Shown piece after piece: positions 1 to 64,000 of a DNA stretch of 64,000 nt. The number at the start of each line of letters is the position of its first letter. Positions within the stretch are counted from its first letter, which is position 1. The notes under the pieces were generated by a model. The model saw only the letters and a list, made by a program, of their open reading frames with translations. It searched no databases and was not told the DNA's origin. The position numbers and the translations under genes are program-made. The stretch covers positions 3,565,575-3,629,574 of the forward strand of contig OZ255631.1 in NCBI GenBank assembly GCA_965276835.1, given 5' to 3'. This stretch comes from Alphaproteobacteria bacterium (lineage in GTDB: Bacteria > Pseudomonadota > Alphaproteobacteria > BOG-932 > Roseiterribacteraceae).

Positions 1-1
1 C

Positions 2-757
2 CCTGAGGGCGCAGCCCTGATCGTCGGCGGTTCGGGCGGCATCGGCCGGTTCGTCTGCACGGAATTCGCCAACGCCGGCAGCGACGTGGCGATCACCTAT
101 CACAACAACCAGGGTCCGGCTGAGGAAGCCGCCGAGAAGATCCGCGCGACCGGCCGCAAGGCGACGACGCACAAGCTGTCGACGAGCGACGCCGATCAGG
201 TCGCGCAGGTGATTCAGGATGTCGTCAAGGCGCATGGCCGGCTTCACACCGTCGTTTATGGCGCCGCGCCCCTGACCGAACAGCTCTATATCTCCGAATA
301 CACGCTGGAGCGCTGGCAGAAATCGATCGACCAGGAGGTCAACGGATTTTTCCGCGTGGTCCATGCCACCTTGCCGGTCATGAAAGCGTCGGGCGGCGGC
401 TCCTATGTCCATCTGGGTTCGGCAGGCGACAGCTGGTGGCCGGATCGCGACGGCCTGTCGGTTATTCCGAAAGCGGCCAACGAGGCGCTGATCCAGGGCC
501 TGGCCAAGGAAGAGGGCAAGCATAATATCCGCGCCAACACCGTGCTGGTCGGCGTCATCAAAGCCGGCATGTTCCTGGAGCTGACCAAGCAGGGCGTTTT
601 CGACCAGAAATGGATCGACGAGACCCACAAACTGCTGGCGCTGAAGCGCTGGGGCGAGCCGGAAGAAATCGGCTATGCCGCGGTGTTCCTGGCGTCTAAC
701 AAGGCGCTCTATGTTACCGGGCAGAAGATTTCGGTCTCCGGCGGATTCGGCGTCTAA
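2..757 (+). CDS. SDR family oxidoreductase (5' truncated by window edge)
   Basis: Frame stays open upstream of the track start at 86 and reads LIVGGSGGIG (NAD(P)-binding motif); C-terminus KRWGEPEEIG...YVTGQKISVSGG is typical of SDRs. Confidence 0.9.
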   Translation, partial: PEGAALIVGGSGGIGRFVCTEFANAGSDVAITYHNNQGPAEEAAEKIRATGRKATTHKLSTSDADQVAQVIQDVVKAHGRLHTVVYGAAPLTEQLYISEYTLERWQKSIDQEVNGFFRVVHATLPVMKASGGGSYVHLGSAGDSWWPDRDGLSVIPKAANEALIQGLAKEEGKHNIRANTVLVGVIKAGMFLELTKQGVFDQKWIDETHKLLALKRWGEPEEIGYAAVFLASNKALYVTGQKISVSGGFGV

Positions 758-759
758 CC

Positions 760-1302
760 ATGACAGCGGCGGACCATAGCGATCGCCTGCAGCTCATGCT
801 CGACAAGCACGAGCTTCGCGAATTGGGCGAGACCTATTGTCGGGGTATCGACCGGCAGGATTTCGCCCTGGTCCGCACGCTCTATCACGACGACGCGATC
901 GACGATCACGGCGATATGTTCAAGGGCGGGCCTGATGACTACGTCGCCTGGCTGCCCACCATCATGGCGATGTGGGACGCGACCGTGCATTCGATCTCCA
1001 ACGCGGTCTATGAAGTCGATGGCGACAAGGCGAACGGCGAACTCTACGTCGTCGCGTATCACCGCACCCACGGCCCCGATGCCAAGGAAATCGTCGTCGG
1101 CGGCCGGTACCTCGACCGCTATGAGAAGCGGGACGGCAGGTGGAAATTCAGCCACCGCTCATTGGCGATGGACTGGTGCAACGTGCGCGACGTGCGCCAG
1201 GAGGATTACGACACCTTCGCCGCCGGCGCGGTGCGGGGACGGCACGACGCGGACGATGCGTCCTATGCCGAATTGCCATTGATGGGGCGGGTCGGCCGTT
1301 AG
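760..1302 (+). CDS. SnoaL-like / NTF2-fold protein
   Basis: YCRGIDRQD, H-x-ISN, GGRYLDRYEKRDGRWKFSHR motifs; begins 2 nt after the SDR stop. Confidence 0.85.
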   Translation: MTAADHSDRLQLMLDKHELRELGETYCRGIDRQDFALVRTLYHDDAIDDHGDMFKGGPDDYVAWLPTIMAMWDATVHSISNAVYEVDGDKANGELYVVAYHRTHGPDAKEIVVGGRYLDRYEKRDGRWKFSHRSLAMDWCNVRDVRQEDYDTFAAGAVRGRHDADDASYAELPLMGRVGR

Positions 1303-2057
1303 CTTCCAGACGGCCGCAAATCCTTCAACCCAGCGAGGTTGACCGGGCGGAACATGCAAAAGAAGCCGTACCAGTCGGCAAGGTCGAGCGTCAGTTCGCT
1401 GTCGGCCTCGGCGATGGTGTCGAAGGCGTCAACGAAGTCGCGGGTCAGCTGCCGAACCCGCTCCAGCGACGATGGCGACAACTTGCCGAAACTGAATTGC
1501 CAATCCGGCGTCGCCATGTCGAACTTGCTGAAGAGATCCTGCAGCATAGCCTCGTGCGCCAGCTTCGCCATCGCGCCGTCCCTTTGAACGCTGAAGTTGC
1601 GGCCGACCATGACCCGTACGCGGTTATAGGGAAACAGCCGGACCAGCCCCAATCGGTCGAGCGCCGTCAGATAGCCGTTCATCGCGGCATCGGTCAGCTG
1701 AAAATCCCGCTGAATGATCGCCGGTGTGAACCCATGCGACAGCAGATAGAAAACCCCTGCCTGGAAGGGATCCCGGACCAGAGCCTCCTCCTCCTCCGGT
1801 GACAGGAACGGCCGTTCCGGTTCTTCCTGCGACATCGCCAGCAGGTCGCTCAAGCGCACGCCCACGACGTGGCAAATATCCTCCATGATCTCGACCGTCA
1901 GGCTATGCCCTGTTAAGTATCGTTTGACCGTCGTCTCGCTGACGTTGAGCCTCTCGGCGACATCTTGATAGAGAAGGCCCTTAGCCTTGAGCATGCTTTT
2001 GAGCGCACGTAGCAATACAGGGATCTCCGATTGATCCTGTTTTAAGCCCCGACTCAT
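1299..2057 (-). CDS. XRE-family HTH transcriptional regulator with long C-terminal domain
   Basis: N-terminal LKSMLKAKGLLYQDVAERLNVSETTVKRYLTG HTH; divergent from the TonB-dependent receptor. Confidence 0.8.
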   Translation of the reverse strand: MSRGLKQDQSEIPVLLRALKSMLKAKGLLYQDVAERLNVSETTVKRYLTGHSLTVEIMEDICHVVGVRLSDLLAMSQEEPERPFLSPEEEEALVRDPFQAGVFYLLSHGFTPAIIQRDFQLTDAAMNGYLTALDRLGLVRLFPYNRVRVMVGRNFSVQRDGAMAKLAHEAMLQDLFSKFDMATPDWQFSFGKLSPSSLERVRQLTRDFVDAFDTIAEADSELTLDLADWYGFFCMFRPVNLAGLKDLRPSGS

Positions 2058-2145
2058 CTTTCCTCCCGGCTACGCGACCACGCACCCTGAAAACGGCACG
2101 CGAGCGTCGCGTTAAAAGCTTCAGTTATTAGTCGTTATTAACGCC

Positions 2146-2171
2146 GATATTGATGCCGCAGGCATCATATC
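2146..2171. promoter_or_regulatory. imperfect palindrome in divergent promoter (candidate operator)
   Basis: GATATTGATGCC-gca-GGCATCATATC; also GCGTTAA(2109)...TTAACGC(2144) and two GTTATTA copies nearby. Confidence 0.35.
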
Positions 2172-2293
2172 ACGATACTTGGGGGAGAAATCCCCCCTGA
2201 AGAAGCATCACGGTTGATCGTGAGTCCGGCGGATGCGCAAAATCCGCGACAGCTGCATCAAGCAGCCTAAAAATCATCTGGGAGGGAACGAAC

Positions 2294-5101
2294 ATGACCC
2301 CACGTATCGCCAAAGCCTTGTTGACGTGCACGTGCCTGGCCGGAGCACTATCCGCAACGCCGGCTTTCGCACAGCAGGCGGCACAGCCTTCGGCCGCTAC
2401 CACGGGCCTTGAAGAAATCGTCGTGACAGCGCGGCGCAAGGAAGAAAAGCTTCAGACCGTGCCGGTCGCGATTACCGCCTTCACGGGCGCGCAAATCCAG
2501 AAAGCCAACATCGAATCCTCGTCGGATCTCCAACACCACGTTCCATCGCTGATGAGCAGCCAGCAGTCGCGTGACGAGCAGGTGTTCTATCTGCGTGGCC
2601 AGGGGCCCAATGGCGGTTCCGGCGGGTCGCCCGGCGTCATCGCCTATTTCTCTGAGGTTCCGTTCACCGGATCGGGTCCGGGCATCTATTTCGACCTAGA
2701 CAACCTGCAGGTATTGCGCGGCCCGCAAGGGACATTGTTCGGCCAGAACACGACCGGTGGCGCCGTCCTTTTCGAGCCGAAGCACCCGACCAACAATTAT
2801 GAAGGTTACGTTCAGCTGACCCTGGGTGACTATAACCGGCAGGGCGTCGAGGCGGCGGTCAACATCCCGATCATCGACGACCAACTGCTGCTGCGCGTTG
2901 CGGGATCAAAGGAAACGCGCGACGGCTACACATACAATATCGGCACTCATCAAGATCAGGACAATCGGGATTACTGGTCGGGCCGCATCGGCCTGACTTG
3001 GCGGCCGAGCGACAATTTCGAGAATTATCTCGTTTACGACAGTCTCTATTCGCACACCAACGGCACTGGGTTGGTTTTGCAGGCGATCAATCCGTCTCGG
3101 GATCCGGCGCTGGGCGTGGGACCGGACGGGAAGAATCTGTTTCAGGGTTCCTTTGCGCGCACGTTCGGGCTTCCGACAATTAGGGCCACCCTTGCTGAGC
3201 AGCGGGCTCTGGGGCCTAGGACAATTGATACTGACGTCGACGGTCTGGATAAGACCTACAGTTGGGGAATAACCGATATCGCGCGGTGGGATGTGGCGGA
3301 CAACGTTACACTTAAGAACATCCTGGCATACCGGGAGATCAAAAATCTCTTGCGCGGCGATTTCGACGGGACACCCCTTATACAGGGCGAATACACGACG
3401 CCGGACGGCTGGGAAATCAACAACGCCCAGTATTCGGACGAAATCCAGCTTCAGGGCAAAGCTCTCGATGACAAACTGAGCTGGATCGGCGGTGCGTTCT
3501 TTGAATTCCTGCACCCCGCCGGATTTACCCAAGCCGTTGTTCCGACCACAACCTTGATCGGAGGCCTGCCAGCCTACGCGGCAGTCTTTGGGAACGCGTA
3601 TGGCCAGAATGCGCTAGGCCCGGAAGGCGAAACGACCCGAACAGAGGCTTTGTTCTTGCAGGGAACCTATGATCTCGGCGGGATTTCGCCAATTCTGGAT
3701 GGTCTGAAGTTCACCGCAGGCGCTCGGTATACGTGGGACTATCGCAGTAACAGCAACTTCTCGACGATCGTCATCAAACTTCCGGCAGCGTTCGGTGGCG
3801 GTAACCTGACGATTCCATGCGGCCCCGCCAGCGGACTGGCCTGTACTTACGCCAACCATACGTTCCAGGCACCGACCTGGACTCTGGGACTGGACTATCA
3901 GGTCACGCCCGACACCTTGCTCTATGTAAAGAGCAGCCGCGGCTTTAAGGCCGGCGGGTTCAATGGGGCAGGCGGCGTTCTGTTTCCGAACAAGTATGAA
4001 TCGGAGTTTGTCACCGACGTGGAGGTCGGCGCAAAGGTCGATTGGGACATTGCGGGCATCAAGGCTAGAACAAATATCGACGGTTTCCATGACGATTACC
4101 GCAATGCGCAACGCGCAATCGGCGTCCAGTTCGATCTCGTTCCCGGCGATGCCTCGACAGCCAACTCAACGACGGTCATCGCCAACGGCAACGCCGAGAT
4201 TCAGGGCGTCGAATTCGAGGGCACTATCTTGCCGTTCACTGGACTCGAATTGACCGCGAGCTGGTCCTATGTCGACGCGAAATACACGCAGTTCATCATC
4301 CCAACCATCGGGGACCGGACCTATTTGCCCTACCCCTTCGTGCCGAAAAACAAGTTCGGTTTCACGGCGGATTACACGCTTCCGTTCGTGCCGGAGGACA
4401 TGGGGGATGTCCATCTGATCGGCAGCTATGTCCATACCGGTCGAATTCAGTATTCCACCGATTCGACCGAGCCTTTCGGTGACGAGCCGGGTTACGGTTT
4501 GCTCGATGTTCGCCTCAACTGGAACAATGTAGCCGGGCAGCCGATCGACGCCTCGTTCTTCATGACGAACGTCACGGACAACCTGTATTCGATCGGCAAA
4601 TTCGGCATTTACACCACGGAAGGTTTCGTCAGCCAGCTTTATGGCGAACCGCAAATGTGGGGCTTCTCGGTGAAATACCGCTTCGGCGAAAACTCCGAGC
4701 CCGAGGCAGAACCGGCGGCCTATGTGCCGCCGCCGGTTCAGGCGCCGGCACCCGCACCGCGCAGCTATCTGGTGTTCTTCGACTTCAACAAGTCGGATCT
4801 GACATCGCAAGCGGTCGCGATTGTCGACACGGCGGCGAAGAATGCCGGTCCGGCCAAGGTCACGCAGCTGACCGTCACCGGTCACACCGATACGGTCGGC
4901 TCGGACGCCTACAACATGCGCCTGTCCCGCCGCCGCGCGGAATCGGTTGCGGCGCAGCTGGAGAAGGACGGCATCGCGTCATCCGAGATCGAGATCGTTG
5001 CCAAGGGCAAGCGCGACCTGCTGGTCCCGACCGGCGACGGGGTTCGCGAACCCCAGAACCGGCGCGTCCAGATCGTTTATTCCGGTGGCGCGACTTCGTA
5101 A
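2294..5101 (+). CDS. TonB-dependent receptor with C-terminal OmpA-like domain (fusion)
   Basis: Signal peptide, TonB box EEIVVTA, plug motif VLRGPQGTLFGQNTTGGAV, barrel ending GFSVKYRF at aa 797, Pro-rich linker, then VFFDFNKS...GHTDTVGSDAYNMRLSRRRAESV...NRRVQI. Confidence 0.92.
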   Translation: MTPRIAKALLTCTCLAGALSATPAFAQQAAQPSAATTGLEEIVVTARRKEEKLQTVPVAITAFTGAQIQKANIESSSDLQHHVPSLMSSQQSRDEQVFYLRGQGPNGGSGGSPGVIAYFSEVPFTGSGPGIYFDLDNLQVLRGPQGTLFGQNTTGGAVLFEPKHPTNNYEGYVQLTLGDYNRQGVEAAVNIPIIDDQLLLRVAGSKETRDGYTYNIGTHQDQDNRDYWSGRIGLTWRPSDNFENYLVYDSLYSHTNGTGLVLQAINPSRDPALGVGPDGKNLFQGSFARTFGLPTIRATLAEQRALGPRTIDTDVDGLDKTYSWGITDIARWDVADNVTLKNILAYREIKNLLRGDFDGTPLIQGEYTTPDGWEINNAQYSDEIQLQGKALDDKLSWIGGAFFEFLHPAGFTQAVVPTTTLIGGLPAYAAVFGNAYGQNALGPEGETTRTEALFLQGTYDLGGISPILDGLKFTAGARYTWDYRSNSNFSTIVIKLPAAFGGGNLTIPCGPASGLACTYANHTFQAPTWTLGLDYQVTPDTLLYVKSSRGFKAGGFNGAGGVLFPNKYESEFVTDVEVGAKVDWDIAGIKARTNIDGFHDDYRNAQRAIGVQFDLVPGDASTANSTTVIANGNAEIQGVEFEGTILPFTGLELTASWSYVDAKYTQFIIPTIGDRTYLPYPFVPKNKFGFTADYTLPFVPEDMGDVHLIGSYVHTGRIQYSTDSTEPFGDEPGYGLLDVRLNWNNVAGQPIDASFFMTNVTDNLYSIGKFGIYTTEGFVSQLYGEPQMWGFSVKYRFGENSEPEAEPAAYVPPPVQAPAPAPRSYLVFFDFNKSDLTSQAVAIVDTAAKNAGPAKVTQLTVTGHTDTVGSDAYNMRLSRRRAESVAAQLEKDGIASSEIEIVAKGKRDLLVPTGDGVREPQNRRVQIVYSGGATS

Positions 5102-5121
5102 GCCGCGCGCATAGTCAAAAG

Positions 5122-5155
5122 AAAGCGGCGCTCCCTCGGGGGCACCGCTTTTTTG
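5122..5155. terminator. bidirectional intrinsic terminator
   Basis: AAAGCGG...CCGCTTT stem with T-run on + and A-run upstream, between convergent genes. Confidence 0.8.
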
Positions 5156-5160
5156 TTGGT

Positions 5161-6366
5161 TCACGACGGGAGCAAAAGCTCGCCGTTTTTCACGAAGAAT
5201 TTCTCCATCACCGCCGGCCCCAACCGTTCCAGCCGCTTGGCGAAACGACCCATCGGGTCCTTGCCGCCTTCCAGATGGGGGAAGTCGCTGGCATAGCAAT
5301 AGACGTCTTCTAGACCATACCGGTCGATATAATCATCGACAGGCTCGAAATCGAAAGCCGTCACCCGCACGTTGCGGCGGATAAATTCGGACGGTTTCAT
5401 CGACAGCGGGATGGTCTTGGTTTTCGAGAATAGCTGGTTGTGTTCGTGCCACATATCGAGCGAACTGGCGAGCGGGCCGATCCAGAACGATCCCACCTCG
5501 ATCACACCGAAGCGCAAAGTCGGGTGACGGTCGAATACTCCGCCATTCACCATCGTCGCCAGAAAATTCTGGGTCGGCAGGTGGATAATCGACAGGTTCC
5601 AGGGGCTCAGATTCACCTCGCCGGTGGTCTTGTAACCCTCGAAGGCCGGGGCATCGCCCCAGGCGTCGGTCTTCAGAAACCCGCCCTCGCTGCCGATATG
5701 CAGCGTGGCGGTCGCGTCACGCTCGGTGATCAGCTGCCAGAACGGGTCGAGGTCGGTATCGGCGGGCGATTTCCCGCCAGGAAGAATGGCACTCATGATC
5801 AGAATCGCACGTATGCCGCTGTCCAGCAGATGACGGGTATTGGCGACCAGGTCATTCACTGTGTCGCCATAGACGACCGGCACCGGGCGAATGCGGTCGG
5901 ACACTTTGGCGGCGCGGATCGCCCAGTTGTTGTTGGCGTCGAACAGCGCCCGGCCATAGGCTTTCCGGTCGCCCTTGAACTGCGGCATGAAACCGTATTC
6001 TGGCGGAAAGTTGAACAGCATGGAGCCGAAGACCGCGACCGCCGAGGGAAACATCATCTGCCGGGCGACCCCCGTGCGATCCATGATCTCGACACGGCGC
6101 GCCGGATCGACCGCGCCTGGCGCTGCGGGGCCCTTCATCCGCCAGATCGTTTCATCGGTCAGCGGCGCGTCGTCTTTTTTGTACTCGGGAAAATTTGCAC
6201 CTGTCGGATCGTTCGGCGGCAGCTGCTGGAAGATGCTGGCGAATTCGTCGGTGGCCGCGCCGAATTCCTGGCGCCAGAGCTGCGATGGAATCATCTCATG
6301 CGTGTCGACATCGATGATGCGCCCGGCATAGGCCGCCAACGCCTCGGGTATCGCGAGAGTCCCCAT
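5161..6366 (-). CDS. amidohydrolase family protein (Amidohydro_2-like)
   Basis: IIDVDTHE, TLHIG, YASDFPHLEG metal-site motifs; start moved to ATG at 6366. Confidence 0.85.
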   Translation of the reverse strand: MGTLAIPEALAAYAGRIIDVDTHEMIPSQLWRQEFGAATDEFASIFQQLPPNDPTGANFPEYKKDDAPLTDETIWRMKGPAAPGAVDPARRVEIMDRTGVARQMMFPSAVAVFGSMLFNFPPEYGFMPQFKGDRKAYGRALFDANNNWAIRAAKVSDRIRPVPVVYGDTVNDLVANTRHLLDSGIRAILIMSAILPGGKSPADTDLDPFWQLITERDATATLHIGSEGGFLKTDAWGDAPAFEGYKTTGEVNLSPWNLSIIHLPTQNFLATMVNGGVFDRHPTLRFGVIEVGSFWIGPLASSLDMWHEHNQLFSKTKTIPLSMKPSEFIRRNVRVTAFDFEPVDDYIDRYGLEDVYCYASDFPHLEGGKDPMGRFAKRLERLGPAVMEKFFVKNGELLLPS

Positions 6367-6457
6367 AAATCTTGCCTTCCTATCCGACTTTATGTCGTAT
6401 GAGTGCTGGCACTTTAACGCCAAAACGGCCCAACACGCACTGCAAAGCGACCCGCCC

Positions 6458-6919
6458 ATGGAAATCGACTATCGCGATATCGAGAGCATGCGGGCTGCGA
6501 TCGATCCGAACTTTACCGCCTGGAGCAACACGGTCGAAGTCACGCAGGAACTGATCGACGATTTCGCCCGGCTGTCGGGCGACGATTATTGGATTCATAC
6601 CGACCCCGCGCGGGCGCAGGCGGAAAGCCCATATGGCACAACGATCGCGCACGGCATGCTGGTGCAGTCCCTGGTCGGACGCCTTGCCATGAAAACCCCG
6701 TTCGAGGTCACCGGTTTCCGCAACATGGTGAATTACGGCTCGGCCCGGCTGCGCTTTCCGACGCCTGTGCCGGCCGGCAGCGCCATCCATGCAAGATGCC
6801 GAGTCAAACAGGTCAAGCCGACAGGCCCGGGCACGCTGCTGACGCTGGAAATCCACATCCACGTGGTCGGCAACGACCGCCCGAGCGTCACCAACGAGGT
6901 TCTTATCCTCTATATGTGA
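6458..6919 (+). CDS. MaoC-family dehydratase
   Basis: DDFARLSGDDYWIHTD, TIAHGMLVQSL, NYGSARLRFPTPV; start moved to ATG 6458. Confidence 0.88.
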   Translation: MEIDYRDIESMRAAIDPNFTAWSNTVEVTQELIDDFARLSGDDYWIHTDPARAQAESPYGTTIAHGMLVQSLVGRLAMKTPFEVTGFRNMVNYGSARLRFPTPVPAGSAIHARCRVKQVKPTGPGTLLTLEIHIHVVGNDRPSVTNEVLILYM

Positions 6920-6937
6920 CGCCCAGGCGGGTAACCG

Positions 6938-7345
6938 TTATTTGTCCATCACCGTCGGCGGATCGCCGGCGTTGGCGACAAAGACGACAAGGAACTTGGC
7001 CGGTTCGGTCTTGCTCGCGTTGCCGCTAACGAGATGGTGCGCACCCGGTGCCTCGAACCAGCCTTCGCCCGGCCCCAGCACCTTCTCCGGCTCACCCTCG
7101 ACCTGCGTACGGATCTTGCCCGAGAGTACATAGGCATAGACGAACGCCGAGCCGTGGCGATGCGACGGCGATTCCGCCCCCGGCGCATACGACACCGTCA
7201 CCACGTTCATCACCTTGCCCGGCATATCGGGTAAGGCATGCATGAACTGCGGAACGACGGTCGCTGCCGTGTCGGTTGCGGCGAAGGAAGCCGCACCAAA
7301 GAGCAAGGCAGCGGTCACGGCCGCCAAACCGAAATACCGGGTCAT
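6938..7345 (-). CDS. exported cupin domain protein
   Basis: Signal peptide; PSHRHGS...E...WFEAPGAHH cupin motifs. Confidence 0.88.
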   Translation of the reverse strand: MTRYFGLAAVTAALLFGAASFAATDTAATVVPQFMHALPDMPGKVMNVVTVSYAPGAESPSHRHGSAFVYAYVLSGKIRTQVEGEPEKVLGPGEGWFEAPGAHHLVSGNASKTEPAKFLVVFVANAGDPPTVMDK

Positions 7346-7803
7346 GCCGCAACGTCCATCTTCGGGGCCAGAACCACCGTCTTGCGGAACGGGACAGCGA
7401 CCCGGTTCCAGGCGTTGATCGCGATGATGACGAGCGTCAGGTCAGCCAGTGCACGGCCCGGAAATTGCGCCGCCGCATCGGCATAAAGCGTATCGTCGAT
7501 ATGGCCGGCGCCCAGCGCGGTCACCGCCTCGGTCCAGGCCAGTGCCGCCTGCTCGCGCAATGTGAACAGATCGGTTTCCCGCCAACCGGAAAGCAACGCC
7601 AGCCGGCCGGGATTTTCACCGTCCTTAATCGCCTCTGCGGTATGCACCGCCATGCAGAAGGCACAATGATTGATCTGTGAGGCGCGCAGCTTCACCAGAT
7701 GGATCAGCTCCCGCTCGATACCGGTTTTCTGCGCCGCCTGTTCCAGCGCGAACAACGCCTTGTAGACCTCGGGCGCTGCCTGCTCGACTTTCATCCGTTC
7801 CAT
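7342..7803 (-). CDS. carboxymuconolactone decarboxylase / AhpD-like protein
   Basis: LRASQINHCAFCMAVH (CxxC), INAWNR. Confidence 0.9.
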   Translation of the reverse strand: MERMKVEQAAPEVYKALFALEQAAQKTGIERELIHLVKLRASQINHCAFCMAVHTAEAIKDGENPGRLALLSGWRETDLFTLREQAALAWTEAVTALGAGHIDDTLYADAAAQFPGRALADLTLVIIAINAWNRVAVPFRKTVVLAPKMDVAA

Positions 7804-7886
7804 GACACTCTCCTCTTGAACCCATTCTCAGATAAGATCAGCTTGATGCAGACATAAGCACCAAGTTAGGTTCAAATGGCTGTACC

Positions 7887-9329
7887 ATGATTGACGCCCC
7901 GCAAAACGTCCTCGCCCTGACCGTCGACCGCGCGAGCCCGGTACCGCTGCAGCGGCAGATCCGCGAGGCGATCCGCGACGGCATCCTGAGCGGCCGCCTT
8001 CTATCGGGCAGGCGGCTTCCCTCCTGGCATGAGCTGGCCGGGGAATTGAACGTTGCGCGCGGAACGGTGAAGGCGGCCTATGACTGGCTGGGGGGCGAGG
8101 GGCTGATCGTCGGGCGCGGTGCGCAAGGCACATTCGTCACCGCCGACTTCGCCCGCCCGATCGAGCCCGCGTTGCCTGACGGGGCCCTCGCCGGCAGCGA
8201 CCGGTTTTATCCCTATCAGTGGGGCGCGCCGCCTTTGCCCTTCCAGTTGGGCGTGCCGGCGCTGGACCAGTTTCCCCGCGTGTTGTGGGCGCGCGCCGCC
8301 AGCCGTGCCGTGCGGACCCTGACGTTCGGAACGATGTCTTATCCCGACCCTGCGGGGTGGCCGCCGCTGCGCGCGGCGATCGCCGGCTACGTTGCCTCCG
8401 CCCGCGGCGTTTTATGCGAACCGTCGCAGATATTCATGACCGCGGGCTATACCGGGGCACTGGACCTGATCGCCCGCGCGGTCGGCCTGGGCCAGCCGAA
8501 ATGCTGGATCGAAGACCCCGGCTTTTTCCGGGCGCGCACGGCGTTGGAGATCGCCGGTATCGCGCAAATCGCCGTGCCGGTCGACGATGAAGGGATCGAC
8601 GTCGTGGCCGGCATCGCGCTGGCGCCCGATGCAAGGCTGGCGCTGGTCACTCCATCCCACCAGTCGCCGCTCGGCATGGCGATGAGCCTGGCCAGGCGCA
8701 GCGCGTTGCTGAACTGGGCGGCCGATACCGGCGCGTGGATCGTAGAAGACGATTATTATGGTGAGTTTCGCGCCAAGGGCCGACCGATCCCGGCACTCGC
8801 GAGCCTCGATGGCCGTGGACGCACGCTCTATGTCGGGTCGTTCAGCAAGGTGATGATGCCGGCGCTGCGTCTGGGCTATGTCATCGTTCCACCGGCGCTG
8901 GCTCCGGTATTCCGCGAGATCACGTCGTTCCTGATCCCGGCGCCCGCCCCCGCCGTTCAAATTGCCCTAGCCGAGTTCATCGAGAAGGGCCACTTCGCCC
9001 GGCACATCCGGCGTATGATCCCTCTGTATGGCGAACGCCGCCAAGCCCTGGCCGAGGCTCTGCGCGAGACTTTCGGCGACAAGGTTCGCATCGGCATGCA
9101 ATCGAACGGTATCCATTTGATCGCCTGGTTCGACACCGCGCTGCCGGACACCGAACTGGAGGCGCGCGCGGCGTCGCTCGGTGTTGCGGCGCTGTCGCCC
9201 TGGTCCGTCAACCGCGCATTGCCGCCGGCATTGGTTCTGGGCTTTGCCAACGTGCCCGCCGACAAGGCCCGGGCAGAAGTGGCGCGGCTGGCCGGCGCGC
9301 TCGCGCTGAAGCTGAATCATCAAAACTGA
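7887..9329 (+). CDS. MocR/GabR-family PLP-dependent transcriptional regulator
   Basis: GntR HTH (LPSWHELAGELNVARGTV) plus aminotransferase-like domain (VTPSHQSPLG, EDDYYGEF, GSFSKVMMPALRLGY); divergent from CMD-cupin. Confidence 0.92.
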   Translation: MIDAPQNVLALTVDRASPVPLQRQIREAIRDGILSGRLLSGRRLPSWHELAGELNVARGTVKAAYDWLGGEGLIVGRGAQGTFVTADFARPIEPALPDGALAGSDRFYPYQWGAPPLPFQLGVPALDQFPRVLWARAASRAVRTLTFGTMSYPDPAGWPPLRAAIAGYVASARGVLCEPSQIFMTAGYTGALDLIARAVGLGQPKCWIEDPGFFRARTALEIAGIAQIAVPVDDEGIDVVAGIALAPDARLALVTPSHQSPLGMAMSLARRSALLNWAADTGAWIVEDDYYGEFRAKGRPIPALASLDGRGRTLYVGSFSKVMMPALRLGYVIVPPALAPVFREITSFLIPAPAPAVQIALAEFIEKGHFARHIRRMIPLYGERRQALAEALRETFGDKVRIGMQSNGIHLIAWFDTALPDTELEARAASLGVAALSPWSVNRALPPALVLGFANVPADKARAEVARLAGALALKLNHQN

Positions 9330-9609
9330 ATCCCCACGCATAAATTATTGCGCGAATGCCCCATCTGCTTGTACGAATAGCCCGCAACCGCGTCGATTAA
9401 GCGAGCGTGGGCTACGAAAATCGACGGTCGCCGCCGCTTATGGGACTTGGGCTCGCCGAAATGCGGCGAAAACTCCTGAAATTGCGTGTGACGGCTTATC
9501 GTCCGCTTAGACGATGTGCGGGCCGCTCTTCGTCGTCACATTGCGGGCGTCGCCCAGGTGTGCGGACAGTTTGAAATTCATGCCCTGACGGGGCAAAGGG
9601 GAACGAGAG

Positions 9610-10752
9610 ATGAAGTTTTCGATCATTTATGAAGCGCAGATGGTGGACACCTCGCGCGAGAACGAGGCCAAGGTCTTCGCCGATATGGTCGAAGAATGCG
9701 TGTTGGCGGAGGAGATGGGCTTCGACTGCATCTGGTCGGTCGAGCATCACTGCCTGACGCAGTATGCGCATCTGTCGGCGCCGGAGAGCTTCCTGGCGTT
9801 CATCGCGGGCCGCACCAAGCGCATCCATGTCGGCCACGGTGTCGTCTGCCTGCCGTTCAAGATGAACCACCCGATCAAGGTTGCCGAGCGTGTCGCAACG
9901 CTGGACCTGCTGTCGCGCGGCCGTCTGCATTTTGGCGTCGGCAAGGGTGGCACGGTTCAGGAGACCGGCGCCTTCGACACGAAGCTTGAGGACGTGACAC
10001 CCCAGGTCGACGAGTCGATGTACATGATCCCGAAGATGTGGATGCAGGAGGTGTTCGAACACCACAGCGACATCATCAACATCCCGCCGCGCCCGATACA
10101 TCCCAAGCCGTTCCAGGATCCGCACCCGCTGATGTACATGGCGTGCACCCGCGAGGAAGCGCTTCAGATCGCCGGTTCGCGCGGTTTGGGCGCCCTGGTG
10201 CTCGGCTTCTCCGGACCGGACGAGATCGCAAAGAAAAACGCGATCTATCGTGAAGCCTATAAGAACCGTAAGCCCGAGGATCAGGTCGGCTTCCGCCCGC
10301 ATTCGCATCTGGCGGCTTTGTGCCCGGCCATTATTCTGGACGACGCCGAGAAGGCCAAGCGCATCGGCGTTCGCGGCCAGCGCTTCTTCGCGGAATCGAT
10401 CCGCTATTGGTATGCCGGCGGCGACAAGCCGCAGGTTGACGATCTGGATGCCGACGTCCAGATGGCCAAACTTGAGGCATCCAAGGAGCAGATCGTCGCT
10501 TATCTCGGCCAGGAAAAGATCCCGGTCACCGATGCGTCGACCAGCAACTATCACGTCGAGGAAGATGCTTACGGCTCGGTCGACCAGGCCATCCGTTATG
10601 TCGAGCGGCTGATCGCGTCGGGCGCCGACGAGATTCTCTTCCTGGTGCAGATGGGCACCGTCCCGCACGAAGCGACGATGGAAACCATCCGTAATATCGG
10701 CAAGTACCTGATTCCGCACTTCAAGGCCAAATTGGCCGTCGCCGCGGAGTAA
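9610..10752 (+). CDS. LLM-class flavin-dependent oxidoreductase
   Basis: AEEMGFDCIWSVEHH, HPIKVAERVATLDLLSRGR. Confidence 0.92.
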   Translation: MKFSIIYEAQMVDTSRENEAKVFADMVEECVLAEEMGFDCIWSVEHHCLTQYAHLSAPESFLAFIAGRTKRIHVGHGVVCLPFKMNHPIKVAERVATLDLLSRGRLHFGVGKGGTVQETGAFDTKLEDVTPQVDESMYMIPKMWMQEVFEHHSDIINIPPRPIHPKPFQDPHPLMYMACTREEALQIAGSRGLGALVLGFSGPDEIAKKNAIYREAYKNRKPEDQVGFRPHSHLAALCPAIILDDAEKAKRIGVRGQRFFAESIRYWYAGGDKPQVDDLDADVQMAKLEASKEQIVAYLGQEKIPVTDASTSNYHVEEDAYGSVDQAIRYVERLIASGADEILFLVQMGTVPHEATMETIRNIGKYLIPHFKAKLAVAAE

Positions 10753-10768
10753 TCGGCAAGGCAAAACG

Positions 10769-10805
10769 AAAACGGCGCCGACCTCAAAATCGGCGCCGTT
10801 TTTTT
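10769..10805 (+). terminator. intrinsic terminator-like hairpin between LLM and SDR genes
   Basis: AAAACGGCGCCGA-cctcaaaa-TCGGCGCCGTTTT followed by more Ts. Confidence 0.75.
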
Positions 10806-10836
10806 GACAAGAGACAGGGAAGAACGGGGATAGAAG

Positions 10837-11619
10837 ATGGCAAAGGAATTCGCGAGCAAGTCGGTCCTGATCACCGGCGCGGCGTCGGGCATCGGCAAGG
10901 CGGCGGCCTATCGCTGGGCCGATGAAGGCGCGCAGGTCTGCATCGCCGACATGGACATTCCGCGCGCCGAAACCGTGGCGGCGGACATCGTCTCCAAGGG
11001 CGGCACGGCATTCGCGACCAAGGTCGACGTCTCCAGCAAGGAAGACAACGACCGCATGGTGGCCGAAACTGTCGCCAAATACGGCAAGTTGGACATCGCC
11101 TTCCTGAACGCCGGCTATTACGGCCCGGGCACCAGCTTCGACGACGACGACATCACCGCCTTCGACCGCATCATCGCAATCAATCTGCGCGGCTGTTTTC
11201 TGGGCATCCGGGCAGCCGGCAAGGTCATCCAATCGGGCGGCGCGATCGTCGTCACCGGTTCGACCGGCGGCATCCTCGGGTTGGCCAACAACCCAGCCTA
11301 TAGTGCCTCCAAGCACGGCCTGATCGGCCTGATCCGCTCGGCAGCCGAGCCGTTGGCCGCCAAGGGCGCGCGGATCAACGCGATCCTGCCCGGTGGAGTC
11401 AACACGCCGCTGAATTTCGGCGAGATGGTCGACACCTATGTCGCACCGCAGGACCTGAAGGCGCCGCCGTTTCGCGGCTACGGCGAATCGCAGCACATAG
11501 CGGAAGTCGCCTTGTTCCTGGCGAGTTCACGTGCATCCTTCATCAATGGCAGCGCGCAGGTCGTCGATGGCGGCCTGACCTCGAGTTTCGCCGCCGTCCG
11601 TTACGAGAAAGCCGACTGA
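10837..11619 (+). CDS. SDR family oxidoreductase
   Basis: TGAASGIG, NAG, YSASK. Confidence 0.92.
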   Translation: MAKEFASKSVLITGAASGIGKAAAYRWADEGAQVCIADMDIPRAETVAADIVSKGGTAFATKVDVSSKEDNDRMVAETVAKYGKLDIAFLNAGYYGPGTSFDDDDITAFDRIIAINLRGCFLGIRAAGKVIQSGGAIVVTGSTGGILGLANNPAYSASKHGLIGLIRSAAEPLAAKGARINAILPGGVNTPLNFGEMVDTYVAPQDLKAPPFRGYGESQHIAEVALFLASSRASFINGSAQVVDGGLTSSFAAVRYEKAD

Positions 11620-12482
11620 CGGCCACCGTTAAACGCGCCCGGCCGCTTCTCGGAACCTATGTCGCGATCGGCGTCGGCGGATTGCCCGATGCCGAAGCGC
11701 TGCCCGCCATCGAACGCGGTTTCGCCGCGATCGCCGAAATCCACCGATTGATGAGCTTCCACGAACCGACAAGCGATGTCAGCCGATTGAACCGTTTCGC
11801 CGCGCTTGAGGCTGTGACGGTCGATCCGGCCACGTTCGCCGTTCTGGAAACGGCGCAAGCCCTGGCCAGAGAGTCCGACGGCGTGTTCGATATCACGGTC
11901 GCCGCCGATCTGGTCGCCTGGGGCTTCCTGCCCCACCCGGAAGACGCGCCTGATACAGACCCGGAAGCCTCATGGCGCGACATCGAACTGAACGGTGACA
12001 CCGTTCGCTTTCGCCGCACGCTTTGGATCGACCTCGGCGGGATCGCAAAAGGCTATGCCGTCGATTGCGCGCTTGCGGCGATGGCGTTGCCGACGCACGC
12101 GCAGGTTTCGGTCAATGCAGGAGGAGACCTGCGCATCGCGGGAGCGAACCCCGAACGCGTGCAATTGCGTGCGCCATCGGATGGGCAGCATGTCCCCGTG
12201 ATTGAAATCGAAAATGCCAGCCTGGCGAGCAGCAGCGGACGTGATGACCAGCGGTTGGCCGATGGCAGGACCGTCGGACCGCATGTGAACGGTAATACGC
12301 ACCAGGCTGTCGGCATACATGGCTTCGTCTCGGTCGTTGCCGAGGATTGCATGATCGCGGACGCGCTGACCAAAGTCGTGCTGGCGCGCGGGTCCGGGGC
12401 CGCTGAACTGCTGGCCCGTCACAACGCCACCGCTTACTTCAATGACGGCGAGACCTGGCAAACATTCGGAGCCGTGAATTGA
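11616..12482 (+). CDS. apbE: FAD:protein FMN transferase (ApbE family)
   Basis: IDLGGIAKGYAVD, VNAGGDL, ADALTK; frame is open upstream of 11682 and contains RARPLLGT, so start placed at CTG 11616 overlapping the SDR stop (start uncertain). Confidence 0.85.
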   Translation: MTATVKRARPLLGTYVAIGVGGLPDAEALPAIERGFAAIAEIHRLMSFHEPTSDVSRLNRFAALEAVTVDPATFAVLETAQALARESDGVFDITVAADLVAWGFLPHPEDAPDTDPEASWRDIELNGDTVRFRRTLWIDLGGIAKGYAVDCALAAMALPTHAQVSVNAGGDLRIAGANPERVQLRAPSDGQHVPVIEIENASLASSSGRDDQRLADGRTVGPHVNGNTHQAVGIHGFVSVVAEDCMIADALTKVVLARGSGAAELLARHNATAYFNDGETWQTFGAVN

Positions 12483-12955
12483 CCGCGCCCACACCCAAGG
12501 GGCCGATGAAAATCAACCAGCCTTACCGCTGGATGCTTTACGTCACGCTGTGGGCGATCTGGCTGACCGGTGTCGCCTGGGTGATCGTGCATTATTTTAT
12601 GCGCGAAAAGGGCAAATTCGGTTTCAAGACCAACCCGTGGGAGGGTTGGTGGCTGATGGCCCATGGCGGAATCGCGGTGCTGACCACCTTTCTGTTCGGC
12701 TGGATGTGGAGTCGGCATATTGCCACCGGCTGGGATCTGCGCTGGCGTCGGCGGTCGGGCGGCACGCTGGCGGGCACGACGATCTTTCTTATCCTCAGCG
12801 GCTACGCACTGTATTATATCGGCGATCCGGATTGGCTGGACTGGACGGGAATCGCCCATTGGGGCATTGGAATCGCCGCCCTGGCGGCTTTCTTTATCCA
12901 CTGGTTGTCGAAGTCGCGGCCTAGGCGCCCCAAGGCAAACGGCGTCACCAAATAA
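12479..12955 (+). CDS. multi-pass membrane protein with five His residues (cytochrome b / DUF4405-like by inference)
   Basis: About four hydrophobic segments; His in VIVHY, MAHGG, SRHI, IAHW, FIHW; TTGA overlap with apbE stop. Confidence 0.65.
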   Translation: MTAPTPKGPMKINQPYRWMLYVTLWAIWLTGVAWVIVHYFMREKGKFGFKTNPWEGWWLMAHGGIAVLTTFLFGWMWSRHIATGWDLRWRRRSGGTLAGTTIFLILSGYALYYIGDPDWLDWTGIAHWGIGIAALAAFFIHWLSKSRPRRPKANGVTK

Positions 12956-13622
12956 GCGGGATCAACCTGTAACGGACATGCTGCGTATATTCGACATAAC
13001 CCGGCAGACCTTGGCGCAGCACTTGCTCCTCGCCCTTGATCCTGAAGGTCAGCCCAAGTTCCATGAATATCGCCGCCAGCACGCCCCAGGCCGAGTTCAA
13101 CGCCAGAGCCATCCCCACCAGCATGATCGCCGCCGAGGCGTACATCGGATGGCGCACGATGGCATACGGTCCGGTTGAAATAACCTTATGCCCGCGCTCC
13201 GCCTGAATTCGGACGACCGGCGCGCCGAAACTGTTCTCGCGGAACGTGCGGTAGATGCCCCAGAATCCGGCCAGTATGCCCACACGGCCGACCCATATCA
13301 GCCAGTTGGGCAACGCCGACCAACCGAAACGACCGCCGTCCAACCCCATCAGAACGATCCAACTCCAATAGATGAGGTGGACGAAACGGACCATGATCCG
13401 ATCCCACCGCGGTTGGCCTTCCTGACGGCGCACGTTCATGCGGGCGGCCAACAAAGCGGGGTCGTAGCCCGCCAGCCAAACAGTAATCGTGACGCTCGCA
13501 CCGATGAACAAGACCATGAACCACCAGCCGTCACGCCAATAGGGCATTCCCGCCGCTCCGAACAGTAATAGGGCGGTAACGGCGAACATCGCGGCCATGC
13601 CAAGCCAGATGCGCCAAGTCAT
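12945..13622 (-). CDS. isoprenylcysteine carboxylmethyltransferase family membrane protein
   Basis: GHKVISTGPYAIVRHPMY, RIKGEEQVL; start moved to ATG 13622 behind GGAGG. Confidence 0.88.
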   Translation of the reverse strand: MTWRIWLGMAAMFAVTALLLFGAAGMPYWRDGWWFMVLFIGASVTITVWLAGYDPALLAARMNVRRQEGQPRWDRIMVRFVHLIYWSWIVLMGLDGGRFGWSALPNWLIWVGRVGILAGFWGIYRTFRENSFGAPVVRIQAERGHKVISTGPYAIVRHPMYASAAIMLVGMALALNSAWGVLAAIFMELGLTFRIKGEEQVLRQGLPGYVEYTQHVRYRLIPLIW

Positions 13623-13626
13623 AATC

Positions 13627-14406
13627 TCAGGCCTCCCCGCCGTCACCTTCACCCAGCGCATCCATGAGGATGGGCACGCCGACAGTCACGGTGTGAACCC
13701 CCAGTGCCGCGACGATCTGATAGACCTCCAGTATCTCCGCCACCGTCGCGCCATAACGCAACGCGTTTTGGATATGCACGCGCAGCCCGGGCTCATACAT
13801 GTGGGTCGTCGCTGAATCGATCGCGATATAGATCAGCTCGCGGACCTTGGGGTCGAGCGTGCCGGTGGTCCACGGGACAGACGAGAACTGCATATAGGCT
13901 TCGAAGAATTCCGGCGACAGACGGATCAGCCCGTCCCAAAGCGGGCTCCAATAGCCGCGATTTTCGGTGAAGGTCTTTTTGAGTGCGTCCTGCTCGGGGG
14001 TCAGCGGCGCCATCGCGACTTCGGACGCGCGTCCGGCCTTGCGTGCCTCGTCGATCAAGATGGGCAGCCCGAAGGTGATCGTGTGGACGCCGAGGACGGA
14101 GGTCAGCTCCAGCACCTCCATGATCTCACCCTTGGTCGCGCCCAGGTCCAGCGCCTTTGGGATGTGGATGCGCAGACCCGGCGTATGCAGATGCGTGGTC
14201 GAGGAGTCGATCGCGATATAGATCAGCTCGCGAACTTTGGGATCGAGTGTCCCGGTCCTCGACGGAACCGACGAAAGCTTCACATAGGCTTCGAAATAGG
14301 CCGGGGATACGCGCAGAACCTGATCCCAGATCGGCGCCCAATAGCCTCGCGCCGCGACGAACGCCTCCTTCAGCCTGCGCTGATTGTCATCCATCCTGTC
14401 GTCCAT
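13627..14406 (-). CDS. two-domain carboxymuconolactone decarboxylase family protein
   Basis: Two copies of RGYW...GTLDPKVRELIYIAIDS.TTH...GLR.HI..AL..GAT..EI.EV; start moved to ATG 14406. Confidence 0.88.
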   Translation of the reverse strand: MDDRMDDNQRRLKEAFVAARGYWAPIWDQVLRVSPAYFEAYVKLSSVPSRTGTLDPKVRELIYIAIDSSTTHLHTPGLRIHIPKALDLGATKGEIMEVLELTSVLGVHTITFGLPILIDEARKAGRASEVAMAPLTPEQDALKKTFTENRGYWSPLWDGLIRLSPEFFEAYMQFSSVPWTTGTLDPKVRELIYIAIDSATTHMYEPGLRVHIQNALRYGATVAEILEVYQIVAALGVHTVTVGVPILMDALGEGDGGEA

Positions 14407-14486
14407 ACTTTCCCCCATTGTGTCGGCGCTTCGCACACTGTCGCCACGATAGACGAAGATCGGAAAACACGAGATAGAATATCACC

Positions 14487-14999
14487 ATGACCCGACACCT
14501 GATCCATCTCGTCTGTGGCTCGACTGGCGCAGGAAAGACCACCTACGCCAACCGGCTGAATGCTGAAGTCGGGGGCGTCGTCTTTTCGATCGACCAATGG
14601 ATGACGGCTTTGTTCTGGATGGACAGCCCGTCGCCGATCGAGGCCGCTTGGTCGATGGAGCGGGTGCGCCGCTGCAACGGCCAGATATGGACCGTTGCCG
14701 CCCAAGTCGCGGCACGCGGGACACCGTGTATCCTCGATCTCGGTTTCACGAGGCTGAAAGAACGGAGCGAAATTGCCGCACGGGCGCGTGCCACCGCTTT
14801 CTCCGTCCAGCTTCACGTCCTTGACGTCCCGGTTACGGAACGCTGGCGCCGCGTCCAATCGCGCAACGCGGAGAAGGGTGAGACTTATCAACTGGAGTTT
14901 GCTGTTACGCGCGAGATGTTCGATTTCGTCGAGACGCTGTGGGAGCCGCCGGACGAGCGGGAGATGGCCGCCTGCGACGGCGTGCGGGTCGCGGGTTAG
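14487..14999 (+). CDS. AAA_33-like P-loop kinase / ATP-binding protein
   Basis: LVCGSTGAGKTT Walker A; ILDLGF. Confidence 0.8.
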   Translation: MTRHLIHLVCGSTGAGKTTYANRLNAEVGGVVFSIDQWMTALFWMDSPSPIEAAWSMERVRRCNGQIWTVAAQVAARGTPCILDLGFTRLKERSEIAARARATAFSVQLHVLDVPVTERWRRVQSRNAEKGETYQLEFAVTREMFDFVETLWEPPDEREMAACDGVRVAG

Positions 15000-16207
15000 A
15001 CTTCGGCCAGCGGCACGTCGAGGTTCGCCAGCTTGGCGACATCGGGCACACGGCCTTCCAGAATCAGCTTCTTGCCGACCATGAAGTCTTTGGCGGAATT
15101 AACCGCGTTCACCGCCACGATCTTGCCCTTGCGCAGATAGAACGCGGCGAAGCGGCGGTCGGCGGGATTGCCGCGCAGAACGATCTGGTCGCCGATTTCC
15201 GACATGCCAACGATCTGCAGCTTGATGTCATACTGGTCGGACCAGAACCACGGGATTTCGTGGAAGGGTTTGGGGTTGCCCAGAATGGCGCTGGCCGCGG
15301 CGCGCGCCTGTCCCATAGCGGCGGGCACGGATTCAAGGCGCAGGCGCTTGCCCAGAAGGTCATTCGGATGATTGGTGGCGTCGCCGACGGCAAAGATCGC
15401 AGGATCGCTGGTGCGCCCGCAATCGTCGACCACGATGCCGTTTTCGACGGCCAGCCCGGCCCCGGCGGCTAGCTCGGTGTTGGGTATCGCGCCGATGCCG
15501 ACAACGACCGCGTCAGCCGGAATTTCCGTGCCGTCGGTCAGGCGCACCGCCTTCACCGATCCGTCGCCGACAAAGCCTTCGATCACCACGCCGAAATGCA
15601 GGTCGACCCCAGCGGCGCGATGTGCATCGGCATAGAAGTCGGCAATTTCGGCGCCCGCGACCCGCGCCAGCAGGCGTTCCAGCATTTCGATCACCGCGAC
15701 CTTGCAGCCAAGCTTGGTGGCGCTGGCCGCGACCTCAAGCCCGACATAGCCGCCGCCGACGATCGCCAATTTCTTGCCCGGCCCAAGCCGCGCCGCGATG
15801 GCGCGCGAATCCGCGAGGCTGCGCAAATAGAACACCCCGTCCAAATCGGCGCCCGGCACCTGCAGCCGGCGCGGCCGCGCCCCCGTCGCGATGACCAACT
15901 TGTCGTAGGAGAGTGCCTCACCGGTTGAGAGTGTGACCGTGCGCTTGGCGCGGTCGATCGCGGTCGCGGTCACTTCAAGGCGCAGGTCGATATTCTTGTC
16001 GGTGTAGAACTGCTCGCGCTTCAGATAGATGCGGTCGATATCAACGCCGCCCGACAGCAGCTCCTTCGAAGTCGCCGGCCGGTCATAGGGGCGATGCGCC
16101 TCGTCCCCGATTAGAATCAGTTTCCCGTCGAAACCACCCCCACGCAGCGATTCGACGATTTGCGCGCCGGCGTGGCCGGCCCCCAACACGATAATCGTTT
16201 CAGACAT
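14996..16207 (-). CDS. NAD(P)H:ferredoxin reductase (putidaredoxin-reductase type)
   Basis: GAGHAG, GGGYVGLE, FAVGD, RLESV, PWFWSDQYD. Confidence 0.92.
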   Translation of the reverse strand: MSETIIVLGAGHAGAQIVESLRGGGFDGKLILIGDEAHRPYDRPATSKELLSGGVDIDRIYLKREQFYTDKNIDLRLEVTATAIDRAKRTVTLSTGEALSYDKLVIATGARPRRLQVPGADLDGVFYLRSLADSRAIAARLGPGKKLAIVGGGYVGLEVAASATKLGCKVAVIEMLERLLARVAGAEIADFYADAHRAAGVDLHFGVVIEGFVGDGSVKAVRLTDGTEIPADAVVVGIGAIPNTELAAGAGLAVENGIVVDDCGRTSDPAIFAVGDATNHPNDLLGKRLRLESVPAAMGQARAAASAILGNPKPFHEIPWFWSDQYDIKLQIVGMSEIGDQIVLRGNPADRRFAAFYLRKGKIVAVNAVNSAKDFMVGKKLILEGRVPDVAKLANLDVPLAEV

Positions 16208-16346
16208 AGGCGGTGACGGTCCAATTTAGCACAGACAGAACTGCCCAGCCGAGATATCCGCCGGGACAATCGCAATGCCAGTATCTTGCTGGACACGCAA
16301 CCGAAAGCAACAACCCGGCGCGCACGCCGGATTGTCGAAACAGGCC

Positions 16347-16811
16347 TTACTCCGCCGTGGCGGCCACTTTCTTCCGACCGGGACGCTTCGGTGCGGAGGC
16401 GGGGCGGCCCAGCCCGATCTTCTTGGCGAGCTCAGAACGCGTACGCGCGTAATTCGGCGCCACCAGCGGATAGTCCTTGGGCAGATCCCACTTCGCCTTA
16501 TACTGCTCAGGCGTCATATTGTAGGTACTCATCAAGTGGCGCTTCAGCATTTTCAGCTTCTTGCCATCCTCGAGGCAGATAATGAAATCGGGCGTGACCG
16601 ACTTCTTCACGGAAACCGCCGGAATCAGTTCTTTCTTTTCCGGGACGACGGTACCACCCCCAATATCGCCCAGTGCGCGCGATACGGAACCGATCGTGTC
16701 GGTCAACTCTGTCACAGTCAAATTCGCTTTGGCGGCATAAGAGGCAACAATCCGGGTCGTCAATTCCAACAGGTATGCGGAATCGATTGTGCGCGCTGCT
16801 TTCTCGGTCAT
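16347..16811 (-). CDS. mucR: MucR/Ros family transcriptional regulator
   Basis: PAVSVKKSVTPDFIICLEDGKKLKMLKRHL...YKAKWDLPKDYPLVAPNYARTRSELAKKIGLG; start set at ATG 16811. Confidence 0.92.
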   Translation of the reverse strand: MTEKAARTIDSAYLLELTTRIVASYAAKANLTVTELTDTIGSVSRALGDIGGGTVVPEKKELIPAVSVKKSVTPDFIICLEDGKKLKMLKRHLMSTYNMTPEQYKAKWDLPKDYPLVAPNYARTRSELAKKIGLGRPASAPKRPGRKKVAATAE

Positions 16812-17122
16812 CTCAGGTTCCACGAATGGCAGGTTTGAAGGTCTAAATGGTTTTTTCGAAGCGATTCGTTCAATTATTGAATAGTGAATAAATCGTCTTG
16901 ACTGACAAACTCGATATTAAACTTTGATTTGTTCATTTCAAGAGTTATCTGCATAAAATTGTGCAATCATCACACAGCAGTCACGGTGCCTTAAGCTTTC
17001 ATGCCTTTGATTGAGCATATTTGAGACTTGCTCAATAGATCGGCGTGATAACTTGGACGGACAAATGCCAACCGGGCGAAACGCTTACTGAAAGCATACC
17101 GCCCGCTAACCGAATTCCCGCG

Positions 17123-17605
17123 TTAATAGGGAACGCGATCAGCTTTGTTCTTGTACTTTTTCCACACCTCGACCGCCTCTTCACGCATCATCTGGCGGGT
17201 CGGGATCGATCGCTCGGCAACCGGCTTCTTGATCTCGCCATAGATCATGCTGTCGTCGAAATCGCCATATTCAAGCGCATCCTCGACCGTAGCGGCGTAA
17301 TAGATTTCACTGATCCCGGCCCAGTAGGCAGCGGACATGCACATCGGGCAAGGCTCGGCGCTGGTATAAAGGGTCGCGCCGTTCAGCTTGAATGTGCCCT
17401 CTTTCTTGCAGGCATTGCGAATCGCCTCGATCTCACCGTGCCAGGTCGGATCGTTCTCCGCGACAACCCGGTTTGCGCCTTCGCCGATGATCCTACCCTC
17501 GCGCACGATGACAGTGCCAAACACACCGCCGGCGCTGTCGATCAAGGACGTTTTCTCAGATAGTTCGATCGCGCGCGCCATGAATTTCTTATGGTCACCC
17601 GACAT
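17123..17605 (-). CDS. nucleoside/nucleobase deaminase (guanine deaminase-like, CDA fold)
   Basis: HGEIEAIR and PCPMC zinc motifs. Confidence 0.88.
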   Translation of the reverse strand: MSGDHKKFMARAIELSEKTSLIDSAGGVFGTVIVREGRIIGEGANRVVAENDPTWHGEIEAIRNACKKEGTFKLNGATLYTSAEPCPMCMSAAYWAGISEIYYAATVEDALEYGDFDDSMIYGEIKKPVAERSIPTRQMMREEAVEVWKKYKNKADRVPY

Positions 17606-17637
17606 GCGATATCCTCCTGTTCAACTCACTCATTGCA

Positions 17638-18603
17638 CTAATACAGATACGTAAAGATCAGCAACTCGATCGCATAAAGCGCAGCGAGGGCGGCGGCGCC
17701 CAATATTTCGATCCGCCAGCGCCGCTCCGGCAGGGGCGTCAGCCACCAATTCAGGCCCCATATCGCGATCTTGATCAGCGGCCAGGACACCAGCGAAACG
17801 CTGATCGCGTTGCCGATGAAGGTCGAGACCGCAAGATTGAGCCCGGCCAGAATGGGGCTGAGATACCTGATCTCCAGCATCACCACCGGAAACAGCACCA
17901 GAAGTACCAGCGCCGTTTGTTTCCAAGCCGCCGGCGGTGGTTGGTCGGGCGCGCCGCCGAACCAGCCCGCGAACGGGCTCGCCATGCGCTGGCTCTTCCA
18001 GGTTGATACGGTGGGATCGGATTTTTCCAGCAGTGCCTTGCGCTCAGACGAGGCGAGCCAGGTGTCCAGTTCCGCGGGCTGAGAGAATCGGACAAGCGTC
18101 GTCCAATATGGAACCTCGGCCGATAGGGGCGCCTGGATCAGCGTTCCCATATAGCCAGGAAACGCCGCCTGGGCGGCCTGCATCGCTTCGGCCCATGCCT
18201 GGAACGCCGGCGCCTTGCCGGGCGCCACCAACGTCGTCACCACCTCGGTAATGCTGGACAGCGAATGGAAATCGGGCGCCGGCTCGTCGACGACCTCCGG
18301 CTGCGCCGGATCGAGCACCGGCGTCAGAGCGGCGAAGATCGTTGCGCGGTCGGCCGATCGCCGCCATGCGGCCAGTTGCCCTGCGGTCCGAAAGCGCTCC
18401 ACGATCTGCCAATCGGGAGAACCGGCAAAAGCCGGCAGCATCTCGATGCTGACAAAACCGTCGGCCATGCCCACCCGCCGCGTAAGCGCCGCCTGCCAAG
18501 CGGCGAAAGGCTCTGCGCGGTCCTTGCGCACCGCGAACTTCGTCGAAATCGCCGTGACGCGCGACGAATCGTCCCCCATGGACGTGATTGTTTGGTTCGA
18601 CAT
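17638..18603 (-). CDS. protein with two ABM-like (dimeric alpha-beta barrel) domains plus C-terminal TM helices
   Basis: Repeated F.AW.....(GF/GY)...........F.....L.AW..S..R pattern; two hydrophobic helices at the C-terminus. Confidence 0.7.
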   Translation of the reverse strand: MSNQTITSMGDDSSRVTAISTKFAVRKDRAEPFAAWQAALTRRVGMADGFVSIEMLPAFAGSPDWQIVERFRTAGQLAAWRRSADRATIFAALTPVLDPAQPEVVDEPAPDFHSLSSITEVVTTLVAPGKAPAFQAWAEAMQAAQAAFPGYMGTLIQAPLSAEVPYWTTLVRFSQPAELDTWLASSERKALLEKSDPTVSTWKSQRMASPFAGWFGGAPDQPPPAAWKQTALVLLVLFPVVMLEIRYLSPILAGLNLAVSTFIGNAISVSLVSWPLIKIAIWGLNWWLTPLPERRWRIEILGAAALAALYAIELLIFTYLY

Positions 18604-18716
18604 CGCCGTAATCTATAGCGAGAGCAAGGTTATAGCGCCAAGCGATTATCGCGATTGCCCGGTCAGGGCCGGCATCGCTTGCCGGTACGGCGGACTGGGC
18701 TATAAGTTCGCGCGCC

Positions 18717-19730
18717 ATGACCCCGGATGCTACCACACAGACCGAAGACCCGTTCGACGATATCCGCCGCGCCGTGCGGCGGCGCTTCGGCGCGGCGGCA
18801 AAGATCGACAACATCGTCTCACCGACCCTGGGCGGATCGAACCGCACGGTCGTGTTCGACCTGGTCGAGGGTGCCGCCCGGCGCAGGCTGGTATCGCGCC
18901 AGGAAACCTACAGCGCCGAAGACAGCCCGTTCCTGGCGCCGTCCGATCAGTTCAAGGTCATGGACGCCGCCCATCGCCACGGTCTGCCTGTGCCTGAACC
19001 AGTCTTCGAATATGACGCGACGGACGCCATGGGTCACGGATTCGTCACCGCCTTCGTGCGTGGCGAGACGATGCCGAAGAAGATCATCGGCGACCCCGCC
19101 TTCGCCCAAGCCCGTTCGCGCCTCGCCGGGCAGCTGGCCGACTTTGCGGCCGGGCTAAACGCGGTTCCGCTGGACGAGGCCGCCTTCCTGGAACCTGTGC
19201 CCGACAGCATCGACCCGATCCAGGCGCAGCGGGCGCGATACGATTTCTATGCCGAGGCGCATCCGGCCATCGAACTCGGGTTGCGCTGGTTGGAAAGTAA
19301 TCGGCCGCCGAAGGGAGAGCGGGTGCTGGTGCACGGCGATTTCCGCAACGGCAACTTCATGATCGACGAGAACGGGCTCGTCGCCGTGCTGGACTGGGAG
19401 TGCAGCCATATCGGCAGCGGCATCGAGGACCTTGGGTGGCTCTGCACCCGGTCCTGGCGTTTCGGCCGCAATGATATGCCGGCTGGCGGCTTTAGCCCGC
19501 GCCAGCCTTTGTTCGATGCTTACGCGACCGCCAGCGGTCAGCCGATCGATCCAGACGCCGTGCGCTATTGGGAGATCTTCGGCCTGATGCGCTGGGCGAT
19601 CATCAATATCATGCAGGCGCACGGTCACGTTTTCGGTGGCCGCCGCAGCGTCGTTTTCGCCGCTTGCGGTCGCAACACCAGCCAGATTGAATACGACCTG
19701 CTGATGACCATCGCCGGCAAGTACGACTAA
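18717..19730 (+). CDS. APH / phosphotransferase family protein
   Basis: LVHGDFRNGN, VLDWE, EDLGWLC. Confidence 0.88.
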   Translation: MTPDATTQTEDPFDDIRRAVRRRFGAAAKIDNIVSPTLGGSNRTVVFDLVEGAARRRLVSRQETYSAEDSPFLAPSDQFKVMDAAHRHGLPVPEPVFEYDATDAMGHGFVTAFVRGETMPKKIIGDPAFAQARSRLAGQLADFAAGLNAVPLDEAAFLEPVPDSIDPIQAQRARYDFYAEAHPAIELGLRWLESNRPPKGERVLVHGDFRNGNFMIDENGLVAVLDWECSHIGSGIEDLGWLCTRSWRFGRNDMPAGGFSPRQPLFDAYATASGQPIDPDAVRYWEIFGLMRWAIINIMQAHGHVFGGRRSVVFAACGRNTSQIEYDLLMTIAGKYD

Positions 19731-19749
19731 CGAAAATGACGGGGAACAC

Positions 19750-21396
19750 GTGAAGGTCGATATTTCAGGGTTCGACACCGCCTTCGCCGCCTTCGAGGCG
19801 ACGGCCAATGCCTATCCGGACAAAAGTTTTCTGGCGATCCCGGCCAAGGCCGACCGCGATTATTTTCCGGCCGGCGTCGAGTTCACCTATGCACAGGCGC
19901 ACGCACACATTCTCGAATTGCGCGATCTTTACCAACGCTCGGGCGTCGGGCATGGCCATCGGGTCGCCCTGTTGCTGGGTAACCGGCCAGAGCATTTTTT
20001 CCATCTGTTCGCATTGAATTCTCTGGGCGCTGGTGTCGTGCCGCTGAACCCGGACGCGATGGCGGAGGAAACGCTTTATACGATCACCCATTCGGAGAGT
20101 GACCTGGCGCTGGCGTCGGCGACGCGTCTAGCCGCCCTGCAAGCCATCGCCGCGCGGCGCGGGCAACACCTGCCGGTGTATTCCACGGACGACCTGCCGG
20201 AGCGCTTCGTCGCGCCACTGAAACCGGCCCGTACCGATGCGCCGGGTCTGAAGACCGAAGCGGCCTTGCTCTATACGTCCGGCACGACCGGCCGGGCCAA
20301 AGGCTGCATGATCTCCAACGATTATTTCCTGAATTCGGGCAGCTGGTATCTTGCCCGCGGCGGGCGGCTCAGCTTCACATTCGGTGAGGAACGGTTGTTT
20401 AACCCGTTCCCGGTTTTTCACATGAATTCCGGTGTCATGAGCCTGATGGCGGTTACACTGTCGGCCGGCTGTCTGATCTCCGCAGACCGGTTCCACCCGA
20501 AAAGCTGGTGGCGTGACCTGGTCGATACGCGCGCGACCGCCGTCCACTATATGGGCGTTATCCCGCCGATCCTGTTCAAGCAGGCGCCGGCGCCGGAAGA
20601 GAAGTTGCACCGCGTCAAGTTCGGGCTGGGCGCGTCGGTCGATCCCACGCTGCATGACGCGTTCGAGGTGCGCTTCGGTTTTCCGATGGTCGAGGTCTGG
20701 GGCATGACCGAGACCGGGCGGATCTTCTGCGACAATATCGAACCGCGCCAGACCACCACCCGCGCCATCGGCCGGCCCTGCGACGGGCTGGAGGCGCGGC
20801 TGGTTGACGATAACGACAAGGATCTACCCGAAGGCGACGTCGGCCAATTGGTCGTTCGCTTCGCCGGCCCCGATCCGCGCAAGGGTTTCTTCTCCGGCTA
20901 TCTGAAGGAGCCCGATGCGACCGAGGCGATCTGGAGCGGCGGCTGGTTCCATACCGGCGACATGGTGCGCCAGGCTCCGGACGGGATGCTCTATTTCGTC
21001 GATCGGCGTAAGAATATCGTGCGGCGCAGCGGCGAGAACATCTCGTCCGCCGAGGTCGAGGAGGTGATCATCTCCCATCCCCAGGTCAATACCGTCGCCG
21101 TCCTGCCGATCGAGGACGAACTGCGCGAGGAAGAGGTCATGGCCTGCGTCGTGCTAGAGGCCGGGGTGGCGCGCGATAGGGCCGTCGCCGACGCGATCTT
21201 CGCCCACTGTCAGGATCTGCTCGCCTACTACAAGACGCCCGGCTGGATCGTCTTTCGCGACGTACTGCCGACGACGACCACCACCAAGATCCAGAAGGGC
21301 CTGATCTTCCGCCCCGACGAGGATCCGAAAAGCTGCGCCCATTCCTATGACTTCCGAAATGAAAAGCGCCGCCACAACGCGGGGCCCGCCGCCTGA
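19750..21396 (+). CDS. acyl-CoA ligase (CaiC-like AMP-binding protein)
   Basis: YTSGTTGRAKG, WGMTE, WFHTGD, DRRKNIVRRSGENIS. Confidence 0.92.
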   Translation: MKVDISGFDTAFAAFEATANAYPDKSFLAIPAKADRDYFPAGVEFTYAQAHAHILELRDLYQRSGVGHGHRVALLLGNRPEHFFHLFALNSLGAGVVPLNPDAMAEETLYTITHSESDLALASATRLAALQAIAARRGQHLPVYSTDDLPERFVAPLKPARTDAPGLKTEAALLYTSGTTGRAKGCMISNDYFLNSGSWYLARGGRLSFTFGEERLFNPFPVFHMNSGVMSLMAVTLSAGCLISADRFHPKSWWRDLVDTRATAVHYMGVIPPILFKQAPAPEEKLHRVKFGLGASVDPTLHDAFEVRFGFPMVEVWGMTETGRIFCDNIEPRQTTTRAIGRPCDGLEARLVDDNDKDLPEGDVGQLVVRFAGPDPRKGFFSGYLKEPDATEAIWSGGWFHTGDMVRQAPDGMLYFVDRRKNIVRRSGENISSAEVEEVIISHPQVNTVAVLPIEDELREEEVMACVVLEAGVARDRAVADAIFAHCQDLLAYYKTPGWIVFRDVLPTTTTTKIQKGLIFRPDEDPKSCAHSYDFRNEKRRHNAGPAA

Positions 21397-21412
21397 GCCG
21401 GCGGGAAACCAG

Positions 21413-22435
21413 ATGATCGATCCCCGATTCTACACCAACACCGGCCCTTATTCGCTGGGCGACATCGCGGACAAGGTCGGCGGGCAATTGGCCCCCGGCG
21501 CACCGCGCGACCATATGGTTGGCGACCTTGCTTCGCTGGAAGACGCGAACGAGACCGAGATCGTCATGTTTGGCGACCGGCGCTATCGCGAAGCGGTGAA
21601 CCAGACCAGGGCCGGCGTGGTGATCACAACCGTCGATCTGGCCAAAAACCTTTCGGGCTGCGCCGCGCATGTCGTCCTGGTGCCGGTGTCTCGCCAGGCC
21701 TGGGCTGAGGTGGCATGGCTGTTCTATCCACATACCACGGAAGCCTTGGGGCTGGACGACAGCGGACGTGCCGCAGCCGTCGCGAACGGCGCCGTGGTCA
21801 GCGATACCGCCAAAATCGGCGCGGGCGCCGAGATTGGTGCGCGCACGATTATCGGAGCGGGCGCGGTGATCGGTCATGGCGTCGTCATCGGCGAGGATTG
21901 CGTGATCGGCCCGAACACGACGGTCAGCCATGCTCTGCTCGGCAACCGTGTGCAGCTTTACCCCGGCGCGGCGATCGGCGCTCAGGGGTTCGGCTTCGTG
22001 CCCAGTGGGCGCGGTCTACGCCGGGTGCCGCAGTTGGGCCGGGTCATCCTCGGTAACGATGTCGAAGTCGGCGCGAACAGCGCGGTGGATCGCGGCACGA
22101 TCGGCGACACAGTTCTCGGCGATGGCTGTGCGCTCGATAACCTGGTCCAGATCGGCCACAACGTGCGGATGGGCCGCTCGTCGATCGTCTGCGGCCAGGC
22201 CGGCATCTCGGGCAGCGTCGAGATCGGCGACGGCGTCATCATCGGCGGTGCAGGCCGCGTCGCCGACCACGTGAAGATCGGCGACGGCGCCCAACTGGGC
22301 GGCGGCGGCGGCGCAACATACGATATCGAGGCAGGCGCAATTGTCGCCGGCCTGCCCGCTATCCCGATCCGCGACTGGCACCGCCAGACCGTCGGCCTGG
22401 CCAAGATGTTCGGCCGGCCGCACAAGAAGCGCTAG
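21413..22435 (+). CDS. lpxD: UDP-3-O-acylglucosamine N-acyltransferase
   Basis: Hexapeptide repeats, GFGF, PQLGRV, DNLVQIGHNV; start moved to ATG 21413. Confidence 0.85.
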   Translation: MIDPRFYTNTGPYSLGDIADKVGGQLAPGAPRDHMVGDLASLEDANETEIVMFGDRRYREAVNQTRAGVVITTVDLAKNLSGCAAHVVLVPVSRQAWAEVAWLFYPHTTEALGLDDSGRAAAVANGAVVSDTAKIGAGAEIGARTIIGAGAVIGHGVVIGEDCVIGPNTTVSHALLGNRVQLYPGAAIGAQGFGFVPSGRGLRRVPQLGRVILGNDVEVGANSAVDRGTIGDTVLGDGCALDNLVQIGHNVRMGRSSIVCGQAGISGSVEIGDGVIIGGAGRVADHVKIGDGAQLGGGGGATYDIEAGAIVAGLPAIPIRDWHRQTVGLAKMFGRPHKKR

Positions 22436-23280
22436 GTCTTGTGGACATTTATCGTAGCCATAGGACGATTGCGGCTAAAGTGACAACGGCGAAATAGTTT
22501 TGGGCGGTCTTCTCGTATCGCGTTGCGACCCGCCGGAACTGCTTAAGTTTTGAGAAGCAACACTCGATCAGGTGGCGCTGGGCGTAGAGGTGTGTGTCGA
22601 GCGGGTGCTTCTTGGCGCGCGAGGGATTACTGGGGATCACGGCTTGAGCGCCCTTATTGTCGATAGCTTGGCGTAGGCGGTCTGAGTCATAGGCGGTATC
22701 GGCCAGCACCGCCTCGGCGCAAAGGCCCTCGATCAGAGGCTCGGCCTGGGGCGCATCGCCCTTCTGGCCGGCGGTAAGCACGAAGCGCACGGGCAGGCCC
22801 AGCCCGCGAACGATAAGATGTGTCTTGGTGCTCAGGCCGCCGCGGGACCGGCCAATGGCTTGATCTTCAGACACCCTTTTTTCGCCCCCGCCGCGTGCTG
22901 GTGGGCGCGAATGATGGTGGAGTCGATGATCAGATACTCAAAGTCCGGGTCGTCCGACATCGCCTCGAAGATGTGCCACCAGACCGCCTTGGCACTCCAG
23001 CGGCTGAACCGGCGGAAGACACTGTTCCAGTCGCCAAAAACCTCCGGCAGATCGCGCCACGGCGAGCCCGTCCGCACCACCCATAAAACACCTTCGACGA
23101 ACATTCGGTTGTCCCGGCCCGTCACCCCCTTCTGATCCGGTCGACCAACAATCTGCGGCGCAATCCGATTCCAGTGTTCGTCGCTCAAAACCAACCGATC
23201 CAGCACACCCAAGACTGCCTCCAAAAAAAAGTCTTGAATCACAATTCCCAGTCAAGGGGAATCCTAAATGTCCACAGGCC
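22436..23280 (-). mobile_element. IS5-family insertion sequence (two-ORF type), about 845 bp
   Basis: 15-bp terminal IRs gtcttgtggacattt and aaatgtccacaggcc (13/15 match), flanked by CTAG at 22432-22435 and 23281-23284 (or TA if the ends are 1 bp longer). Confidence 0.9.
22449..23242 (-). CDS. IS5-family transposase, ORFA 22832-23242 plus ORFB 22449-22874, joined by -1 frameshift
   Basis: WRDLP..FG.W.SV..RF.RW, IIDSTIIRAHQHAAG, GRSRGGLSTK, ADTAYDSD, IECCFSKLKQFRRVATRYEK; A6G tract at 22876-22882. Confidence 0.9.
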
Positions 23281-23288
23281 CTAGAGGC

Positions 23289-24032
23289 TCACACCTTCCC
23301 GCGCGCGCTTTCATAGTAGGGCTGGTCGGCATTGTCCGCCCAGCCACCGAACCGGAACTCGCTGGTGACCAGTACTTCGATCTTGTCGCGGTCGATAAAG
23401 CGGTCGCAGCTGTTCATCATGCGGTCCAGCCGCTCCCCGAACATCTTGGCGTCGGTCGCCTCGTAGAAGGCGTGTGGGTCGGTCATCGCTTCGATCGGGA
23501 AGCATTCCTCGACGATGCAGAAGAACTGGGGTGAACCGAAGGTCAGGTGCCGATTCACGATGTTCTGGCAGTAATAGAAATTAGACTGGGTCTCGACACC
23601 CACTGCCGTATGGGAGCCCTGCCAAGTATCCATGAAATAGTCATAGGTCACGCGCGGCGGCTTCTGGATCAGCGCGAGTTGGGAGAACCCTTTGGTCCGC
23701 TTGCCGTCGGTCTGCCGTTCGGTGATCGGTAGCACGGTCGATTCGGTGACCGCATAGCCGGCGATGCGCGGTGCGACTGCCTCCAGCACCGCCTCGAACG
23801 GCTTGCGAATGTGCGATGAGTTCACCCAGAAAGCGACCAGCGCGGACGGTCCTGGCCGCATGCTGAATTGCCGCAATCCCGCACCAGGCTGAACCGTTTC
23901 GTCGAAGACGTTGATCTGCAGCCGATCCGCGGCTAGCCCCATCAGCTGATCCTTCACAGGCCCGAGCAGGGCCTTGTTCAGCGCCGCCTCACCGTCGTTT
24001 CCGGCCCACAGCAGATAGATCAGTTTTTCCAT
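23289..24032 (-). CDS. EthD-like domain protein
   Basis: MEKLIYLLW, FMDTWQGSHT, YCQNIV, IVEECFP pattern; family assignment from memory. Confidence 0.6.
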   Translation of the reverse strand: MEKLIYLLWAGNDGEAALNKALLGPVKDQLMGLAADRLQINVFDETVQPGAGLRQFSMRPGPSALVAFWVNSSHIRKPFEAVLEAVAPRIAGYAVTESTVLPITERQTDGKRTKGFSQLALIQKPPRVTYDYFMDTWQGSHTAVGVETQSNFYYCQNIVNRHLTFGSPQFFCIVEECFPIEAMTDPHAFYEATDAKMFGERLDRMMNSCDRFIDRDKIEVLVTSEFRFGGWADNADQPYYESARGKV

Positions 24033-24059
24033 TGTCGATTTCCCAAATTCGAATTGTTG

Positions 24060-24813
24060 TCAGCCGAGATAGGCTTGGCCACCGTCGAGCGCGATCGTCT
24101 GGCCGGTGATGTAGCGCGAGTCCGGTCCGCACAAAGCGGCGACGAAGCGGCCGATATCGGCCTCGCAATCGCCGGCGCGGCGCAGCGGCACGGTCGCCAG
24201 GAAGGCCGAGGATTCCTCCGGCCGTTCCGCGATCCAGCCTTCCAGGCCCTTTGACATGGCGAACGGCACGATCGTGTTGACGCGGATTGTCGGCGCCCCA
24301 TTCGCACGCCGCCGCCCGACTAAGCGCCCGGATCGCTTCCTTCACCGCCGCGTAGGCGCCATAACGACCACTGTCCTGGCGATAGGCAGAGCCAGTGCCC
24401 AGATTGATCACCACGCCATCGCCTTTAAGGTCGGGGTAACACAATTTCATCAACCGCATCGAGGCGAGCGGCCCCGAATCGAAACCGTCGGTGAAGTCCT
24501 CGTCCGTCACCTCCAGGATCGAACCCAGCGGCACCAGTTGCGCGTTATTGACCAGGATATTGATCGGCCCCATCGCGGTGCGCACTTCGGCGACGCAGCG
24601 CTCCAGATCTGGTTTGCTGGTCACTTCACACAGGAACGCCTGGGCAATGCCGCCCCGCCGGCGGATTTCGGCAACGGTGTCCTCACACTTGCCGATCGTG
24701 CGGCCGGTGACCGCGATCTTCGCGCCGTCTGCCGCCAGCGCATAGGCAATGCCCTGACCAACACCCTGCCCGGCGCCGGTAATCAGCACCACTTTCCCGT
24801 CCAAAGCGCCCAC
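24060..24813 (-). pseudogene. SDR oxidoreductase with 2-bp frameshift near 24286
   Basis: TGAGQGVG...YAAVK...EWGADN in one frame; RVNTIVPFA...YITGQTIALDGG in another; GTG 24813 sits at a proper distance from GGAGG. Confidence 0.8.
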
Positions 24814-25084
24814 GAACATTCCTCCCCATATCTCATGCGTATTTCACAGCATTCGGGAACAAAATAGCCCGCCGGATGCTTGCCGGGACAATGCCCGTTC
24901 AAGCGCGTTTAGCCAACACGATTTGTCCGACCCTCGGCTGCACCATCGCAGGAAGGTTTCATGGAATACGTTGTACGGTGGTGCCATTCGCGAAGGTTAA
25001 CGCGGGCACGCGCCCATGGCGGCAAACAGTGCGTCCTGGTATGTGAAAGCCGTTCGATCGAACGGTGAACGAGATAAGCAGCGA

Positions 25085-26482
25085 ATGGCGACAACCGATC
25101 ACACGACCGTCCACCACCCCGATCATGTGAGACCGGGGCTGTCTCGGCCGACAGGTTTTCAACCCTGGGCTTGGACCAAGCGAAATAAGTGGTGGCTCCT
25201 GATTACGGTGCTGGTCATCGTCGGCATCCTGTTGCTGGTCAGGCACAATGCCGGACAGACGACGGCCGGCGGCCATGGCGCCGGCGCGCCAACCGCGGTC
25301 AATACCGCCAAGGCTGAAAAGGGCGACATCCAGGTCATCCTCAACGCGTTGGGAACCGTCACGCCGCTGCAAACCGTCACCGTCCGCACGCAGATCAACG
25401 GACAATTGCAGACTATCGGTTTTACCGAAGGGCAGATGGTCAAGAAGGGCGACTTCCTGGCCGAGGTCGATCCGCGCCCCTATCAGGCGGCTTTGGAGCA
25501 GGCGCAAGGCACACTGGTCAAGGATCAGGCGTTGCTGAAGAACGCACAGCTTGACGAGGCGCGGTATAAAAAACTGGTTGCCGAAGATTCCATCGCGCAT
25601 CAACAGCTGGATACGCAAGCGTCTCTGGTCCGCCAATATCAGGGCCAAGTCGTGACCGACCAGGCGGCGGTCGACAATGCCAAGCTCAATCTCAACTATT
25701 GCCATATCGTCTCGCCGGTTACCGGCCGCGTCGGCCTGCGTCAGGTCGATCAGGGCAATTATGTGACTCCGGGGGACACCAACGGCCTGGTCGTCGTTAC
25801 GCAGTTGCAGCCGATCTCCGCCCTGTTCGTCTTGCCGGAAGACAATGTGGAGGCGGTGACCAAACCGATGCACGCCGGCCAGACGCTGCAAGCGGTTGCC
25901 ATGGATAAAGGCAACACGGTCAAGCTGGCGACAGGGGCGCTGACCAATATCGACAACCAGATTGATACCACCACCGGCACGTTCAAAATGCGCGCCCAGT
26001 TCGACAATGCCGATGAGAGTCTGTTTCCGAACCAGTTCGTGAACATCCAGTTGCTGGTCGAAACGCAGCATGACCAGACCATCGTCCCGACCTCAGCCAT
26101 TCAGCGTGGCGCGCCTGGCACCTTCGTCTATCTTGTGGGTCCCGACAGCACGGTTTCGGTCCGTCCAGTGAAACTCGGCGTTTCACAAGGCGAGCGCCAG
26201 GCGATCAAGTCAGGCCTGCAGCCCGGCGACACGGTGGTGACGGATGGCGTCGATCATCTGCGCGATGGAGCCAAGGTGGTGCTGCCCGGTGCCGAGCCGC
26301 CCGCGCCGGGAGCCAGCGGCGCACGACGCCATCATCTCCAGAGCGGCGACGAGCAAGGCGGGCAGACCGGTCAAGGCGCGCAAGGAACCCACGGCCAAAC
26401 CACCCCGCGGGAGGGCAATGGCGCAAAAACGGGCGGCGAAGGGAACAACGGCGGGGCTGGCGGATCTCCGGCCGGGCAATGA
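25085..26482 (+). CDS. mdtA: RND efflux periplasmic adaptor subunit
   Basis: ALGTVTPLQTVTVRTQINGQL, IDNQIDTTTGTFK, LFPNQFVN; start moved to ATG 25085. Confidence 0.9.
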   Translation: MATTDHTTVHHPDHVRPGLSRPTGFQPWAWTKRNKWWLLITVLVIVGILLLVRHNAGQTTAGGHGAGAPTAVNTAKAEKGDIQVILNALGTVTPLQTVTVRTQINGQLQTIGFTEGQMVKKGDFLAEVDPRPYQAALEQAQGTLVKDQALLKNAQLDEARYKKLVAEDSIAHQQLDTQASLVRQYQGQVVTDQAAVDNAKLNLNYCHIVSPVTGRVGLRQVDQGNYVTPGDTNGLVVVTQLQPISALFVLPEDNVEAVTKPMHAGQTLQAVAMDKGNTVKLATGALTNIDNQIDTTTGTFKMRAQFDNADESLFPNQFVNIQLLVETQHDQTIVPTSAIQRGAPGTFVYLVGPDSTVSVRPVKLGVSQGERQAIKSGLQPGDTVVTDGVDHLRDGAKVVLPGAEPPAPGASGARRHHLQSGDEQGGQTGQGAQGTHGQTTPREGNGAKTGGEGNNGGAGGSPAGQ

Positions 26483-26534
26483 GCCTGCCGCCAGGATATG
26501 ACGGGCAAATGCTGCCTGACGGATACCGCGTCCC

Positions 26535-29500
26535 ATGAATCCATCGCGCATTTTCATTCTCCGGCCAGTCGCCACCACCCTGTTGATGGCGGCGATCCTG
26601 CTGGTCGGGTTGATGGCCTTTCAGTTCTTGCCGCTATCGGCCCTGCCCGAGGTCGCCTATCCGACGATCCAGGTGCAAACCTTTTATCCCGGCGCCAGTC
26701 CCGAGGTGATGACCTCGTCGGTTACCGCACCCCTGGAACGGCAGTTCGGGCAGATGCCCAGCCTGAACCAGATGTCGTCGACCAGCTCGGCCGGCGCGTC
26801 GATCCTGACCTTGCAGTTCAGTCTGGACCTGACGCTCGACATCGCCGAGCAGGAAGTCCAGGCGGCGATCAACGCGGCCGGCAACCTCCTGCCCAGCGAC
26901 CTGCCGGCGCCGCCAATCTATGCCAAGGTCAATCCGGCCGACGCGCCGGTCTTGACGCTGGGCATAACCTCCGCGGTCATGCCGCTGACCAAAGTGCAGG
27001 ACCTCGCGGATACGCGCATCGCCCAGAAAATCTCGCAGCTGCCGGGCGTCGGTGTGGTCAGCATTTCCGGCGGACAGCGACCGGCCGTGCGGGTGCGCGC
27101 CAAGCCGCAGGCGCTGGCCGCCTATGGCCTGAATATCGATGATCTGCGCACCACCATCGGCAACGCCAACGTCAACACGCCGAAAGGCAGTTTCGATGGG
27201 CCGACCCGTGCCTATACGATCAATTCCAACGATCAGCTGCGCAGTGCCGACGAATATAAGAACATCATAGTCGCCTATAAGAACGGCGCGCCGGTTCGCC
27301 TGTCGGACGTGGCCGACCTAGTCGACGACGCCGAGAACACCAAGCTGGGCGCATGGATGAACAGCACGCCGGCGCTGATCCTGAATGTGCAGCGCCAGCC
27401 GGGCGCCAATGTCATCGCCGTGGTCGATGCGATCAAGGATTTGCTGCCGGAGGTCAAGACCACGCTGCCCGCCGGCGTTCAGGTCGATATCCTGACCGAC
27501 CGCACCAACACGATCCGCGCTTCGGTCAGCGACGTCGAGTTTGAGCTGGTGCTAGCCGTCGCCCTGGTCGTGCTGGTGATCTATCTGTTCCTGCGGAACA
27601 TCAGGGCCACCATCATCCCCAGCCTGTCGGTGCCGCTGTCGCTGATCGGCACATTCGCGGCGATGTATCTGCTCGGTTTCAGCCTCAACAACCTGTCGCT
27701 GATGGCGCTGACCATCGCCACCGGCTTCGTCGTCGACGACGCGATCGTGATGATCGAAAACATCTCGCGCTTCATCGAGGAAGGCGATCCGCCGCTGGAG
27801 GCCGCGCTGAAGGGATCGCAGCAGATCGGCTTCACGATCATCTCGCTGACGGTGTCGCTCATCGCGGTGCTGATCCCTCTGCTGTTCATGGGCGACGTCG
27901 TCGGCCGCCTGTTCCGGGAATTCGCGATCACGCTGGCAGTTACCATCCTGATCTCTGCGGTCGTCTCGCTTACCCTGGTGCCGATGCTGTGCGCGCTGCT
28001 GCTCAAGCAAAAGACAGAAGAGAAGAAACCTTCCGACTTCGCCCGGCGCACGCAGGCAATCTTCGACGGGGTAATGGACAAATACGGCCGGCTGCTCAAT
28101 TGGGTGCTGGACCGCCAGTTCCTGACGCTGATGGTGGCGCTGGCGACGTTGGTGTTCACCGCGCTGCTCTATATCGTGATCCCCAAAGGTTTCTTCCCTG
28201 TCCAGGATACCGGTCTCATCCAGGGCATTTCGGAAGCCAGCGGTACGCTGTCCTATGCCGCGATGGCGGACCGGCAGCAGGCACTGGCCGCGGCAATCCT
28301 GAAGGACGGGGACGTTGAGAGCCTGTCCTCCTTCATCGGGGTCGACGGCAGCAACGTGACGCTGAACAGCGGCCGGTTTCTGATCAACCTCAAGCCTCGC
28401 AGCGACCGTGGCGAATCCGCGTCAGTAATCATGGAAAGGCTGCAGCAGGAGGTTGCGTCGGTCCCAGGGATCTCACTGTATATGCAGCCGGTGCAGGATC
28501 TGACGCTCGCCGACACGGTCAGCCGCACGCAGTATCAATTCATCCTTGAGGACGCCAATCTGGATGAGTTGACCGGCTGGGCGCCCAAGCTGGTCGACAA
28601 GCTGAACACGCTGCCCGAACTGCGCGACGTATCCAGCGACCAGACGGCCCAGGGCATTGCCGCCTACATCACCGTCGACCGTGACAGCGCCGGCCGTTTC
28701 GGCATCACCGTCGGCACGGTGGACAACGCGCTTTACGACGCCTTCGGCCAGCGCATCGTCTCGACCATCTTCACCCAATCGAACCAGTATCGCGTCATTC
28801 TGGAAGCCGATCCGACCTTGCAGAACTCTCTCGATTCACTGTCATCCCTTTACCTGCCGTCGGCTGGCGGCGGGCAGGTGCCTTTGACCGCGGTCGCGAA
28901 GGTGACGCAGGTATCGGCCCCCCTGGTGGTCGGTCATCTGGGGCAGTTCCCGGCAACCACCGTCTCGTTCAACCTTGCCGATAATGTCTCCCTGGGCGCT
29001 GGCGTCGATGCGATTCAGAAGGCCGAAAAGGAATTGGGCGTTCCGACCGGCGTGATAACCAGCTTTCAGGGCGCGGCGCTCGCCTTCCAGAACAACCTGT
29101 CAAACGAATTGCTGCTCGTGCTGGCCGCGATCGTCACGATGTATATCGTGCTGGGCGTACTCTATGAGAGCTTCATTCATCCGATCACCATCCTGTCGAC
29201 GCTCCCGTCCGCCGGCGTCGGCGCGTTGCTGGCGCTGATCATCGTCGGCAGCGACCTGACGATCATCGCGCTGATCGGCATCATCCTGTTGATCGGCATC
29301 GTCAAGAAGAACGCCATCCTGATGATCGATTTTGCCATCCATGCCGAGCGCAACGAGGGCAAGTCGCCACGCGATGCGATCTTCCAGGCCTGCATGCTGC
29401 GCTTCCGCCCGATCCTGATGACGACGATGGCCGCCTTGTTCGGCGCCTTGCCGCTGATGCTGGGCACCGGCACGGGGTCGGAACTGCGCCATCCCCTGGG

Positions 29501-29648
29501 GGTCTCGATCGTCGGCGGCCTGATGGTCAGCCAGGTGCTGACATTGTTCACCACGCCGGTCATCTATCTGGCGTTCGACCGGCTGGCCCTTCGGTTCGGC
29601 ATGAAGGCCGGCCCGGCGAATCTGGACGAGGAGGAAGCGACGACATGA
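26535..29648 (+). CDS. mdtB: RND efflux permease, MdtB/MuxB type
   Basis: [41 protein letters not shown]. Confidence 0.93.
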
Positions 29649-32600
29649 ATCTGTCGGCGCCTTTCATCCAGCGGCCGGTAGCGACGACGCTGCTGACGCT
29701 GGGGATTGCGCTGGCCGGAATCATGGCGTTCCGCCTGCTGCCGGTCGCGCCGCTGCCGCAGATCGATTTTCCCGCGATCTTCGTCAGCGCGTCGATGCCC
29801 GGGGCCAGCCCGGAGGTCATGGCAAGCAGTGTCGCGACCCCGTTGGAGCGCCATCTGGGAACGATCGCCGACGTCACCGACATGACGTCCACCAGTTCGC
29901 AAAACCAGACCAGCGTGCAGTTGATCTTCGGACTGGACCGCGACATCGACGGCGCGGCTCGCGACGTGCAGGCAGCCATCGTCGCCGCGCGCCAGGATCT
30001 GCCGACCAGTCTCAAAAGCAATCCGACCTACCGTAAATTCAACGGCTCGACCGCCCCCGTGATCATCTTGTCGCTGACCTCGGAGACGCTGAGCCAGGGC
30101 CAGATCTACGACGCCGCCGCCACTGTCGTTCAACAAAAACTGTCGCAGATCGAGGGGGTCGGCAATGTCGCGGTGCAAGGCAGCGCCTTGCCGGCTGTCC
30201 GCGTCGAGATTAACCCGACGGCATTGTTCAAATACGGCATCGGCCTGGAAGATGTGCGCGCAGCCTTGTCGGCGGCCAACGCGAACGCGCCGAAGGGTGC
30301 GATCGAAAATGATAAGCTGCATTTTCAGATCTATACCAACGACCAGGCCGATCGGGCCGATCAATACAAACCCTTGATCGTCGCCTATCGCAATGGCTCG
30401 GCCGTGCGCCTGCAGGATATCGCCCAGGTCACCGACAAGCAGGACGGGGCGGTCGAGAATATCCGCAATTACGGTCTTTATAACGGCAAGCCGGCGATTT
30501 CGGTGGTGGTTACCCAGCAGCCCGGCGCCAACATCATCGAGACGGTCGACCGGGTGAAGGCGATGATCCCGGAGCTGGAAAAGTCGATTCCCAGCACGAT
30601 CAACCTGCAGATCGCCCACGACCGCTCCATCACCATTCGGGCGTCACTGAAGCAAGTCGAACGCACACTGGTCGGCGCCGTGATCCTGGTGATCCTGGTG
30701 GTTTTCGTCTTTCTGCGCGACTGGCGGTCCACCCTTATTCCCGCCGTGGCGGTTCCCGTATCGCTGATCGGCACTTTCGGCGTGATGTACCTGCTGGGTT
30801 TCAGCCTGGATAATTTCTCGCTGATGGCGCTGACGATCGCCACCGGCTTCGTCGTCGACGATGCCATTGTGGTGATGGAAAACACCACCCGCCATATCGA
30901 GGCGGGGATGCCGCGCATGAAAGCCGCTTTCGTCGGCGCCAGTGAAGTGGGCTTTACCGTCCTGTCGATGAGCCTGTCGCTGGTCGCCGTGTTCCTGCCC
31001 TTACAGTTGATGGGTGGTCTGGTCGGGCGGCTTTTTCACGAATTCACCATCACGCTAACGGTGGCGATCCTGATCTCGCTGGTGGTGTCGCTGACCACGA
31101 CGCCGATGATGTGCGCCCGCTTGCTGGGCCGCATGCCGGAGAAACCGACCTCATGGTTCTTCCGTTGGAGCGAACGCGGTTTTGAATGGATGCGCTCGTC
31201 CTATGAGCGCTCGCTGACCGGCGCGGTCGATCACGGCATCATGATGATGGTGATCCTGGCGGCAACGGTGGCGCTCAACGTCGTTCTGTTCGTCGTCATT
31301 CCCAAAGGGTTCTTCCCGCAGGAAGATACCGGTCAGATGCGTGGCGCGATGCGTGCCGATCAGAGTACGTCTTTCCAGGCGTTGAAGCAGAAGATGATCC
31401 AGGTGGCAGGGATCATCCAGGCCGACCCCGCGGTTTCGACCGTCGTCGCGGCCATCAACGGCGGCGGTGGCGGACCGGGCGGCGGGCAGGGTGGCGCCAC
31501 AGCCACCTTCAACGTGACCTTAAAACCGCTGTCGGATCGCAAGGTCTCCGTCGATGGGGTCATCGCCCGGTTGCGCCCCAAGTTCTCTCAGGTCAAAGGC
31601 ACGCAGACCTTTCTGCAGGCGAACCAGGACATCCCGACCGGCGGTGGCCGCGCAAGCAACTCCCAGTATCAGTACACACTCACCGGGGACGACCTAAACG
31701 AGCTCAAAACCTGGTCGGAGAAACTGCGCGGTGCCCTACAGAACGTGCCTGAGGTGGTGGATGTCGATTCAGATCAGCAGGCCGGCGGTCTGGAAATCGA
31801 GGTCGATGTCGACCGGGACAGCGCCTCGCGTCTCGGGCTGACCACCAGCCAAATCGATTCGACATTATACGATGCCTTTGGCCAGCGGCTGGTCTCAACG
31901 ATCTACAACCCGTTGAACCAGTACCATGTCGTGATGGAGGTCGCGCCGGAATACTGGCAGAGTCCGGACATATTGAAAGACATCTATGTCAGCACCTCCG
32001 GCGGCGCGGTCAGCGGCACGGCGGCGACCAACGCGGTCGCCGGCACGACCGTTCTGAAAACGACCTCCGCACCCACTGCTGCCTCGGTCGCCGACGACAC
32101 GGCGCGCAACGCCGCAGCGAACGCCCTGGCGAATACGACGAAGGGTGGCGCGTCGACCGGCGCGGCGGTATCCGTCGCACAGGAAAGTATGATTCCGCTC
32201 GCAGCCTTCGCCCATTTCGGCCACGGCACGGCCCCGACCCAGGTGGCCCACCAGGGCACATTTGCGGCGACTACCATCGCCTTCAACATCCCCGAGGGCG
32301 AATCGCTGGAAACCGCGACGGCGGCGATCGGAAGAGCCACGGATCGAATCAAGATGCCCGCAACGATCCATGGCGAATATGAAGGAACGGCAAAAAACTT
32401 CCGGCAGTACCAGGGGCAAATGCCGATGATGCTGGTGGGCGGACTGCTGGCCGTCTACATCGTGCTAGGCGTTCTGTATGAAAGCTACTTTCACCCGATC
32501 ACCATCCTGTCGACCCTGCCCTCCGCTGGAATCGGCGCGCTGATCGCGCTGTGGGCGACAGGCAACCAACTGACCCTGATTGCTTTCATCGGAATCCTGC

Positions 32601-32974
32601 TGCTGGTCGGTATCGTCAAGAAGAACGCCATCATGATGGTCGATTTCGCGCTGGAGGCGGAACGGGCCGAGGGGCTTGGCCCGCGCGAGGCGATCATCAA
32701 GGCCTGCGCCTTGCGTTTCCGGCCTATCATGATGACCACGATGGCCGCGATCTTCGGCGCTTTGCCGCTGGCGCTGGCATCGGGCGACGGCACGGAAATG
32801 CGCCGACCGTTGGGAATTTCGATTGTCGGCGGGCTGATCGTCAGCCAGCTGCTGACGCTCTACACCACGCCAGTGGTCTATCTCTATATCGAACGCGTCC
32901 GCCAATGGCGGAAGCGCGTAACCGGCCGTACGACCACGACCCCGCCCCGCCGCCCGATGGAAGCCGGCATATGA
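29645..32974 (+). CDS. mdtC: RND efflux permease, MdtC/MuxC type
   Basis: [39 protein letters not shown]; ATGA overlap with mdtB. Confidence 0.9.
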
Positions 32975-34590
32975 GTATGATCAGACTGCTGCCGCTCCTG
33001 CTGCTCGCCTCGGTCGCCGCCTGCTCGGTCGGACCCGACTACGAGAAGCCGACGGCGCCGACCGCAACCAAGTTCAAGGAACTGGCCGGGTGGAAACCCA
33101 GCGACCCACAGGACGAGATCGATCGCGGCCAATGGTGGGCGGTCTATCACGATCCCGTGCTCGACGCGCTGGAGAAGCGGATCGATATCGACAATCAGAC
33201 TCTCAAGGCGTCTGAAGCCGCCTATCGCCAGTCGCGGGCCGTCGTCGACCAGGCGCGCGCTAGCTTTTTCCCGACCCTCAGCGCCGACCAGTCGGATCAG
33301 CGATCATATGAGGCGCCCGGCGCGCTGCGCAGCGGCGGCGTCAGTACGTTTTCGACCGGCGCGACCGGGACGACGACAACCGGCGGCACGACGGTTGTCA
33401 CGACAGCGCCCAGCAAGAATGGTCGCGGCGGAACCAGCTTCAACCAATATTCCGGATCGCTGTCGGCAAGCTGGGATCTGGATGTCTGGGGCCGCATCCG
33501 CCGCACCGTCGAGGGCGATATCGCGACGGCGCAAGCCAGCGCCGCCGACCTTGCCTCCGCGAGGCTCTCGGCACAAAGCACGCTGGCGATGGATTACTTC
33601 CAGCTCCGCTATCAGGAAGCGTTGAAGCGCCTGCTCGATACTACGGCCAACGATTATCAGCGGTCGCTGCAGATCACCCAGAACCAGTACAATGTCGGTG
33701 TCGCGGCCAAGGCGGATGTGCTGTCAGCGCAAACCCAGCTGCTGAGCGCGAGGGCATCGGCGATTAATGCCGGCGTACTGCGCGCTACGCTTGAGCACGC
33801 CATCGCCGTGCTGGTCGGGCAGCCTGCCGGGGATTTCGCCGTCGAACCCGGCCCCCTACCAAACGCCATACCGGTCGCACCCACCGGCCTGCCGTCGGAA
33901 CTACTGGAGCGCCGCCCGGACGTCGCCGGCGCGGAGCGCCGCATGGCGGCGGCCAATGCGCAGATCGGTGTCGCGATCGCCGCCTATTTCCCCGACATCA
34001 CGCTGTCGGGCTCATACGGTTCACAGACATCCAACTTCGCCAAACTGTTCACCGCCCCCACAATCGTGTGGTCGCTGGGCGCCGATGTCAGCGAAAGCAT
34101 CCTCGATTTCGGGTCGCGCAGTGCCCAGGTGGAGCAGGCGCGCGCCGCTTATGACTCGAATGTCGCCGATTACCGCCAGACCGTGCTGACGGGTTTCCAG
34201 CAGGTCGAGGACGAACTGGCGACGCTGCGCATCCTGGAGCAGCAAGCGGTGGTCCAGGACGAGGTCGTGAAAGACGCCCGCGAGGCGGCGCGCCTGACCC
34301 TGAACCAATATAAAGCCGGCACGGTCCCCTATAGTAGCGTGATTACCGCCCAGGCGACTGCGCTGTCGGCGGAGCAGACCGCGATCAATGTCACCGAGAA
34401 CAGGCTGACCGCCAGCGTCACGTTGATCGAAGCCATCGGCGGCGGCTGGAGCGCCGGCAAGCTGCCGCGCACGGATCAGGTGGAGGACAATGCGTCCTTC
34501 CTGCACATGATCCCGATCACCACTGATCATCCTACAAGTTCGGACGAACCACCCAGCCCGAATAGCCTCATCGGCTCGGACACGAAATAG
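32971..34590 (+). CDS. NodT/OprM-family outer-membrane efflux lipoprotein
   Basis: Lipobox SVAAC, VGPDYEKP, SWDLDVWGRIRR, LLERRPDVAGAERRMAAANAQIGVA; ATGA overlap at 32971. Confidence 0.92.
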   Translation: MSMIRLLPLLLLASVAACSVGPDYEKPTAPTATKFKELAGWKPSDPQDEIDRGQWWAVYHDPVLDALEKRIDIDNQTLKASEAAYRQSRAVVDQARASFFPTLSADQSDQRSYEAPGALRSGGVSTFSTGATGTTTTGGTTVVTTAPSKNGRGGTSFNQYSGSLSASWDLDVWGRIRRTVEGDIATAQASAADLASARLSAQSTLAMDYFQLRYQEALKRLLDTTANDYQRSLQITQNQYNVGVAAKADVLSAQTQLLSARASAINAGVLRATLEHAIAVLVGQPAGDFAVEPGPLPNAIPVAPTGLPSELLERRPDVAGAERRMAAANAQIGVAIAAYFPDITLSGSYGSQTSNFAKLFTAPTIVWSLGADVSESILDFGSRSAQVEQARAAYDSNVADYRQTVLTGFQQVEDELATLRILEQQAVVQDEVVKDAREAARLTLNQYKAGTVPYSSVITAQATALSAEQTAINVTENRLTASVTLIEAIGGGWSAGKLPRTDQVEDNASFLHMIPITTDHPTSSDEPPSPNSLIGSDTK

Positions 34591-34604
34591 CACCGGCGAC
34601 TGCG

Positions 34605-34988
34605 TCAGGCAGCGGCGAGCGTGTTTAGATGGTTGGCGATTTCGTCGAAACGATAGGGTTTCCGCACCAACCGCGTGCCGGCGGGCGCATTCGCCGTATC
34701 TAGGTCGATCCGCCCCGAAGTGACGATCAGCTTGATCTTCGGCCAACGGCGGCGGATGACCTCCGCCAACTTCATGCCATCCATGGTGCCCGGCATATTC
34801 ACGTCGGTGAACACGATCCGGATGTCGTCGCGGCTTTGCAGGATACGCAGCGCATGGTCGGCATTGGGCGCGCCCAGTGGAGTAAAGCCCGCATCCGCGA
34901 CAATATCGAACGCTGTTTGCAGAACAGCATCTTCATCTTCGGCGACCAGAACAACCGGCTACTTGCAGCGCGCTAAGGTATGAATCAA
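34605..34988 (-). pseudogene. single-domain response regulator with TAG at codon 10
   Basis: GGAG-7nt-TTG start at 34988, MIHTLARCK*PVVLVAEDE...VFTDVNMPG...TSG...RKPY. Confidence 0.7.
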
Positions 34989-35093
34989 CAGGTCACTCCA
35001 ACGTTGGTCCGACTCGGGGTGCGACGGCCCTGGGGTAAACAACACAAGTAGATGCGTTATTGTTTCGTTATGGCGGCAAGGAATTTCAATGTT

Positions 35094-35228
35094 TTAGCCA
35101 TCTGAGCGCTGCATGCCCGATGCCATGGTCTGACCGTCGGCGCTGTCAGTGGCCATCCGGCGCAGCAGCGGAACGACATCCCGGCTGCGATACAGCTTTT
35201 GGAAAAACACCGCGCGATCGGGCAGCAT
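35094..35228 (-). CDS. putative 44-aa small protein
   Basis: GGAGGG ribosome-binding site before ATG 35228; MLPDRAVFFQKLYRSRDVVPLLRRM...; no homology evidence. Confidence 0.3.
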   Translation of the reverse strand: MLPDRAVFFQKLYRSRDVVPLLRRMATDSADGQTMASGMQRSDG

Positions 35229-35367
35229 GGCGTCCCTCCGGACCGCTTGAGTGTTTGTTATGTACCGCCAAGATAATGCAGGAACATGATCCCAGTTCTA
35301 CTATTTCACGAAATTTCTTGGTGATCGGTCGCGCCTCATCGCGCAGGGTTGTGATTTGCGAAGCGGA

Positions 35368-35769
35368 TTACATGCCCTCGCCGGGCAGGAAACATCGTAC
35401 GGCCGGCAGGCCGTCGACGTGGTAGTACCAAACCTCGGCATGCCCCAGCTTGTTGGGTCCGGTGATCACCGCATCCGTCGGCACATCGACCCAATGGCCC
35501 TCGATCATCACCCGATACCCTTTGCTGTTGGTGTCCCAAATGACCTGTTCGGGTTTCCACCCATCGGCGGTGGCGCAGCAGCCCACGCCTGTGGCGTTGT
35601 GAAGGCTGGTTACCCATTTGCTGATCTCGGGCGAATTATGGTCGGTTTTGTCGAGATCGTGGGCTTGAACGGCGATCCCCGCCTCAACGACCACAACCAC
35701 AAAAGCCAACAAGGCCAGCCTGCCACGACCGGCGGCATCCGGCCTTACGCTAGGCGTAATGCGCTCCAT
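35368..35769 (-). CDS. secreted Cys-containing hypothetical protein
   Basis: Hydrophobic signal segment; GCCATADG...WVDVP...N..G.AEVW...RCFLPG. Confidence 0.7.
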   Translation of the reverse strand: MERITPSVRPDAAGRGRLALLAFVVVVVEAGIAVQAHDLDKTDHNSPEISKWVTSLHNATGVGCCATADGWKPEQVIWDTNSKGYRVMIEGHWVDVPTDAVITGPNKLGHAEVWYYHVDGLPAVRCFLPGEGM

Positions 35770-35879
35770 GTTCGCTCCCCCGATTTTATGTGTCCGACTT
35801 TAGACCGAGCCGTGCGCCAGGAGCCATGGATAAAACCACCGAATTCCCGCCAGATTATTTCCGATGGCCGGCAGGTCCC

Positions 35880-35933
35880 GATCGTTATTGACCAACTCAT
35901 AACTATCTGGTTATGAATTGGTCAATAACGATC
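35880..35933. repeat. 24-bp inverted repeat (23/24 match, 6-nt loop)
   Basis: GATCGTTATTGACCAACTCATAAC-tatctg-GTTATGAATTGGTCAATAACGATC. Confidence 0.9.
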
Positions 35934-35945
35934 CAATTCTAACGA

Positions 35946-36383
35946 ATGAGTGCTCCTGACATGGAAACCAAATCGATCGTCGTCGAGCGGACTATGCCCC
36001 ATCCAGCGGAAAAGATTTGGCGGGCGCTGACCACATCTGATCTCGTCGCCGAATGGCTTATGAAGAACAACTTCCAGCCGGTGGTCGGCCACAAATTCCA
36101 ATTCCGCGCTACACCGGTTCCAGGCTGGTCTGGCGTCACCAATTGTGAGGTGATCGCCGTCGATCCCCATCGTCTCCTGGCCTATCGCTGGGGTGACGGC
36201 ACCGAATCCGAAAGCGGGTTGCAGACAGTCGTCACCTGGACGTTGATGCCAACTGCACACGGAACCCTGGTGAGAATGGAGCATTCTGGTTTCCGGCCCC
36301 AAGATGAAGGCGGCTACAAAGGTATGGGCGGCGGTTGGCCGCGCATCCTCGGCGGCCTTGAACGGGTCGCAGGCGAGCAATAG
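35946..36383 (+). CDS. SRPBCC / AHSA1-like domain protein
   Basis: ERTMPHPAEKIWRALT, FQPVVGHKFQF, VTWTL, GGGWPRIL. Confidence 0.9.
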   Translation: MSAPDMETKSIVVERTMPHPAEKIWRALTTSDLVAEWLMKNNFQPVVGHKFQFRATPVPGWSGVTNCEVIAVDPHRLLAYRWGDGTESESGLQTVVTWTLMPTAHGTLVRMEHSGFRPQDEGGYKGMGGGWPRILGGLERVAGEQ

Positions 36384-36389
36384 GCCGGA

Positions 36390-36671
36390 TTACGGCGGCA
36401 GAACCGTGTTCAGCTTATTCACCGCCGGATCGGTCTTTGCCGGATTGATCGTGGCATCGGAGGTTCCGGCCGCCGCCGCGTCCGTCTTCGCCTTATCGTC
36501 GGCCGCGGTCTTGGCGGATTTCGCATGATGCTTGTGGTGCGTCTTTGTCGCGCCGGTGATGCCGCTGACCGGGGCGGTGCTGCCGGAGAGACCGCTGTCG
36601 CCGGCGGAAACAGGCCGGGATGCTGCCAGTATTGTGACGATCAGCGTGACGAAGATTAGCAGGCGGCGCAT
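36390..36671 (-). CDS. small exported low-complexity protein
   Basis: GGAG RBS, ATG 36671, signal peptide MRRLLIFVTLIVTILAA, KTHHKHHAK stretch. Confidence 0.6.
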   Translation of the reverse strand: MRRLLIFVTLIVTILAASRPVSAGDSGLSGSTAPVSGITGATKTHHKHHAKSAKTAADDKAKTDAAAAGTSDATINPAKTDPAVNKLNTVLPP

Positions 36672-36904
36672 GGGATTCTCCCGCCGATCCGAAAGCGGTC
36701 GGCAATCCATCAACCGCAATATCAGCGGGCGCGTTCCTGAGGAATAAAATTAGATGGCCCCCTCATCCGCCCGTAAGCAAATGAGGGGTCCGCCTCCCCG
36801 CCTTTTCGGTCTTAAGTCGGACCGTTCAATGGGCGCAATATTGTTAACGTTTTAAAATATTGCAAGCGGCATGTTGCGTGGTGTGCTTGCACACCTTGAA
36901 CGCC

Positions 36905-37693
36905 TCATTGCTCCCGCAGGCCGCCATAGAAATGCCAGCCGTTCGAGACCAGCCAGCCGCAATCGACCGGTAGATTGACGCCGGTGATCGCGGCGGCCTC
37001 CTGCGACGCCAGGAAGGCGACGGCGGTGGCGATCTCGCTGGTCTCGATCAGACGGCGCAGCGGCGCAACCTTTTCCAATGTCGCCAAGGACCGGTCGCCA
37101 CGTTTCAGCGCCGCGTCCAGGGCGGGGGTACGGGTGACGCCGGGCGAAACCGCGTTGACCCGCACGTCTGCTCGGCCCCACTCGGCGGCCAGCGTCTGGG
37201 TCAGTGCGATCACCGCCGCCTTGGCCGGCGTGTAGGAATGCAGCGGGGTCGACATCATGCCGGCAACAGAGGCGATATTGACGATCGATCCACGCCGCCG
37301 TTCGACCATAGCCAGGCCGAAGGCACGGCAGGTCAGGTATGTGCCGCGCTGATCGACGCGAACAATATCGTCCCACGCGTCCTGCGGATATTCGCCGGGT
37401 TTCATTGCGGATTTCTGCAGGATGCCGGCGCTGTTCACCAGATATTCGGCCGGACCCAGCGCCGCCTCGACCTCTTTCGCCACGGTCTCGACCGCCTTGT
37501 CGTCGCCAACATCCAGGCGCCAGAACCGGCCGCCGATCTCCTCCGCCACCTTGGCGCCGGCTTCATTGATATCCAGGATCGCGACCGTCGCCCCACGCGC
37601 AGCGCATTCCCGCGCGCAGGCCTCGCCGATACCACTGGACCCGCCGGTCACCACCGCAAGCCCGGACAGATTGCGCGCCGCTGATTTCGACAT
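36905..37693 (-). CDS. SDR family oxidoreductase
   Basis: TGGSSGIG, NSAG, YTPAK; start moved to ATG 37693 behind GGAGG. Confidence 0.92.
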   Translation of the reverse strand: MSKSAARNLSGLAVVTGGSSGIGEACARECAARGATVAILDINEAGAKVAEEIGGRFWRLDVGDDKAVETVAKEVEAALGPAEYLVNSAGILQKSAMKPGEYPQDAWDDIVRVDQRGTYLTCRAFGLAMVERRRGSIVNIASVAGMMSTPLHSYTPAKAAVIALTQTLAAEWGRADVRVNAVSPGVTRTPALDAALKRGDRSLATLEKVAPLRRLIETSEIATAVAFLASQEAAAITGVNLPVDCGWLVSNGWHFYGGLREQ

Positions 37694-37765
37694 GATTCCT
37701 CCCCAAATATCGTCCGTCCCGACCACCGCTGGTCATACGCGCCCGGCTGAGGCTACAAAAGCATC

Positions 37766-38251
37766 ATGTTCGAAACTCAAACGATTTCCGCCACCGACAA
37801 GCCGACCTTCTACCGCGAATTGGCCGAGCAGGTGACCGCCCTGCTGGGCAATGAGCGGGACGCCATCGCCAATACCGCGAACATCTCGGCCTATCTGTTC
37901 ATGTCGCTGCCGAACGTGAACTGGGTCGGGTTCTATTTCCTGCGGGGCGGCGAACTGATCGTCGGCCCCTTCCAGGGCAAGCCCGCCTGCGTGCGGATCG
38001 AGGTCGGCAAGGGTGTCTGCGGCACGGCGGCGGCGCGGCGGGAATCGATCTTGGTGACGGACGTGCATGAGTTCCCCGGCCACATCGCCTGCGACGCGGA
38101 CAGCAGGTCGGAACTGGTCGTCCCGCTGATCAAGGACGGCGTGTTGCTGGGCGTACTGGACTTGGACAGCCCGGAGACCGGTCGCTTCGACGAAGCGGAC
38201 CGGGCGGGAATGGAAGCGATCGCGGCGATCTATTGCCGGTCCAGCGATTAG
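37766..38251 (+). CDS. msrC: free methionine-R-sulfoxide reductase (GAF fold)
   Basis: NWVGFY, GKPACVRI..GKGVCGTAA, FPGHIACD, SELVVPL; all three Cys present. Confidence 0.88.
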   Translation: MFETQTISATDKPTFYRELAEQVTALLGNERDAIANTANISAYLFMSLPNVNWVGFYFLRGGELIVGPFQGKPACVRIEVGKGVCGTAAARRESILVTDVHEFPGHIACDADSRSELVVPLIKDGVLLGVLDLDSPETGRFDEADRAGMEAIAAIYCRSSD

Positions 38252-39037
38252 CTACTTCCCCTGAAAGTCGGCCGGGCGCTTCTCGACGAAGGCGTTGCAG
38301 CCCTCATGCGCGTCATCGGTGTCGAACACCAGGCCGATCATCGCGTGCTCGTGCCGAAGTGCGGCGCGCAACGGCATCTCGTCCCCATCGACCATCGTGC
38401 GCTTCAGAATTTTCAGGATCAGCGGCGATTTCTTGGCCATGGCGCCCGCCATCTTCATAACCTCCTCCATCAGCGTGCCGTCCGGAACCACCCGGTTGAT
38501 CAGGCCCAGCCGCTCCGCCTCGGCGGCGGTAATCTGATGGCCCAGGAACATCATTTCCTTGGCCTTGCAGAGCGGTATTTGGCGCATCAATCGCTGCGAG
38601 CCGCCGGCGCCAGGGAAGAGGCCGAGATTGATTTCCGGCAGCCCAAGCTTCGCCGATTCGACGGCGACCCGGATGTCGGTCGACAGCAACAGTTCCGTGC
38701 CGCCGCCCAGCGCGAACCCGTTGATCGCGGCGATTGTCGGCTTGTCGATGGTTTCGATATGGCGGAACACGGCGTGGATGACCTCGCCAAAGTCTAGATA
38801 GTGTTCAAGGCCACGCCGGGTCGCGAGGTCGGGAATGTCGCCGCCGGCGACGAACGCCTTGTCTCCTGCCCCGGTGAAGACCAGCACGCGCACCGACTTG
38901 TCTTTCTCCGCTCGTGTCACCGCCGCATCCAGCGCCTCCAAGGTCGGCTGATTCAGCGGGTTCAGCGATTTCGGGCGATTCAGCGTGATGATCGCAACCG
39001 CGCCTTGCTGTTCATACAGCACCAGATCGTCGGACAT
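38252..39037 (-). CDS. enoyl-CoA hydratase/isomerase
   Basis: AFVAGGDI, NGFALGGGTEL, PEINLGLFPGAGG. Confidence 0.92.
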   Translation of the reverse strand: MSDDLVLYEQQGAVAIITLNRPKSLNPLNQPTLEALDAAVTRAEKDKSVRVLVFTGAGDKAFVAGGDIPDLATRRGLEHYLDFGEVIHAVFRHIETIDKPTIAAINGFALGGGTELLLSTDIRVAVESAKLGLPEINLGLFPGAGGSQRLMRQIPLCKAKEMMFLGHQITAAEAERLGLINRVVPDGTLMEEVMKMAGAMAKKSPLILKILKRTMVDGDEMPLRAALRHEHAMIGLVFDTDDAHEGCNAFVEKRPADFQGK

Positions 39038-39045
39038 TTCGGCTC

Positions 39046-40020
39046 CTAAACGAGAAGACGGCGACAGGCCGCCATAATGGAATCGGTGTTCGGCATATAT
39101 CGACGCTCCAGCGCCTTGGCGACGGGCGAGGGCATGAAGGGCGCGCCGACGCGCAGGATGGGCGCATCTAGCTCGTCGAAGCCAATATCGGCCATGCGGG
39201 CCGCGATTTCCGCCCCGACGCCGAAGGCCTCAACCGCCTCATGGACAATCAGCAGGCGGTGGGTGCGCCCGAGCGATTCCAGCACCGTCGCGTCGTCCCA
39301 CGGCTGCAGGCTGCGCAGATCGACAATTTCCGCCTCAACCCCCTCGGCGGACAGCATCGCCGCCGTTTCGCCGACGGCGCGTAACGCGCCGCCATAGGAC
39401 ACGATGGTGAGGTCACGTCCCGGCCGCCGGATCGCCGCTTTGCCGATCGGCAGAACGGGCAGCGTCTCGGGCGCCGGCACGCGCATGGCATAGAGACCCT
39501 TGTGCTCGACCATAATGACGGGGTCGGGGTCGTCGATCGCCGCGCGCAGCAGGCCATAGGCGCTAGCCGGATCGGACGGGCACACGACCTTCAGCCCCGG
39601 CACATGGGCGAACCATGCCTCCAGGCACTGCGAATGCTGTGGCCCCGATCCAGCGCCGCCGCCATGCTGGGTGCGCAACACCATCGGCACGCTGACCTGA
39701 CTGCCGAACATGGTTCGCATTTTGGCGGCCTGGTTGACCACCGCATCCATGGCGAAGGTCATGAAGTCGATGAAGGAAATCTCGACGATGGGCTTCAGGC
39801 CCGACAAGGCCGCACCGACCGCCATGCCGACGATGGCGGCCTCGGAGATCGGCGTGTCGCGCACGCGTTCCAGCCCGAACCGGTCGCGCAGGCCGCGCGT
39901 CGCGCCATAGACCCCACCCGCCCCGGCGACATCCTCCCCGAACAGGACGACAGTCGGGTCCGCCTCCATGGCATCGGCCATCGCCCGGTTGACGGCATGA
40001 TTGTAGCGAAGCTCGGCCAC
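39046..40020 (-). CDS. 2-oxoacid/acetoin dehydrogenase E1 beta subunit
   Basis: GEDV, RVRDTPISEAAIVG, GPQHSQCLEAW; start moved to GTG 40020. Confidence 0.9.
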   Translation of the reverse strand: MAELRYNHAVNRAMADAMEADPTVVLFGEDVAGAGGVYGATRGLRDRFGLERVRDTPISEAAIVGMAVGAALSGLKPIVEISFIDFMTFAMDAVVNQAAKMRTMFGSQVSVPMVLRTQHGGGAGSGPQHSQCLEAWFAHVPGLKVVCPSDPASAYGLLRAAIDDPDPVIMVEHKGLYAMRVPAPETLPVLPIGKAAIRRPGRDLTIVSYGGALRAVGETAAMLSAEGVEAEIVDLRSLQPWDDATVLESLGRTHRLLIVHEAVEAFGVGAEIAARMADIGFDELDAPILRVGAPFMPSPVAKALERRYMPNTDSIMAACRRLLV

Positions 40021-40049
40021 TCTAATTTTCGTCCCGGAGCTGATTTGTG

Positions 40050-40220
40050 CCTCTCCCCAAGGGGGAGGGGTCGGCGCGTAGCGCCGAGTGAGGGGGGCTG
40101 GTGACGATTGCCCCCTGCCGGACTTGAGAAGCAATTCGCACCGCGAGCATCCAGCCTATGGCACCAGCGCCCCTCACCCGGATCGCTTGCGCGCTCCGAC
40201 CTCTCCCCCGAGGGGAGAGG
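40050..40220. repeat. GC-rich palindromic intergenic repeat (RIME/CIR-like), copy 1
   Basis: CCTCTCCC..GGGGAGGGGTCGG...GTGAGGGG <spacer> CCCCTCACCCGG...CCGACCTCTCCC..GGGAGAGG. Confidence 0.85.
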
Positions 40221-40224
40221 CGAT

Positions 40225-41181
40225 TCATGACCGGGCCTCTGTGTACACAGCCGTCGCCGCGTCTTCCCATGCCGGCTCCGCCGCCGCCCGCGCAAAGGCG
40301 ATAGCCATAGCGATTTCGTCCGCCACTTCGCGGTCAATCCGGTCGGCCTCACCCTTCGACAGCTTAGCTCGAGCAATCTCCACCGGGTCGCGCGCCTTCG
40401 CCGCCGCCTGCTCGGCCGGAGCGCGCCCACGCTGCGGGTCGCCCTCATAATGGCCGCCAACGCGGGCGGTTAGGCATTCCAGGATGGCGGGACCGCCCTT
40501 ACGCACATCTGCCACGACTTCGCCCGCCGCTTTGGCAACTGCGGTAACATCGTTGCCGTCCACCGCCCGGTGCCGGACGCCGTAGGCCGCCGCCAATTTT
40601 TCCAAGGTGAATACGATCTGATGCTCGGTCGGCAAGAACTCGCCCCAGCCATTGTTCTCGCACAGGAACAGCACCGGCAGATCCCACAGCTTTGCCAGGT
40701 TCAGGCATTCGTGCAGCACCCCCTCGGCCATTGCTCCATCGCCGAAGAACGCCACCGCCACGGCATCCCGGCCCAGCGTCTTGTGCGCCAGCGCACTGCC
40801 CAGCGCGATGGGCATTCCGGCGGCGACGATGCCGTTGGCGCCCAGCATGCCGTTCGCAACATCCGCCACATGCATGGACCCGCCGCGCCCCCGACAAGCG
40901 CCGCTGTCGCGCCCCAGCAATTCGGCGAAGAACGCGTCTAGTTTCATGCCCTTGGCGATGGCATGGCCGTGGCCGCGATGGGTGGAGGTGATCGTGTCGG
41001 CCTGGGTCAGCACGCTCATCACACCAGCTGCTGCCGCTTCCTGCCCGATCGACAGATGGATAAAGCCGGGGATCAGTCCCTCTGCCAGCAGCGTCGCCAG
41101 CGCTTCCTCGGTCTGGCGGATGGTCACCACCATACGATAGAGCCGCGCCGCGTTTTCAGCTTTCGGTGAAGTCTTCCCCAT
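40225..41181 (-). CDS. TPP-dependent dehydrogenase E1 alpha subunit
   Basis: HLSIGQEA, HRGHGH, GRGGSMH, FFGDGA...ENN. Confidence 0.92.
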   Translation of the reverse strand: MGKTSPKAENAARLYRMVVTIRQTEEALATLLAEGLIPGFIHLSIGQEAAAAGVMSVLTQADTITSTHRGHGHAIAKGMKLDAFFAELLGRDSGACRGRGGSMHVADVANGMLGANGIVAAGMPIALGSALAHKTLGRDAVAVAFFGDGAMAEGVLHECLNLAKLWDLPVLFLCENNGWGEFLPTEHQIVFTLEKLAAAYGVRHRAVDGNDVTAVAKAAGEVVADVRKGGPAILECLTARVGGHYEGDPQRGRAPAEQAAAKARDPVEIARAKLSKGEADRIDREVADEIAMAIAFARAAAEPAWEDAATAVYTEARS

Positions 41182-41246
41182 GCGTCGGATATGCAGGGTT
41201 TCCGGCTTTCTGTCTATCGGCGCAACGCTACGTTAGAATTGCAGGC

Positions 41247-41264
41247 CGTTCACTGTTGTGAACG
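41247..41264. promoter_or_regulatory. perfect palindrome CGTTCAC-N4-GTGAACG (candidate IclR-type operator)
   Basis: Lies in the divergent promoter between E1 alpha and CoA transferase; same motif recurs at 56532 and 56554. Confidence 0.6.
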
Positions 41265-41317
41265 CAAATGTCTATGGCTATGAACAGCCGCACGAGTTAC
41301 CCGGGAGGAAGAGCAGC

Positions 41318-42544
41318 GTGTCAGGTCCTTTGAGCGGCATACGCGTCGTTGACATTACCGCGGTCCTGATGGGACCGTTCGCCACCCAGACGCTGGGCGA
41401 CATGGGCGCGGACGTGATCAAGGTGGAATCGCCCGGCGGCGACGTCACACGGCAGATCGGGCCGATCAAGAACGAGGGTCTGGGCCCCGTCTTCATCAAC
41501 GCCAATCGCAGCAAACGCAGCATTGTCATCGACCTGAAGTCACAGAAGGGCAAAGAGGCCCTGCTGAAGCTGATCGAGACGGCGGACGTCTTCACCTACA
41601 ACATGCGTCCGCACACGATGGCGAAGCTCGGCCTGACCTATGAGGATGTGTTCAAGGTCAATCCGAAGATCATCTATTGCGGACTGTTCGGCTTCAGCCA
41701 GAACGGGCCCTACGGTTCGCGCCCGGCCTATGACGATCTGATCCAGGGCGCCTCCACCATCTCGTCCCTTATCCAGCGGTCGACCGGCGAAATTCCGCGT
41801 TATGTCCCCGCTGCGATCGCCGACCGCATCACCGGCCTGACGGCCATCAACGCGATCCTGGCGGCGCTGGTCCATCGCGGGAAGGACGGCAGGGGTCAGA
41901 AGATCGACGTTCCGATGTTCGAGACGATGACCAAGTTCTTCTTGAACGATCATATGAGTGGACTGACCTATGACCCGCCGCTGGACAAAGGTGGCTATAT
42001 CCGCCAGCTGTCGCGCGACCGCCGGCCCTATCAGACCAAAGACGGCTATGTCTGCGCGCTGATCTATAACAACAAGCACTGGACCAATTTCTTCCAAGCC
42101 ATCGGCCGCAGCGAGACGCTGACCACCGACCCGCGCTTCGCCTCGGTCACCACGCGCACGCAGCATATCGATTCAATCTATGCCGAGGTTGCGGAGCTGT
42201 TCAAAACCCGCACGACGGCCGAGTGGACCAAGCTGCTGGACGACGCCGACATCCCGGTGACGCCGATGCACACGCTGGAGACGATCTTCGAAGATCCGCA
42301 TCTGGTCGCGACCAAGTTCTTCGAATATGAGGACCACCCGACCGAGGGACGCCTGCGCCACATGCGCGAGCCGACCGAATGGTCCGACACCCAACCCAAG
42401 GCCAACCGGCACGCCCCCGTGATGGGCGAGCACACCGCCGAAATCCTGGCCGAGGTTGGGTATTCACCGAAAGAAATCGAAGCGATGCTGGCCGAAAAGG
42501 CGGTGATCGCGGCCGAAGCGCCCGAAGCTGTGGGAGAAGTCTGA
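41318..42544 (+). CDS. CaiB/BaiF family III CoA transferase
   Basis: LGDMGADVIKVE, NRSKRSI, RPAYDDLIQG, HAPVMGEHT; start moved to GTG 41318. Confidence 0.92.
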   Translation: MSGPLSGIRVVDITAVLMGPFATQTLGDMGADVIKVESPGGDVTRQIGPIKNEGLGPVFINANRSKRSIVIDLKSQKGKEALLKLIETADVFTYNMRPHTMAKLGLTYEDVFKVNPKIIYCGLFGFSQNGPYGSRPAYDDLIQGASTISSLIQRSTGEIPRYVPAAIADRITGLTAINAILAALVHRGKDGRGQKIDVPMFETMTKFFLNDHMSGLTYDPPLDKGGYIRQLSRDRRPYQTKDGYVCALIYNNKHWTNFFQAIGRSETLTTDPRFASVTTRTQHIDSIYAEVAELFKTRTTAEWTKLLDDADIPVTPMHTLETIFEDPHLVATKFFEYEDHPTEGRLRHMREPTEWSDTQPKANRHAPVMGEHTAEILAEVGYSPKEIEAMLAEKAVIAAEAPEAVGEV

Positions 42545-43710
42545 TGGATTTTAACCTCACCGAGGACCAGGAAGCGATCAAGGATGCGATCAACGCGATC
42601 TGCAGCAAGTTCGACGACGCCTACTGGCTGAAGAAGGACAAGGAAGGCGGCTTCCCCAACGATTTCTACAAGGCGGTCGCCGACGGCGGCTGGCTGGGCA
42701 TCTGCACGCCGGAGGAATATGGCGGGTCGGGCTTGGGCATCACCGAGGCGTGCATCATGATGCAGGCGATCTGCCAGTCGGGCGCCGGCATGTCCGGTGC
42801 GACCACCGTCCATATCAACCTGTTCGGCCTGCACCCTGTGGTGAAGCACGGCACCGAGGAGCAGAAGCAGCGCATGCTGCCGCCGATCGCCCACGGAAAG
42901 GTCAAGGCCTGCTTCGGCGTGACCGAGCCCAATACCGGCCTTAACACGACGCAGCTGAAGACCCGGGCGGTGCGGATGAACGACCGCTATGTCGTGCACG
43001 GCCAGAAGGTGTGGATCTCCACCGCGCAGGTCGCCGACAAGATCCTGCTGCTCGCCCGCACCACGCCGCTGGAGGAGGTCAAGAAGCCGACCCAGGGCCT
43101 CAGCCTGTTCTACACCGACCTGGACCGCAAGACGGTCGCTGTGCGCGAGATCGAGAAGATGGGCCGCAAGGCGGTCGATTCGAACGAGCTGTTCATCGAT
43201 GGGCTGGAAATCCCGTTTGAGGACCGGATCGGCGAGGAAGGCGAAGGCTTCAAATATATCCTGGACGGCATGAATCCGGAGCGCGCGCTGCTGGCGGCCG
43301 AGGCCGTGGGGCTGGGCTTCGCCGCGCTCAACCGTGCGACCGCCTATGCCAAGGAGCGCATCGTCTTCAACCGGCCCATCGGCATGAACCAGTCGGTCCA
43401 GCACCCGCTGGCCAAGAACTGGACCGAGCTGGAGGCCGCGCGCCTGATGACGATGTGCGCCGCCTGGCAGTTCGACAACGACCTGCCCTGCGGCGCGGCC
43501 GCCAACGCCGCCAAATATCTGGCGGCCGAGGCCGGGATGGCCGCCTGCCAGCAGGCGATGATGACCCATGGCGGCTTCGGTTACGCCAAGGAATTCCATG
43601 TCGAACGCTATATGCGCGAGATGATGATCCCCTGGATCGCCCCGATCACCCCGAACCTGATCCTGTCCTATATCGCCGAACGCGTGCTGGGCCTGCCGAA
43701 GAGCTATTGA
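42544..43710 (+). CDS. acyl-CoA dehydrogenase
   Basis: FGVTEPNTG, GQKVWIS, HGGFGYAKEFHVERY; TGATG overlap at 42542-42546. Confidence 0.93.
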   Translation: MDFNLTEDQEAIKDAINAICSKFDDAYWLKKDKEGGFPNDFYKAVADGGWLGICTPEEYGGSGLGITEACIMMQAICQSGAGMSGATTVHINLFGLHPVVKHGTEEQKQRMLPPIAHGKVKACFGVTEPNTGLNTTQLKTRAVRMNDRYVVHGQKVWISTAQVADKILLLARTTPLEEVKKPTQGLSLFYTDLDRKTVAVREIEKMGRKAVDSNELFIDGLEIPFEDRIGEEGEGFKYILDGMNPERALLAAEAVGLGFAALNRATAYAKERIVFNRPIGMNQSVQHPLAKNWTELEAARLMTMCAAWQFDNDLPCGAAANAAKYLAAEAGMAACQQAMMTHGGFGYAKEFHVERYMREMMIPWIAPITPNLILSYIAERVLGLPKSY

Positions 43711-44285
43711 CGATCCGCGCCGAACAAACCCTCATCCAACGCCCAGCGGCCAAGCTCGACATGTTGCGTCATGCCGACAAGGCTGTCGACCAACACGAAG
43801 TCGCGCGCGATCCATTTGATGGGGTCGATTGAATGTTCGGGAACCGCATGGCGATCGTACAATAAGGTCATATGCGGCGTGATTTTCGGCCTCAAGCGAT
43901 CTGCGAGGCCGACGGCGCGAAGCGCCATCCGCAGCCTGTTCCGGAAGACATGGAAATCGGCGAGCCCTTTCCCGCTGGTCAGGACCAGTGGCCGCTTCTC
44001 GCCGGCGGCAAAGCTGCCCAGTCGGTCGAAGGCCATTTCGAACTGCCTGAATGTCACTGTTTCCGCGGCCCGCGTCGCGCGTGCGATCGGCCCTGCCGGA
44101 TAGTCGGGATAGTCACCCAAATGAATGGCCGTAACATGAAGCCGTTCCGGCTCCAGGGGTTTGCCCATGAGCGCATGTGCCTGCCGTTCGTGACGCGCGC
44201 TGCTGGCAATGCGATACGCCAGCAAGGGCGGCGGCGGCACAAAGAAGAGAATGCGGTGGCACAGCGGCGAGGCGCGTTTTAGCAT
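43704..44285 (-). CDS. 2H phosphoesterase (RNA 2',3'-cyclic phosphodiesterase / LigT-like)
   Basis: Two HxT motifs: LHVTAIHLG and PHMTLLY. Confidence 0.85.
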   Translation of the reverse strand: MLKRASPLCHRILFFVPPPPLLAYRIASSARHERQAHALMGKPLEPERLHVTAIHLGDYPDYPAGPIARATRAAETVTFRQFEMAFDRLGSFAAGEKRPLVLTSGKGLADFHVFRNRLRMALRAVGLADRLRPKITPHMTLLYDRHAVPEHSIDPIKWIARDFVLVDSLVGMTQHVELGRWALDEGLFGADRQ

Positions 44286-44288
44286 GAT

Positions 44289-44324
44289 GTTCCTTTAATG
44301 TACTTAAGTGTACATACAGAGAAC
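44289..44324. promoter_or_regulatory. two oppositely oriented alpha-type LexA-like boxes
   Basis: GTTC-N7-GTAC at 44289-44303 and GTAC-N7-GAAC at 44310-44324; the first overlaps the RBS of the 2H gene. Confidence 0.6.
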
Positions 44325-44342
44325 ACATGCGGGAGTCGAATC

Positions 44343-44377
44343 AAAAAAAGCCCTCACCCGCCAGAAGCAGGAGGGTT
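44343..44377 (-). terminator. intrinsic terminator on minus strand
   Basis: CCCTC-CTGC...GCGG-GT-GAGGG stem followed by a T-run on the minus strand. Confidence 0.55.
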
Positions 44378-44594
44378 CAATAGCCTACGTCTTCGCGCCG
44401 AGCGTCTGATCTTCAGCCTGTTCAAAGCGCGCATCCCACGCCATCCTGCCGCCGCCTACACTGTGACGCGGCGTCGCGCGGACCGTGTGTTCACGCTTAG
44501 ACGTTTGCCAAGCGCCCCGACTCGTGATCTGCTCAGATCGAATAACAAATACGGCGTCAAAGATGCGCCTGGACCAGACAATGGATGTGCGAGG

Positions 44595-44789
44595 ATGAGC
44601 GAAAGCGACAAGACAGCGGTCGAGGCCGCGCTGAAGGCCAATCCCCTGGCGATCGCCGAGGCGGAGGGGCATTTGAAGAAGGGCCTGCTGATTCTCAGCC
44701 AGGAAATCGGCCTGACCGCGACCAGCAACATCATCTCCGATATCTTGGTCCGCCTGCATGGCGACCTGCCGGTGGGCCGCCTGCACTAA
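44595..44789 (+). CDS. small hypothetical protein (64 aa)
   Basis: GC3-rich codons, MSESDKTAVEAALKANPLAIAEAEGHL...; weak RBS. Confidence 0.5.
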   Translation: MSESDKTAVEAALKANPLAIAEAEGHLKKGLLILSQEIGLTATSNIISDILVRLHGDLPVGRLH

Positions 44790-44801
44790 CCCCCGGACGA
44801 A

Positions 44802-45041
44802 CTAAGCCTCGACATCGATCTCCGGCCGGTCGCCGCCATCGGCCAGTTCTTCGTGCCACTTGCCGTCCGGCCCTTCATAAAGGATCGCCGCGGTATCGCC
44901 CGGTGTCCGCTGCTCGGCGGCGACAGCACGGGCCGCGTCGGCGGCAGCCTCACGAGACAGATAGGTTTCCGCGAACACGCCGTCCTGGGTGTAGGTCCAG
45001 CCGCCGTCGTGCGGCACTACCTTATAGGTCACATGCGCCAT
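44802..45041 (-). CDS. DUF2188-like small protein
   Basis: YKVVPHDGGW...ETY.SREAA..AA...A.EQ pattern. Confidence 0.75.
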   Translation of the reverse strand: MAHVTYKVVPHDGGWTYTQDGVFAETYLSREAAADAARAVAAEQRTPGDTAAILYEGPDGKWHEELADGGDRPEIDVEA

Positions 45042-45157
45042 AGATCGGGTCCTCTGCCGGTTTCGGTGATTGACGCGACCGCGCCACTACGTCCAGCATA
45101 GCATCGGAATTCGAAGCCGCTTGCATTGGCATGCGCAAAATTTGGGGAGACAGCTTG

Positions 45158-45643
45158 ATGGTCGAATTATCGGAAGGCATGCCGAAGGATGCGGCCAGCG
45201 CCGGCGCCTATATCTTCACCGTCACCAAGCCGACGTTGGACGACCTGAAGGTCATGGTCATGCTGGAGGCCGCGGGCAAAGGTTTCTACGACGCCCTGTC
45301 CGCCTCCGCCCCCAACGAGGCCGTCCGCGCCCTGCTGGCAAAGAACGGGCAGGAAGAGATGGGCCACGCCCACCGCGTCGTCCGCGTGATCAAGCAGGTC
45401 TTCGGCGTGGACTTCGCCATCCCGACGCCGGAGGAGAATCCCTATGCGATGGGATCGGCTGGGATCCAGGTCTCGAAAGACATGCTGAACGGCATCACCC
45501 AGGGTGAGATCGCCGGCGAAGGCCTGTATGAAAGCTGGGCCGTGGCGCTGGGCGACGAAGAAGCGGCCCGCCAACTGCGCCAGAACGGCAAGGAAGAACG
45601 CGGCCACGGCGAGCGTGCGCAGCAGGCCGTGGCGCTGCTTTAA
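45158..45643 (+). CDS. ferritin-like diiron four-helix-bundle protein
   Basis: LE...EEMGH and GE...EERGH paired carboxylate/His motifs; start moved to ATG 45158. Confidence 0.75.
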   Translation: MVELSEGMPKDAASAGAYIFTVTKPTLDDLKVMVMLEAAGKGFYDALSASAPNEAVRALLAKNGQEEMGHAHRVVRVIKQVFGVDFAIPTPEENPYAMGSAGIQVSKDMLNGITQGEIAGEGLYESWAVALGDEEAARQLRQNGKEERGHGERAQQAVALL

Positions 45644-45852
45644 TAATGCGGCGGCGGCGGCTCCGGCGCGCTGGGGGCACCGGCGGCGTTGCCGATGTTG
45701 CGCACCTCCTGCGTCAGGCGGGTCACCGTCTCTGTCAGGTCGTCGATCGCCTTCCACTGCGCGGTGACGGTTGCGTTCAGCTCGTCGATCGTCATGTCCT
45801 GATGCGCGACCTTGACCTCAAGTTCGTCCACCCTGGCCGATAAGTCGGTCAT
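45640..45852 (-). CDS. slyX: SlyX family protein
   Basis: RVDELEVKVAHQDMTIDELN..V..Q...EPPPPHY. Confidence 0.92.
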   Translation of the reverse strand: MTDLSARVDELEVKVAHQDMTIDELNATVTAQWKAIDDLTETVTRLTQEVRNIGNAAGAPSAPEPPPPHY

Positions 45853-45931
45853 TCGCTGTACCCCGGAGCATTAAACCAAAGGGGTTTCAACATGCTTCGG
45901 CACGGGCGGCAAGTGCATTAGGCTGATAAGC

Positions 45932-46579
45932 ATGCACCCGCCGTCCCTGCCCTGCGCCCACCCCGATGCCGCCGTCATTCCCGGCCGGCTGGTCGATCTC
46001 GAGCGGGCCGATCCGGCGCGGCATGCCGAGAGCCTGTGGCTGTCGATCGGGCAGGATGCCGCGCTGTGGAGCCTGATCCCACCCGGGCCGTTCGCTGACC
46101 TTCAAGGTTTTGCCACGTGGCTGGCGGATCGCAGCAACCGCGCCGAAGCGGTCCTTTACGCCGTCGTCGACAACACCAGCGGACAGGCCGCCGGGCTGTT
46201 CTTTCTGCTGAACGTCAACCCGGCGATGGGCACTGTGGAGATGGGGCTGGTCTACGGCTCCGCTTTGTCGCGGCGCACGGCCGGAACGGAGGCGTTTCTG
46301 CTGCTGGCCCGTTATGTGCTGGGCACGCTGGGTTATCGCCGGATGGAGTGGCGTTGCGCGCCCGAGCACGCCGCATCGCGCCGCGCGGCGGTCCGCTTCG
46401 GCTTCACCGAAGAGGGCCTGCTGCGCCAGACGATGTGGATGAAGGACCGCAGTTGGGACACGCAGCTTTACGCGATGCTGGACCATGAATGGCCTGCCGT
46501 CGCGGCACGGCTGACGGCGTGGCTTTCGCCGGACAATTTCACCGCCGATGGGCGGCAGATCAAACCGCTAAATGCGTAG
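45932..46579 (+). CDS. GNAT N-acetyltransferase (RimJ/RimL type)
   Basis: GTVEMG, LGYRRMEWRC, FGFTEEGLLRQ, DTQLYAMLDHEWP. Confidence 0.9.
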   Translation: MHPPSLPCAHPDAAVIPGRLVDLERADPARHAESLWLSIGQDAALWSLIPPGPFADLQGFATWLADRSNRAEAVLYAVVDNTSGQAAGLFFLLNVNPAMGTVEMGLVYGSALSRRTAGTEAFLLLARYVLGTLGYRRMEWRCAPEHAASRRAAVRFGFTEEGLLRQTMWMKDRSWDTQLYAMLDHEWPAVAARLTAWLSPDNFTADGRQIKPLNA

Positions 46580-46609
46580 AGCAAGGCCGAGTTCGGAAAG
46601 CGATAAGAT

Positions 46610-46710
46610 TAAGAGGTTAGCCACAGATGGACACAGATTTTCACAGATAAGAATGAAATTTCTTAGGATTTCATCTGCGTAAATCTGTGTCCATCTGTGG
46701 CTAACTCTTA
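46610..46710. repeat. AT-richer palindromic element built from CACAGAT heptamers
   Basis: Perfect 25-bp arms at 46616-46640 and 46681-46705; inner ATGAAAT/ATTTCAT stem. Confidence 0.92.
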
Positions 46711-46721
46711 CTGGTTTCACC

Positions 46722-48008
46722 TCACCCCACCGCGTAGTGCGCCACGAACAGCACCGCCAGGATCGCCATCGGCCAGCCGATTTCGCGTGCGCGGCCGGCC
46801 AATAACTTCACCGCGGCGAAGGCGATGAAGCCGAGCGCGATGCCGTTGGAGATGGAGAAGGTGAGCGGCATCGCGAGCGCGGTGACCAGGGCCGGCGCAT
46901 AATCGGTCACGTCGTCCCACTTCATCTCCGCCAGGCTGCGCACCATCAGGCAGGCGACGAACAGCAGGGCCGGCGCGGTGGCATAGTCTGGAACGCTACT
47001 TGCGAGCGGCGCGAAGAACAGGCTGAGCAGGAACAGCAATGCGACCACCACCCCGACCAGCCCGGTGCGGCCACCCGCCTTAACCCCGGCGGCGCTTTCG
47101 ATATAGGACGTGACCGGCGACGTGCCGAGCGCGGCCCCCGCCAGCACCGACAGCGAATCCGCCACCAGAACCTTGCGCAGGCGCGGCAAGGTGCCGTCGG
47201 GCCGCAGCAGCCCGGCCTGATGGGCGACGCCGATCAGCGTGCCGGTGGAATCGAACAGGTCGACGAAGAAGAAGGCGAGAATCACCGCCAAGCTGCCCAG
47301 GTTGAACAGGCTTTTCAGATCCATCGCCAGAAAGGTGGGCGCCAGGCTGGGCGGCATCGACACCACCCCGCCGAACGGCGAAACGCCAGCCAAGATGCCG
47401 GCGACGGTCACGCCCAGCACCGCGATCAGGATGGCGCCCGGCACCTTGCGCGCATCCAGCGCCACCATGGCGATGAAGCCCGCCGCCGCCAGCAGAACCG
47501 CCGGGGAATGCATATTGCCCAGCGTGACATAGGTGTCCTTGTTGGGCGCGATCAGCCCGGCATTCTTCAGCGCCAGAATCCCGAGGAAGAGGCCGATGCC
47601 GGCGGCGATCGCCATCTTCTGCGACGCCGGAATGCCTTGGACGATCCAGATGCGCAGGCGCGTGACGCTGACGATCAGGAACAGGATGCCGGAGAGGAAC
47701 ACCGCGCCCAGCGCCGCCTGCCAGGAGTAATGCTGGCCGATCACCACGCTGTAGGTGAAAAAGGCGTTGATCCCCATGCCGGGGGCCAGGGCGATGGGAT
47801 AATTGGCGTAAAGCGCCATGATCAGCGTGGCCAACGCCGAGGCCAGGCAGGTGGCGACAAACACCGCGCCTTTGTCCATCCCGGCATCCGACAGGATCAG
47901 CGGATTGACGAACATGATGTAGGCCATTGTCAGGAACGTGGTGACACCCGCCACCACCTCCGTCCGTACCGTGCCGCCTTGTTCGGTGATCTTGAAGAAA
48001 CGCTCCAT
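46722..48008 (-). CDS. NCS2-family (AzgA-type) purine permease
   Basis: EVVAGVTTFLTMAYIMFVNP, APGMGINAFF, YIESAAGVKAGGRTGL; start moved to ATG 48008. Confidence 0.92.
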   Translation of the reverse strand: MERFFKITEQGGTVRTEVVAGVTTFLTMAYIMFVNPLILSDAGMDKGAVFVATCLASALATLIMALYANYPIALAPGMGINAFFTYSVVIGQHYSWQAALGAVFLSGILFLIVSVTRLRIWIVQGIPASQKMAIAAGIGLFLGILALKNAGLIAPNKDTYVTLGNMHSPAVLLAAAGFIAMVALDARKVPGAILIAVLGVTVAGILAGVSPFGGVVSMPPSLAPTFLAMDLKSLFNLGSLAVILAFFFVDLFDSTGTLIGVAHQAGLLRPDGTLPRLRKVLVADSLSVLAGAALGTSPVTSYIESAAGVKAGGRTGLVGVVVALLFLLSLFFAPLASSVPDYATAPALLFVACLMVRSLAEMKWDDVTDYAPALVTALAMPLTFSISNGIALGFIAFAAVKLLAGRAREIGWPMAILAVLFVAHYAVG

Positions 48009-48068
48009 GGCGGGATGGTGGCTGATTCTACCGGCGGAATGAAGAGAATTTTGCGCATGCGTCATTAA

Positions 48069-48254
48069 CCTCACCCCACGGGAAAGAGGTCGGATTGCGT
48101 ACGCGACCGGAGGTCGCTTTTGCGCAAGACAAGCCGCCTTTGGCGGCGCCGGGGGGGCTCTCTCAGATTGCGCGATGCTTGAAACAGGGGAGCCGGCTTC
48201 ACCAGCTCCCCTCACCCGCCGCTTACGCGGCGACCTCTCCCCCGTGGGGCGAGG
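48069..48254. repeat. GC-rich palindromic intergenic repeat, degenerate copy 2
   Basis: GAGGTCGGATTGCG... and CCCCTCACCCG...CGACCTCTCCCCCGTGGGGCGAGG halves. Confidence 0.75.
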
Positions 48255-48267
48255 CAATAAGCACAGA

Positions 48268-48999
48268 TCAACTGCTATCCTGCCGGTCGCGGGCATACAG
48301 GCCTTTCTTCGCGTCGTATTCCGCCCAGACGTTCGGCGCACCCGGGCGCAAGCCCACCTGCACCTTGTCCTCGCCGAAGACCAGAAAGCTGTAATAAGGC
48401 TCGATGTTGTTGATGCAGGTGTCCAGCGCCGGATGGGGGATGGCGCGGACCAGTTCAACCTGATCGATCGGCGCCTCATTGGCCGCATCCATGCGCCCAT
48501 GCGCGATCAGATCTGCCCGCATCGCCTCGGCGATCAATTGCACGTTGGCGCCCATCTTCGCATCGCGGCAGGCTTCCAGTTCCCGATCGGTATAGTCGTC
48601 ATATTCGGTGTAATCGCCGTTGGTCCAGGCATCGTCGCGCGGCTTCGGCCCGTTCTTATATGGCTTGGGCTGCGGCGCATTCTGGTTGGCCGGCGCGGTC
48701 GCCAAGGCGGCGGCGGGCGCCCGATGCCCCGGCTGATCGCGCAGGCCCGCGATTTCCAATTGCAACACGCCGATCTGGCGCAAGGCCCGCGCCGCCTTGA
48801 CCGCCGCATTGCTCAATCGCGGCAGGTCTTCTTGACCTTCTTCGGTTTTCGCCTTGGCATCCAGTTGCCGCTGAAAACCCATCTCGATCCCGCGCGCCTC
48901 TGTCAGCTCCGCCTGAATGGCAGCCTTCAGCGCCGCATTCGCCGCATCGGCGTCGGGCGGGGTTATCCAGTCCAGGTCATCGGTTTCGATTGCGCTCAT
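48268..48999 (-). CDS. hypothetical protein (243 aa)
   Basis: Open frame from ATG 48999 (MSAIETDDLDW); the track's longer N-terminus runs through a repeat. Confidence 0.65.
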   Translation of the reverse strand: MSAIETDDLDWITPPDADAANAALKAAIQAELTEARGIEMGFQRQLDAKAKTEEGQEDLPRLSNAAVKAARALRQIGVLQLEIAGLRDQPGHRAPAAALATAPANQNAPQPKPYKNGPKPRDDAWTNGDYTEYDDYTDRELEACRDAKMGANVQLIAEAMRADLIAHGRMDAANEAPIDQVELVRAIPHPALDTCINNIEPYYSFLVFGEDKVQVGLRPGAPNVWAEYDAKKGLYARDRQDSS

Positions 49000-49046
49000 T
49001 AAAAGAACAAATAAGATACAAAATAGGATATTCAAGGGATGTTTAA

Positions 49047-49146
49047 TTTTTAACGCAGAGGCCGCGGAGGAAGGCGCGGAGGACGCAGAGAACATTAATC
49101 TTCGCTCCGCGCCCTCTGCGTTATCTCTGCGCACTCCGCGTTAAAA
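49047..49146. repeat. palindromic element built from CGC(A/G)GAG units, ends TTTTAACGC...GCGTTAAAA
   Basis: Four CGCRGAG units on the left arm, four CTCYGCG units on the right arm. Confidence 0.88.
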
Positions 49147-49207
49147 TCGGGTGGAAAAGCGAAGCGCCCTACACCGATTGGCTGGCGGCCTCATCGGGCG
49201 ATGACGC

Positions 49208-49459
49208 TCAAAACTCCACATCCCGTGACCGAGCGCGGTTCGATCCCGGGAATTCACCGCCTGGGAAGGTCCGTAGATAGGCAGCAAACCCGGGGCGCTT
49301 GCTTTCCAACGCCTTGCGCGCAATTTCCGCGGTCTCGGGTGAAACCAGCACGGCGGCGGGCTTGCCGTGACGCGTGATCGTCACGAACTCGCCCTTGATC
49401 GCTTTATCGACCAGATTGGAAAGTCCCGCCTCGGCATCTTTCAAGCTGACAGTCGGCAT
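49208..49459 (-). CDS. Phd/YefM-family antitoxin (no adjacent toxin)
   Basis: LSNLVDKA..GEFVTITRHGKPAAVLV; GGAGG RBS. Confidence 0.88.
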   Translation of the reverse strand: MPTVSLKDAEAGLSNLVDKAIKGEFVTITRHGKPAAVLVSPETAEIARKALESKRPGFAAYLRTFPGGEFPGSNRARSRDVEF

Positions 49460-49541
49460 CGGAGCCTCCGTGTCTAAGTTTCAATTCCCGCCGGCCGTTT
49501 TCGAATACACTGATGCTGAACGGACGCTTGCCCGTGGCACG

Positions 49542-49940
49542 CTACGCCGCTTCGTCATCCACCTTCCGTGGCCGGCCGCCACGTTTTCCATTCTCGCGGG
49601 ATGCCGCCGCCCTTATCTCCCGCTTGGTCCAGTCCAATGGACCGAGGAACCCTTCCAACAGACGCGAAACGGAAAAGTCCGCATCCAGTTTCGGAAAATG
49701 AAGCGTGCTGCCGACGCCCTCCACGGTGACGCCGGCCAGATCGTCCGCCGATGCGTCCTCCAAGCCATAGGCGCGCCGGGCATCGAATGAGAACTCGATC
49801 CCTGAATTCAGCTTGACCCACACCTTATGGCTCCGCCGATCGAATCGCGCCGAGAGCGCACGAGGAGCAGCGGGGACGCGGCTGGATTTTATCACAGCCT
49901 TCTTGAAGGCGGCTTCATCGATTGCCTTGAACTCAGCCAT
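49542..49940 (-). CDS. DUF2442-like protein
   Basis: GGAG-8nt-ATG 49940; LHFPKLDADFSV..LL.G, AAASRENGKRGGRPRK. Confidence 0.8.
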   Translation of the reverse strand: MAEFKAIDEAAFKKAVIKSSRVPAAPRALSARFDRRSHKVWVKLNSGIEFSFDARRAYGLEDASADDLAGVTVEGVGSTLHFPKLDADFSVSRLLEGFLGPLDWTKREIRAAASRENGKRGGRPRKVDDEAA

Positions 49941-50180
49941 GTATGTCACTCCACAGTTCGCAGCACGCGGGCAGGTTCTCCGCAACTCCCGGCCAAGTTC
50001 ATTGAGGTGGGAGAGGTTCCAATTCCCCTGACAATCCCAAAACTCAACCGGCCCCTTCGAACAATTCAACCTGAACCGCGCCTCGCAACCCTTCCAGAAG
50101 GCATGCACATGCGGCGGGGGATGATCGTTCGAGTCTACAGCCACCCGATAACGCCGCCGGCTGGTGAAAGCGGTTGCCAT
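49933..50180 (-). pseudogene. DUF4160-like gene with 1-bp deletion near 49985
   Basis: NDHPPPHVHA...ARFRL; the shifted frame gives AENLPACCELWSDIHG* ending at 49933. Confidence 0.75.
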
Positions 50181-50197
50181 GCAGAGTTGATATCAGA

Positions 50198-50219
50198 AAC
50201 CTAACCGGTGGTCTAGGTT
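50198..50219. promoter_or_regulatory. inverted repeat upstream of the DUF4160/DUF2442 pair (candidate autoregulatory operator)
   Basis: AACCTA-N10-TAGGTT starting 18 nt upstream of the start codon. Confidence 0.35.
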
Positions 50220-50224
50220 ATTGG

Positions 50225-50374
50225 TTCTGCGCCGTCATCACCCTGCCGGCGAACGCGCCGATGATACCCCTGAACGAACACATGCCGGTCATATTGCGCG
50301 AGGACCAATAGCCGAAATGGCTGGGCGAGGCGCCGGCGCACGAGCAGGAAATCAAAGACATGATGCGGCCCTAC
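50225..50374 (+). pseudogene. C-terminal remnant of SOS response-associated peptidase (SRAP/YedK)
   Basis: FCAVITLPANAPMIPLNEHMPVILREDQ*PKWLGE...MMRPY; internal TAG at 50309. Confidence 0.7.
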
Positions 50375-50525
50375 CTTCGACGACATGCGCCATGTAATTC
50401 TTCACCGCCTCCGGCGTCAGCTGGTCGGTCAGCAAGCTCAGAAATTGGGGCTTGCGCGCCATGATGGCGATGTTGGACAGGTTGCCCTTGTTGCCACTGC
50501 GGCCATGGGCCAACGACCTCATCAG
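50375..50525 (-). pseudogene. diverged duplicate fragment of the atuA-like C-terminal region
   Basis: LAHGRSGNKGNLSNIAIMARKPQFL.LLTDQLTPEAVKNYMAHVVEG matches 51551-51700. Confidence 0.9.
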
Positions 50526-50630
50526 GCGATGACACATCAACCGCGAAAGGAAGGAAGTGCCGTGTATTGCGGGTGACTATGGTGAGCCCGTGCCCTGTGC
50601 GATACCGGCGATGACCCCTCGTCAGCGAGA

Positions 50631-51140
50631 CTAGCTGCGCGGCTTAGGCGGCGGCGGCGGCGGTAAACCGGGCGCGCCATTGAAACCCACCCCAACGATC
50701 TTGCGCTCTGTTTCATCATAGGTGACGCCGAAGAAAAACGGACCGCCATCGCAAACCATGTATGCCTCATTCGTTTCGGTTTGCTCATGCATCTTCGGGA
50801 ATTCCTCGGTCGGATAGAAATTTCCGTAAATAAGCTGCCGGCCTTCTATAACGATGCCGACATATTGTCTGTGATAGGTCTCCAACAGATCGGGGCGGTC
50901 GAGTTTGAAATCGTGGTAGCCTGTAAGTTCAGGCGCCAATTTGCTTTCGAGGTCGTCTAAATCTTTGGCCGAGGGAATCCAAAAGCTGCTCGTGCCCCGA
51001 GGCGCCGGGCGCGAGCATTGACCCAACACCTGCGCGCGGGCATCGCCCGCCAGGATAAAACGCTTGGGCGGGCTCGCCTCGCCAGGACTGCAGGCCGCAA
51101 GCGACACGGCGCAACAGATACTCAAAAGCGCACGCATCAT
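50631..51140 (-). CDS. hypothetical lipoprotein
   Basis: Lipobox SLAAC; QCSR, RQYVG, VCDGG..FFG; poly-Pro tail. Confidence 0.75.
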   Translation of the reverse strand: MMRALLSICCAVSLAACSPGEASPPKRFILAGDARAQVLGQCSRPAPRGTSSFWIPSAKDLDDLESKLAPELTGYHDFKLDRPDLLETYHRQYVGIVIEGRQLIYGNFYPTEEFPKMHEQTETNEAYMVCDGGPFFFGVTYDETERKIVGVGFNGAPGLPPPPPPKPRS

Positions 51141-51198
51141 ATCCCCTCATGAACCCGGCGGCGGCGGCGCGACCGGCAGGCGGTTGGCTGTTCCAATG

Positions 51199-51343
51199 CC
51201 TCGCCCCTCAGGGGGGAGGTCGGATTGCGCAGCAATCCGGGTGAGGGGGCTCTATCCGCCTGCACGCTGGTCACGGAGCAATCGGTGAGAGCCACCCTCA
51301 CCCGGAACGCTTTGCGTTCCGACCTCTCCCTCGAAGGGAGAGG
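51199..51343. repeat. GC-rich palindromic intergenic repeat, copy 3
   Basis: Complete two-arm copy; close to the reverse complement of copy 4. Confidence 0.9.
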
Positions 51344-51359
51344 CTATTTAGGTTTCCGC

Positions 51360-53162
51360 TCAGCCGACCACAACCAGTCCCTGATCGACCCAATCCTTCG
51401 GCACCTTCACCGGGAAGTCCATCAGCATCTGCGCATGCGCCTTGCCCTGCGGGTCGTAACGCAGCGACGCCACGCCGCCGCCGCCCAGTGAGCCGTTCAG
51501 GATGAAGTTGAAGCCGTGGAAGCCGGGCCAGTCGTAGCGTTCGACCGTGCCCTCCACGACATGGGCCATGTAGTTCTTCACCGCCTCCGGCGTGAGCTGG
51601 TCGGTCAGCACACCTAGGAATTCCGGCTTGCGGGCCATGACAGCGATATTGGACAGGTTGCCCTTGTCGCCGCTGCGGCCATGGGCGAGTGCGATCAGCG
51701 GAACCGTCGTCGTTTCGCCGGTCAGCGCCTTGGCAGGGGCGGCCGGTTTCGGCTGATAGGGCGGCACGGCCTGGCCCTCGGTCGTCACCGACACGGGGAT
51801 GCGCTTGCCCTCGAAATCGACCTCGATCTTCACGCGGGCCTTGTCCAGCAGGAAGGAATAGAGGCGCAGCACCGGCTGCACGCTGGGGCGGCCGCCGGCG
51901 AAGCCGGAGATGCCTTGCGCCATGCCGGTGGCGGCGGGGGCGATTTCGCGGGTGAAGATATCGACCGCGCGTTTGTCCATATGGCGGACGCCGACCTTCA
52001 GGATCACCTCGCGCACATGGCTCGCCCGGCCGTGCGGGCCATAGGTCGCCTCGGCGCCCAGCACCTCGATCGAGGTGTCGACATAATCGGCCAGGCCTTC
52101 GCGGGCGAAGATCAGGCTGGTGCGCTTCAAAATCGCCTGGCCCATGGCCTGCGCCTTCAAGGGCGCGTCGACGCCGTTCACCATCAAAGTGGCGATGGAG
52201 CGGAAGCCCTCGGGATAGGTCGCGCTGACCTTATAGGTCGGGGTCGGGGCCTTGCCGCGCACGTTGGTGACGTTGACCCTGTCCTTGCCGACCTGTTCGA
52301 CATGGACATTCGACAGGTCGCAGACCACGTCGGGCAGGATGTAGTTGGCCGGATCGCCGGTTTCATAGGTGATCTGTTCGGCCACCGTCTGGGTCGAGAC
52401 CAGGCCACCGGTGCCGGTCGGCTTGGTGACGATGAAGCTGCCGTCGGCTTTGCACTCGGCGATCGGGAAACCGATATTGTGCCAGCCCTCGGCCACCAGC
52501 TTCCAATCGGTGAAGATGCCGCCGGTCGCCTGCGGGCCGCATTCGATGACATGCCCGGCCATGGTGCCGGCCGCCAGCCTGTCGAAATCGGTCGCGGTCC
52601 ATCCGAATTCATGGATCAATGGCCCCAGCGCGAGGGCGCTGTCGGCGGCGCGGCCGGTGACGACGATGTCCGCGCCGGCGGCGAGCGCTGCGGCGATCGG
52701 GAAGGCGCCGATATAGGCGTTGGCGGAGACGATCTTTTCCGGCATCTGGGCGCCGGATTGAACTTCCTTCACGCCCTCGGCGCGCAGTTCCTCGACCATC
52801 CCGTGGATGTCGTCGCCGACGACGGCTGCAACCTTCAGCTTCACGCCCTGGTCGGCCAGAACCTTCTCGACGGCGTCGCGGCAGGCGAGCGGGTTCACGC
52901 CGCCGGCGTTGCACACCACCTTGATGCCGCGCGCGGCGATTTCCTTGGCATAGGGCGCGATGAACTGGGCGACGAAGTCAGGCGGATAGCCCATCGCCGG
53001 ATCCTTCGCCTTGGCGCGGGCCAGCAGCGACATGGTGATCTCAGCCAGGTAATCCATGACCAGGTAATCGACCTGGCCGGAATAAACCAGTTGGCGCGCG
53101 CCCTCGGGCGTATCGCCCCAGAAACCGGATGCGCCGCCGAGCCTTACGATTTTGTCAGTCAT
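51360..53162 (-). CDS. AtuA-family (acyclic terpene utilisation, DUF1446) protein
   Basis: RLGGASGFWGD, DYLAEITM, GHVIECG.QATGG, AHGRSGDKGN. Confidence 0.9.
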   Translation of the reverse strand: MTDKIVRLGGASGFWGDTPEGARQLVYSGQVDYLVMDYLAEITMSLLARAKAKDPAMGYPPDFVAQFIAPYAKEIAARGIKVVCNAGGVNPLACRDAVEKVLADQGVKLKVAAVVGDDIHGMVEELRAEGVKEVQSGAQMPEKIVSANAYIGAFPIAAALAAGADIVVTGRAADSALALGPLIHEFGWTATDFDRLAAGTMAGHVIECGPQATGGIFTDWKLVAEGWHNIGFPIAECKADGSFIVTKPTGTGGLVSTQTVAEQITYETGDPANYILPDVVCDLSNVHVEQVGKDRVNVTNVRGKAPTPTYKVSATYPEGFRSIATLMVNGVDAPLKAQAMGQAILKRTSLIFAREGLADYVDTSIEVLGAEATYGPHGRASHVREVILKVGVRHMDKRAVDIFTREIAPAATGMAQGISGFAGGRPSVQPVLRLYSFLLDKARVKIEVDFEGKRIPVSVTTEGQAVPPYQPKPAAPAKALTGETTTVPLIALAHGRSGDKGNLSNIAVMARKPEFLGVLTDQLTPEAVKNYMAHVVEGTVERYDWPGFHGFNFILNGSLGGGGVASLRYDPQGKAHAQMLMDFPVKVPKDWVDQGLVVVG

Positions 53163-53203
53163 TGCACTTTCCTGCCGTTTCGTCGTGTCATCGTCCGAAT
53201 TCG

Positions 53204-53349
53204 CCTCCCCCTTCGAGGGGGAGGTCGGAACGCAAAGCGTTCCGGGTGGGGGTGGCTCTCACCGATTGCTCCGTGATCGAAGAGAAGGCGGATGGAGCCC
53301 CCCTCACCCGGATTGCTACGCAATCCGACCTCTCCCCCGAGGGGAGAGG
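53204..53349. repeat. GC-rich palindromic intergenic repeat, copy 4
   Basis: Shares the spacer CTCACCGATTGCTCCGTGA with the reverse complement of copy 3. Confidence 0.9.
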
Positions 53350-53377
53350 CGATTTACTGAAAGTCGCGCGGCGTAAA

Positions 53378-54148
53378 TCACTTCGCGGTGAAGCCGCCGT
53401 CGACCGGGATTGCGACCCCGGTTATGTAGGCGGATTCGTCGGACGCCAGGAACAAGGCCGTGTTGGCGATATCCTCCGCCTGGGCGACGCGGCCCAGCGG
53501 GATCATGCCGACGAACTTCTTCTGCGTTTCCGCCGCCTGGTCGTCGCTGGCGTTGCGGCCCATGAAGCCGCGCAGCATCGGGGTCTCGGTCAGGCCCGGG
53601 CAGATCACGTTGACGCGGATTTGTTCGGGGCCGTAACGCAGCGACAGCGATTTGCACAGACCGACGACCGCGAACTTGCCCGCCGAATAAAGCGGCGACA
53701 GCTGGGAGCCGACGATGCCGGAGATCGAGGCCGTCAGGATCACCGAACCGCCGCCGCGCTTGCGGATATGCTTCACCGCCTCCCCCACCGTCAGGTAGCA
53801 GGAGCGCACGTTCAGCGACATCGACAGCTCGTAATCGGCAAGGTCGATATCCTCGACCACGTCGGTGCCGGGGATGCCGGCATGGGCCCAGAAAATGTCG
53901 ATCCCACCCAGTTTCTCAGCCGCGTCGGCGATCGAACCACGGCATTCCTGCGCGTTGGTCAGGTCGGCGCGGATGGCGAAGGCGGTGCCGCCCGCGGCCT
54001 GGATCTGGCCGGCGACGTCCTTGGCTGCGGCCTCATTAATATCGACGATGGCGACCGAGGCGCCTTCCTTGGCGAATTTCAGGCTGGCGGCCTTGCCCAT
54101 GCCCGACGCACCGGCGGTGATGACCGTCAACTTCCCCTTGAGACGCAT
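53378..54148 (-). CDS. SDR family oxidoreductase
   Basis: TAGASGMG, YSAGK, IRVNVICPG, YITGVAIPVDGG. Confidence 0.92.
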   Translation of the reverse strand: MRLKGKLTVITAGASGMGKAASLKFAKEGASVAIVDINEAAAKDVAGQIQAAGGTAFAIRADLTNAQECRGSIADAAEKLGGIDIFWAHAGIPGTDVVEDIDLADYELSMSLNVRSCYLTVGEAVKHIRKRGGGSVILTASISGIVGSQLSPLYSAGKFAVVGLCKSLSLRYGPEQIRVNVICPGLTETPMLRGFMGRNASDDQAAETQKKFVGMIPLGRVAQAEDIANTALFLASDESAYITGVAIPVDGGFTAK

Positions 54149-54160
54149 TCTTAGATGTCC

Positions 54161-55639
54161 TTACTGCGCATAGGCGTCGGGATAGGCGCCGCCCAGATTG
54201 ATGATGGTCGACTTGGTTTCGAAATAGGGCTCCAGCCCCTCCGAACCGTTCTCGCGATTGAGACCGCTGATTTTATAGCCGCCATACGGAATGTTGTAGC
54301 GGATGTAGCGATAGGTGTTGACCCAAACCATGCCGGCCTGGATCTGCGCCGCGACACGGTGCGCCCGGCCGACATTCTGGGTCCATAAGCCCGCCACCAG
54401 CCCGTATTCGGTGTCGTTGGCGATGGCGACCGCCTCTTCCTCGGTCTTGAACTTGATGACGCCGACGACCGGGCCGAAGATCTCCTCGCGGGCGATCCGC
54501 ATGGAGTTGGTCACGTCGGCGAATACGGTCGGCTTTACGAAATAGCCGTCGCCCATCGAGCTGATCCGCTCGCCGCCGACGACCAGGCGGGCACCTTCGT
54601 TCCGGCCGATATCGAGATAGCGCAGAGTCTTCTGCAACTGCTCGTCATGGGCCTGCGGCCCCATCTGGGTGGCGGGATCGAGCGCGTTGCCGATGCGGAC
54701 ATTCTGCGACCGGCGGGCGATCTCGTTGACCACCTTGTCGTACACGCTTTCATGGACCAGCAGGCGCGAGCCCAGCGCGCAGCTTTGCCCGCACAGCGCA
54801 AAGGCGCTGTGGGTCGCGGCGTTGATCGCCTGCTCCAGGTCGGCATCGTCGAAGATGATGTGCGGGGACTTGCCGCCGGTTTCGAACGATAGGCGCTTCA
54901 GATTGACCGACGCGCCTTTCATGATCTCCATCGCCGTGCGGTGCTCGCCGGTGAAGGAAATCTTGTTCACATTTTTATGGCCGACCAGATGCGCGCCCGC
55001 CGTGGCGCCCAGACCCGGCACGACATTGATGACGCCCTTGGGTACGCCTGCTTCCTCTGCCAGCTTGGCCAGTTCGAAGGCGGTGACCGGGGTCTGCTCG
55101 GCCGGCTTGATGACCATGGTGCAGCCGGCCGCCAAGGCGGGGGCCATCTTCCACATCACGGTCTGCAGCGGTGCGTTCCACGGCGTGATCATGCCGACGA
55201 CGCCGACAGGCTCGCGCGTCGTATAGACATGGACGCCCGGGTCGGCCTGGATGTTGCTGCCCCGGATGTTCGCGGCGAGGCCGGAGTAATAATAATAATA
55301 TTGCGGGTGACCGGCGATGCCGGCCCGGCTGTCGCGGATCGGCATGCCGTTGTCGCTGGATTCCAGCTCGGCCAGGCGACCGGCGTTGGCGGCGTAAAGA
55401 TCGCCCAGCTTGCGCAGGATGTTCGACCGGTCGGTGCCGGTCATCTTGCGCCATGGGCCACGAAACGCTTCGTTCGCCGCCGTTACCGCGCGGTCGATGT
55501 CGCCGGTGCCGGCATAGGCGGCTGTCGCCCATTCCTTGCCGGTCGACGGGTTGATCGAGGCGATGACCTCACCGTCCGTGGGCGCGACCCACTCCCCGCC
55601 GATGAACAGCTTCTCATGGCGCAACAGATCTTCGGACAT
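54161..55639 (-). CDS. aldehyde dehydrogenase
   Basis: ITPWN, FTGE, FETGGKSP, GQSCALGS, EEIFGP. Confidence 0.93.
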   Translation of the reverse strand: MSEDLLRHEKLFIGGEWVAPTDGEVIASINPSTGKEWATAAYAGTGDIDRAVTAANEAFRGPWRKMTGTDRSNILRKLGDLYAANAGRLAELESSDNGMPIRDSRAGIAGHPQYYYYYSGLAANIRGSNIQADPGVHVYTTREPVGVVGMITPWNAPLQTVMWKMAPALAAGCTMVIKPAEQTPVTAFELAKLAEEAGVPKGVINVVPGLGATAGAHLVGHKNVNKISFTGEHRTAMEIMKGASVNLKRLSFETGGKSPHIIFDDADLEQAINAATHSAFALCGQSCALGSRLLVHESVYDKVVNEIARRSQNVRIGNALDPATQMGPQAHDEQLQKTLRYLDIGRNEGARLVVGGERISSMGDGYFVKPTVFADVTNSMRIAREEIFGPVVGVIKFKTEEEAVAIANDTEYGLVAGLWTQNVGRAHRVAAQIQAGMVWVNTYRYIRYNIPYGGYKISGLNRENGSEGLEPYFETKSTIINLGGAYPDAYAQ

Positions 55640-55672
55640 CGCATTTCCTCCCCAGGATAGTTCGGTGCCTTG

Positions 55673-56437
55673 TTAGCGCCCTTTCCAAACCGGCGCACGC
55701 TTTTCCGCGAAGGCCAGCGGGCCTTCCTGCGCGTCTTCGCTCAGGTACGCGGAGTCGAACGCGGCGCGCGCGGCCTCCAAAGCGGCCGAGCGGCCCATTT
55801 CCGTCGCCATATAGACCGAGCGGCGGCATGCCTTGACCGTCAGCGGCGCGTTGGCGGCGATCAGGTTCGCCATGGCCAGGGCCGTGTCCAGCAGGTCGGC
55901 CAGCGGCACGACCTTGTTGATATAGCCCAGCTCATACAGGCGCTGCGACGTCACCGGCGCGGCGGTCAGCAGGATTTCCATCATCACGCGCTGCGGCAGC
56001 ATATGGATCAGCGGAGTCGCCCAGGGCGAACCGCGCCCGACCTTGGCCTCGGTGATGCCGAAGGTTGCATGATCGGCGGCGACGCACAGGTCGCACATCT
56101 GCGAGATCAGGAAGCCGCCGGCAAAGGCGACGCCGTTCACGGCCGCGATCGTCGGCTTGGACACATGCACGTTGTCGCCGATCACCGGCACCAGCCCGCG
56201 CGGCGGGATGCGCAGTGTGGTCGCGCTCATTTCCTTCAGGTCCATGCCGGCGCAGAACGCCTTCTCACCCGTGCCGGTCAGGATCGCGACCTTGGCGTCG
56301 TCGTCCTTCTCGAACCGGTCCCAGGCATCCCACAGGCCCTGGCGCACGGCGATGCCCAGCGCGTTGCGGCGGTCGGGCTGGTTGATCGTGATGACCGCGA
56401 CCTGGCCCTTCATTTCATAGAGAACGGCTTCCGACAT
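55673..56437 (-). CDS. enoyl-CoA hydratase/isomerase
   Basis: AFCAGMDL, NGVAFAGG, ITEAKVG; start moved to ATG 56437. Confidence 0.9.
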   Translation of the reverse strand: MSEAVLYEMKGQVAVITINQPDRRNALGIAVRQGLWDAWDRFEKDDDAKVAILTGTGEKAFCAGMDLKEMSATTLRIPPRGLVPVIGDNVHVSKPTIAAVNGVAFAGGFLISQMCDLCVAADHATFGITEAKVGRGSPWATPLIHMLPQRVMMEILLTAAPVTSQRLYELGYINKVVPLADLLDTALAMANLIAANAPLTVKACRRSVYMATEMGRSAALEAARAAFDSAYLSEDAQEGPLAFAEKRAPVWKGR

Positions 56438-56531
56438 GTCCCTGAACACTCCTTGTTCGGCCGGCGCGGGCATGCCGCGCCGCCGTTCGTCCGATATGAA
56501 TTCCCCGTGCCATGCGAGCGACGCTCAACAA

Positions 56532-56569
56532 GTTCACGACGGTGGACCTTAATGTTCAGTTTGGTGAAC
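56532..56569. promoter_or_regulatory. two copies of GTTCAS-N4-GTGRAC upstream of the ECH-ALDH-SDR-AtuA operon
   Basis: GTTCAC-gacg-GTGGAC (56532-56547) and GTTCAG-tttg-GTGAAC (56554-56569). Confidence 0.55.
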
Positions 56570-56614
56570 GGAGTCAACTTGCCAGAGGTTAATGAGCCTT
56601 ACTCATTTAGGCCG

Positions 56615-56965
56615 CTACATCGAGCGCCCGTCGAACGCCATGACCGGCACCGACGCCAGATCGATGCCGTCGAGGCAGCGGATATTGATGTAAGCCATCG
56701 CGCCGCCGGTCGCGTTCAGGTCTTCGGCGACGGGATGGATGCCGCAGGTCTTGCAGAACCGATGGGCGATCGCGTGCTTGTGGAAACTATAGGTTCCGAG
56801 GCCACCCTCGGGCGCCGTCACGCTGAGCGCATCGCGCGGCACGGCGAACAGTAGGGCGCCCTTGGCCGTACAGATCGAGCAGTTGCAGGAAACCACGCCG
56901 CCCGACAGATCGCCGTCAACTTCGAACGCCACCGCGCCGCAATGGCAGGACCCTGTGTAATGCAT
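56615..56965 (-). CDS. GFA / CENP-V family Zn-binding protein
   Basis: GSCHCGAV, CNCSIC, HRFCKTCGIHP. Confidence 0.92.
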   Translation of the reverse strand: MHYTGSCHCGAVAFEVDGDLSGGVVSCNCSICTAKGALLFAVPRDALSVTAPEGGLGTYSFHKHAIAHRFCKTCGIHPVAEDLNATGGAMAYINIRCLDGIDLASVPVMAFDGRSM

Positions 56966-57034
56966 CGCAACTCTCCTTGTCTGCGTCTGTTCCTAGGACG
57001 CACCGAGGGGCCGGCGTCCGACATTGCCGGAAAA

Positions 57035-57766
57035 TTAATTCGCGATGTAGGCGCCTGCGGCGTCCCGCAACATCGCACCGAGAGCGTCCATCCGCTTTTC
57101 CATGCGGAAATTCGGCCCGCCGATGGAGATCGCGAGCGGCCTGCCGGCCAACGGCAGCATGACGGACAGCCCCATGACGTCGGAGGTGAACTGCGTCGCG
57201 CCCAGAAACCAGCCTTGGCGCATGCCCTCGGCAATCTCCGCTTCGACCGCGGCGATGCTCATCGGGGTGTTGGGCTGATAACGCTCGAACTTGATCTTGC
57301 CCAGCACGCTCTGCCGTTCGGCCACGGAATATTGCGCCAGGATCGCCTTGCCCGTGGCGGTCGCATGAATCGGCAGGCGTTTGCCGATCTCAGCGAAATA
57401 GCGGATCGGGGAGTCGGACTCGACGACATCGAGAAACACCACGCGATCGCCGGCCGGGGCCGCGACATAGCAGGTCTCGCCGGTCTCCCGCACCACGTCC
57501 AGCAGCAGCCGGTGCAGCGACGGCGGCAGGGGCTCGGCCTCCGAAATGCCCCGCGCCAGGGAAAGCCAGCGCGGCGTCGGGTAATATCCGGCGCGCGGCT
57601 TCGGTTCATACAGGAACCCGCGCTCGACCAAGGTGCCGACCATGTTGAAGGTGCTGGAACGCGGCCAGCCGAATTCCTGCGCGATCTCCGACAGAGTCGC
57701 CGGCCGGCGGACCCGCGCGAAGAACTCAAGTATGTCGAGGACGTTGGCGGCTTGCTTGACGATCAT
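57035..57766 (-). CDS. IclR-family transcriptional regulator
   Basis: VLDILEFF...LSEIAQEFGWPRSSTFNMVGTLVERGFL, LPIHATATGKAILA; start moved to ATG 57766. Confidence 0.9.
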   Translation of the reverse strand: MIVKQAANVLDILEFFARVRRPATLSEIAQEFGWPRSSTFNMVGTLVERGFLYEPKPRAGYYPTPRWLSLARGISEAEPLPPSLHRLLLDVVRETGETCYVAAPAGDRVVFLDVVESDSPIRYFAEIGKRLPIHATATGKAILAQYSVAERQSVLGKIKFERYQPNTPMSIAAVEAEIAEGMRQGWFLGATQFTSDVMGLSVMLPLAGRPLAISIGGPNFRMEKRMDALGAMLRDAAGAYIAN

Positions 57767-57886
57767 GCGGCGAACATAGCGGGCCGAAGTGGAAGGGCAA
57801 GCAGCCATGATCGGCACCCCGCATTGCTTCGCTTCGCCGGCAATGACAGTTTCAAAAGCACCGGGATGAAGAAAAGCGGAGCCCCT

Positions 57887-58333
57887 ATGTCAGCCACACC
57901 GCTCGCAGCACAGAACCCTGACTTCATAGCGGTCACGACCCGCTTCATCATGGACATGCCGATTGCCGCGTTCTTCGGCTTTTCGATCACCGATATCGCG
58001 CCCGGCTTTCTGGAGGTCACTCAGCCCTATCGGCCCGAGCTGTGTTTCCAGGGGCGGATGTTCCAGGCCGGTCCGATCGGCACCTTGGCCGATTTCGCCG
58101 GCGCCGGGGCGTGTTTCAGCATGCTGCCGCCCGGTTGGCTGGCGGCGACAGCCGACTATACCGTCAAACTGCTGGCCCCGGCCGAGGGCGACAGGCTGGT
58201 CGCGCGGGGGCGGGTGGTTCAATACGGACGCACGCTATCGGTCGCGGCCAGCGAGGTGTTCGCGGTTACCGGCGATCGGGAAACTCTCTGCGCCACGGCG
58301 CTGGTCACTGCCCGCAACTTCGCCGCACGATAG
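57887..58333 (+). CDS. PaaI-family thioesterase
   Basis: QAGPIGTLADFAG, TADYTVKLLAPA, GRVVQYGRTL; GGAG RBS before ATG 57887. Confidence 0.88.
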   Translation: MSATPLAAQNPDFIAVTTRFIMDMPIAAFFGFSITDIAPGFLEVTQPYRPELCFQGRMFQAGPIGTLADFAGAGACFSMLPPGWLAATADYTVKLLAPAEGDRLVARGRVVQYGRTLSVAASEVFAVTGDRETLCATALVTARNFAAR

Positions 58334-58384
58334 ACATAAACGCGGCTATAGTGGCCGAATCATCATGGGAACGGGACTGGCGAA

Positions 58385-59557
58385 ATGACCAGACACATTG
58401 CACGCCGCGATGTCATGCGGACCGGCGGGGGGCTGATTTCCGCCCTGGCCTTGGACGGCTGCGTCGGCGGGCCGGTGCGGCAACAGCAGGCCACTCTGCC
58501 GCCGGTGCGCGCCGCGATGGACCGGCTGATCAAGATCACGGTCTGTACGCGCCCCTTCCGCGCCGAGGGGCCCCGGCTGGACGTGGAAAAGATCGGCGAC
58601 AAGATCGTCGTGCATAATTACGGCCACGGCGGCAGCGGCTGGTCGCTGTCCTGGGGATCCAGCACGATCGCGACGAACAAGGCGATGGCCACCGGCGCAC
58701 GCAATATCGGCGTGATCGGCTGCGGCGCGCTGGGCTTGACCTCGGCCACCTTGCTCCAGCGCGCGGGTTATCCGGTCACGATCTACGCCAAGGATCGCCC
58801 GCCACAGGTGCGTTCGTCGCTGGCGACAGGGCTGTGGACGCCGGATTCACGGATCTGCCTTGAAGAACGGGCGACACCGGAATTCCGCCTGCTGTGGCAG
58901 ACGATGCGCGATACGTCGTTCGCCACCTACCAAAACTATCTCGGGCTGCCGGGCGAGCCGGTGGAGTGGATCGATCATTATCGCCTGTCCGGTGGGCTGG
59001 ACCGCCCAAAGCCGGCACCCTCGGCCGACGAGATCCAGTTCGCCGAACTGCAGCACGACATGCCGGACGTCCGCGAACGCCAGGCCGACGATCTGACCGG
59101 CGCCGCCAACCCCTTCCCGCGCTTCAGCACGCGCCGGTCGGCCAACATGATGTTCAACTTGATCGAGTACCAGCATCTGCTGATCGCAGATTTCCTGGCG
59201 GGCGGCGGGCGCATCGAGACGCGGGAGTTTCACACGCCGTCGGATTTCGCGGGCCTGCCGCAGAAGGCGCTGATCAACTGCACCGGCTATGGCGCGCGGG
59301 CGCTGTTCAAGGACGACAGCGTCATCCCCGTGCGCGGTCAGCTGGCCCGCCTGATCCCCCAGCCGGAGGTCGCTTACAGCCTGTACTATAACGGTGTTTC
59401 GTTCGTGCCCCGCCGTGACGGGCTGGTGATCCAGGCCGTCGGGCTGGATGAAGGGGTCGGCTACGGCGACACTTCGACCGAACCGAACCGGGGCGAAGCC
59501 GAGCAGGCGGTTGCGACGATCGCCAGCATCTTCGAGCCGCCGGCGGCGAACGCCTGA
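58385..59557 (+). CDS. D-amino-acid-oxidase-like FAD oxidoreductase, Tat lipoprotein
   Basis: ARRDVM twin-Arg and LDGC lipobox; HNYGHGGSG, IGCGALG, PVRGQ. Confidence 0.85.
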   Translation: MTRHIARRDVMRTGGGLISALALDGCVGGPVRQQQATLPPVRAAMDRLIKITVCTRPFRAEGPRLDVEKIGDKIVVHNYGHGGSGWSLSWGSSTIATNKAMATGARNIGVIGCGALGLTSATLLQRAGYPVTIYAKDRPPQVRSSLATGLWTPDSRICLEERATPEFRLLWQTMRDTSFATYQNYLGLPGEPVEWIDHYRLSGGLDRPKPAPSADEIQFAELQHDMPDVRERQADDLTGAANPFPRFSTRRSANMMFNLIEYQHLLIADFLAGGGRIETREFHTPSDFAGLPQKALINCTGYGARALFKDDSVIPVRGQLARLIPQPEVAYSLYYNGVSFVPRRDGLVIQAVGLDEGVGYGDTSTEPNRGEAEQAVATIASIFEPPAANA

Positions 59558-59569
59558 AGGCGGCGCGAA

Positions 59570-60862
59570 TCAGTAGCTGGTTTTTAGCGGCACCAGGGCG
59601 ATCAGGCTGATCAGCGCCGCGCCGCTGAGATAGACGCCGACATAGAACAGGCCGCCGTTGGCCGCCAGGCTTGTCGCCAGGAGCGGTGCGACAGCGCCGC
59701 CCAAAATGCCGCCCAGATTGAACGCCATCGACGCACCGGTATAGCGCACGCGCGCCGGGAACAGATGCGGCAGCCAGGCGCCCAGCGGCCCATAGGTGAA
59801 CCCCATCAGCAGCATGGCCAGCGCCAGGAACAGGAAGATGACCAGAAGCGACCCGCTGCCCAGCATCGGGCCCAGCAGGAAGCCGGCGAAGATCGTGCCG
59901 ACGCAGCCGCCCATCAGGACCTGACGCGGGCCGATCCGGTCAGACAGAATGCCCGCCAGTGCGATCCCGGTCGCCATGAACAGGACGGCGCCGATCTCGA
60001 CCTGCAGAAAGGCGTTGCGCGAATAGCCAAGGGTCAGCGTGCCGTAACCCAGGGCGAATGCGGTTGCCAGATAGAACGACGCGAAGCAGGCAACTGCCGC
60101 GAAGGTGCCGCCGATCATCTGGCGCGGATATTTCCGCAGAACCTCGCCCAGCGGCACGCGCGACGGCGGCGGCTCGGCCAGCGCCTTGGCGAATGCCGGC
60201 GTCTCGGTCAGCTTCAGCCGGACCCAAAGCCCCAGGCTGACCAGGACGATGCTGCCCAGGAACGGGATCCGCCAGCCCCAGGCGACAAACTGGTCGTGGG
60301 TCAGCAGCACGCCCAATAACAGGAACATCCCGTTCGCAGCGATGAAGCCGACCGGCGCGCCAAGTTGCGGGAACATGCCGTACCGCTCCTTAAGATGCGG
60401 CGGCGCGTTCTCAACCGCCAGCAAGGCGGCCCCACCCCATTCGCCGCCCAGCCCGAAGCCCTGGCCGAAACGCAGGACGCACAGCAGAACCGGCGCGACC
60501 CATCCTGCCATTTGATAGGTCGGCAGAAAGGCGATCACGGTCGTCGAACCGCCCATGATGAGCAAGGAGGCGACCAGCGTCGACTTGCGCCCGATCCGGT
60601 CGCCGAAATGCCCGAAGAAGATCGCGCCGACCGGCCGGGCGACGAAAGCGAGACTGAGGCTGGCATAGGACGACAGCAGCTGCAGCGACGCCGAGGACGA
60701 CGGGAAGAACAGCGGGCCCAGCACCAGTGACGCGGCGGTGGCATAGATGTAGTAGTCGTAGAATTCGACCGCGGTGCCGATCAGGCTGGCGAACAGAATG
60801 CGCGCGACGGGTGTCTGCGCGGCCTTTGCCGGTATTTCCAGTTCGGTAGCGATCGACGTCAT
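59570..60862 (-). CDS. MFS metabolite:H+ symporter (MHS family)
   Basis: GTAVEFYDYYIY, GHFGDRIGRK, GLGGEWGGA. Confidence 0.93.
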   Translation of the reverse strand: MTSIATELEIPAKAAQTPVARILFASLIGTAVEFYDYYIYATAASLVLGPLFFPSSSASLQLLSSYASLSLAFVARPVGAIFFGHFGDRIGRKSTLVASLLIMGGSTTVIAFLPTYQMAGWVAPVLLCVLRFGQGFGLGGEWGGAALLAVENAPPHLKERYGMFPQLGAPVGFIAANGMFLLLGVLLTHDQFVAWGWRIPFLGSIVLVSLGLWVRLKLTETPAFAKALAEPPPSRVPLGEVLRKYPRQMIGGTFAAVACFASFYLATAFALGYGTLTLGYSRNAFLQVEIGAVLFMATGIALAGILSDRIGPRQVLMGGCVGTIFAGFLLGPMLGSGSLLVIFLFLALAMLLMGFTYGPLGAWLPHLFPARVRYTGASMAFNLGGILGGAVAPLLATSLAANGGLFYVGVYLSGAALISLIALVPLKTSY

Positions 60863-61045
60863 GCCAGGTCCCCGGGATATCGCAGCCGTTTTGGCTGCCC
60901 TTCACTATTCTTGATAGTCCGAACCGCCGGTTTGCACAAAGTGGATTGCGACGGACGTCCTGTCGCGCCGGCAGGCATTTCCATCTTCACGACCGGTGAA
61001 AAACCGCAGACACTCCCGCAGGTTTCACAGTGATTCGAGTCGGTC

Positions 61046-61912
61046 ATGAACGATATTGCCGCCGCGCCAACCAAAATGACCCGCGAGGGGCTGCTGAAGT
61101 CGCTGCATCTCGGGCGGATCCTGAAGATTCCACCCGATATGCCGGCTGTGCTGGAGATCGCGCAGGGCATGCAGCAGGCGGGCGACATCGCGCCGTACGC
61201 GCCGCGCGGGGCAAACGCCTTTTGCCTTACGCCGGCAGGCCTGGACGAGGCCGTCAGGCTGTATGGCCCGGTGGTCGCCGAAATTCCGATGGCGACGGAA
61301 CTGGACCTCGCGATTCCGGAGATTTCGAAATCCAAGGGTGCGGACAGAGACGACCAGCTGGCCGCCTTCGCCCGGACTCTGCGCCTCAAATTCCGCTATA
61401 TTTCCGCATCCGACGAGCTGTCCGACCCGACCTCGGTTATCAGCGGCGCGGATACCAAGGAACCGGTCTTCGTTCTGCGCGGCCGCGATTTCCTGGCGGG
61501 CCAGGTTGTCGGTTGGTGGATCTGGCTGGCGCAGAATCGCGGCGTTGGCCTGGACAAGATCGAACGCGCCAAGATTCAGCAATCGGCGCTGACCAATTGG
61601 GCGGAAAAGGCCCTGCCGCAGACCGGGCATCGGCCCGAACATGTGCAAACAGCCGACGAGCAGTTCGCCCTGCCCGGCTCGACGCTGAAACGCGCCCATC
61701 CGGACGAGCCGGTCTTCGTGCTGCGCGGTGCGGACGTCCTGGCCGCGAAAACCGTCGAGTATTGGGCCTATCTGGCGCAGTTGAACGGGTCCGACGAGGC
61801 GACGGTTTCCGGTGCGCTCAAGATCGCGCGCGCCATGCGGGACTGGACCAAAAAGATGATCCCCGGCCGCGTCAGCCTGAAGCGCCTGCAGGAAGCCGAC
61901 GTCGACGGCTGA
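61046..61912 (+). CDS. hypothetical protein with a tandem EPVFVLRG domain
   Basis: Two copies starting at aa 139 and aa 221. Confidence 0.8.
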   Translation: MNDIAAAPTKMTREGLLKSLHLGRILKIPPDMPAVLEIAQGMQQAGDIAPYAPRGANAFCLTPAGLDEAVRLYGPVVAEIPMATELDLAIPEISKSKGADRDDQLAAFARTLRLKFRYISASDELSDPTSVISGADTKEPVFVLRGRDFLAGQVVGWWIWLAQNRGVGLDKIERAKIQQSALTNWAEKALPQTGHRPEHVQTADEQFALPGSTLKRAHPDEPVFVLRGADVLAAKTVEYWAYLAQLNGSDEATVSGALKIARAMRDWTKKMIPGRVSLKRLQEADVDG

Positions 61913-62145
61913 CGTCGAAATCTCGGTGCGCCGTCATCGATGAGTCCGTCGGCGCACGGTTGAGGATGGAATATCCCGCTCCCCTTATCGTCCCCAAGAG
62001 AATGGACTGAGCTAGGCTGAACGTTAAAAGTTCTTAACCTGCGTAATGATAAGTTGCTGTTTTGGGGTTTTATTCCCATTTGATTGAAAGAGGGAATTTC
62101 AGGCTGTCCGACTAATAGTCGGGCACATGTTCGGAGTATGGGGCG

Positions 62146-63123
62146 ATGTCTTTTACTTTAACCAACCGTAAAACAACGCGGGCCTCACGCCTTGCAAAAC
62201 TTCTTCCGGTCATCGCGCTTGCCGTTGGCTTCGGCCTGGGTGCGTCCGGAACCGCCTTTGCGCAACATGGCGGTGGTGGCGGCGGTGGCCATGGCGGTGG
62301 CGGTGGCGGTGGCGGCGGCCACGGGGGCGGCGGTGGCGGTTTCCACGGCGGCGGCGGCGGTCATGGCGGCGGCGGCTGGCACGGCGGTGGCGGTTGGCAC
62401 GGTGGCGGCTGGCACGGTGGCGGCCGGGGCGGCCGTGGCTGGGGCGGCCGTGGCTGGGGCGGCCGTGGCTGGGGCTGGGGCGGCTGGGGTTGGGGTGGCT
62501 GGGGCGGTTATTACCCCGGCATCGGACTAGGCTTCGACCCGTACTGGTATGGCGGCTATTACGATCTGGAATCGGCACCGGTCTACGCACCGCCGCCGGA
62601 GGACGATCAGGGTGCTTACGGCCCACCGGAGGCCTATAACCAGCAAGGCGCTTACGGTCCGCAGGGGCCGCAAAACTATGCGCCCACCGGCGAGGGCGCG
62701 GCCGATAACAGCCGCGGCTTCTATCGCTGGCAGGTCGGCGTCGAAAACGGCAGTTGCAACCGCCCCTATCTGGGGCAGGTGGTCAACAGCGTGAACGGCG
62801 CGACGTCGGCGTCCTTCCGGCCCGGCCAGCGTATAGGTGGCATTTCGGTTGCGCCAGTGGTCGGCGGCAAGGTCGGCGCCCGCATGGATGTGACCGACCA
62901 GGCCTGTGCGACCGAGGCGCTGGAGCGGACCAACACGGGAACGCCCGTGCGCTGGCAAACCGCGACCGGCATCCCGATAACGTTCACCGCAACCAAGACC
63001 AGCGATGCGGGCGGGCGGCGCTGCCGCGACTTCACCGCGACAGCCGCCTTCGCAAGCCAGACGCAGTCCGTCGGGGGTTATGCTTGCAAGGAAACCGACG
63101 GCAGCTGGCAGACGATGCGGTAA
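62146..63123 (+). CDS. exported Gly/Trp-rich protein with C-terminal 17-kDa-surface-antigen-like domain
   Basis: Signal peptide; GGGWHG and GGRGW repeats; ALERTNTGTPVRW...CRDFT...ACKETDGSWQ. Confidence 0.75.
   Translation: MSFTLTNRKTTRASRLAKLLPVIALAVGFGLGASGTAFAQHGGGGGGGHGGGGGGGGGHGGGGGGFHGGGGGHGGGGWHGGGGWHGGGWHGGGRGGRGWGGRGWGGRGWGWGGWGWGGWGGYYPGIGLGFDPYWYGGYYDLESAPVYAPPPEDDQGAYGPPEAYNQQGAYGPQGPQNYAPTGEGAADNSRGFYRWQVGVENGSCNRPYLGQVVNSVNGATSASFRPGQRIGGISVAPVVGGKVGARMDVTDQACATEALERTNTGTPVRWQTATGIPITFTATKTSDAGGRRCRDFTATAAFASQTQSVGGYACKETDGSWQTMR
62428..62472 (+). repeat. three perfect 15-bp tandem repeats encoding GGRGW
   Basis: GGCGGCCGTGGCTGG x3. Confidence 0.95.
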
Positions 63124-63148
63124 CGCCGCACGCCAAACCCGAACGAGG

Positions 63149-63179
63149 AAGACCGGCCGCTGTGCCGGTCTTTCTTTTT
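63149..63179 (+). terminator. intrinsic terminator
   Basis: AAGACCGGC-cgctgt-GCCGGTCTT then TCTTTTT. Confidence 0.85.
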
Positions 63180-63199
63180 GTGCGATCAGTGCGTTGGAA

Positions 63200-63215
63200 T
63201 GGCTGGGGCGGGAAG
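63200..63215 (-). mobile_element. tRNA 3'-end duplicate (candidate att site, tRNA-Gln-like)
   Basis: Minus strand reads CTTCC-CGCCCCA-G-CCA; GC content drops immediately to the right. Confidence 0.55.
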
Positions 63216-63407
63216 CCCAGACCGACTCAGGCTCTCTCAGAATGCCTTTTATTAATGCGTCGGCGCTATCGGATGGCAATCGTAGATACAAATGCGAATC
63301 GACAAAAAATCCGCAGCGCCTCCTCAAAGAGAGGCCCCGATCTGGGCAATTGCGCTGTTCGAGGAACCGACAGCAGGGCAAATCTTGAAGGTATCAATTG
63401 GCCCGAG

Positions 63408-63998
63408 TTAGACCCGTCCTCCTATTTCAAACAGCGTTGTCCAAGTCTTACGGTGAATTGCTGTATCCCTGTCGACGAGGCAGAATGGAAAGAATTCCGT
63501 CATATAAGGTACACTGGGAGTTTCAATCCCGTCCTGCTGCTCAAGTTGATGAACCTTGTCTATAAGACTTTCGATTAGGCGGTAGATTGGCTGCAGTATC
63601 TCGATTACGGCCCATACGCAGTGACCGCGACTGACGTGGGCGACCCCAAGTTGAAATGTTACGTCAATGGTCAAATCCCATTGGCCCTTAGGTCCCATTT
63701 CCAAGCCCAGCAATCCCAAAGCCTCGCACTGCTGTTGAGCACGCCGCATAATGCCGTTGAGGCGCCTATAGCTAAGGGCATCTTCAGCAATCCGCATATG
63801 GACCGCAAACCAGCGGGTGAGCGGATCCGTAGTCTCCTGGCCGCTAACCAGTTGATCGATGTTATAGTAGCGCGATGCGCGGGCGAACTCGGAAAGAACG
63901 GTAAGAAGTTCTATTTGATTCGTGGACGTTTCGAACCATCCATCGGTAATCGAGTGCGCTTTGGCCGCATTCCGAAGGAAAGTATAAAGCTCCGTTAT
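63408..63998 (-). CDS. low-GC hypothetical protein, 5' end beyond window
   Basis: Frame is open from 63408 to the window edge; LSEFARASRYYNIDQL...DPLTRW; 48% GC in 63421-63480. Confidence 0.75.
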   Translation of the reverse strand: MTELYTFLRNAAKAHSITDGWFETSTNQIELLTVLSEFARASRYYNIDQLVSGQETTDPLTRWFAVHMRIAEDALSYRRLNGIMRRAQQQCEALGLLGLEMGPKGQWDLTIDVTFQLGVAHVSRGHCVWAVIEILQPIYRLIESLIDKVHQLEQQDGIETPSVPYMTEFFPFCLVDRDTAIHRKTWTTLFEIGGRV

Positions 63999-64000
63999 GG

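Follow-up and report, generated by a model that had tools for sequence, protein, structure and literature searches.

A TonB-dependent receptor with a C-terminal OmpA-like tail shared by dozens of genes in an uncultured alphaproteobacterial lineage

TonB-dependent transporters (TBDTs) end at the last strand of their barrel, so a receptor frame that runs on past that strand raises the questions of what the additional domain is, how it came to be there and what it might do. How TBDTs are arranged relative to the cell wall, and whether anchoring affects energy coupling, is known only through indirect work on RmpM. In the window analysed here, a stretch of 64,000 nucleotides, a single open reading frame on the forward strand (positions 2294-5101) encodes a TonB-dependent receptor of 935 residues that carries a hinge and an OmpA-like domain at its C terminus. 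The initial annotation had described a complete receptor barrel with a normal last strand, GFSVKYRF at residue 797 (about position 4684), followed by a Pro/Ala linker and a complete OmpA_C-like domain, and each of these parts was recovered in our analysis. We predict that the gene encodes a TonB-dependent outer-membrane transporter whose tail is that of the lineage's own OmpA-type protein. Full-text literature searches on TonB-dependent proteins and OmpA-like domains found no description of such a fusion.

The receptor portion, like all features below on the forward strand unless stated otherwise, begins with a putative signal peptide (residues 1-26, MTPRIAKALLTCTCLAGALSATPAFA, positions 2294-2371) that we read from the sequence, with a predicted cleavage site and QQ as the next residues. 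The segment GLEEIVVTA (residues 38-46, 2405-2431) is presumably the TonB box, judged by eye against the known consensus, and its residues E40, E41, V44 and A46 were without variation in an alignment of 70 homologues. The Plug domain (residues 53-157, 2450-2764; PF07715, 35.9 bits against a cut-off of 23.9) was modelled by AlphaFold2 with a pLDDT of 80-90 in the full-length model. The transmembrane beta-barrel that follows (residues ~170-797, 2801-4684) is delimited by AlphaFold2 strands and by TonB_dep_Rec_b-barrel (PF00593, E 4.9e-31), which matches residues 279-744 above its curated cut-off. Foldseek comparison identified a 22-strand TBDT barrel, with solved TBDTs throughout the top 50 hits, among them FyuA (4epa, TM 0.83 on the target), FhuA and Fiu. 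A Pfam search found no STN domain in the focal protein. The last strand, MWGFSVKYRF (4655-4684), carries the predicted BAM beta-signal and spans residues 788-798 in the AlphaFold2 model, in agreement with a barrel end at F797 (position 4684). The chain does not stop at this aromatic residue, and the beta-signal is internal, with 138 residues beyond it.

Straight after the last strand lies a hinge of 26 residues (residues 798-823, GENSEPEAEPAAYVPPPVQAPAPAPR, 4685-4762), rich in Pro, Ala and Glu and modelled by AlphaFold2 with a pLDDT below 50, which marks the start of a cassette shared with other genes; its motif AAYVPPPV is common to the paralogues and to the genome's 381-residue OmpA-type protein. 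The OmpA-like peptidoglycan-binding domain (residues 824-929, 4763-5080) matches PF00691 at full length (E 2.7e-18), with residues 828-923 spanning profile positions 1-98 of 98 at 66.5 bits against a cut-off of 27.2. The NCBIfam model of E. coli OmpA aligns with residues 787-918, through the hinge into the domain, and E. coli Pal (1oap/2hqs, E 3e-12) matches the tail domain over its whole length. In the full-length AlphaFold2 model the tail reached a pLDDT of only 47-72, probably because the tails in the underlying alignment are nearly invariant. Modelled separately with more diverse tails, it reached a pLDDT of 84 and a pTM of 0.81 and adopted the beta-alpha-beta-alpha-beta-beta fold of the OmpA-like domains of OprF, Pal and A. 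baumannii OmpA (TM 0.76-0.86). Foldseek matched this model to OprF (5u1h, TM 0.81), to Pal (1oap, rmsd 1.9 Å) and to the A. baumannii OmpA-like domain solved with a peptidoglycan peptide (3td5).

Asp271 and Arg286 of A. baumannii OmpA hold diaminopimelate (PMC5974059). Conservation and spacing single out D866 and R881 as their counterparts in the focal segment GHTD...RRRA (4889-4936): both are invariant in 70 of 70 homologues and in 9 of 9 diverse tails, including the genome's Pal, and they stand 15 residues apart, the spacing of Asp271 and Arg286 (PMC5974059), with the residue mapping being our own. The tail is thus a complete OmpA-like domain with both peptidoglycan-contact residues, and we infer that it anchors the protein to peptidoglycan.

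We then took a census of this architecture, which the initial annotation had proposed as possibly lineage-wide. The 6.03-Mb genome encodes 73 TonB-dependent receptors, counted by their Plug domains, and 52 OmpA domains. The tail, ~135 residues long, is present in frame on 43 of the 73, and a frameshift interrupts the hinge of a 44th copy. Three other barrel proteins, of OmpA type, PagL-like and a BBP2 porin, also carry this hinge and domain, so that 44 of the 47 cassette copies belong to TonB-dependent receptors. The OmpA-type protein (381 residues, C1:2884983-2886128) consists of a small 8-strand barrel plus the cassette, and Pal is encoded separately (C1:2667490-2668053), with 34% identity to the tail; since both are retained, the receptor tails are not needed as the sole tether. 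With a single exception, the 29 unfused paralogues terminate at the aligned terminal residue, mostly F, Y or W, or no more than two residues away from it (the exception, 1782535, extends 8 residues beyond it). Thus the earlier claim that TBDTs usually end at this Phe holds for most unfused receptors of the genome; the implication that an internal beta-signal is exceptional does not, because OmpA and OprF share this layout. Two receptors within the main fused clade end just past ...RYRFGP and are apparent tail losses. Most of the receptors that can be recognised as siderophore, TOL_0244 or B12/heme-like types lack the tail, indicating that the tail is dispensable for TonB-dependent transport as such.

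Outside this genome, every full-length match among the best 120 homologues, drawn from JGI, ENA and NCBI assemblies, has the same three domains, and more than 100 homologues from independent assemblies carry the receptor-OmpA architecture. At a stricter threshold, genomes of the same genus contain about 12-47 cassette-like matches and a sister genus 17; the third genus of the order has one fused receptor, and other families of the class yielded only frames of at most 520 residues. The fused state is kept across at least nine species of two genera, and the relatives are metagenome-assembled genomes from bog and soil. The suggestion of a lineage-wide architecture is borne out in this form: the tail expansion is restricted to two of the three genera of a small, uncultured alphaproteobacterial order.

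The neighbourhood gives a hint of the substrate. A divergently transcribed XRE-type HTH regulator of 252 residues (1299-2057, reverse strand; Pfam HTH_26/HTH_3) has counterparts of 69-72% identity in the same position beside the receptor orthologue in L001 and L002. Downstream lies an Amidohydro_2 enzyme (5161-6459, reverse strand), part of a syntenic catabolic neighbourhood that includes SDR, SnoaL, Amidohydro_2, MaoC and cupin genes. This context suggests an organic rather than an iron substrate. NCBIfam gave only sub-threshold matches of the focal protein to generic siderophore-receptor models and named no substrate, and these genes are probably misdescribed by the annotation 'iron complex outer membrane receptor'. 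A promoter scan of the focal region found none.

Several known proteins resemble parts of this architecture. OmpA of E. coli and OprF of P. aeruginosa have the same order of elements, a last strand ...YRF-G with an internal beta-signal, then a Pro/Ala hinge and an OmpA_C domain, and it is on the OprF C-domain (5u1h) that the focal tail superposes. They differ in having an 8-strand barrel, whereas the focal barrel is a plug-filled 22-strand TBDT of ~800 residues, and the focal tail is common to dozens of genes. Pal (1oap, 2hqs, 2aiz) is the best match of the tail in both sequence and structure and shares its GHxD...RRA motif, but Pal is lipid-anchored and works with TolB, whereas the focal domain would be anchored by a transporter barrel. 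Other plug-and-barrel transporters also carry an added periplasmic domain: the N-terminal signalling domain of FecA and FpvA and the N-terminal extension of SusC signal to anti-sigma factors or aid TonB interaction. In those proteins the addition is N-terminal, whereas here it is a C-terminal wall-binding module.

The closest functional analogue is RmpM, the Neisseria class 4 protein, whose OmpA-like domain joins TBDTs to peptidoglycan. RmpM forms complexes with TbpA, LbpA and FrpB and links these transporters and porins to peptidoglycan, and cells that lack it grow less well on lactoferrin (Prinz and Tommassen 2000, as cited in PMC8497027). Being a polypeptide of its own, RmpM acts non-covalently in trans, whereas the focal protein has neither an internal start nor an internal signal peptide from which such a polypeptide could arise, and its link is a covalent fusion in cis, which fixes a 1:1 stoichiometry. 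RmpM thus provides a precedent, in trans, for the anchoring of TBDTs to the wall.

Together our results point to a transporter with a wall anchor in cis, the tail of which is a recombining cassette under selection, and we consider this joint reading likely. After Sec export, BAM would recognise the last strand ...GFSVKYRF as an internal beta-signal, just as in OmpA and OprF, and fold the barrel. The chain would then emerge on the periplasmic side, the hinge of ~26 Pro/Ala/Glu-rich residues would span the distance to the cell wall, and the OmpA-like domain would use D866 and R881 to bind peptidoglycan stems, non-covalently, by their diaminopimelate. Each transporter would thereby act as a staple between outer membrane and wall and would itself be held in place. 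Cells could benefit from a tethered envelope where receptors dominate the outer membrane, from better TonB coupling, or from both.

Whether the second benefit is the main one deserves separate consideration. On this account the tail would chiefly position or brace the transporter for TonB, a cis version of the role proposed for RmpM, by fixing the barrel to the wall near gaps where TonB reaches or by resisting the pull on the plug, and would contribute less to general stapling of the envelope. The RmpM precedent and a model of transporters clustering at peptidoglycan gaps (PMC8497027) are consistent with it, as are the bias of the cassette toward TonB-dependent receptors (44 of 47 copies) and the retention of Pal and the OmpA-type protein for ordinary tethering. 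However, the cassette is also found on barrels that do not use TonB (OmpA-type, PagL-like and BBP2), and 30 receptors, including clear siderophore types, do without it. The receptor bias may also reflect opportunity, as receptors are the most numerous large barrel genes. We therefore regard a main role in TonB bracing as rather unlikely, and are similarly doubtful that wall anchoring forms part of the transport mechanism itself, with the tail bracing the barrel or positioning it at peptidoglycan pores. If it does, the pull of TonB would unfold the plug and leave the barrel in place, the 43 receptors would hard-wire in cis what Neisseria does in trans with RmpM, and the spread of the cassette would be an adaptive 'upgrading' of single transporters.

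A wall anchor requires that the tail stay attached, and the hinge is unusually well conserved: its amino-acid identity among fused paralogues is 0.60, and AAYVPPPV is near-invariant. The motif is more conserved than a passive spacer requires and may mark a processing or docking site. If a periplasmic protease cut here, the tail would be a pro-domain, and its removal would yield a receptor ending close to the canonical Phe together with a free OmpA-like protein. Unfused receptors of the same genome mostly end in a terminal aromatic, and the two receptors of the main fused clade that end after ...RYRFGP indicate that a tail-less product is viable. Nevertheless, OmpA and OprF share this layout and are not cleaved, and the hinge also occurs on the genome's own OmpA-type protein. 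Once released, the domain would lack any membrane anchor, and maintaining 43 genes to obtain one soluble protein would be costly. Hinge conservation is in any case expected, because the conversion tract begins at the hinge (see below). Cleavage thus appears improbable, and for the anchored transporter that we favor we infer that the tail is kept on the mature protein.

The evolutionary history of the tail differs from that of the barrels. Across the 43 copies, amino-acid identity is 0.94 for the tail versus 0.27 for the barrel, and nucleotide identity between tail copies is 0.84. At identical residues the same codon is used with a frequency of 0.63 for tails, compared to 0.48 for barrels and to the 0.50 that tail codon usage predicts. 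Over 903 pairs the tail has a dN of 0.05, a median dS of 0.70 and an omega of ~0.06; such an omega at a dS of ~0.7 means that each copy has long been under purifying selection at the protein level, and for the cassette as a whole this selection is strong. Tails group by genome, not by barrel orthology. Of 26 reciprocal-best orthologue pairs, 23 have tails nearer to own-genome paralogues than to the tail of the orthologue, and the genome label requires 12 changes on the tail DNA tree compared to 30.8 after shuffling (0 of 200 shuffles were as low) and 33 on the barrel tree. Tail dS is 0.61-0.80 within and 0.76-0.96 between genomes, with orthologous barrels at ~1.0. Part of this clustering could reflect genome-specific composition.

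The boundaries of the shared segment are sharp. Nucleotide identity steps from ~0.3-0.55 to 0.87-1.00 at about -400 to -370 nt from the stop codon, at the hinge, in comparisons of genes with 26% identity between their barrels. For some pairs the match reaches ~50 nt past the stop into non-coding DNA, at an identity of 0.90-1.00. Flank alignment of the focal gene revealed a 3' spacer with a terminator hairpin and T run (5102-5155, with a terminator-like site at 5130-5143) that recurs nearly unchanged after the paralogue at C1:2267397-2270138, and a similar one follows about 20 tails. On a tree of the 73 barrels the fused state requires 12 changes, at least 10 of them forced by well-supported branches. 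Because of the contrast in identity between tail and barrel, the grouping by genome, the identity jump and these at least 10 gains or losses, the tail is best read as a cassette of hinge and domain, sometimes with the terminator, that recombination has spread and homogenised. Ectopic recombination or gene conversion has put it on many unrelated receptor genes and keeps the copies within a genome alike, while very strong purifying selection preserves its protein sequence. One ancestral fusion followed by duplication is out as the sole process, since the barrel tree demands at least 10 changes of state and unrelated genes have non-coding flanks in common. Recent wholesale gene conversion, which would leave near-identical DNA, is likewise out given the many synonymous differences (nucleotide identity 0.84, dS 0.7). 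These differences imply that conversion is slow and episodic, and that selection does most of the work of keeping the tail proteins alike.

The same observations bear on whether the cassette benefits its hosts at all. A near-neutral or selfish 3' module spread by gene conversion, with no specific benefit to receptors, would produce sharp conversion boundaries, non-coding flanks transferred along, repeated changes of state across the barrel tree, a copy with a frameshift and two receptors that have apparently lost the tail, all of which we observe. Such a module would not be expected to show an omega of ~0.06 across 903 pairs at a dS of ~0.7, to be intact in 43 of 44 copies, or to persist in the fused state in at least nine species of two genera, and we consider it very improbable.

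The last alternative is an artefact of assembly or gene calling, in which a stop or frameshift that separates a receptor gene from an ompA-like gene was missed. The tail is indeed a ~400-nt repeat of ~47 copies, which short-read assemblers collapse and which breaks short-read assemblies at receptor genes; word depth within it rises to 2800 compared to 6-15 in unique sequence, and one copy is truly frameshifted. Short-read contigs nonetheless cross the barrel end and hinge with zero differences from position 4300 to 4747-4780, although these runs may stem from the same sample as the assembly and so are not independent of it. We saw no sign of the stop or misassembly after the barrel that the initial annotation had raised as a concern. 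With the frame open in 43 paralogues and more than 100 homologues of independent JGI, ENA and NCBI assemblies, contigs that span the junction, and a separate tail gene that would have no start codon, ribosome-binding site or signal peptide, the artefact reading is already refuted as far as sequence data can refute it.

A wall-anchored transporter with a recombining tail would have several consequences for this lineage. The cassette makes a periplasmic anchor domain a portable 3' unit on unrelated barrel genes and is a bacterial case of domain-level concerted evolution on an unusually large scale. Alphaproteobacteria are not known to have Braun's lipoprotein, and the tails would provide a third tie between outer membrane and wall, beside Pal/OmpA and covalent barrel linkage. 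Fused and unfused paralogues in one cell, along with recent tail losses, offer a natural comparison for uptake kinetics, mobility and envelope strength, and this soil lineage may thus serve as a natural test of whether transporters work better when they are fastened to the wall.

The receptor gene at window positions 2294 to 5101 (+) is one uninterrupted frame of 935 codons. From sequence, the protein appears to begin with a signal peptide (…ATPAFA, then QQ); next comes a TonB box (GLEEIVVTA) whose residues are invariant across 70 homologues. Pfam matches over the curated thresholds cover aa 53-157 (plug), aa 279-744 (TonB-dependent barrel) and aa 828-923 (OmpA domain, complete at profile positions 1-98 of 98). 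In a full-length AlphaFold2 model built on a 70-sequence alignment, plug and barrel are confident (pLDDT mostly 80-95), the last barrel strand spans aa 788-798, aa 802-823 are disordered, and a beta-alpha-beta-alpha-beta-beta unit follows. Every one of the best 50 Foldseek matches in the PDB was a TonB-dependent transporter of solved structure; FyuA (4epa) gave TM 0.83 on target. We modelled the tail (the hinge from aa 798 plus the OmpA-like domain) on its own from a more diverse alignment, and the result (pLDDT 84) superposes on the OprF C-domain (TM 0.81), E. coli Pal (rmsd 1.9 Å) and the OmpA-like domain of A. baumannii in its structure with a peptidoglycan pentapeptide; the tail sequence aligns with Pal end to end (E 3e-12). 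Thus the initial annotation, which described a barrel end, linker and complete OmpA_C domain in one ORF, was correct in every particular, and the structure prediction it proposed recovered the plug-barrel fold, disordered linker and OmpA-like tail. Apart from its chain end, the protein is in all tested respects a TonB-dependent transporter, and the tail is an OmpA-like domain in all tested respects. A literature search found no publication on such a fusion.

A 22-strand barrel has its two ends on the periplasmic side; OmpA and OprF, which have a Pro/Ala hinge, fold with a beta-signal that lies inside the chain; and OmpA-like domains bind peptidoglycan via a conserved Asp and Arg. In A. baumannii OmpA these residues, Asp271 and Arg286, hold diaminopimelate (PMC5974059); by motif and spacing they correspond to D866 and R881 here, both invariant. 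We infer that the tail stays attached to the mature receptor and binds the cell wall. In a receptor-dominated outer membrane, this would make the receptors themselves the tethers; every major outer-membrane protein of Caulobacter is a TonB-dependent receptor (PMC2797634). The likeness to OmpA and OprF lies below the membrane and that to RmpM-receptor complexes is predicted to lie in effect; the protein belongs to neither group. Receptor immobilisation may also help TonB coupling, a role suggested for RmpM (PMC8497027), and a tail whose role is primarily TonB-related is the best-surviving alternative, albeit an unlikely one. Cleavage of the tail after assembly is more doubtful still. Overall, an anchoring cassette is the probable explanation.

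In the source genome, where the window lies on a single 6.03-Mb contig (coordinates prefixed C1), Plug domains over threshold number 73 and OmpA domains 52. Counting paralogues, a check the initial annotation had suggested, gave 43 genes with plug, barrel and tail in one ORF. A 44th copy (C1:4272082-4274921) carries a one-base frameshift in the hinge and could be a pseudogene or a long-read homopolymer error; the frame of its barrel runs to ...KYRFVADNE, and a different frame carries the tail from AEATTAYVPPP. The recurring unit, G(G/E)xSEPEAAPAAYVPPPVxAPAPAP plus the domain (~135 residues), begins right after the barrel's terminal aromatic. By hinge and domain match, it also follows an OmpA-type 8-strand barrel (381 aa; C1:2884983-2886128, -) and a 312-aa barrel resembling the lipid A deacylase PagL (C1:2628338-2629276, -), and forms the N-terminal part of a 548-aa BBP2 porin (C1:4120051-4121697, +). 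A putative wall-anchored PagL is unusual in itself. In most of the 29 unfused receptors, the chain ends on the canonical aromatic residue. Two of them, C1:4675521-4678172 (+) and 1782535-1785282 (-), fall within the main fused clade, end ...HYRFGP and ...RYRFGPHTDQDF, and are probably cassette losses, apparently recent; the former lies directly upstream of a fused paralogue. Another unfused pair, C1:4876167-4878362 (-) and 5940818-5943076 (+), is near-identical (branch lengths 0.056 and 0), which suggests a recent segmental duplication ~1 Mb apart.

Across the 903 pairs of the 43 fused copies, amino-acid identity is 0.41 in the plug, 0.27 in the barrel, 0.60 in the hinge and 0.94 in the OmpA domain, and identical residues share a codon at 0.48, 0.48, 0.51 and 0.63, respectively, where the tails' codon usage predicts 0.50. 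The tails coalesce far more recently than their barrels. Their dN of 0.05, median dS of 0.70 and omega of ~0.06 (Nei-Gojobori) indicate strong purifying selection, and we consider neutral spread of the cassette very improbable.

We compared the fused genes with those of two same-genus species and one sister-genus species. Of 26 reciprocal-best orthologue pairs, whose barrels are 60-89% identical, 23 have a tail nearer to the average paralogue in its own genome than to its orthologue's tail, and two orthologous tails resemble each other no more than any two tails from different genomes do. Residues typical of one genome can be seen by eye (VTKLEV…EIIAKG…YEGG and …VFDGG in two other genomes, versus …PTGDGV…YSGG in the source genome). 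The genome label requires 12 changes on the tree of tail DNA against 30.8 when shuffled (0/200 shuffles as low), versus an essentially random 33 on the barrel tree. Tail dS is 0.61-0.80 within and 0.76-0.96 between genomes, and ~1.0 for orthologous barrels. On the 73-barrel tree, the fused state requires 12 changes, at least 10 of them forced by well-supported branches, with fused genes nested within deep, otherwise unfused clades. Among genes with ~26% identical barrels, nucleotide identity steps from ~0.3-0.55 to 0.87-1.00 at ~400-370 nt before the stop and drops at the stop or ~50 nt past it, beyond a common spacer and terminator hairpin; the focal 3' flank (5102-5155) is common to paralogue C1:2267397. 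Together, the identity steps, state changes and grouping of tails by genome show episodic gene conversion or ectopic recombination that both homogenises tails and puts them on new barrels. The non-coding spacer (…CGGCATAGCCAAA…) and hairpin (CGGCGCTCC-TTCG-GGGGCGCCG plus a T run) occur at 5102-5155 and in the 3' flanks of ~20 paralogues, accompanying the tail in many copies.

An NCBIfam scan of 20 of the 29 unfused receptors and the focal protein identified siderophore receptors among the unfused (Fiu-like and FhuA/FoxA-like, over the TIGR01783 cut-off), along with a TOL_0244 receptor and B12/heme-like receptors; one fused gene nests with the Fiu-like pair on the 73-barrel tree. Database labels for fused homologues read 'iron complex outer membrane receptor' or 'OmpA family protein'. 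The focal gene is flanked by a divergent XRE-type regulator and its own terminator, near SDR, SnoaL, Amidohydro_2, MaoC and cupin genes in an arrangement kept at an orthologous locus, and an organic nutrient is a more likely substrate than iron. The regulator (window 1299-2057, -) and ten genome paralogues are XRE-type HTH proteins of ~250-340 aa with an uncharacterised C-terminal part; 5 of the 11 genes have their start at most 5 kb from a TonB-dependent receptor, and another two lie within ~7.5 kb. They may be a family of regulators specific to these uptake loci.

The GTDB order of the source genome comprises just one family, with three genera and 11 species; the genome's named relatives are MAGs of uncultured bog and soil bacteria labelled 'Rhodospirillales' or 'Alphaproteobacteria'. 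At E ≤ 1e-25, same-genus genomes have 12-47 cassette-like matches and the sister genus 17; the third genus has one fused receptor (875 or 882 aa, hinge …AAYVAPVQ…) and small OmpA proteins. In the class's other families, every match sits in a frame of at most 520 aa. The suggestion of a lineage-wide architecture is thus borne out by fused receptors in all three genera, and the fusion is therefore older than the family and its expansion younger.

Short-read contigs from four public runs, which may be the assembly's own sample, show 0 differences from 4300 to 4747-4780 across the barrel end and hinge; their ends lie within the tail, where word depth climbs from 6-15 to as high as 2800, indicating a high-copy repeat rather than a misjoin. 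Because of that possible shared origin, paralogues and homologues weigh more: every full-length protein within the top 120 database homologues has the three-domain architecture, these sequences come from many independent assemblies (JGI, ENA and NCBI), and an artefactual fusion is next to inconceivable. Several database homologues stop near the hinge, and the public-run assemblies break at window 4734-5074, where word depth rises ~200-fold at most. Short-read MAGs will systematically truncate the receptor genes of this lineage.
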